From: the human T2T-CHM13v2.0 reference genome, Homo sapiens
Assembly (NCBI RefSeq): GCF_009914755.1
Contig: NC_060940.1
Length of the DNA stretch: 64,000 bases
Strand: one strand, 5' to 3'
The translations under genes were made by a program, and so were the position numbers. The notes under the pieces were generated by a model. The model had not been told where the DNA came from, made no database searches, and saw only the letters and a list, made by a program, of their open reading frames with translations. Below, in pieces: positions 1 through 64,000 of the stretch. Position 1 is the first letter of the stretch, and every line of letters starts with the position of its first letter.

Positions 1-1
1 G

Positions 2-241
<240 letters not shown>

Positions 242-244
242 TGA

Positions 245-379
<135 letters not shown>

Positions 380-899
380 TAATTTTTGTATTTTTAGTAG
401 AGACGAGGTTTCACCTTATTGGTCAGGCTGCTCTCGAACTATTGACCTCAGGTGATCCACCCACCTAGGCCTCCCAAAGTGCTGGGATTACAGGCGTGAG
501 CCACCATGCCCGGCCAACCCTAGCCTGTCTTTATCTCTATGCAGATACCTTAAAAACATCTACCACAATTCAGAAAGTATTCAAATTCCAAACCATGTAA
601 ACATCCAGTTATTTGGGCCCATGTAATTGCATTGTTCACTTTATTCGTACAGTTAAAAAAAAAAAAAAAATCCCGGGACATTTCTTCTGGAATTAAATGG
701 TATTTGGCATTAGAGGAGTTCGCGAACAGTCTACATCAAACCAGGGTGCTGAAGTCTCTGTGCCTCCTTCCAAAGCACAGCCAGCCCTGGGGGCACAGGA
801 GGGAAGTGTCCAAGTGCCAACACCTGCCCACAGAGCATATCAGTGTTTCTCACCATTTGTGTAAAAGAAACACAAAAAGGATAAACCAGAAACTGATGT

Positions 900-1920
<1,021 letters not shown>

Positions 1921-2077
1921 TAAAAATAGAGACAAGGTTTCTCTTTGTTGCCCAGCCTGGTCTTGAACTCCTGGACTCAAGTAATCCTCCCACTTTGGCC
2001 TCTTAAAGCACTAGGATGACAGGTATGAGCCACTGTACCCGGCCTTCAAACCCCACAGCTTGGTTACCTACAGGAGG

Positions 2078-2510
2078 TGTGTATTAAACTCCCCGTGGCA
2101 CAAACCCGGTAGCTTACAGTAACAGACACTTATTCTCTCACAGTCCTGGAAGCAAGAAGTCCAAGATCAAGGTGCCACTAGGGCTGGTTCCTCCTGAGGC
2201 TGGGAGGGAGGGTCTGTTTGCGCCTCTTCCAGCCTCTGCAGCCTCTGGCGTTGCTTGGCTTGTGGGTGGTCATCTTCTCCCTGTGTCTTCCCTTCAGGAC
2301 GTCTGCCCTTCTCCCTCTACACATGTCTGTCTGTTCAAATGTCCCCATTTTATAAGGACACAGTCATACTGGATTAGGGCCCACCCAAGTGAACTCATCT
2401 TAACTTGATCACCTGCAAAGACCCTATTTCCAAATATGGTCACATTCACAGGTACTGAGAGCTGGGACTTCAACATCTTTCGTGGGGAGACACAATTCAA
2501 CCCCCAACCA
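2078..2510 (-). mobile_element. Second MLT1-type solo LTR (MLT1B-like)
   Basis: ttattctctcacagtcctgga...aagtccaagatcaaggtg...ctggattagggcccacc...atctgcaaagaccctatttccaaat-like segment...gacacaattcaaccc. Confidence 0.8.
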
Positions 2511-2899
2511 GCATATGTACAGAGAATGCAAAGAAAGCGGGAAGGGGAGAGGGCTGGCAGAGCTGAGGGAACATGACACTTCCACATACATCTTTTCGTA
2601 TGTCTCTCTTAGAACCATGGTCAGGTTTCTCATACTCAAAAAACAAACCATTACTTAGCCAGACGTGGTGGCGCACTTCTAGTTATCAGCTACTCGGGAG
2701 GCCGAGGTGGAAGGACTGCTCGAACACAGGAGGTGGAGGTTGCAGTGAGCCGAGGTCGCACCACTGTACTCCAGACTTGGCGACAGAGTGAGACTCTGTC
2801 TCGAAAAAAAAAAAAAAAGAAAAGAAAAAGAAAAAGAAAAAGAAACCGTGAAAACAAAACAGGGCGCACATGAACACAAAATGAAATACAAACAGCAAA

Positions 2900-3830
2900 T
2901 ATGCAGAGCTGTGACGATGACATCACCACTCTGAAAGAAGAACTAACCTAAGAGACTTCAGAAAATAGCACTTTGACTGTTACTGTAAAACTAACCTCAG
3001 AGGACAGCACACCATCACCAGGCTCGGGCAGGAGATGTGTCCCCTGCGGAGTCAGCAGGTCTGAGCCCGATTTACGCATGTGCCAAGATCAAGCGGAAAA
3101 GCTGATTGTGGCTACTGAGTTGGGGTCCTCACAGTTGAAGAAAAGTCACTGATAAGGAAGGGGCAGGAATAAACCCTGCGGGGCGGCACTGGAGGTACAG
3201 GCATCAGTACAGGCTCACAACCTTTGCCATGTGTACAGACTGGATGCAGAAATCAATACCGGAACATTTACACACACACATTTCCCAGCTCTGTCCACTG
3301 ACGCGTGACAGGGCCCAGGCGCGATGACCCCCCACTTAGGCTACAGAGAGCAAAGTCCAAAAGCTGTTCCAGTTTCAGCACTCTAAAGTCCCACGTCCCA
3401 GGGAAAGCCTTTGTCCTGGCAAACTAGGACGGCTGGTCACCCTACCTGGCAGCCAGATCTTGGTTTGTGAATACCTCTCTCCAAAAACAGGAACCAGAGA
3501 TCCCTGCGGAGCACACAGAGGAGCCTAGGACACCCAGTGGTGTGCAGAAGGACGAGAAAGGACGGGGTGTGTCAGGAGAACACACAGCCCAGCCAGAAGG
3601 GCTCCCAGTGGCAGAATCTAGGACAATCTGTGCGGCAAAATAACGAACGACAATAATGGATTGTAAGCTGTGACCCGGCAAATCAAGCAAACATCGGTGC
3701 ACACTTAAACAGAGGAGGAGCAGCAGCTCTTCATCACAGCAGAATTCCAATGAATAAACACAAGGAATGGCAGAAAACAGAAAGCACACCATCAGGAAAC
3801 ACCACAGCAATAACTGGCTGGTGTAAGTTA
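2900..3830 (+). mobile_element. Ancient L1 (L1MC/MD-like) 3' region fragments
   Basis: cagatcttggtttgtgaatacc...aggaaccagagatccct...gggctcccagtggcagaatctaggacaatctg resembles L1MC/MD 3'UTR. Confidence 0.5.
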
Positions 3831-4743
3831 CTACTATTTTGAGACAGGGTCTCACTCTGTTGCCCAGGCTGGATCACAATGGCACAATCACAGCTCACTG
3901 CAGCCTCGACCTTCCCGGGCTCAGGTGATCCTCCCACCTCAGCCTCCTGAGTAGCTGGGACTATAGGCCGTGTATTACCACTCCTAGCTAATTTTTTTTT
4001 TCTTTTTTTTTTTGACTGGGTCTCACTCTGTCGCCCAGGCTGAAGTGCAGTAGAGTGATCTTGGCTCACAGCAGCCTCAACCCTCCGGATTCAAGTGATC
4101 CTCCCACCTCAACCTTCCGAGTAGCTGAGACTACAGGCTCATGCCACCATACCCGGCTAATTTTTGTGTTTTCTGTAGAGACAGGGATTCACCATGTTGC
4201 CCAGGCTGGTCTCAAACTCCTGAGCTCAAGTGATCCCCCGGCCTCTGCCTCCCAAGCGCTGGGATTAGAGCCGTAAGACACCACGCCCAGCCTAAGGTTA
4301 TGTATTTGAAGCAGTGGTAGATACTGCCAAGTCACACTCCACAGAGATCCTATCAGTTTACGTTCCCACAGCAATGTACTAAAGTGCATATCATCCTACA
4401 TTCCTGCCAAGTCAGTGTTGAGATGAAACTCTTGGATCTTTGCCTATTGGTCAGATAAAATTTTCACTGCAGTTTTCACTTACATTTCTCTTATTATAAG
4501 CAAAACTGAGCACTGTCCCGTATTTTTAAATATTTCCTATTTCCTTTTTTGTTAAGGGACTGTTGGTATCCTCTGATAATTTTTCTACTACATTTTAAAT
4601 CTTCTTCTTATTGATTTGTAAGAGCTTTTTATATATTAAGGAAATTAGTCGCCAGGAGCGGTGGCTCACACCTGTAATCCCAGCACTTTGGGAGGCCGAG
4701 GCGGGAGGATCACGAGGTCAGGAGATTGAGACCATCCTGGCTA

Positions 4744-4983
<240 letters not shown>

Positions 4984-5110
4984 CTAAGATTAAACATGAT
5001 TTCCCCATGTTTCATTTTTCTAGTCTTTTTGGTTTTTCCCCAATTAATATGCAGAATTTTTTTTTTTTTTCCTCGAGAAGGTCTTGCTCTGTTGCCCAGA
5101 GCTGGAGTGA

Positions 5111-5257
<147 letters not shown>

Positions 5258-6756
5258 TAAGTAGAGACAGGGTTTCACCATGTTGGCCAGGATGGTCTCG
5301 AACTCCTGACCTCGTGATCCGTCTGCCTCAGTCTCCCAAAGTGCTGGGATTACAGGCACAAACCACTACACCCAGCCTATATTTTTGAAAGGATTTAATA
5401 TAATATTCATTATGGGAGGAGTATATAGAAGTCCTCACAATTGGGAAAAAGAAAAAAATAAGAAATCTATATTTCCAGCCAGAATTGCAAGACTTAGTAT
5501 CATAACGCCAAGATTACATTAATTGAATTGACAGCATTCTTAAAAGCAGATTTGATTTCAGGTTATGTAAACTTTCCACAACAACTTTTTTTTTTTTTTT
5601 TAGAGTCTCACTCTGTTGCCCAGGCTGCAGTGCAGGGCGCCATCTCGGCTCACTGCAAGCTCCGCCTCCCGGATTCATGCCATTCTCCTGCCTCAGCCTC
5701 CCAAGACTACAGGCGCCCGCCACCATGCCCGGCTAATTTTTTGTATTTTTAGTAGAGATGGGGTTTCACCGTGTTAGCCAGGATGGTCTTGATCTCCTGA
5801 CCTCGTGATCTGCCCGCCTCAGCCTCCCAAAGTGCTGGGATTACAGGCGTGAGCCACCGCGCCCGGCTTCTACAACAACTTTTAATCACTAACTCAGGTG
5901 CAGTGGCTCATGCCTGTAATCCCAGCACTTTGGGAGGCCAAGGCCGGGGGGTCGCTTCAGCTCAGGAGTTTGAAATTAGCCTGGGTAACATGGCAAAACC
6001 CCATCTCTACAAAAAAACAGCCAGGTGTGGTGGTGCATGCCTGTAGTCTCAGCTACTTGGGAGGATCACTTGAGCCTGCAAGGCAGAGGTTGCAGTGAGC
6101 CAAGATCACGCCACTGCATTTCAGGGTGGGAGATGCAGCCAGGCCCTGTCTCAAAAAAAAAATTAAAAATTAAAAAAAAAATAAACCATTAGAGGAATAA
6201 ATCTGCCTGAACCAGATACCAAACACGCTAGCTGTACAATTTCCGTCTTTGTGTTTCTCCTACACCCTAAAGGAAAAACCACAAACCTCAATGTCAGGCT
6301 ACAAGATCTTACTGTTAAACTATCTGGTGGTTTGGGGTCGCACAAAATGGGAAGCACTGATAGTTTGAATGTGACACCACACACCCCTCCCCTTCCACCC
6401 CCCACATCCCTACCCACTACTGCCAGTGCCCATGCAGCTCCTCCACTCTGCAGCTGCAGTCTCAGTAGCTGGGACTCCTTCCCATCCGAGTTGCTGCAGG
6501 GCCTGGCTGCAGGCCCTCTCTCCCATTCAGGCCTCCCTGGCCCCAGCAGTTCACAATAATCTCTTCCTATGAGTTCACTGCACTTAACTTTTTATGCTGC
6601 CCATTTAAAAAAATTTTATACTGGCCAGGCGCAGTGGCTCACACCATAATCCCAGCACTTTGGGAGGCCGAGGCGGGTGGATCACCTGAGGTCAGGAGTT
6701 CAAGACCAGCGTGACCAACAGGGTGAAACCCCATCTCTACTAAAAATACAAAATTA

Positions 6757-6894
<138 letters not shown>

Positions 6895-7376
6895 TCAAAA
6901 AAAAAAAAAAAAAAAAAAGATTTATTCATGTATTTACTATTTCTTTCTTTCTTAGAAAAGAGATTGCTCTGTCACCCAGGCTGGAGTGCAGTGGTACAGT
7001 CATGGCTCACTGCAGTCTTGAACTCCTGGGCTCAAGGGACCTTCCTGCTTTACTCTCCTGAACAGCTGGGACTGCAGGTAAGCACCATCACACAGGACTA
7101 AATTCTTTTTTTTTTTTTTTTCCTAGAGATAGGGTGTTTCCATGTTGACCAGGCTGGTCTTAAGCTCCTGGTCTCAAGCAATCTTCCTACCTTAGCCTCC
7201 CAAAGCTGCTGGGATTACAGGTCTGAGCCACCACGCCCAGCCTGTGCTGCTCATTTGAAACTGCTGCTATATGCCAGCATATGACATTTCCCACTGTTAA
7301 TTTTTTGGTTAATGTATAATTTATCTCACCAAATTAGGGCAGGAAAAAGCTTGTATTTCTCAGTAACACTCTTTGA

Positions 7377-7615
<239 letters not shown>

Positions 7616-8034
7616 TAGAGACGGGGTTTCTCCATGTTGGTCAGGCTGCTCTCTAACTCCTGACCTCAGGTGATCCGCCCACATCGGCCTCCCAAAGTGC
7701 TAGGATTACAGGTGTGAGCCACCACGCCCAGACTTTTTTGTTTGTTTGTTTGAGATGCAGTCTCACTCTGTTGCCCAGGCTGGAGTGCACTGGCACAATC
7801 TCGGCTCACTGCAAACTCCGCCTCCCAGTTCAAGCCATTCTCGGGCCTCAGCCGCCCGAGTAGCTGGGACTACAGATGCACATCACCACGCCAGGCTAAT
7901 TTTTATATTTTTAGTAGAGATGGGGTTTCTCCATGTTGCCCAGGCTGGTCTCAAACTCTGGGGCTCAAGGGATCCTCCTGCCTCAGCCTCCCAAAGTGGT
8001 GGGATTACAGAAGTGAGCCACCGCACCTGGCCAA

Positions 8035-8670
8035 GGGTGCATATTTCAAACACCAGAGTAACCACTAAAATAATAATTCAAAGAAGAATAGCTTTAAAAA
8101 GCATTAGATAAACCACAATGGAAATCTCAAATACATTTCATTGATAAGGAAAGGAAAAACAGGGAAAAAATCCAAAAGGACAAATAAAAGGCAAATAATA
8201 AAATGGTAGCAATAAATCCAGCCACATCGATATTTACTCTTACATTAACAGACTGAACTCTAATTATAAGGCAAGGATTGTCAGAATTGGTAAAGGAAGA
8301 CCTAATTACATGCTATCTACAAGACACTTTAAACATAAAGAAAAAGATACACTTAAGACAAATGAATGGAAAAATACATACCATCCAAAAAGTGTGTTTA
8401 AGAAAGCTGGAGTGGCTCTATTAATATCAAGTAAAATACATTTCAAAATAAAAAATATTATTAGGAAAAAAGAAGGATATTTCAGAATACTACAACAAAC
8501 AATTCATCAGGAAAATGTAATCACAAGTGTGTATTTGCCTAATAACAGAGCTTCAACATATATGAAGTTAAAACGGAAAGAATTAAAGACAAAACAATTC
8601 CACAATCACAGCTGGAGATCTTAACACTCCTCTCTCAATAACTGACAGAATCAAACCAAAAAATAAAACA
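8035..8670 (+). mobile_element. Old L1M fragment covering the ORF2 endonuclease N-terminus
   Basis: ORF 8310-8624 (..KKAGVALLISSKIHFKIKNIIRKKEGYF..TIHQENV..VYLPNNRASTYMK) parallels L1 ORF2 KKAGVAILVSDKTDFK..KRDKEGHY..SIQQEELTILNIYAPN; degenerate. Confidence 0.85.
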
Positions 8671-10149
8671 GAAGCCGGGCACAGTAGCTCACGCCTGTAA
8701 TCCCAGCACTTTGGGAGGCTGAAACAGGAGAATCGCTTGAACCCGAGGCAGAGGTTGCAGTGAGCTGAGATCGCGCCCCTGCACTCCAGTCTGGGTGACA
8801 GAGTAAGACCCTGTCCCAAAAAAAAAAAAAAAAAAATAGCCAGACAGTCCAGAAGAAAAACCTGGGGCAAAAGATATGAACGGCATTTCACAGTGGCTAC
8901 AGAAAGCGAAGGAGCACCAAACTATATATGAACACAGCAAGCTCTCCACGAGCTATGTAGTGAGTAACAGAACACAGAGAAGGGTGCGTCCCTGAGGGAA
9001 TATGTACATCTGCACTTACTACAGTCATACAAGTAAGTAGTGGCAGGACCCACAGGCAACTAATAGTGGTTATGAAGACAGCAGGTGCTCTGAACAGCAG
9101 CAAGACTTCTCAAGCTTTACCTGTTCACATGGTTTTGGTTAATCAAACCATATTTATTTATTCAAAACAGATATTAAATTATTAAAAATATGAGGCTGCC
9201 CGGCACGGTGGCTCACACCTGTTATCCCAGCACTTTGGGAGGCCAAGGCAGGTGGATCACAAAGTCAGGAGTTCGAGACCAGCGTGGCCAACATGGTGAA
9301 CCCTGTCTCTACTAAAAATACAAAAATTAGCTGGGTGTGGTGGCGTGCACCTGTAATCCCAGCCTGGGCGACACAGTGAGACTCCATCTCGGGCGGGGGA
9401 AAATATGAGGCTGTCACAAAAGTGCTAATGTTTTCCCTGCTGTCGATGTTGAGGTCACTTGAAAGCTGGTATGGACACATCGGATGAGGAATTCAGTCTA
9501 GGGGCCTCTTAGGAGCCAAGGCCCAATGACTAGACTAAGTGGACCCAGCAAACACAGAGGGAGGGGGCCTGAGGCACAAACACAGACAAGGTCCTATGCT
9601 CGAGGCAAACAAGGACGAGGTACAAGGTGAGAGCCAGAAGGGGCCACTGTGCTGCTTCACAGACCTGGGAAGAAGTTTTTTGAGAAAAGACTTTCATTTT
9701 TCAAGAGGCAGATCATTTTAAAGAATAAGGCCTAGGGCAGTGGCTCACACCTGTAATCCCAGCACTCTAGGAGGCTGAGGCAGGCAGATCGCTTGAGCCC
9801 AGGAGTTTGAGACCAGCATGGGCAAACTGGTGAAACCCCGTCCCTACCAAAAATACAAAAACTTAGGTGGACATGGTGACACGCACCTGTAGTTCCAGCT
9901 ACTTGGGGTACTTGAGGCGGAAGGATCACTTGAGACCAGAGGGTAAAGGCTGCAGTGAGCCGAGATCACACCACTGCACTCTAGCCTGGGTGACAAAGTG
10001 AGACCCTGTCTTTAAGAGAAATTTAAAAAGCTGGGTGCGGTGGCTCACACCTGTAATCCTGGCACTTTGGGAGGCTGTGGTAGGCGGATCACCTGAGGTT
10101 GGGAGTTTGAGACCAGCCTGACCAACATGGAGAAACTCCATCTCTACTA

Positions 10150-10338
<189 letters not shown>

Positions 10339-11095
10339 TCAGTAAGATGGTAGAATACAAAAATCAACACCCGGACGTCCTATATACAGAAAACTAGTTA
10401 GAAAATATGACATAAGAGACCCCAGGAACAAAAACTAAACAATTAAGAATGCATTTACCAAGAAAGCAAAATCTTTCCTTTTTTTTCTTTTTTGGCAAGA
10501 TCTTTTAAGAAAACTCTGAAACACTACTAGGGCCAAAGACTGTCATTAAATAACCCACTTAAGACTGTTACATATGCTACATACTCACAAGCGGAGGACT
10601 AACAAGTAAACTACAGACGTAAGGTAACACTTGGAAAGCATGGGATTATAGAGAAATGGGACAATGCTGTGTAATGTGTGCTGATGCTGAATTACCTCTA
10701 ACACAAAGAAAAAACACTAGAGGTAGAACAGCGGTTTGCACACACTACCATGGTGTTCAAATGCATATACATGTTATGTGATACATGCATGCATAGCTAT
10801 TCTCATATGCCACGCAGATCTCTGCAAGGACACCCAAAAACTGGCTAATGGACTTGCCACCAGGAGGGGTGTTGTCTGAGGCATGTCAGTGGGAGACGAG
10901 TTTTTCATCAGATATACCTCTGTATCGTTTGCATATTGGACTACATATATCAATAATCTACAAAATAAATACCCTACTTATAAAACTATTTACAAAAGTT
11001 AGGCTGGGCGCGGTGGCTTACGCCTGTAATCCCAGCACTTTGGGAGGCCGAGGCGGGCAGATCACGAGGTCAGGAGATCAAGATCATCCTGGCTA

Positions 11096-11293
<198 letters not shown>

Positions 11294-12224
11294 TCAAAAA
11301 ACAAAACTATTTACAAAAGTTACATTACAGGCCAGGTGAGGTGCCTCACGCCTGTAATCCCAGCACTTTGAGAAGCCAAGGTAGGCAGATCAGCTGAGGT
11401 CAGGGGTTTGAGAACAGCCTGGCCAAAATGGTGAAAACCCGTCTCTACTAAAAATACAAAAATTAGCTGGGCATGGGGATGCACACCTGTAATCTTAGCT
11501 ACTCGCGAGACCAACGCACTAGAATCGCTTGAACCTGGGAGGCAGAGGTTCAGTGAGCTGAAATTGCATCTCTGCACTCGAGCCTAGGCGACAGCACGAC
11601 TCTGTCTCAAAACAAACAAAACGTTGCATTATAAAAAACACTTAAAAACTTACGAGAAACATAAACACATTTACAAAATTTCAAACACATTTTTAAACTA
11701 TTCTCATTCTAAAATTCATGTGGAAAAGTTAGTGTACATAAATAGCCAAAGAAATTTTGAAAAAACTGAGGAAATTCATCAAATATTAAAGAACATTAAT
11801 ATAAAGCTACAATATTAAAATAAATTTCCAGACCAGGCATGGCTGCTCACACCTGTAATCCCAGCACTTTGGGAGGGAGATCCAGGCAGGAGGAGGCTCC
11901 CTCGAGCTCAGGAGCTCGAGGCCAGCCTAGGTAACATAGGGAGACCCCCCCAACTCTCAAAAAGTAAACACACACAAAAAAAGGTTAAATTAATTTCCAG
12001 CAGGGCACAGGGGCTCATGTTTGTAACCCCAGTGCTTTGGAAGGCCAAGTTGGGAGGAACACTTGAGGCCAGGAGTTCTAGACCAGCCTGGGCAACATAG
12101 CAAGACCAACCTCTTATTTTTTTTTTTTTAATTTCCGCTGTCACTTATTAAGTCAAAATGAATTCCAGATGGACCATAGAAGTAAAAATAAAAGCTAAAA
12201 GTACTGAAAGAAAACATGAAAGAT

Positions 12225-14732
<2,508 letters not shown>

Positions 14733-14828
14733 TGAGCCACCGCGCCCGGCCTTAAGAGGAAATGTTTCTAAACAAAATATATAACCCAAAAGGCCATAAA
14801 TATAAGGACCACATAAAAATTTAAGTCA

Positions 14829-15122
<294 letters not shown>

Positions 15123-15717
15123 TCAAAAAAAAAAAAAAAAAAGACAAACACATTAAGAAAAAAACTGGGGGCCAGGCACGACGGCTCCTGCGTGTAATCC
15201 CAGTACTTTGGCAGGCAGAAGTAGGAGGATCACTTGAGACCAGGAGTTCAAGACAAGCCGGGGCAATATAGTGGGACCCCATCTCTAAAAAAAATGTTTT
15301 TTAATTAGCCAGGCATGGTGGCACATGCTCCTTGGGAGGAAGAGGTCACAGCCACTTGGGAGGATGAGGCAGGAGTATCACTTGAGTCCAGGAGGTCAGG
15401 CCTGCAGCGAGCCAGGATCGCACAACTGCACTCCAGCCCGGATGACAAAGCAAGACCCTGCCTCTAAAATAAAATTTAGTGCCGTGGCTCACGCCTGTAA
15501 TCACAGCACTTTGGGAGGTGGGGGCGGGCAGATCCCGAGGTCAAGAGTTTGAGACTAGCCTGGCCAACATGGCAAAACCCTGTCTCTACTAAAAATACAA
15601 AAAAAAACAAAAATTAGCCAGAAAGCCAGGAGCAGTGGCTCACACCTGTAATGCCAACACTTTGGGAGGCTGAGGCGGATGGATCATGAGGTCAGGAGTT
15701 CAAGACCAGCCTGATCA

Positions 15718-16287
<570 letters not shown>

Positions 16288-16936
16288 TAGCCAGGATGGT
16301 CTCGATCTCCTGACCTCATGATCCGCCCGCCTCGGCCTCCCACAGTGCTGGGATTACAGGCGTGAGCCACCGTGCCTGGCCCGACACTGTCTCAATTTTT
16401 AAAAGTTATTTAAAAGGGCTAGCGCAGAGGTTACGGTGAGCCAAGATCACGCCACTGCACTCCAGCCTGGGCACCAAGTGCAAAACTCCATCTCAAAAAA
16501 AAAAAAAAAAAAAAGAAAAAGGCCATTGGTTCAAGAGAAAAATGGCCATTCACAAAAACAAGAAACATCAATGGCTTTACGTCCTAGTAAAAGATGTTTT
16601 ACCACACTCATAACTAAGGAAATGCACTTTAAAACGAGATAGCATTTTCACTACCAGATTGACAGATGTTTTAAATACTGTCATTCTAGCACTGGTGAAG
16701 GTGTGAGAAACTGTTGGCAATGCCGTCTGTTATCTTGGGGAAACTCAGCAACAACCTAAATGTCCGCCATGAGAGGGTTACATAAATTACAAAACATCCT
16801 CGCTATGGAATACCAGAGCTCTGTGGCGACAGGAAACAAACCCCAGAATATAAGTGGAAAATGCAAGGTACGGAAGATTACACACGGTTCCTTCCCAGTT
16901 TACCTTTGTTTCCCTTTTTTTTGTGTGTGTGTGTGA

Positions 16937-17041
<105 letters not shown>

Positions 17042-18114
17042 TAAGTAGCTGGGATTACAGGCATGCGCCACCACGCCCGGCTAGTTTTGTATTTTTCGTA
17101 GAGACAGGGTTTCTCCATGTTGGTCAGGCTGGTCTCAAACTCCTAACCTCAGGTGATCCACCCGCCTCAGCCTGCCAAAGTGCTGGGATTACAGGCGTGA
17201 GCCACCGCGCCTGGCGAGAAGATTCTTAAGTACATGAACATTCTGAACAGAAAGACCTGTATTCCCTCACAAATGTCTGAGTTCTTAGCTCTGGCATTCT
17301 CAACACTCACTGTTTCTTGAGGTTTCCTGTGTTCCAGAACCTGGTCTAATCGTTCTCTACTATGATATACTGATACTTCATTCATCAGGAAACATAACTC
17401 CTTGAACATAAAGAAAAAGAACAAAAAGCGAAAGGGCACCTCGGAATAGTCAAAATATGGGCCTGAAGCCCTCACCCTGAGCTTTGCTCATGGAAGACTA
17501 CTGGCCCCATATGAAATCCATCTCATTCTAACAATTTGATGCTAACAAGTTTCCCAGCCACATCTGCAAACTAGGAAAGGAGAGAACAGGGCTCCAGACA
17601 GACCTGCAAGTTAAGGCCACAGTAAGAGAGGCCAAAAATATAAACACTCACAATGCAGTTTTGATGTGGGGACACTTCATAGACGAAGGATTCTTCACAT
17701 TTCAATGGCCCTACGGGAGCCTACATATTAAAACAGAAGACCAAACATTAACACCCGTAATAATGACCCTGAAAACATCCAAGAGAGGTTCAGTCATGGG
17801 CCATCAAATGATGGAGTGTTCTAGAAAGACTTCTCATCATAATGGTTAAAATGAAATGTTTTAAAGTCAGCCTCGTGGAAAATTCGCTTGAACATTCCAT
17901 TGCCTGACAAATGCTGAAATACTGGCAAGTGTGAACTAACATGGCAATGTGCTGTCTTAATTTCTCCTTCGAGGTGCATATCACTAACCCGACACACATA
18001 GTTACATTAGAAGGACCCACGTCCTTCTGTCTTCTTCTCAGCAGCATTGCTGAATAGCCTCCTGCTCTTAATATGGCATTTAATTTAGCTATCTCAAAAT
18101 TAATTTCTTTTATA

Positions 18115-23422
<5,308 letters not shown>

Positions 23423-23439
23423 ACAAGGTATCTTTTATA

Positions 23440-24010
23440 GACCACTGGTTTTGAAAAGACATAAGATTCAGCGTTGAAGAAAATACCTTTGGAATAGGCA
23501 GTCTTGATGCCTGCTAAAGGGGATATAAATTGATAAGGCCTTTTTGGACAATTTGGCAGTATCTGCTAACATTTCAAAAATGCATAGGCTCTGAAATATC
23601 AATTCTAAAATTCTAATTATGTAAGGCTAAAGAAATACCGCACGTGAACAAATATTTAAGTACTCACCCATTCTATGCAGCATTGTAATAAAAAGTAAAA
23701 CCTGAAATAACCTTTATTGCGTCCACTAATAGGACAATGTTTAAACAAATGACACGTCCATCATACAGAATACTGTGTGGTCACTGGAAGGCACATGGAC
23801 CTGTATACACTGACATGAAAAGATGTGGAAAGAATGCTGGGAGCGTTAAAATTTTCTGAAGTACAACGTAGCACAATGCATACATGGTTTAGGCTTTTTA
23901 GAATAAAAAATACTTATACGCAGACATTTATATTTACACGTATAACACTGTGTACAGCCCCGAAGCAATGCCGAAACTTTCACTGTTGTTACCTCCGAGT
24001 GGGGACTGGG
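23440..24010 (+). mobile_element. Ancient L1ME-like 3' fragment
   Basis: aatttggcagtatct, gcagcattgtaata, tccatcatacagaatactgtgtg motifs. Confidence 0.55.
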
Positions 24011-24039
24011 AAAGCAGAGGTTAGGGTCGTTCTCTCTGT

Positions 24040-24238
24040 TTTACAAACATTTATTGGCGCATCCATCAATTCCAGGCCCCGAGGACACAGCTGCGTCAAC
24101 GACATCGAGTCCACCTGCTCTGGGGACCCGGATGACTGCTATAGGTTTTGTTCACTGTGGCGTCCCCAGAACCTGCACGGCGCCGGGCACTGAGCGGGCG
24201 CTCACATGTGCGTCCAATGAACGAATTAACAAATGAAC
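24040..24238. mobile_element. Two L2 3'-end fragments in opposite orientations
   Basis: acaaacatttattggcgc (antisense L2 tail) and gttcactgtggcgtccccagaacctgcacggcgccgggcac...aatgaacgaattaacaaatgaa (sense L2 tail). Confidence 0.55.
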
Positions 24239-24690
24239 CCTCAGTGCGCTACTGGGAGGCGGGGAGGGGTAAAGCACGATCCATGGAACTAGCACGATCA
24301 CCCCGAGTGAGTCCATTCCCCGCAACATGCACCCGCAAAGACTCCGCGCTCCGCAGCGGCTCCACCTGCACGTGCGCTACCTGACTGGACCGAAGCTCCA
24401 GGAGGGACGACCCCGCAGCCGCTCCGCCCGACCCCGCGACCCCCCAAGACCCAGCCTCCTTCAGGGCTCCCATGGGCGGGTGGCGAGGGGAGTCCAGCCG
24501 AGGAAAAGGCAGCCAAGCTGGAGCTGGCGAGGAGCGGAGCGAAAGTAAACGCGTCTGCCGCGCTTGGCCTCGCCGGACCTCCCACGCCTGTGAAGCAGGT
24601 GCCGGCGCCTCGCTCCCCGGAGCACAGGGACGTCCCTGCCGTCTCCGTGGCCCGGCCCGCCCGCTGCCCGTCCAGCCAGGACGCCCTCAC

Positions 24691-24778
24691 CTCCCGGCAC
24701 GGCCGCCAGCGCCGGCGCCCGCAGCAAAGGCCGCAGGCGGCGGCCCCACAGCAGCAGCGCCCGCAGCTCGCGCGCCAT
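24691..24778 (-). CDS. TRAP1: TRAP1 exon 1 coding part (mitochondrial HSP90 paralogue, N-terminal presequence)
   Basis: Minus strand GAC ATG G (strong Kozak) encodes [29 protein letters not shown] plus 1 nt, then GAG|gtgagg donor at 24690; 88 nt, phase 1. Arg/Leu/Ala-rich peptide matches the human TRAP1 N-terminus. Confidence 0.96.
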
Positions 24779-24880
24779 GTCGTACTCCCAGAGCGCCGCG
24801 CGCAGCCACGCGGGACCGTACACGATGGGAAGGGGCGGGACGGGGCTGCGCGGGGCGGGGCTTCCTCGGGCGCGGGGCGG

Positions 24881-24888
24881 TGACGTCA
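24881..24888. promoter_or_regulatory. Perfect palindromic CRE (TGACGTCA)
   Basis: gTGACGTCAc about 105 bp upstream of the TRAP1 ATG; consensus CREB/ATF site. Occupancy is inferred. Confidence 0.75.
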
Positions 24889-25359
24889 CGGCGGGCGCCG
24901 GGCTGTCCGGGCAGCTGCCTGCTCGGGCGCGTGGCGGGGTACTACCCGTCTCGTGGACGGTCGGGCCTGGGGGTGGGACCTCCGTGACCTTGGATCGCGT
25001 TGTCAAGGGCGACGGGCCTTGCGCGCGGAGGTGGGGGAGGTGGCCCCGCCGCCCCCGGCCCACGCTGGCCGGCTGCGCCTAGCTGTGCGCATTCCTGGAA
25101 TGGGGCGGATGTCAGTATCCACGCGAGGGTGTGGAGGCGACGCTGGGGAAGAAGCAGTTCCCGTGTCTGCGACCTTTGTGAATCCCGGCCATCCGTCTAG
25201 GCCGCTGCAAGTCTCTTGCAAACCAAGACTGGACAAAAAGCTAAAGCGAATGAGGAAGGGGATTCCAGGCTTGACTGGCTACTACTCCAAAACCTGAACC
25301 CAGTGACCAATACCACCAGGAAAACTGCGGTTATTCGTTTATTCCACTTCTCTTGTCCT

Positions 25360-27669
<2,310 letters not shown>

Positions 27670-27881
27670 CTAACATTTGGTCCAGACCCAGCTGCAGCCT
27701 CATAATGCCGATTTCCCGGCACCTCCTCAGTCCCGGAGTGGGGCCCAGGCGGCTCCACTGAGGTTCCCAGGTAATTCGGAGGCACACTGAAGATTCACTG
27801 CCACACTCTAATAACTGTACAAAAATAGCGACTCCAGCTCGTGGCACGTGCTGCAGAGAAGCACAGGAGCCAGGAGAGTGA

Positions 27882-32255
<4,374 letters not shown>

Positions 32256-32349
32256 CCGCATCTGCAATCCTATAATGACGAGCCGTTGAGCTAACTGTAA
32301 GTCATTAGCCAATCTGAACCATCTTTGAATCCAAGTAGTTTTACCATCT

Positions 32350-32355
32350 TTTATT
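32350..32355 (-). terminator. CREBBP: Distal polyadenylation signal of CREBBP
   Basis: Plus tttatt = AATAAA on minus, with upstream TGTA at 32428-32431. Confidence 0.75.
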
Positions 32356-34092
32356 ATAAACACCATCACATTTCAAGTTTCCTCTTTTTGATCACAAATA
32401 TAGGACTTTTTCTTCTCCTCTTAAGTATACAGCATGAGACACAGCGTTGGGGCTTTCCAGGTTTCTTACAGAAATTTCCTTACGACAAACTTAGGGTTAG
32501 CATCCACAGACCATGCTCTCGGTCACATCCTTCGACATCTGGATTGCCCAAGACGGTTGCACAGGATGCAGACTCCAAAGAGGATGAGGTTGGTACATAA
32601 CGTTTTGAATTCCAGGATAACCTGAAACAGAGGCCCCTCCACTGCCCACATTAAAAGGCTGCACAACCAGGAGGGCGCCACTTTCTGAGTGTGGGCTTAG
32701 AGCTGCTGCTCTCGGGCTCTAGCCCCACTTCTTGTTTGAACACATGGCTCAAGGTTTCCCTACGGGTGGAAAAGATGAAGAGGACACTGGAGGTTAAGAA
32801 CCCAGCAGGCCAAGCAGTGGCAGCAATCTCCACCGGAGGCCCGGCCTGTGCTTCCCCTCCTGGGATGGGGTGAATGGGGGCTGGTCAGGGGTGCCAGATG
32901 GTGGTCTTATTTTTACTTGAATTATTCTGCATTTTATAACTCAAGGTTCAAAGCTCTGTGCTAAAACTAGATCGGACCTTTCCAATTTCTTAGAAAGGTT
33001 CCTCGAATTCAGATTCCCAAACCAAGTATTCAGCTATTTAAAACCTATCTGTGAATGTAAGGGCCCAAACGGAAGCTATTTGGGGCGTGATTTCTAAAAT
33101 TACCATCACCCCCACCTAGACCAGCCTTTGTTGGGGGACTAGGGATAAAGTGGGTTCTCTGGGTGCTGGGGGTGGTAGACTTAGGGGATGAACTTCAGCT
33201 CCCCTGCCCATGGTCCTCCTCTCAGTTTTACGGTTTTTGTGAACTTGTCTCACCCACTCAGTAAGGGAGCCTGGAACTGGACTCCAAGGGAGGCAGGACC
33301 ATGTGGCTAAGTGCAAGTATCCCCCGAAGTGGGGGACCTTTCTCACTGTAACAGGGACCGGAGCTGGTGCTCCAAGGTGTCTGTCCCTCAGCATTTCCTC
33401 AAACGCCACACGGGACATGCTGCGCGGCAGCGGCAGGATTTGGGGGGAAGTCAGAAAGCACCTCGCGAGCCTGGAGCACTCTCTGCCTCAGATTCTGGGA
33501 GTCGTGTACGGGGGGGGGGAGCCGCCTGAACACGGGAAGAAGCGCCGCCTCTGGGGGTGGCAGCTACGACGGACAGGGAGGATGGAGGAGTGGGCCAAAT
33601 GCAGTTTCAGACCAACTGACGACCCTAACTGTGTGAGCGACAATCACCTGTGAGCCTCGAATGTGTGGGGCCAACGCTGAGCCGCCCACCTCAGTCTCCG
33701 GGAAGAAAAGCCTCCGGGCGGCCGCTAAGCCTGGGCCACAGTTCCCAGCCACCACCCACGCCGCCACAACCACAACCGCAGCCCCAGCCTCTCCGCTATG
33801 AGCGAACAACCAGAACCATGTCTTACAAAGAACAGACTCAAAAAATATATATAAATAAATAAAAACCTTAAACATTCTTACAGGGATCTTAAAGAACAGA
33901 ATACATGTTAAAAACCTCAGTAATTTATATCAATTTTAAGCGGTACTTTATATACAATGGGGAAAAAACACATGCATAGTCCAAATACAATGTTGAAAAC
34001 AGCATTTTCATAACAAAAAACCCCGAACACTAAGTGTTAATACCATGTACATGAATTCAAGAAGGACCACCCTTTTTGTCTGTTGCACACAG

Positions 34093-34098
34093 TTTATT
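34093..34098 (-). terminator. CREBBP: Candidate proximal polyadenylation signal of CREBBP
   Basis: AATAAA on minus ~880 nt after the stop, followed by GU/U-rich gtgttcggggttttttgtt. Confidence 0.55.
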
Positions 34099-34974
34099 TA
34101 ACAATATGATATAAGAAATGAGTTGGTATTTTACCATTCTATACAGTGATTGAATCTTCTCGAGTTTCGTATTTATAGGAATTAGAGCGCTTGCATGATT
34201 TACACTAGAATTGCTTTTCCTCATTTCAAGTTTCACATAGAAGAAAGAAAAGAAGGCTTCTTCTCTAGTAACATTAGCATGGTCTAAGAGTGATCATCCC
34301 TATTTTTTGTCTAAAACCAGTTTTATCAGAGAAACAAAGCAACAATTTCTACATCTGCAAGACAAGTTTGGCTTCAGCCATTATGTATAGATAGATGTGT
34401 GTGGGTGTGTACGTGTGTGCACGCCGGAGTCAATTCCTATCATCCAGGGTAATACTGGGAGACGCCCACAGAGTTCACTATAGAAAAAAATCTTCCCGAA
34501 ACATCACAAAGTTATCGGGATACATTATAAGCTTGCATTATTTCAGGAATCAGTTCTGAATATTATTTTTCTTCTTACTTTTAAACATAAATGTTTAAAG
34601 TCTTGAAAATACAAATAAAAAATATGAATATAATGAACTTGTTTTTCCCGTTAAAAAAAGGCATGAGTCACCAGCAATGACGACAAAAAGAATCCAAACA
34701 AAACCCCCCTCCCCCCAAACAAAAACAAAACGGAAAAAAAAGAACCCCCCCCACCCCCCCGCCAAAAAAAAACCAAAGAGAGAGACCAGATATTTAAATC
34801 AACTGGTTTTTAACAAAAAAATATATTCTTTGTATTGTTTCTTTAAACATCAATCCACCCTTCCATGGCTCGGAAGTCGCAGTTCCATCTAGGAATAAAA
34901 AGAACCTAGATGCCTGGATTTTCAGTACAAAAGGTCCAAGAACATGAAAGGGAAAAGGTGATGCTCTCACAATG

Positions 34975-37161
<2,187 letters not shown>

Positions 37162-37228
37162 TCAGCATGGGACCCAGTACCACCAGGCATCCTGGCTGCT
37201 TCCCTCCACCGCTAAGTCTGGGTCTGTG

Positions 37229-37381
37229 CCAGGAGACCCAGGCAGGATAGGAGACCCAGACAGGATGCGAGCACGGACAGGTGGGAGACCCGGACAGGGC
37301 GGGAGCACGGACAAGATGGGATCATGGACGGGATGGGATCATGGACAACATGGGATCATGGACAGGACGGGGGCATGGACT
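37229..37381. repeat. Degenerate 17-18 bp minisatellite (~9 units)
   Basis: ggagacccagacaggat grading into ggatcatggacaggacg units. Confidence 0.8.
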
Positions 37382-38448
37382 GCCTATGTGTTGCTCCCAA
37401 GGACCTTCACTCCTGGCAACAGCCCTGAAGGCTCAAAGATAACCTGACCCATGCCCCAAGAACCCCTGGCCTGTAAGCTCACGGACAGTAGACACCAGCC
37501 CCCTTCCTTCCGACTTCCTCTGACCTGGGAGTCACATCAGCCCTTGCCACAGCCTGTCCAACTCCTGTACTCAAACTATGAAGCCAGACAGTGAAAGGCT
37601 GAGGGAGGCCGGTCCCTCCCAAAGCGCCGACAGCTGCCGTGAAGTGCCTCTGGGAAGGCCTGAGCTATCCGCAGTGCACCAGTGGGACTTCCCCAACGCG
37701 CAAGCCCAAGTTACTGAAAACTGCTCGCACCTGGCAACCTGATGGAGCCCTAGGACCAGGTACCATGACTGTGTTCACAAAAAGATATGAAAACTGCCGC
37801 ATTCAGAAACTAGAAAGAGGACAAAGGAGACTGGAGAAAGGTGGAAAGCGGAAGAAGTGTGTGAAGGTGGGGAGGGAAGAAAGGCCCTCGCTCTGCTGAG
37901 GACCCGCTCTGCCCCGCTACAGACACCACAGCAAGTGAGGAGGCTCCGGGTTGGCAGGTGATGGTGACTGTCCTGGGAGGGGGATGGTGGGATCTGTCAC
38001 CTGCCTGCCCTGCACAGCCTGACTCGGCCCATGCAAGGGACACCCACGTCATTTCACAGGGGGGTCAAAATTCCTAGAGGGGAGTGAGGGAGCATGACCG
38101 GGGGGTCCTTCAGGAACAAGTGGCCAGAGGGGCCCAAGCTGCCAACAGGACAGCGGGTGTTTCCAGCCATTTAGCAAGACTAGAACTGGGCACAGACAGG
38201 CCAGACTTCCCAGCAGAGCCTCCCTCTGGCCGTCCCCAGGGTCAGGCCTGTGGCTGTGGCTACACAGAGCAGGTTTAGGAAACACACACACAGCAACGCC
38301 TTCTGCCTTGTGACGCTGTCCTAGTTCTGGAGGAGTCAGTGCAGCCACCATCAGGTACAGACACCAACCCGGGCACCCATGCAAAGGGACAGGATGCTTC
38401 GTCAGACCCCAGGCCGGCTGTGGGGGTGGGGGTGGGGGCAGGGCCTAC

Positions 38449-38730
38449 CTCGCACACAGTGCAGTGCCAGCGCGTCTCCACGTGGTGCTTGCACTCGTTG
38501 CAGGTGTAGACAAAGCGGTCCTGGCCCTGGGTGTGCAGCTCCACCAGCATGCAGAGCGTGGACCACTTGGAGCGGCGCAAGGAGGAGAACTCCCAGTGCT
38601 TGTCTCTGGCGAGGGTGAGGAAGGCGTCGCGCCCATCCATGAGGTCACAGCTGAGCAGGGGGTCGGGGTCGACGATGGGGGGCAGGGTGTTGATGACAGG
38701 CCCAGCGTGCAGGTGGATCACGAAGAAGAC
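38449..38730 (-). CDS. CREBBP: CREBBP exon 30 (end of KAT domain, start of ZZ)
   Basis: ctgcag|GTC...GAG|gtaggc; 282 nt; VFFVIHLHAG...CDLMDGRDAFLTLARDKHWEFSSLRRSKWST...RWHCTVCE. Confidence 0.98.
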
Positions 38731-39032
38731 CTGCAGGAGAGGAGGGGCTTTAGTCCCACACAAGGGACATGGCACCTCCAGTGGTGAGCTCAGGGCAGGC
38801 GCAGCCACCCAGCCTGCAGAATAGGCAGGTGGCTGAGCCTGATGGCCCTGATGCCTTGGGATGGAACAAAATTGGTGACACGTTGCATGATGTCACCCAA
38901 CTGGTCCACTTGGTTTCCTGGGGGCCACTTCCCTCCCACCACAGACCTGCACACGGGCCCACGCCCGCCAGCTGCGAGTCTTTCCCTCCTCCCGGCCAGA
39001 GGCACGGCTGCAGCACCGCAGCCCACGCCTAC

Positions 39033-39194
39033 CTCCTTGTGCTTCTCCATGGTGGCATACAGCTTCTGGGACAGGTCATTGGACACGTTGGGCATGCTGG
39101 GCTTCTTCTTGTTGGCGCGGCTGATGCTGCTTTTGTTCTTGTTGGTTTTCTTGTTGTTCTTCTTCTTGGCATTCTTGCTGTCGCCCTGACTGCC
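39033..39194 (-). CDS. CREBBP: CREBBP exon 29 (Lys-rich autoinhibitory loop)
   Basis: ttgcag|GGC...GAG|gtaggc; 162 nt; GSQGDSKNAKKKNNKKTNKNKSS...LYATMEKHKE. Confidence 0.98.
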
Positions 39195-39976
39195 CTGCAA
39201 CAACACGCAAGGCTGTGAGACCAGGCAAGTGCCCCTCCACACTTGGCACGGACGCCCAGCTCCCAGGCCGTGGGCATCAGGAAGCTCAGGCCAAAGTAGG
39301 TCACCACCAGGCAGACCCCATACGTGAACGGCTACAGGTGGCTGTAGGTGCTGCAGCCTTCGGGACAGAGCAGGGCCTGTCCTCGGCCAGGCTGGTGTCA
39401 TTATCAGCTTTATGCCACGCTGCCTCTAAAGGGGAAAAGAGACCCAGAGTGCGAGTTCAGAAATTAACAAATGAGGGCAGTGGGGGCTGTTTCCACTGTG
39501 CCACAACCAGATGCGGAAGATTCCACGTCACAACTGTGGTCAGCAGCTGTCTGCCTTGAGGAAGGCTCTACACACCCGAGAAAGCATGAGAGCTTCCAGG
39601 AGACAGGAAAGCTGCTGATGGGAAAAGCAGCTGCCCCATCAAGAGCAGGGACTCTGAGGCCCCTGCGGGGTCCACTCAAGGCCCACGGAGAGCAGGCTGG
39701 CTCCCTGCTGGGGCCATCAGTGCTGCGCCTGACTGGCTGAAGGTGGGCTTGCTCTCAGCCCACAGGCTCCTCCTCTGGAAAGAACGCAGGATTACCACTC
39801 ACTTACACTTTAACAGAGAGCTTTATTTTTTTTGAGAGACGGAGTTTTGCTCTTGTTGCCAGGCTGGAGTGCAGTGGTGTCATCTTGGGTTCAAGTGATT
39901 CTCCTGCCTCAGCCTCCTGGGTAGCTGGGATTATAGGCACCCGCCACCATGCCCGGCTACCTATCATTTTTTTTGA

Positions 39977-40072
<96 letters not shown>

Positions 40073-40431
40073 TGAACCTCCCTAGTAGCTGAGATTATAG
40101 GTGCTGCCACCACACCCAGCTAATTTTTGTATTTTTAGTAGAGATGGGGTTTCACCATGTTGGTCAGGCTGGCCTTGAACTCCGGACCTCGGGTGATCCG
40201 CCCGCCTGAGCCTCCCAAAGTGCTGAGATTACAGGCATGAGCCACCGTGCCCAGCCAGAGAGTTTCATTTTTAACAAGATGAGAGAGACTCTTGGTGTTC
40301 AAAGAGAGGGGTCAGTCCAGAGAGAATTCAACAATCCAGCCGGGCGGGGTGGCTCACACCTGTAATCCCAGCACTTTGGAAGGCCAAGGCAGGCGGATCT
40401 CGAGGTCAGGAAATCAAGACCAACCTGGCTA

Positions 40432-40755
<324 letters not shown>

Positions 40756-40821
40756 TTAACAATAATGCATCAACATCAACAAATGGCTCACCGTGGCAGC
40801 AAATGTGCCACACTAAGGTAA

Positions 40822-41925
<1,104 letters not shown>

Positions 41926-43292
41926 TAGGGCGTAAACCCACGCCACCCCCTGCCCGCGCCTCCTCTGTCCTGCGAATGACACTCTGGGGCGCCGTCCAGC
42001 AGGTGGCTGCCTCTCAACCACCTGTGCAGTGAGCACGAGTGTGTGTGGCGGAAGCGGCCCAGGCCCCACGCTCCGCCTACAGCCCATCCGGCACCCACCT
42101 CACAGACGTGCTCTCATATGGGACAGGCACCAGAGTGGCAGTATGTCCCCAGCCGGCTCCCGGCTGCCTCACCCATGGCAGCAGCCCACGCAAGAGCCAC
42201 CTCCATTCACCGCTTTTCCTCACTGGTCACAATCGCCTGTCCCAAGTTCTGGGGCTGCAGCCTTCAACGTTCGTCATCGCTCTCCCTGCACCTACAGCTA
42301 CAGCCCACACCCACGCCACCATCATCTCTTCCCCAGACAGCCGCACAAACCCGCACACAGCGCGCCTCCTCCCACCGCCTGGCGGGTCCTCTTCCAGCAC
42401 CTTCCTGTGGTGGGCGGGTCTGGCCCACACGCCACCTCCCCAAGGCTCCTTCCCCTTCAGAGCTCTGCCACGCTCAGAGCACACCATGCTTGGGTCTGGG
42501 TTCTTTTTGTTTCACATCCTACCAGGACACAGCCACTCCCTTGGGGGCGGAGATGGGGTTTTGTTTGTTCTGAAACGGAGTCTCGCACTGTCTCCTGGGC
42601 TGGAGTGCAACGGCGCAATCTAGGCTCACTGCAACCTCCGCCTCCCGGGTTCAAGCGATTCTCCTGCCTCAACCTCCCTCGTAGCTGGGATTACAGGTGC
42701 CCCCTCCCACAACCGGCTAAATTTTTGTATTTTTAGTAGAGATGGGGTTTCACTGTGTTAGCCAGGCTGGTCTCCCTTTCCTGACCTTGTGATCCGCCTG
42801 CCTCGGCCTCCCAAAGTGCGGGGTTACAGGTGTGAGCCACCGCGCCTGGCCAGGGATGGGGTTTTGTTTGGCTCAGTCTGCACTGCCTGGCACTCAGGGG
42901 CAGCGCCAAGGAGAGAGGGCAGCAGGGCATGAGCATCATGTGCAGAGTGGCCACCAAACACGGAATAAGGCCTGGCAACCCTGTGCCTCCTCGACTCACT
43001 TTTTACATCAGCGGGTTGTGTCCTGACTGCCCCATGTCCCATTTTCTGTCTTCCTCTCTTCCCTCTCCGAGTCTAAGTGGACCCCCAGCTCCCCAGAGCA
43101 TCCACTGTGCAGAGAGTGCAGAGCCCACACTGCTGCCCACCAACGCCCTGTGCTGCAGGTGGTGTCGACGTGCATGTGTGAACGGAGACACCACCACAGG
43201 AAGGACCTAACAGTCGACACGCGCCTCCCAGCCTGCCACCCTGCAGCTCCAGCGGGACACGTGGGCAATGGAGCTCAGAGAAGGGTCTGTAC

Positions 43293-43460
43293 CTCAGTGG
43301 TTTCACTGGCTGCAGTGCTCTCTTCCTTTTTCCTCTCCTCTTCTTCTTGTTCTAGTTCCTTAATGCTCTCTTCTAACACATTGGGCCAGAAATCACCTTC
43401 AAAATAGGGCAGTTCCTTGGCACTGGTGAGCCTGTCTTCAGTTGCTTGTTTGAAAATATC
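43293..43460 (-). CDS. CREBBP: CREBBP exon 28 (KAT)
   Basis: actcag|GAT...GAG|gtacag; 168 nt; DIFKQATEDRLTSAKELPYFEGDFWPNVLEESIKELEQEEEERKKEESTAASETTE. Confidence 0.98.
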
Positions 43461-43490
43461 CTGAGTGGGCAAAGCACAACAGTGAGATGA

Positions 43491-43660
43491 GGGCCATGCA
43501 CGCGTGCCCCCCACCATGGTGCGACAGACCCCCACGCAAGCGTGCCCCTCACCATGGTGTGGCAGAGTCCCATGCATGTGTGCCCCCCCACCACAGTGCA
43601 GCAGACCCCCACACATGTGCACCCCCCACCACAGTGCTGGAGCCCCTATGTGTGCAACAG
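43491..43660. repeat. Degenerate ~38 bp minisatellite (~4.5 units)
   Basis: Repeats of ccca(c/t)gcatgcgtgccccccacca(tg/ca)gtgcggcagac-like units. Confidence 0.8.
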
Positions 43661-43906
43661 TGATGCACAGGCCCCAATGCCCACTGATGGAAACAGCTCC
43701 AACTGTGCTGCTCTCAGACGGCCAGGGGAAAGCCTCAATCAGCTGAAGAAAATGCTTCTAAGTTCTCACTTTAGGCTTTTATTTTTCTGCTTTCTAATCC
43801 TCATAAGTGAAGGTAATTAACAAGTATGCGAATGCAAGAAAAAGGCACACAAATATCCTCCCCTCAGTTGTGACAAAAGCCACCACCTTCCTTCAGCGCC
43901 GGGTAC

Positions 43907-44072
43907 CTTGTAGTCATGGATGATCCGCTCTGCAAACGCCTTGTCCAGCATCTTTTTGTACCACTCCTGCAGTCGTTTTGGCTTGGGTATTTTTTGATCA
44001 GGTGGGTGGCAATGGAAGATGTAATCATCTCCTTCACTTGGAGGACAGGCCCAGATGTGCCCTGTCACATAC
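43907..44072 (-). CDS. CREBBP: CREBBP exon 27 (KAT catalytic core)
   Basis: ctgcag|G...AAG|gtaccc; 166 nt; YVTGHIWACPPSEGDDYIFHCHPPDQKIPKPKRLQEWYKKMLDKAFAERIIHDYK. Confidence 0.98.
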
Positions 44073-45815
44073 CTGCAGGACCCACGCACACACGTCAGAT
44101 GAACGTGCCAGTGAAATCGGCCCTGCCTTTAAGGAGTTATAGCAGAGGAGCAAGGACTAAAGCCAGGACAGAAGTAACCAGAGAGAGAGAATGAATGCCC
44201 ACAAAGCTGGGTGTGGTGGGGGCAAGGCTCGAACTTTATCCTGAGCAAATGCAAGCCTGCAAATTAGCCCTGCAACACTTCTCCCTTGGGGTGCACACAC
44301 AGGGCAGGGCCGAGGCTGCAAAAGAAACCTGAGGCCTCATTAAAGAACCAGGGAATATGATGGCTCATCAAGGCAATGCCATCCCCTTCCTCCTGTGCAC
44401 TGTAAAGGCAGTTCGGTTGACTATTTTTCTCCAAGGGTCAATGTCAACATAAACCTCATTCATTCTGTTCAAGACACTTTGATCAAATGCCCCTATCCTT
44501 TTCAAGTTTCAGAAGGGAATGGGGCAGGTCTAGAGTACAGAAACCAAGGGCTAGAGAAGGAAGCCAGACCCAAGACAGCATACGCTGCAGGGTTCCGTTT
44601 ACACAAAGGATTCACAAAAGACAAATTCAGAGAGACAAAGTAGATTAGTGGTCGCCTGGGGCAGGGAAGGTTTAACAGCAAGGGGCAGGAGGAACATTTT
44701 TTTTCTTTTTTCTTTTTTTTTTTTTGCGGGCGGGGGGCAGAGTTTCATTGTTGTTGCCCAGGGTGGAGTGCAATGGCATGATCTCGACTCAGCGCATCCT
44801 CTGTCTCCCTGGTTCGAGTGGCTCTCCTGCCCCCACCTCCTGAGGAGCTGGGATTACGCTAGGCACCCGCCACCACGCCTGGCTCATTTTTTGTATTTTT
44901 AGTACAGACAGGGTTTCACCATGTTGGTCAGGCTGGTCTTGAACTCCTGATCTCAGGTGATCCACCTGCCTTGGCCTCCCAAAGTACTAGGATTACAGAC
45001 TAGGTGAGCCAATTTTTTTTTGTATTTTTCTTTTTTTCTTTTCTTTCTTTTTTCTTTTTTTGAGATGGAGTCTTGCTCTGTCGCCCAGGCTGGAGTGCAG
45101 TGGCACAATCTCAGCTCACTGCAACCCCCCGCCTCCTGGATTCAAGGAATTCTCCTGCCTCAGCCTCTTGAGTAGCTGGGATTACAGGCTCATGCTACTA
45201 TGCCCGGCTAACTTTTGTATTTTTAGTAGAGACAGGGTTTCACCATGTTGGTCAGGCTGGTCTCAAACTCCTGACCTTGTGATCCGCCCGCCTCGGCCTC
45301 CCAAAGTGCTGAGATTACAGGTGTGAGCCACCGCGCCCGGCCTTTTTTTTAATTTTTAGTAGAGATGGGGTTTCACCATGTTGGTCAGGCTGGTCTTGAA
45401 CTCCTGACTTCAGGTGATCCACCGCAGCAGGAGGGATCTTATAGGTCAATAACAATGTTCTGAAACTGACTTGTGATAGTTGCACTAATGGGTAAAGTTA
45501 CTAAAAACCACTGAATCATATATCCAAAAAAGGGGAATTCTATGATATGTAAACTTTGCCTCAATAAAGTTAAAAAAAAAAAAAAAGGGAATGAAAAGGA
45601 AGTAAAGGTAGGGAAAGAGCTTGCTACGTGCCCAGGAGCCAGACCTGTGAGGCTCGGGGAGCACCTGGAAAGAGGAGCTTTGGAGATTCTGAATTGATCT
45701 TAGGATGGAAAAATAAAAACGCATAAAACTTAAAATACCCATTATTTCACGGAATAAACATACAGTAAAAAATAAAGGGTTCTTACTAGTTCCAAATAAT
45801 TTAATCCAAACTCAC

Positions 45816-45929
45816 CCTAATTTCTTCACATACTCTAAATATCCAATAAGGATCTCATGGTAAACGGCTGTGCGGAGGCAACGTGGCCGGAAGAAATGAA
45901 TACTATCCAGATAAGAAATGTACACACGC
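45816..45929 (-). CDS. CREBBP: CREBBP exon 26 (KAT)
   Basis: ccacag|G...AGG|gtgagt; 114 nt; [38 protein letters not shown]. Confidence 0.97.
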
Positions 45930-46834
45930 CTGTGGGAAGGAGGCACATGTTTAACTCAGGGTATCCCTCAAATCTGAAATCAAACACAAGCAACAAACAA
46001 CACCCTGGAAGTTTACTTTTTAGACAGGGTCTTGCTCTGTCATTCAGGCTGCAATGCGGTGACGCGGTCACAGCTCACTGCAACCTCAACCTCATGGGCT
46101 CAAGCAATCCTCCTGCCTCAGACTCCCACATAGTTAGGATGACAAGGCATGTACCATCATGCCCAGATAATTTATTTTTTGTAGAGCTAGGGTCTCACTT
46201 TGTTGTTCAGACTTGTCTCAGACTCCTGTGGTCCAGTTATCCTCCCACCTCGGCCTCCCACAGTGCTGTGATTGGCCAGTTTTTCTTTTGATGGTATTTA
46301 CACTGGCCACCAAACAGGATGTGATAAACAAACAAACAAACCAAAACCCAAAAACCAACCAGTCACCAACCCTGCTGCCAATCAGTTAAATGGAATTCAG
46401 TTTTCGTCACTGAACAAAAGGATGAATGGCACCACTCGGCACAGAGAGCCACAGTTAAGGCAAACTGAGAAAAGCCACTTTTAGTTCCTTCTTGCCCAGA
46501 TTCCTGACTGCACATGAAGCCCTCGTGGCAGAGCTACTTCCTCTGTTCAGGTGCCAGGCTGTCCCATCCCAACTCCCCAGGTTTACCTGCGTTAGGTAAG
46601 AGCGGGTCCCACACAGACTCGCCACACAAAACACGCTCACTGCAGTCATCTCAACAGTTCATTTCCCGCTAGTTTAATGGAAAACAAAACTAACTACTTT
46701 GGTTAGTTAATTGTGGTTTCATTTACTTTAATCCCCTATGAAGGCTCACAGGCTCCTCTGGGACACTTAAGAGCCCTGGTCTATCCTAACACGGCTCACT
46801 GAATGACACGCCCTGGAAGGAGCTGGAAAACTAC

Positions 46835-46981
46835 CTCGTGTTTGGAGGGGGGCAATCAGAGCCGTATTCTTGGACGTGCATTCCAAAAAAGCAGACATCC
46901 ACGCCGTCAATTTCCTCAAAAGCAAACAGAGCTTTGGTTCGATATGGGAAAGATTCAGACATTTCCCCAGAATCCACAAAC
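46835..46981 (-). CDS. CREBBP: CREBBP exon 25 (KAT)
   Basis: tttcag|G...GAG|gtagtt; 147 nt; [49 protein letters not shown]. Confidence 0.97.
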
Positions 46982-47237
46982 CTGAAACAAAAGCCAGAGC
47001 CGGACATTTACAAAGGCTGTTGCTGACAAGGTGCTTCTGCACACCAGGCCTGCTCCTCTAACTCTGGCCACTGCAGATGAGCGGAGGCATGGCCACCTCC
47101 TCAGACCGTGGCCTGGAGTCCTCCCTATGGGCCAGTCAGCCCCGGAGCAGGGAGCACTTGCTTTCTGACCAGTTTCCCTCACTAGGGAACTGCACCTCTG
47201 TGAATGAAATACGGGATTCTGAGGAGGACTGGCTATA

Positions 47238-47530
47238 CAGCAGTCCCCCTTATCCACGGGGTGTATGTTCCAAGACCAGCAGTGGATGCTGGAAACCATG
47301 GACAGTATCAACCTCTATGCGTTTTTTCTTATACACCTGTACTGGTCACAAAATTTTAATTTATAAATTAGGCACAGCAAGAGATTAACAAGAATAAGTA
47401 ATAATAAAATAAGAAAATTATAAACAGTATACTATAATATGGTATGTGGTCTCTCTCTCAAAATAGCTTACTGCACTGTATAGGGTAACTAAAACCCCAG
47501 ACAGGACAACCGCAGCTGAGGGGGCTACTG
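47238..47530 (-). mobile_element. MER44A-like Tigger MITE in CREBBP intron 24
   Basis: Terminal inverted repeats cagcagtcccccttatccacgg ... ccgcagctgagggggctactg, preceded by TA; internal ttataaattaggcacag. Confidence 0.8.
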
Positions 47531-47655
47531 CACGCATTCGCTGCTGCAAAGTCTTGGAAGGATGACCTCAAACTCAAGAGCTTTGCAGAGAGCAGGCTCT
47601 GGCAAGCGGGCGTGGGGACTGCTCGCAGAGCACTGTAGAGAGCAGGCACACTGAC

Positions 47656-47806
47656 CGTGACTTCATCCCGGGCTTGACCTCCACCGTCTTGTCTGAGCTG
47701 GCCACCACTCGGACAAAAACCTCCCCGGCTTCAGGGTGATTCTGGCGCCGCAAAAATTTGTTCACTCGGTCTTCCAAGTGGTTTCCCAGTCTTGTGGTCT
47801 GCAGCC
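47656..47806 (-). CDS. CREBBP: CREBBP exon 24 (start of KAT)
   Basis: tcctag|GG...ACG|gtcagt; 151 nt; LQTTRLGNHLEDRVNKFLRRQNHPEAGEVFVRVVASSDKTVEVKPGMKSR. Confidence 0.97.
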
Positions 47807-50336
47807 CTAGGAAGTCCAGAAGGAGCAGGTGAGAGGGCTTCAACAGCACTGCTGAGACAGTGACTGAGACTAGAGAATCCACCCCACTTTGCAGCACAGG
47901 CTGATATTTTAAAGGACTAATGTTCTCCAAACACGGAAGAAATCTAATCTGTCCTGTGACACGAGTGTTATATAAAGGAAAGGTGGACTCTGGGATCTCA
48001 GGCACTCCACTCCTGAAAACCGTTTACGTGCCCAGGTAACCTGCATCTTTTTCTAACAGTATGGGGCAGAAGACCTATAGCGGTGGGTCCAAAATTGACA
48101 GGGGCTCTAGGGCGGAGCAGATGGATGTTTCCCTGTTGCTTCCCGCTTTCCCTGGAGGGCAGAGATGGCACACCCTCAGTGGGCTCCTCCTGCCCAGCTC
48201 TGAGGAGAAAGTCCCTACTATGGAGTCTGACGTGAACGTGGAACGTTCTAGGGCTAACCAATTAAGCTCTGGCCAGAGCCTGTCCGGTGCCTCAGGAGCT
48301 GGCAAAGTATTGGTGTCCAAGCCTGCCCTGAGCCATCGCCTCGTGCGGTGCACGAATGAAGTTTCCGAGCCTTGGCGAGGGCAGCCTTTCCTGGGCTCAC
48401 CTCCCCGCCGCCACCCCTCCTCACCCAGGGCCAGCCCCGGGAGGGCTACCGTCACAGGAGCTAGCCAGAGGCAGGACATTACTTCAGGACAGAGAACGCC
48501 TCATATACAGGTTAAAGAACTATAAGGGAAAGTTGCAAAAGGTTCTTAGTGATTACGTATAGACAATGAGATTTTAAAAGATGTTTTCTTCTTTGCTGGC
48601 TTTTAAATATTTCCTACATTAGTGAGAAATAGGAAAATTGGGAATTTTCGAAGATTCCTTAGCGAGCTAGAAAATTTAGACCAAACTTCTAAATTTCATT
48701 TTTCTGCAATAAACAAACCAGTGGTGCTGATTTTTGGATAAGTTGTACCTGAATAAAAATGATTTAAAAAGAAAAATGTGGCCGGGCACAATGGCTCATG
48801 CCTGTAATCCCAGCACTTTGGGAGGCCGAGGCAGGTGGATCACCTGAGGTCAGGAGTTCAAGACCAGCCTGACCAAAACGGAGAAACCCCATCTCTACTA
48901 AAAATACAAAATTAAGCTGAGCGCAGTGACTCACACCTGTAATCCCAGCTCTTTGGGAGGCTGAGGCGAGTGGATCACCTGAGGTCAGGAGTTCGAGACC
49001 AGCCTGGCCAACATGGTGAAACCCCCGTCTCCACTAAGAATGCAAAATTAAGTCGGGAGCGATGGCTCATGCCTGTAATTCCAGCATTTTGGGAGGCCGA
49101 GGCAGGCGGATCACGAGGTCAGGCGATCGGGACCATCCTGGCTAACACGGTGAAACCCCATCTCTACTAAAAAACAGAAAAAATTAGGACTACAGGCATG
49201 GTGGCGGGCGCCTGTAGTCCCAGCTACTCGGGAGGCTGAGGCAGGCGAATGGCGTGAACCCGGGAGGCAAGAGCTTGCAGTGAGCCGACATCACGTGACT
49301 GCACTCCAGTGTGGGCGACAGAGCGAGACTCTGTCTGCACAAACAAAACAAAACAAAAAAAAAACAAAAAAACCCCCCAAAAAAACAAACAAAAAAAACT
49401 CTTCCAGAGTAACTTCGCTATTTGACACCTGTGATCCACACATGGCTGCATACTCCAGAGGTGGTCTCAGACAGCACAGGGGTCTAGGCGCAGGCCGTGC
49501 TCACTGCGGTGCACTCTGCGCAACCTTCCTCACAGTGCTGCCTCCTTTTCTGTTATCACTCGATTTGGCCACTGTTCCTACTTTTTCATCACTCCTTGCC
49601 ATTGCTGCAGTTATGTCCTTGTATGTGCCGTTATGCATATGTGCAAATATTTTTATAGGATACATGTGTGAAAGTAGACTTGCTAAATCTAAAAATGAAC
49701 ACTTTAAATTGTGCCCCTCGCTTTCTGGCATTCAACTTGTATCTTCATCCATGGCGCATGACAGGGGCCTTTTGTGCCTTTTCCTTTCTCATCTCTGGGC
49801 TGTATCTTTTTAAGGAAGGCTTTTCATAACTCAACACAATAAAATTATTATCTTACTTTTATCCTGAATGCATCTGCAGTTTTGTTTACTTTTCTCGCTT
49901 TTTAATCTACCTGAATTTGGTTTTGCATATGGTGTATGCGAAGGAGATGGTTTTCAATGCAAGATTAAGGAAGCATACCTTTACTCTGTGATCAGACACC
50001 ACAACGCCTGTGCTGACACACGCTCACACTGAGAGTAGAGCTACCTCTAGTCTCCTAGGCCCTTTTCTCCAGTAATGTTCCATTTCTAGATCTTGGGCTC
50101 ATCTACCGAATGCCCACGGGTCTTTCTGGATGCTGCGGTGGGAGGGGGCTGGACCTGCTCTGGGGCCACTTGTGCCATTCCGCCCAGTCACCTCCTGCCC
50201 CTTTCAGGCAATGACTGTTCTACGGAGGCCTAGTTCTCTGGGTAATTCTGTTTTGGCTACTGAGCCTCTGGCCCAGGGAAGAACTTCCAATTTGCTCAAA
50301 TGCATTAGCGAACTCACTCAGAGTGAATCCTCTGAA

Positions 50337-50558
50337 GCAGGGCCTCTCAAATGGAGGCAACTGTGCCCCTCCAGGGGACATCTGGCAATGTCTGGAGACA
50401 TTTCTGACAGACGTAATGAATTGCTGAGGAAGGTGTTACTGGCACTGAGTGGGCAGAGGCCAGGCATGCTGCTAAAATCCTGTAATGCGCAGGACAGCCC
50501 CTAAAACAGAGGGTTACCTGGCCTGAAATGTCAACAGTGCCTCAGTTGAGAAACCGAG
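50337..50558 (+). mobile_element. MER20 (hAT-Charlie) element
   Basis: ccaggggacatctggcaatgtctggagacattt...gaggccagg..atgctgctaaa..cct...aatgtcaacagtgcc..gttgagaaac. Confidence 0.85.
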
Positions 50559-51116
50559 CTAAGGAAAAGTATTACAATAGTTTATCAATGAGTGATATTT
50601 CACAAGTTTTTAACAGAGGCAGTGTAAGCTATTGCATAACTTTGGATGTTGGTTAACAACAGAGTTTGAACTTGAATTAAGACTCAGTCTCAAGTCTACA
50701 GGGTGGCTTCCTCCTCCCCTTCCCCCAGTGCATGGTCCATCCTAGCATTTCCATCTCTCTTCTACTCTGAGCTCCCCAAATGACCCTGGTTCTATTGGGG
50801 ATCTCCTGAGCAACATGCTAGTCACCTGTCCTGCCAGAGAAAGGTGACAGCTGTAGGGAGCAGCTGGCAAGTCAATGTTAGAACACTGCTGCAGTTGCCG
50901 TTCTTGTGTGGGTTTGCTGGTTAACTCGGCAAAAGGCCAGCCTGGCGCGTCAAGCTGCAGAAGGCCATCCCAAGACTTGAGAATTGACTCTATAAAGATT
51001 AAATAACCATAAACTTTTGATAACAATGCAATGTGGTCTTAAAAAAAAAAGTCAGCCGGGCGCGGTGGCTAATGGCTGTAATCCCAGCACTTTGGGAGGC
51101 CGAGGCGGGCGGATCA

Positions 51117-51364
<248 letters not shown>

Positions 51365-52150
51365 TTACTTCTAGCAGTAACAGGTTGTTCCTTCTATTTC
51401 TGCACAGGCACCACCAGCTGCAGTAACATGTCCAGCCAAGTCCACATGCAGGCCAGGCTCCTACCGCTCCTGGGGTGGTGGCTGGTTCCCAGAGGCCATG
51501 GCTCATACCCCACTGTAGCAGAAGCCAGCACCCACGGGACAGACCCACGGCAGCCCACATAGGGCCCAGGGTTAGAGAGTGCTGGCCAACATTACACCAC
51601 ACATGCACGCACGAGGGGTGAGGGGTCTTAGGTCTAAACCACTTGAGAATAATCTGTTGATAAATTTTCTCAGAATTTACAAAGTTTACTGCACATCTAA
51701 CCTTTCATCTAAAACATGCGCTGATCATAAATGCTGACTTTCATATAACAATCAGGCCAAATATTCCCTTTAAGGGTGGACTGAGATGTTTTACACTTGA
51801 TGAAGATCCACAGCCCAAGGCTGCGAGTCCTGCTCTGAGCTCTGTGCTCAGCAGCCCCGTGGCTGAGATGACCATTCTGAGAAGCACAGACTTCAGGGAC
51901 TCACAGCTGTGCTGCCTATTCTCAGTGAAGCCCCTGAAGAACATTCTTGCATTCTTACCCTCATGACTGGCCTGGCTCTCCTTAAGGATGAGACAAGAAA
52001 AATACAAAGTACTGGGGAAAAAACTAACGAAAATCTTTGACAACCGAACCTCAGAACCATGTGTTGAGAGGAACCAAAGAACAATGGGGACAATTTCTAC
52101 AAGTTTCTAAAATGTGCAGTCCAGGAAACAGAAAGCTTCCCGAAACTTAC

Positions 52151-52218
52151 TCTTAGCACTGAATTTGTTTTCTTTTCGAGGTCTGCCAGTTTTCTTCAAG
52201 CAGTTGTCGCACACAAAA
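52151..52218 (-). CDS. CREBBP: CREBBP exon 23 (PHD finger end)
   Basis: ttgcag|T...AGA|gtaagt; 68 nt; FVCDNCLKKTGRPRKENKFSAK. Confidence 0.97.
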
Positions 52219-52533
52219 CTGCAAAATAATAGTGGTATGATGAGACTGTATATAATGATGTAAATTGTCAAACCAACAAAATGCAGCATTCAGATAGTTT
52301 GTTGGCAGTTTAAATCACATTATTATAAAATTAAAGAGTGAAGAGGCAGACTGCTTTGATTCCACAATTCCTAAAGCGGACAAACGCTTAGAACTTAAAT
52401 TTAGAACCAACTGCCATCTCTCTTAATCGCTGAATTCTTGCTGACAACAATGAATGAGATGCAGTAGCCACTGCAACTGCCCCGCCACTGGCTCTGTGCA
52501 GAACTGCCCTCCAGGCCAGGGGAAACAACTCAC

Positions 52534-52611
52534 CCTGAAGGCCAAATGATGTCATAGTGCAGAACGCAAATCTGATGCATCTTCCGGCCACACTCCTTGC
52601 AATCAACGAAA
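52534..52611 (-). CDS. CREBBP: CREBBP exon 22 (PHD finger)
   Basis: tcctag|T...AGG|gtgagt; 78 nt; FVDCKECGRKMHQICVLHYDIIWPSG. Confidence 0.97.
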
Positions 52612-54048
52612 CTAGGAGGCAAAGAAGGCGCACTGTTAAAGCACACGGAACCACAAGACCAGAGTCACTTGTAGAAGTCTGTGTGTGCGTCCACACCTTG
52701 TTCTCTGGGTTACTTTGAGTAGTGCTGACATTAATGCGTGTGTTGGCTGATTCAGCTATATTTTACAATGCATCCGTATGATATCTTCTACAGGAAAAAG
52801 CTTTCTTCTTTTGTTTGTACAAGCGCTTCATTCCTCTTTTCTCCCAATCTCCCTTTGCAACCAGAAAGGAAACTTTACTTTTTAAAAATTGCTGCGACAA
52901 ATACATATTTCACAGGCCGGTATTTCTGACACTGCTACACATTTGCAAGAACAATGCCTTCTCTAGGTGATTTCACATGCCAAAACTGACTTAAAAAATA
53001 GAGAACAATACTTTGAGTTCTAAACATGTGCTCTTAAGTCTAAAATTGTTGAGGATACTAATGGGAAACACGGCCAGTTCAGAGCAGCCACGCTAGGCGC
53101 GAGGCACAAAAACACCAGTTCTGAGTCAGTTACAAAAGGTGGAATGTGTCAGGCCTACTGGCAAGTTGACAAGGGTTTATTCAAGTAAACACTGGTGAAG
53201 CGAGAGAATGGACCACCCATTCCCCACGAATCCTCCACACTGTTCTACGGCAGCCCACAACCACGGCCCACCAGGGCTCCGTCACCTCCAGGAACCGCCT
53301 CAACCCAGGAATCTTAAATGCCAAGATGACATTTTGAGGTCAAGACCTTGGGTTTTTGTCAGCTCCCTCCCTTGCTGCCACCACAATGCATACCTCCGAG
53401 GACAGGCTGAAGGGACTGGTGAGTAATGTGATTCCCTGTGTGCTCCTGAGCTTTGAGCTACAGCTCCTCTAAAGTGTGCCCCTGCCCTCGTCCCCTTAAT
53501 CTGTCCATTGCACGTGCTATGCAAGCCCTCAGCCATGGGTCTACCCTCATCTGGCTTCTCTGCCCAGTCTGCTGGAGGGAAAGAAAAGACACACACACAG
53601 ATCTGTGAAAAAAAAAACACACACACACAAATGGCGGCACCCGTTCATGGTCCTATGGCACTCTCTGACAGCCCGGCTCTGTCTGGCTACCTCTCCCTTC
53701 CACGTGGCAGCTGCTCTGAATCTGCACTCCTTTCCTCCAGTGCTTATCCTCCACAAGCTCTGTCTTTGACAACTCAGCCACTGAGCTCATCCCCAACGCT
53801 AAGAATTTCAAAGGTTGGGGCCAAGAACTTCCTCAATTCCTGTGCCGTCTCCAAAGGTCCCCTGCTCTCAACTCTTCCCTCCCATGTCAGGGGAAAGGAG
53901 TGTCCCCCAAAACTACACTGGGGACAGGTGCAGTGGCTCACACCTGTAATCCTAGCATGTGGAGAGGCTGGGGTGGAAGGATTGCTTTACTGGGAGTTTG
54001 AGACCAGCCTGGGTAAAATAGGGAGACCCCATTTCTACAAAAAATTTA

Positions 54049-54246
<198 letters not shown>

Positions 54247-54439
54247 CTAGACCCCATGACATCCATTTTGAATTTCCCCCTTTCTCCCACTCCCAATTAT
54301 TATGGGCCAACTAGATGTCTCCCCTTCCCTCAGTCCCCCAGCAAGCCCCCCTGCCTGGCTCCAAAAGCTCTTGCTTTAATTGGTGTTTCAGTTTCTTGCC
54401 TTCTCCTGCTTTGTGTCTCTTAACTAACTTCTCTACTAC

Positions 54440-54905
54440 AGAACAATGTCTTCTCCTCTTCTGTTCAGTTCACCTCATAGACCAAAGATGACCCTCTTAC
54501 ACTAGAACCAGTGCTATTCTTCAAAACCTCCTCAGCACATTATAGGATAAAGTCTAAACGTCAAGAGACAGTGTAATGGCCCTTCATGAAGTTAACCTCT
54601 GCCTACCAACCACCCACTCTAGGGGCCTTGTAGTTTTATTGAGCAACCTGTGTTCTTTCATGCCTTTGTTTCTAGAATGCTCTGCAGCTTCAATGTAAAT
54701 GTCATCTTGTCCAGGAAACCAGGCGCAACTGTGGTGATGCCGCTCTGCCCAAGCAGGGTCCCTTCTGTCTGGGACTCACTTGTACTGTCTCCTGCTGCAG
54801 GCTGTGCCATTACCCAGCTGTCTCTCTAGACTACAACCAGCAGGAAGGAGACCCCTTCACTCATCCATGTGTTCCCTCTGCCTGGCACCTACTACTTGAA
54901 TGTAA
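54440..54905 (+). mobile_element. L2 fragment
   Basis: ttataggataaagtctaaac, aaatgtcatcttgtccaggaaacc, ctagactac..., gcctggcac motifs of the L2 3' region. Confidence 0.5.
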
Positions 54906-55031
54906 TATATTTTGAAGTTGAAAAGTAGATATAAATTGGCCGGGCACGGTGGCTCACGCCTGTAATCCCAGCACTTTGGGAGGCCGAGGTGGGTGGATCA
55001 CGAGGTCAGGAGTTCAAGACCAGCCTGGTCA

Positions 55032-55631
<600 letters not shown>

Positions 55632-56216
55632 TCAGGAAAAACAATCCGATGGTCATGAGAGGGGTGGGCGCTCTGCCCTGGCATCTCGCCAAGACTACAG
55701 CTCTAGGATTTCACATCATCGTCCTGTCTGTGTACCATGTGCTGGTAGAGATGAAGTAACCTGCCAAAAGTCAAGCTAGGTTTCCAGAGGTGGCCTGGGT
55801 AGAAATCTGTGCTTGCCACTCTAGCCACTGGCTTCCCTGGAGAGGGTCAGGATAGGGAGAGCAGGGTCTGTTTCTTGCCTTGGCTGAGTCACAGCCCACA
55901 CTTCCCAAGTAGCCAACGCTCCTGGAGCCTGTGCTCACCCTGGGGACAAAAAATAGCCAGTATCGCCATGCCAATTTGGAGCGCCCTCAGAACTTTACAT
56001 TGGGGACCTGGGAAGAGGCTACCACACTGAAAAAAATCTGAAGTCTCTTTAGGGGCTGTTATGAAGCAAGGTTAGCAAATGCAGCACTCTCACTCATCAC
56101 TGTAGAAAAGTGCTTAACAGGGCCGGGCGCGGTGGCTCACGCCTGGAATCCCAGCACTTTGGGAGGCCGAGACAGGCACATCACCTGAGGTCAGGAGATC
56201 GAGACCATCCTGGCTA

Positions 56217-56475
<259 letters not shown>

Positions 56476-56883
56476 TTATTTGAGAAAGCAGTTTCCAAGA
56501 GGTTTTCTTTCTGGTATTTCCCTTTAAACGATACTACTAGTACTACCCCACCAAATACTCCTAACCTTTGGTCTCTAAAGATTCATGCTAAATGGCTTCT
56601 TAAAGACACCCATGACCAAATTATTAGAGAGGTTCTCATAGAACTAAAACATCCATTTAATCTTATCATTGTTAAAATCCAGTAACTAGAGTACATGTTA
56701 CAGAGACATACATATTTTGTTTAAGTTTAAAAGAAATCTATATCTAAAAGATAACCTCACACCAGAAATTCCACTTACGGCAACATATTTCCAATGTTTT
56801 TACCCACAACCCACTCCATAAGGAGTAACTTTACCGATTTCAAACCAAAACTGAAAGTAAAAAAGAAATAGCTATATACTTAC

Positions 56884-56940
56884 GGTTCGGGGTCTAAGGT
56901 ATCATTTTTCTTCTTTTCAAACTGATCCTTTGAAATTGTC
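56884..56940 (-). CDS. CREBBP: CREBBP exon 21 (RING region)
   Basis: aacaag|G...ACC|gtaagt; 57 nt; TISKDQFEKKKNDTLDPE. Confidence 0.96.
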
Positions 56941-58682
56941 CTTGTTTTAAAATAAGAAAACATGTTTTATTAACTAAAATTTATCTGTTGAGTATAAACT
57001 ATAGGGTCTCTGGAATGTTATTTTGTAACTAGTTCTTCAAACAAAAAGACATGATGGCCCCTTAAAATCTCAAGTACATGTAATAACGGAATGAACAGAA
57101 AATTTAATTTCGTAGAACACTACAATGTCTTTTTCTACATATTCCACTATCATTTCTTTTCCTTCTGTTTTTTCAGAGACAAGGTCTTGCTCTGTTGCCC
57201 AGGCTGGAGTGCAGTGGCGTGACCATGGCTCACTGCAGCCTTAACCTCCTAGGCTCAAGTGATCCTCCTGGGTAGCTGGGACTATAGGCATGCACCACCA
57301 GGACTGGCTAATTTTTTGATTTTTTGTGGAGATGAGGGTCTCATTATGTTGCCAAGGCTGAACTCAAACTCACCCCGGTTCTGAGTAGCTGGGACTACAG
57401 GTACAAACCACCACGCCCTGTTAAGTTTTTTTAATTTTTTGTAGAGATGGGGTCTCACTATGTTGCTCAGGCAACAATCCAATTATTAATCACACAACTA
57501 GACTAAAGAGAATTAGGATGACAAGGGAAATAAATTGAAAATGTAGAATTTCAGTCACTTTGGTTTGTTTGTCTTACAAGTTAGGTTTTTTCTGCATTTG
57601 AACAAAGAAAATGGTAGAGCGTAAGTGCCTACACTGCTGGAAGAAGCTCCTGTGGCAAACCCTTCCTTTCTGTTGGGGAAGTCACACTGTGGTAGGGTGG
57701 TAGGAATCATGGAAGACTGGGGAACTCAGTCTGACGAAAAGAGGGAACGGCAGACCTGGGCAGATGTGGTGGGTGGCTGGCAGGTTTTTAGTTACTTAAG
57801 TATAGAAATGAGTTGATAACACAATTTGTGCATTTGCTTTTTCTTGCCACACAGTGGCCATTCTAACACTCGAAGGTAACTCTGCCGGATAATAAACACT
57901 GGAAATACAAGTTTAACCCTGTGCAGGAGTGAACTAACAAAGTCATAGCTGTCCACTTTGGAGCTGGTAAACAACAGGTAAAGCACTAGTGAAGGAAGGA
58001 AACACATTTAGACTTTAGGCCAAAAAATGGGGTTGGAGAACACTGGAATCCATTAATCTGGATTAGACTTCAGTAACTGAAAGGATGGAGGTTTAAGTGG
58101 AGATAAACTAAATGTAAAGGGCAGGGCATGTACACCAAACTCATTTTTTGCTACTGCCAGTTCTGCAAATGGGGATACCTGGTTTCTCAGGTATAACTGA
58201 AAATTTACATGGTCGGGCATGGTGGCCCCAGCACTTTGGAAGGCCAAGGCAGGAGGACTGCTTGAGGCAAGAGTTCAAGACCAGCCTGGGTAACAACAGT
58301 GAGACCCCATTTCAAAAAAAAAATTAAAATAAAGAAAATTTCTAATTCCCCAAAATGGAACCACTAGGAAAAAGCAATTATTTTAGAAAAAAAGACAGAC
58401 CAAGGTCAAGAGAGACCAGTGGTCTCCAGTGGTAGGCCACAGTACCACCGCCTTGAATGATAAAGGCAGAGGTGGCGCTGTGGTTCAGCCAAAACACATT
58501 TTTCAGTGTAAATGTATACGTATACACATATTCAAATTAAATGTGATCATAGTTAATATGAAACAAACCCCACAACACAACAGACTGTAATCCCAGCACT
58601 TTGGAAGGCCCAGGCAGGTGGATTGTGCTTCAGTCTAGGAGTTTGAGACTAGCCTGGGCAACATGGCGAGACCTCGTCTCTA

Positions 58683-58880
<198 letters not shown>

Positions 58881-58982
58881 TCAAAATGGCACCGGTACCT
58901 TCCTTATAGTCATTGGTAAGAGGAAAAAACAATTTAAGGTCACCCTCCCTCACCCCAGAGAAAATGACAGGACGGTACTTAC

Positions 58983-59063
58983 GTCTGGGGCTGTGAAGGG
59001 TCGTCACCCAGGGTCACATTCTCGCCCTGGATCTCTGTGAAACACTTCTCACAGAAATGATAC
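58983..59063 (-). CDS. CREBBP: CREBBP exon 20 (RING domain)
   Basis: tgacag|G...GAC|gtaagt; 81 nt; YHFCEKCFTEIQGENVTLGDDPSQPQ. Exon 19 is beyond the window end. Confidence 0.96.
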
Positions 59064-62000
59064 CTGTCAGCAAGAAGGCCATACTTGGGTGAACTGGTCC
59101 ATCATAACACACAGCCACCCAAGCAACGAAGCCACCAATCAGAGCAGGGCAGAGCACCACGACGAAGGGGGGGCGTTGTTGGTTGATTGATGGGTCAGTG
59201 AGGACAATGAAAGGAACAGGGGGCAGGTGGGGAAAGGCAGGATTAGAGAACAGGGAAGGGAACAAATAGCACAGACACAGAGGTAAGACGCAGACACCAA
59301 GACAACACAGAGCAGAAAGCCAAGGCAAAGCATTGATTAGCATTCGGTCTCATTGCACACATCACAGGCCATCATCACTAACAACGACAGGCTCGGTCCG
59401 GCTCCAAGAGGCAAATGTTTTCAAGGAGTTGTTAATACTAGAATTGCATGGAGCCCAAATTTAGGAATCTGAATTTTGTTCTTACTCAGAGAAAGTCAAA
59501 TATAACTCCAGGGTTTGAGATGGAAAAATTTACTTGAACAAAACAGTCTGACAAAAGGCCTTAAAAAAGCAATTTAAACTGAAATAGCTTTATTTTTCAA
59601 AATGGAAAATTTATGCTTGACAGCAATTCAGAGATTTTATTTCCGGTATTAAGCCAGATCTTTAAATGTATGAAAATGCTGAGCACCCAGAACTGATTTT
59701 AATTTTTTCCTGTTTTTTTTTTTTTCATGTTAATCATTCAGTTAATTGTGTTACAATACAAATGAAACCAAATCCATATTCTAGACAAACATTTAACATA
59801 AATGCAGTCAGGGTCAAAGACTTTCCACCCATTTATCAATATGAATATACAGAGTAAGAAATGTGATATATTGTATAAGAAATACAATATATGTAAATCC
59901 ATGAACAATCTTTGAAAATTCAATTCTAAGCTTTGATTTGACATTTTTGGTACTGGGACCAATCATTCATCAATCTGAAAGACTTAGCGAATGACTGTTC
60001 TGACTTGGGGGCAATCCAAGTTAAGTGAATTTAGAGTTAATCTTTAAAGAACAATCTGCATTTGAGAAATTATCCATCACCCCAATTTCTTGTAAGACAA
60101 TATAGAGCCTGGGCTCAAGCTATCAAATACAAACAATTAAAATAAAAACTACTAAATGTTTGGAAAGGACATAAATGAGAAATCAACAGAAATGCAGGCT
60201 GATGCTGCATAAAACAAGATGAGTACACAAGAATACCGTAAGAATAAACAAGCGGGTGGAGGTGGATCACACAAGCGAGAAGAATGAGTGTCAGGTAGCG
60301 ACGGCAGCACGAATGCGGTTTAGTGCTCAAAACTATGTCTACAAGATGCCAGGAAGGATTAGTATTAAAAACAGTGCGACAGGACTCGAGCGCCAGGCTG
60401 AACCACCAAGTGCAGAATGGGACGCGGCAGCTGCAGTCTCACTCACTTGCGCACTCACACGGCTACAGAAGACTGAGGCGTGGGCCACCGTGTGGCCAGT
60501 TCACTACCACTAGGACAGGTCCCCCACAAGTCCCAAATCTAATCTTAATTCAATACATTGAGCATTTTGTCTGTTGTATTTCACTAACCACACACATACA
60601 GCAAATTTTAAAGCATACAACTTCAGTGCATGCACATCTCAAGATGAGCCAATTTTTTGTGTTTGGTTGATGAGGAACATGACAGATTCACTAGATTAAT
60701 GAAGGTTTCTTGCTGGGACTAATTTATTTGGCACTAACTCAATTAATAAATTATGTCAGGATTTAACACTCTGACAGGCAAGAGGCAGATTAATGTTTTT
60801 CTTTAAATATGTATTTTTTTTTTCCCTGAATGAACTATAGCAATATTCTGGCCATTCACTATTTTGTAAATATCCTAAAATCCGGTATGAAGAAGAACTT
60901 CCGTGTGCAGGAGGGTATGGTCATCACTGGCAAGAAGGAATTAAAGTACAGAAACTATAAACCAATTCAGTGGCAACCAAAACAATACACAAAAAAGACA
61001 TTCCCTCAATCCCCAATACTTCCCTTTTATAAGTAAAACTCCTAATTGAGTGCCCCATTCATGATACAATCAAACACGCAGAACTATGGCCAACTAGAAG
61101 GGACCGTTCAAGACATTCTGAAATGAAACTCCCACCGTAATCACAGGTGAGTCTAAATGGTTTTAAAATCCTGGAGAAATCCTTTGCTTTTATTTAAGGA
61201 CAGCAAGCCCAGCAACATCCAGGAAACAAGAACCATAAACCCATCCTTCCCCACCGAGGAAAGTGACACTGAGGGAGGCACTGGTGGTGGAATGGCAGCC
61301 CATGCAGTGGCTGGGAAACTGAGGCTCTTCCTGTATGACTGACTCCCACCCTGGAAAATCCCAGGATCAGAACCGGGGAGGCAAAGCATTATCAACAGAC
61401 TCCTTGTCTGCCTCAAAACTGCTGGAGAAATGGACAATTTAGCCTGTTCGTGTTTAAGAAGGGGAGGAAGAGGGGCCCGTGGCTTCACTTTATTACTGTT
61501 CTGAGAGAGGAAGACAGCACACAGAAAAGGGAACAGTCACCCCCAACTAGTAAAATCAGCTAAAGCAACCCTGGCAGTCTATGAGTGATAGATGTTATTG
61601 CCAGACTGCCCCTACCTTCTTACCTAGTCCACACTTTATTCTCCCTGGAAACACATAAAGATTTAGAAATTCACTTTTCAACTTAAGCGCCTAGATGACA
61701 TTTTGCCTGGTGTGAAGGAAGCAGCTTGATGAATATGGAATTGCAAAGGAGAAATACTTCACATAATCCAGTGATGATGCATTTCAGGGTTGCTAAAGTT
61801 AGTACCATGGAACTGCATAGTTTATCTGTAAGGGTAATTTAATATATGGACTAAGTTTTCAAATGCAGATTGTTTTAAGTACCATATCAGTACATATCAC
61901 TGGGATATCTATAGATAATACTTATATTATCTACAGATACTAACTGGGAAAGCTAAAGAACAGTTTTTCCAACATGAGTTACTTTCAAATTTGCAAAGTA

Positions 62001-62433
62001 TGAAAACAAGTGAAAATGTAATCATACGCTCACTTATATATTAGGGTTTCACTTGTTTAAATGATCTGTAGGATTTTTTATTGTTCTAAGTGCCCAGTTT
62101 AGGACTACAAGTGCCAAGACAATTATTCATAAGAACACTGCAGTGTTCATAAATAGTCAAAGTTGAAAATAAAAACATAAGCAGTTAAAGTATTTGTTAC
62201 AGAATCAGGCCACTGCTTTCTCAGGATGATAATATGCTAACCTACTCAGTCAGATACACTGTTCTAGAGAGCATGCCTGTGATCGTCTGAGGAACGCTAC
62301 GCCTACGCTTTAAAAATTATCACTAATAAAATGGAACTCCTTTATTTGCATTTCCACTCTTAAAAATACATTACTTTTGTTTAGTAAAAATGAAGTTCTA
62401 TACAGAAATAAAATTAGACGTTTCAGAACTTTC

Positions 62434-62486
62434 ATGCCATCAATGACTTTATATGCCATCAATGACTTCATATGCCATCAATGACT
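62434..62486. repeat. 19-bp tandem triplication
   Basis: atgccatcaatgactttat atgccatcaatgacttcat atgccatcaatgact. Confidence 0.92.
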
Positions 62487-64000
62487 CTTTGGTCCTACCA
62501 ATTCCATTTAACTTTAATTGCTCTCAATGTAAAAGACCAAAATCTGTGCAAATCAGCAAAGGCAGGGTACCAACGGACCCAGGAACAGGCCCCACAACAC
62601 TTTAGAGACAGTGGTAAACAATCTACCTTCCTTCTAGACCAAAACTGTGTTGGGCAACGTAGCAGGGGTGGCATTTTTCTGGGTGTAGTTAATATTAACC
62701 TTTCTCTGAAGATATCATTAACTTTATTTTGCTTGGCACAAATGGTTTTTAAAGTGCATTCCTATTCATTATTTCATCATTGAGGACCTGACAAAATGAG
62801 GCTGCGAGGGAAGACGCTATTGTCTGTATCACAGACAAGGCTAAGCTTAATACATTAATACATCATGGGGTCTGCTGAAGGTCATGGGGCTAAAAGCATA
62901 AAAGGAGTGGCCAGAACTTCCCAAAGAGCAGCAAGTCACTATGGGAGAGATCCCATTAGGAAGGGGCTATGGTATCATTTTAAACTTGGTCATAAAATGT
63001 TTCTATTGATAAAGGGGAAGTTGAGATGGAAATCAGACTCTGAATGTTAAACTATTTTCAGCAGGACAATTGCACACGCTGCACTTCTAGCAGGGATGCA
63101 GTTTAGGGTCTGTCCTTCCCCCTTGCACCAGTGTTTCACTACACTGAACAGTATTAGGAATAAGCAGGCCAGGCTTATTCCTAATAGAAAAGGCTTAGGA
63201 ACCTTTTTTGAGACATTTTTGTGTCAAAAGGATTTTTTTTAAAAATAGGATTTTGATGGGAGTTATTACTTATCTTGAATATGGATTTTTAAAAAAAACA
63301 TAGAAGAATTAAAACACATAACCATAAAACTCCAAAATTTTCAGGCCTGTGAACAAATAACAAAAAGCCTTCTGTCTTCTTTGAAGTATAGGACATAATT
63401 ACTCTGACCAAATGAGAGTAAAATAATAAAAAACGCCAAACCCCACTGTTGACGCTTATTATTTGAACCTAAAGACAAAGAACAGGCACAAACCTCTATC
63501 TTGGCCACAGAGAATCCAGCTGCTGGCTCATAAAATAGAGGCAACGTCACAGTTTGAGCAAGATTCCTGACCTGTGCCTCCACGCATGGTGCGCTCACAC
63601 TGCAGCGGCACATGGACACTTACACGCTGCGGTACAGATAAGCTGACTTCTCAAACAACTCCAAAACTACGCAAGCTGTATTTTGTGGGAAACCACAACA
63701 AAAAATACTATTCTCACTCTCTACCTATTTTAAGACAGGAGATCTATTCTTTAGCCATCTTCATATTCCAAAAGAATGGCAAGTATTTCTTAAGCAGATC
63801 CACCACTCACAAAACCCTGAAATGGCCATCTTATAATAGGAGGCAACAGAATCACATTCTTGAACTCAATTAAAACACCAGATCTCATTTTGTATCGTGC
63901 TGCTAGTGTAAAATTTAAAAATAAAGATCATGGACCCTTTTCCTCTGCCTTATAGGAAGCAGCACTCATGCAAGTCTTTCCATGAGACTGATCAGGCCAA

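What the first reader, a model, noticed from the sequence alone, without database searches (positions are those of the whole stretch)
59064..59095. In-frame alternative acceptor would insert SSPKYGLLAD into the CBP RING domain
Seen: exactly 30 nt upstream of the canonical exon 20 acceptor is a second CAG (ggaccag|TTCACCCAAGTATGGCCTTCTTGCTGACAG|GTATCAT). In the exon 20 frame the extension is stop-free and reads (AG)T TCA CCC AAG TAT GGC CTT CTT GCT GAC AGG = S-S-P-K-Y-G-L-L-A-D-R. An in-frame TGA lies just upstream of this AG, so the frame is open essentially only over the extension. It is the first AG after a ~250-nt AG-free zone, so scanning would favour it. Established: the CBP/p300 RING packs over and restrains the KAT active site. 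Inference: a 10-aa isoform switch adding a Ser-Pro site and a Lys could tune acetyltransferase activity. The first residue assumes exon 19 ends in AG (outside the window). I recall a similar peptide in predicted vertebrate CBP/p300 isoforms but cannot verify that. An out-of-frame AAG at 59084-59085 (+20 nt) is a third option.
Basis: partly seen in the sequence, partly recalled or inferred. Interest (0 to 1): 0.8.

Follow-up and report, generated by a model that had tools for sequence, protein, structure and literature searches.

The report
Ancient alternative insert in CBP RING
A second splice acceptor 30 bases upstream of CREBBP exon 20 would add ten residues to the RING domain; the segment is kept from insects to mammals and shared with EP300, so it is very probably a real but unstudied isoform of these acetyltransferases.

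Summary
On the minus strand a CAG at 59096-59094 lies 30 nt upstream of the exon 20 acceptor. The extension 59093-59064 is in frame and stop-free. Exon 19 ends in AG, so the product reads N-SSPKYGLLAD-R.

An open in-frame upstream AG is ordinary here: 7 of 12 CREBBP acceptors in the window have one. The conservation is not ordinary.
- Human EP300 keeps 28 of 30 nt of the extension. Nine other acceptor pairs keep 8-14 of 30.
- The same 10-residue insert appears in predicted CBP or p300 isoforms of sharks, teleosts, frogs, reptiles, a bat, an anteater and a polar bear.
- One skate isoform pair differs only by these 10 residues.
- Arthropod and mollusc CBP models carry a homologous segment at the same site.

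The upstream AG closes a 253-nt AG-free zone, the longest in the window. EP300 has a 351-nt zone. Both zones begin at a conserved block containing UGCUAAU, a likely distant branch point.

Human usage and any effect on acetyltransferase activity could not be tested. Ten literature searches found no description of the isoform.

Verdict: a real, ancient alternative acceptor (about 0.8). It is a new member of a known kind.

The parts
59064..59093 (-). 30-nt alternative coding extension of exon 20. It encodes (S)SPKYGLLAD and supplies the AG of the following Arg codon.
   Evidence: Searches confirm sequence and frame. Human EP300 is identical at 28 of 30 nt. Ten codons without an indel are kept in 40 of 40 unspliced genomic ORFs. 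Of 106 insert-bearing spliced models, 93 have a 10-residue insert.
59094..59096 (-). Upstream (alternative) acceptor CAG. It is the first AG after the AG-free zone.
   Evidence: The CAG is conserved in EP300. In unspliced ORFs, column conservation steps up here, from 0.61 or less to 0.66-0.95.
58983..59063 (-). CREBBP exon 20, encoding RYHFCEKCFTEIQGENVTLGDDPSQPQ(T). It begins with the canonical acceptor gacAG|G.
   Evidence: The RefSeq table supplied with the task gives the exon. Searches confirm the frame. CBP chains in the PDB match it. Its first 27 nt are 26 of 27 identical to EP300.
59089..59093 (-). UUCAC, candidate proximal branch site for the canonical acceptor. The A is at 59090, 26 nt before the canonical AG.
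   Evidence: It is identical in EP300 and fits yUnAy (consensus recalled). It has two mismatches to YNYURAY. This assignment is an inference.
59119..59151 (-). Proximal conserved intronic block (CCTGCTCTGATTGGTGGCTTCGTTGCTTGG). It contains CUCUGAU, with the A at 59139, 45 nt before the upstream AG.
   Evidence: the last 88 nt of the intron are 85.7% identical to EP300 (E 7e-24). A GATTGG-type translation is seen in 25 of 40 unspliced ORFs.
59096..59348 (-). 253-nt AG exclusion zone. It is pyrimidine- and UG-rich (T 92, C 81, G 52, A 28).
   Evidence: It is the longest AG-free interval in the window. The EP300 counterpart is 351 nt. It is not a tandem repeat.
59302..59344 (-). Distal conserved block at the 5' end of the AG-free zone. 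It contains UGCUAAU (59342-59336, A at 59337), the candidate distant branch point, 243 nt before the upstream AG.
   Evidence: 43 nt are 93% identical to EP300 (E 5e-13). Its translation is seen in 32 of 40 unspliced ORFs. It fits YNYURAY, the consensus quoted in PMC1431707.
59084..59085 (-). Out-of-frame AAG at +20 nt. In EP300 this position is a CAG.
   Evidence: Use of this site would shift the frame and give an early stop.
59102..59104 (-). In-frame TGA that closes the reading frame just upstream of the alternative acceptor.

Best explanation
CREBBP intron 19 / exon 20 carries an ancient pair of alternative 3' splice sites 30 nt apart.
- Splicing of exon 19 (...AAT AG) to the downstream AG gives the textbook short protein (...YQN-RYHFCEKC...).
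- Splicing to the upstream CAG at 59096-59094 gives a long form with SSPKYGLLAD inserted between Asn and Arg. The insert sits four residues before the CxxC of the atypical RING.

The long form is the ancestral state. EP300 has the same arrangement, and arthropod and mollusc CBP models carry a homologous segment at the same junction.

Inferred splicing mechanism (not shown):
- The upstream acceptor is served by a distant branch point, UGCUAAU at 59342-59336. This sits at the 5' end of a 253-nt AG exclusion zone, so the first AG reached is the upstream CAG.
- The canonical acceptor uses a proximal branch site, UUCAC, which lies inside the extension just past the upstream AG.
- The isoform ratio would then be set by which branch site is engaged. 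The two conserved intronic blocks probably modulate this choice.

Inferred protein effect (not shown): the insert lengthens a surface loop or hairpin next to the zinc ligands of the RING, the domain that gates the acetyltransferase active site.
For: Shown directly:
- The sequence, the frame and exon 19 ending in AG.
- Human CREBBP and EP300 share 28 of 30 nt of the extension. The 30 nt upstream of nine other acceptor pairs share only 8-14 of 30 (exons 21 and 23 were not located).
- Synonymous change is suppressed across the extension and the first 8 exon codons: 1 of 18 same-residue codons differ, against 10 of 15 in the rest of the exon (Fisher p 4.5e-4).
- All 40 unspliced genomic ORFs from many vertebrates keep SSP[KQN][YF]GL[LIV]AD as 10 codons with no indel, while the translated intron upstream diverges.
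- Of 194 spliced CBP/p300 models with recognisable anchors, 106 carry a segment at this junction and 93 of those are 10 residues long.
- The carriers include Pipistrellus kuhlii CBP X6/X7, Tamandua p300 X1, Ursus maritimus p300, Lepidochelys CBP X1, Pseudonaja p300, two frogs, three sharks or rays and many teleosts. The bat X6 model matches the human translation at 38 of 38 residues.
- Leucoraja erinacea CBP-like X1 and X2 are identical except for one 10-residue gap.
- Beetles, moths, flies, hemipterans and a bivalve have S(S)LKAYGLGSD-like segments at the same place.
- The first inserted residue is Ser or Arg (AGN codons) in 102 of 106 models, as expected if the phase-2 intron after AG is old.
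- The AG exclusion zones are 253 nt (CREBBP) and 351 nt (EP300). Both begin at a block that is 93% identical between the two genes.
- That block and the last 88 nt of the intron are the only colinear conserved blocks found when the whole introns are compared.
Against: - No human transcript or peptide evidence could be consulted. The RefSeq table supplied with the task lists 9 CREBBP transcripts and none has a 58983-59093 exon.
- The 20 nt just before the upstream AG are a poor pyrimidine tract: 45% Y, against 65% for the canonical site and 50-85% for the 12 annotated acceptors. The base after the AG is T.
- Conservation at synonymous sites shows an RNA-level constraint. In mammals that alone might explain the conservation.
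- All 16 distinct PDB sequences that match lack the insert.
- 88 of 194 spliced models lack it, including all 35 named spliced models P0048-P0082 of the first search.
- Predicted isoforms in other species may partly be propagated by homology rather than by RNA evidence.
- The branch-point assignments are pattern matches only.
- PTB-type motifs are not enriched in the AG-free zone.
- No conserved RNA structure was found.
Confidence: 0.8

Rival explanations
1. In humans the 30 nt are conserved only as RNA signals for the canonical acceptor: branch site, pyrimidine tract and bound regulators. The upstream AG would then be a relic that is used rarely or never, and the long protein would matter only in fish and invertebrates.
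For: Synonymous sites are frozen between the paralogues, which coding constraint alone does not need. The conserved UUCAC and a short pyrimidine tract for the canonical site lie inside the extension. Human RefSeq lacks the isoform (task table). Every solved structure that matches is the short form.
Against: Ordinary branch-site and pyrimidine-tract regions of nine other CREBBP/EP300 acceptor pairs keep only 8-14 of 30 nt. The peptide is unchanged in bat, turtle and human CBP, and in anteater, bear and human p300. Replacements across species are conservative (Y/F, L/I/V, K/Q, D/N) and never change the length. A long AG exclusion zone that ends exactly at the upstream AG, in both genes, has no role for the canonical site alone.
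Confidence: 0.12
2. The upstream AGs act mainly as decoys or as an unproductive outlet. Use of the +20 AG shifts the frame and leads to decay, so the site would tune CBP/p300 dosage rather than make a functional long protein.
For: An out-of-frame AG sits 10 nt after the upstream CAG in both genes. It is AAG in CREBBP and a stronger CAG in EP300. Its use gives an early stop. Ultraconserved splice regions often belong to autoregulatory unproductive splicing; this point is from general knowledge.
Against: This does not explain why the 30 nt stay in frame, stay stop-free and stay conserved at the residue level from arthropods to mammals. The +20 AG lies only 6 nt after the conserved UUCAC adenosine. 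By the rule quoted in PMC1431707, an AG that close to a branch site is bypassed.
Confidence: 0.05
3. A chance cryptic AG with a chance open frame.
For: 7 of 12 acceptors in the window have an in-frame, stop-free upstream AG within 60 nt.
Against: All the conservation and annotation evidence argues against it.
Confidence: 0.01

Closest known systems
Predicted CBP/p300 'isoform X' pairs in other species (for example Leucoraja erinacea CBP-like X1/X2, Amblyraja radiata CBP X3 against X4/X5, Pipistrellus kuhlii CBP X6/X7, Tamandua tetradactyla p300 X1)
   Same: They carry the same junction and the same 10-residue insert. SSPKYGLLAD in bat CBP is identical to the human translation.
   Different: They are automatic gene models in other species. 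The human RefSeq table supplied with the task has no such transcript, and no paper describing the isoform was found.
Exons with distant branch points and long AG exclusion zones (Gooding et al. 2006, PMC1431707; their examples include PTB exon 11 and GABBR1 exon 23)
   Same: There is an AG-free zone of 253 nt (351 nt in EP300). A YNYURAY match and a pyrimidine-rich tract sit at its 5' end, conserved elements lie between the candidate branch point and the exon, and the site is associated with alternative splicing.
   Different: The zone ends at an alternative acceptor, not at the annotated exon start. An AG-exclusion search begun at the canonical site therefore stops after 20-30 nt. CREBBP and EP300 do not appear in that paper's main text; its supplement could not be read. 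The branch point is not mapped, and PTB motifs are not enriched.
Tandem alternative acceptors giving small in-frame insertions (NAGNAG and longer)
   Same: Two AGs lie in one frame, and the choice adds or removes a few residues without touching the rest of the protein.
   Different: The sites are 30 nt apart, too far for simple competition between neighbouring AGs. They probably use different branch sites. Conservation reaches across Bilateria and across the two vertebrate paralogues.
The p300/CBP RING as gatekeeper of the acetyltransferase site (Delvecchio et al. 2013, seen only as summarised in the review PMC12547938, passages)
   Same: The insert lies inside this RING, four residues before its CxxC.
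   Different: All published structures and assays use the short form. No effect of the insert is known.

Membership tests
Alternative 3' splice site (in-frame tandem acceptor) event | A second AG with a pyrimidine at -3, upstream of the annotated acceptor | tested here: met
   The CAG is at 59096-59094.
Alternative 3' splice site (in-frame tandem acceptor) event | The extension keeps the reading frame and has no stop | tested here: met
   The extension is 30 nt and reads SSPKYGLLAD. Exon 19 ends in AG.
Alternative 3' splice site (in-frame tandem acceptor) event | Both products are observed as transcripts in the organism | not testable with these tools
   No RNA-seq or EST resource was available. 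The RefSeq table supplied with the task has only the short form for human.
Alternative 3' splice site (in-frame tandem acceptor) event | Both products are annotated for one gene in related species | tested here: met
   Leucoraja erinacea X1 and X2 differ only by one 10-residue gap. Amblyraja radiata X3 is long and X4/X5 are short.
Conserved alternative coding segment | Residue-level conservation of the segment beyond that of the flanking intron | tested here: met
   The majority residue frequency is 0.66-0.95 in the 10 extension columns and 0.61 or less in the 12 columns upstream, across 44 rows. Human CREBBP and EP300 share 28 of 30 nt, against 8-14 of 30 in nine controls.
Conserved alternative coding segment | A codon-aware signature: excess of synonymous over non-synonymous change | tested here: inconclusive
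   Only one DNA pair was available, and it shows 1 synonymous and 1 non-synonymous change. No vertebrate genome alignments were held.
Distant-branch-point exon (AG exclusion zone class) | An AG-free zone of at least 100 nt immediately upstream of the AG that is used | tested here: met
   The zones are 253 nt (CREBBP) and 351 nt (EP300), measured from the upstream AG. Shuffle tests gave 0.001 and 0 of 20,000.
Distant-branch-point exon (AG exclusion zone class) | A branch-site consensus with an adjacent pyrimidine tract near the 5' end of the zone | tested here: met
   UGCUAAU fits YNYURAY. It lies 6 nt inside the zone, is followed by a T/C-rich sequence, and is conserved in EP300 and in 32 of 40 ORFs.
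Distant-branch-point exon (AG exclusion zone class) | An experimentally mapped branch at that site | not testable with these tools
   This needs lariat mapping or minigene mutagenesis.
CBP/p300 atypical RING domain | The insert lies within the RING | tested here: met
   The Pfam RING_CBP-p300 match ends at the Asn just before the insert. The CxxC and the rest of exon 20 align to CBP and p300 core structures.

The most novel reading that the evidence does not exclude
The long/short choice at this junction is a bilaterian-wide alternative splicing switch more than 500 million years old, operating in the RING of CBP/p300. Under this reading the two forms gate the acetyltransferase site differently. 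In vertebrates the switch would be set developmentally or by tissue, through competition between a distant and a proximal branch point. The conserved YGCY- and UG-rich blocks would control that competition, with MBNL- or CELF-type factors as candidates. All structural and biochemical work on CBP/p300 would then describe only one of two conserved enzyme states.
Probability: 0.25. Interest if true: 0.85.

Novelty: new member of a known kind. Interest (0 to 1): 0.62.

Why it matters
CBP and p300 are central acetyltransferases. They are mutated in Rubinstein-Taybi syndrome and in lymphoma, and they are drug targets. Their RING is described as a gatekeeper of the catalytic site (PMC12547938, passages).

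- A conserved 10-residue alternative insert beside the RING zinc ligands would be a built-in and so far ignored way to vary that gate. It is present in both paralogues and is homologous to a segment in invertebrate CBP.
- The long AG-free zones (59096-59348 in CREBBP, and the EP300 counterpart) and the two conserved intronic blocks are places where deep-intronic variants could disturb splicing. New AGs or branch-site changes there lie outside the regions usually screened in patients.
- Variant interpretation at c.3699-1 to c.3699-32 should take into account that the upstream acceptor is in frame. The c. numbering assumes a 2,442-residue CBP, a length that is recalled rather than taken from a call.

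Tried and rejected
- Protein-level controls with the genome search were ambiguous. Local alignments ran 8-11 residues into two control introns, once through a stop. I replaced them with the nucleotide control.
- Same-species teleost long/short pairs turned out to be paralogues, about 87-90% identical, so they say nothing about isoforms. True isoform pairs came only from the skates.
- The Pfam RING model ends before the insert and is uninformative about it.
- Known RNA families: no match in 58900-59500. Tandem repeats: none.
- RNA structure. A CREBBP hairpin pairing CUUGGGUG with CACCCAAG over the upstream AG scores z -3.44. The EP300 equivalent scores z -1.14 with different pairing. The whole AG-free zones score z -0.4 and -0.5. 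I do not claim a conserved structure.
- PTB-type motifs (UCUU, CUCUCU) are not enriched in either AG-free zone. YGCY is weakly enriched (shuffle fractions 0.067 and 0.013) and UGUGU more so (0.004 and 0.009). These are leads only.
- Literature: ten searches found nothing on this isoform. The peptides returned 0 papers. The 2025 p300/CBP review has no occurrence of 'splic'. Gooding 2006 does not name CREBBP or EP300 in its main text, and its supplement held no readable text.
- Structure prediction of a long-form catalytic core (alignment A2) could not be run.
Full report
**1. What is in the sequence**

CREBBP lies on the minus strand. Around the start of exon 20 it reads ...atgatggacCAG|TTCACCCAAGTATGGCCTTCTTGCTGACAG|GTATCATTTCTG....
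- The annotated exon begins at 59063, which is the third base of an AGG codon.
- A second CAG sits at 59096-59094. The 30 nt between the two acceptors (59093-59064) are in frame and stop-free.
- An in-frame TGA lies at 59104-59102.
- Upstream AGs would add 20 nt (AAG, out of frame), 30 nt (CAG) and then 285 nt.
- The human genome is held as G000, so I could read exon 19, which lies outside the window. It ends TAT CAG AAT AG|gtaagc.
Use of the +20 AG gives an early stop.

**2. Chance**

An open, in-frame upstream AG is not remarkable. Among the nearest five or so AGs of each exon, 7 of the 12 CREBBP acceptors in the window have one within 60 nt. The case rests on conservation and on the intron's architecture.

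**3. The human paralogue**

A six-frame search of the genome with the 40 codons 59101-58982 found one other place, in EP300 on chromosome 22. The match starts exactly at the first Ser of the extension.

At the DNA level:
- The extension differs at 2 of 30 positions: AAG to CAG (Lys to Gln) and GCT to GCC (silent).
- For nine other exon pairs of the two genes, the 30 nt upstream of the acceptor share only 8-14 of 30. Exons 21 and 23 could not be located by blastn.
- Synonymous change is almost absent across the extension and the first 8 exon codons: 1 of 18 same-residue codons differ.
- In the rest of the exon 10 of 15 same-residue codons differ (Fisher p 4.5e-4).
- So there is an RNA-level constraint on top of any coding constraint. 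That is usual for regulated splice sites.

**4. Other species**

I ran three searches of the large protein collection. Each lists cluster representatives, and the last two show only the best 120 of 559 and 496 hits. The counts are therefore not a census.

Two kinds of evidence came back.
- Unspliced genomic ORFs. Forty unnamed ORFs read straight through vertebrate genomic DNA into this exon. All 40 keep SSP[KQN][YF]GL[LIV]AD as ten codons without an indel, while the translated intron upstream diverges.
- In those rows the majority residue frequency is 0.61 or less in the 12 columns before the extension and 0.66-0.95 in the 10 extension columns.
- These ORFs were found because they are open, so the absence of stops among them is not independent evidence.
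- Spliced gene models. Of 194 models with recognisable anchors, 106 have a segment between ...QN and R, and 93 of those are 10 residues long. The other 88 have none.

Carriers include:
- Pipistrellus kuhlii CBP X6/X7, where X6 matches the human translation at 38 of 38 residues;
- Tamandua p300 X1 and Ursus maritimus p300, with SSPQYGLLAD as in human EP300;
- Lepidochelys CBP X1, Pseudonaja p300, two frogs, three sharks or rays and many teleost p300 and crebbp-b models.

Leucoraja erinacea CBP-like X1 (2,451 aa) and X2 (2,441 aa) are identical except for one 10-residue gap. Amblyraja radiata X3 is long and X4/X5 are short. That is the alternative event annotated within one gene.

Against this, all 35 named spliced models of the first search lack the insert. 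All 16 distinct PDB sequences that match also lack it.

**5. Invertebrates**

- Beetles, Bombyx, Maniola, Drosophila novamexicana and Glossina have YQN-S(S)LKAYG[LV]..S[DN]-RYTFCQKC.
- Hemipterans and a bivalve have shorter R-initial versions.
- Two unnamed proteins have KNPTPSLFSD.
- Models of Colias, Pararge, Bactrocera (X3), Anopheles, Aedes, Culicoides (X2), Ixodes, Polyplax and an ostracod read YQN-RYTF.
- The first inserted residue is Ser or Arg in 102 of 106 models and the last is Asp or Asn in 102 of 106.
- That fits an old phase-2 intron after AG, with a ...GAY AG|G acceptor at the end of the segment.
- I infer that the long form is ancestral. Whether the alternative choice itself predates vertebrates is open. 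Model differences between species could be annotation noise.

**6. The intron**

- The 253-nt AG-free stretch (59348-59096) is the longest of 4,652 such intervals on this strand of the window. The next longest is 154 nt.
- Only 0.1% of mononucleotide shuffles lack AG.
- EP300 has AGs at +0, +20, +30 and then +383. Its 351-nt zone includes an A-rich run, and 0 of 20,000 shuffles lack AG.
- A whole-intron comparison (5,485 nt against 2,142 nt) finds only two colinear blocks.
- The first is the last 88 nt of the intron (59151-59064; 85.7% identical, E 7e-24).
- The second is a 43-nt block at 59344-59302 (93% identical, E 5e-13), which sits at the 5' end of both AG-free zones.
- Translations of the distal block occur in 32 of 40 unspliced ORFs, 31-159 codons upstream of the extension. 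A GATTGG-type proximal block occurs in 25 of 40.
- The distal block contains UGCUAAU. This fits YNYURAY, the heptamer used by Gooding et al. (PMC1431707, passages read).
- Those authors describe this arrangement as the hallmark of distant branch points: branch site and pyrimidine tract at the 5' end of a long AG exclusion zone, and the first AG downstream used.
- Other candidates are CUCUGAU (A at 59139, 45 nt before the upstream AG; one mismatch in EP300) and UUCAC (A at 59090, 26 nt before the canonical AG; identical in EP300).

**7. Proposed splicing mechanism (inferred)**

- A branch at 59337, or at 59139, would lead to the first AG, the upstream CAG, and so to the long form.
- A branch at 59090 lies downstream of that CAG and only 6 nt before the +20 AG. 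By the distance rule quoted, that AG is too close to be used. The canonical AG would be chosen instead, giving the short form.
- The poor local pyrimidine tract before the upstream AG (45% Y) is compatible with a distant, AG-independent branch point. It is also a reason to expect the short form to dominate.
- I could not support a role for RNA structure or for PTB.
- YGCY and UGUGU are modestly enriched in both zones, which makes MBNL- or CELF-type factors candidates only.

**8. Protein**

- The insert lies in the atypical RING, just after the Pfam RING_CBP-p300 match and four residues before the CxxC.
- A 2025 review (PMC12547938, passages read) says three things. The RING binds one zinc. It sits over the substrate site of the acetyltransferase domain. 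Mutations that disturb it raise activity.
- Across 69 aligned long forms from vertebrates and invertebrates, the first Ser, the central Gly-Leu and the flanking Asn, Arg and Tyr are invariant or at least 90% conserved.
- From this I infer a structured extension, perhaps a longer hairpin with the Gly at its turn.
- The Ser-Pro is specific to vertebrates, and the Lys is Gln in human EP300.

**9. Novelty**

- Ten full-text searches found no paper on this isoform. The peptides returned 0 papers.
- The review above never mentions splicing.
- Gooding et al. do not name either gene in their main text. Their supplement could not be read.
- The isoform does exist as automatic models in other species. 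The event is therefore a new, uncharacterised member of a known kind, not a new kind.

**10. Limits**

- There are no transcript, proteome or variation data for human.
- There are no vertebrate genome alignments, so no codon-aware test was possible.
- The protein lists are biased towards the query form.
- Branch points rest on pattern matches only.
- No structural model was made.

Noticed in passing
L001 (G000:C22:41634900-41635900), about 290-666: EP300 has the same architecture as CREBBP. It has an upstream CAG 30 nt before the exon (extension SSPQYGLLAD), an out-of-frame CAG at +20, a 351-nt AG-free zone, and the same distal and proximal conserved blocks.
   Followed up: yes
window 59037-59063 (first 27 nt of exon 20): These 27 nt are 26 of 27 identical to EP300, and every synonymous site of the eight YHFCEKCF codons is unchanged. 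Other exon pairs share 17-24 of 27. This suggests exonic splicing signals overlapping the zinc-ligand codons.
   Followed up: partly
window 59030-59058: CREBBP exon 20 contains a perfect inverted repeat, UCUGUGA...UCACAGA, predicted as a hairpin. It is broken in EP300 by the Thr-to-Asn codon change.
   Followed up: partly
L001 324-402 and 443-498: Inside the EP300 AG-free zone, a U-rich stretch and an A-rich run are mutually complementary. If paired, they would bring the distal block closer to the acceptors. The fold is not better than shuffles (z -0.5).
   Followed up: partly
window 37225-37380: This is the second-longest AG-free interval on the minus strand (154 nt). It ends about 94 nt upstream of the last-exon acceptor at 37131.
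   Followed up: no
window 52612-52632, 52219-52245, 39195-39212 and other acceptors: Six other CREBBP acceptors have in-frame, stop-free upstream AGs within 60 nt. For the five whose EP300 counterpart was located, the upstream 30 nt are not conserved in EP300 (8-14 of 30). These five look like chance cryptic sites; exon 23 could not be checked.
   Followed up: partly
proteins P0155, P0157, P0172, P0188, P0046, P0047 (teleost models): Several fish gene models have aberrant sequence exactly at this junction, such as SSLCVY, SKLNIFSC, or odd upstream exons joined to SPNYGLVADR. Annotation pipelines seem to stumble over the double acceptor.
   Followed up: no
CREBBP intron 19, window-equivalent 64299-64433 (just beyond the window end; locus L002): This stretch matches the EP300 intron on the opposite strand (74-84% identity over 68-135 nt). 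It is probably a shared interspersed repeat rather than a conserved element.
   Followed up: no
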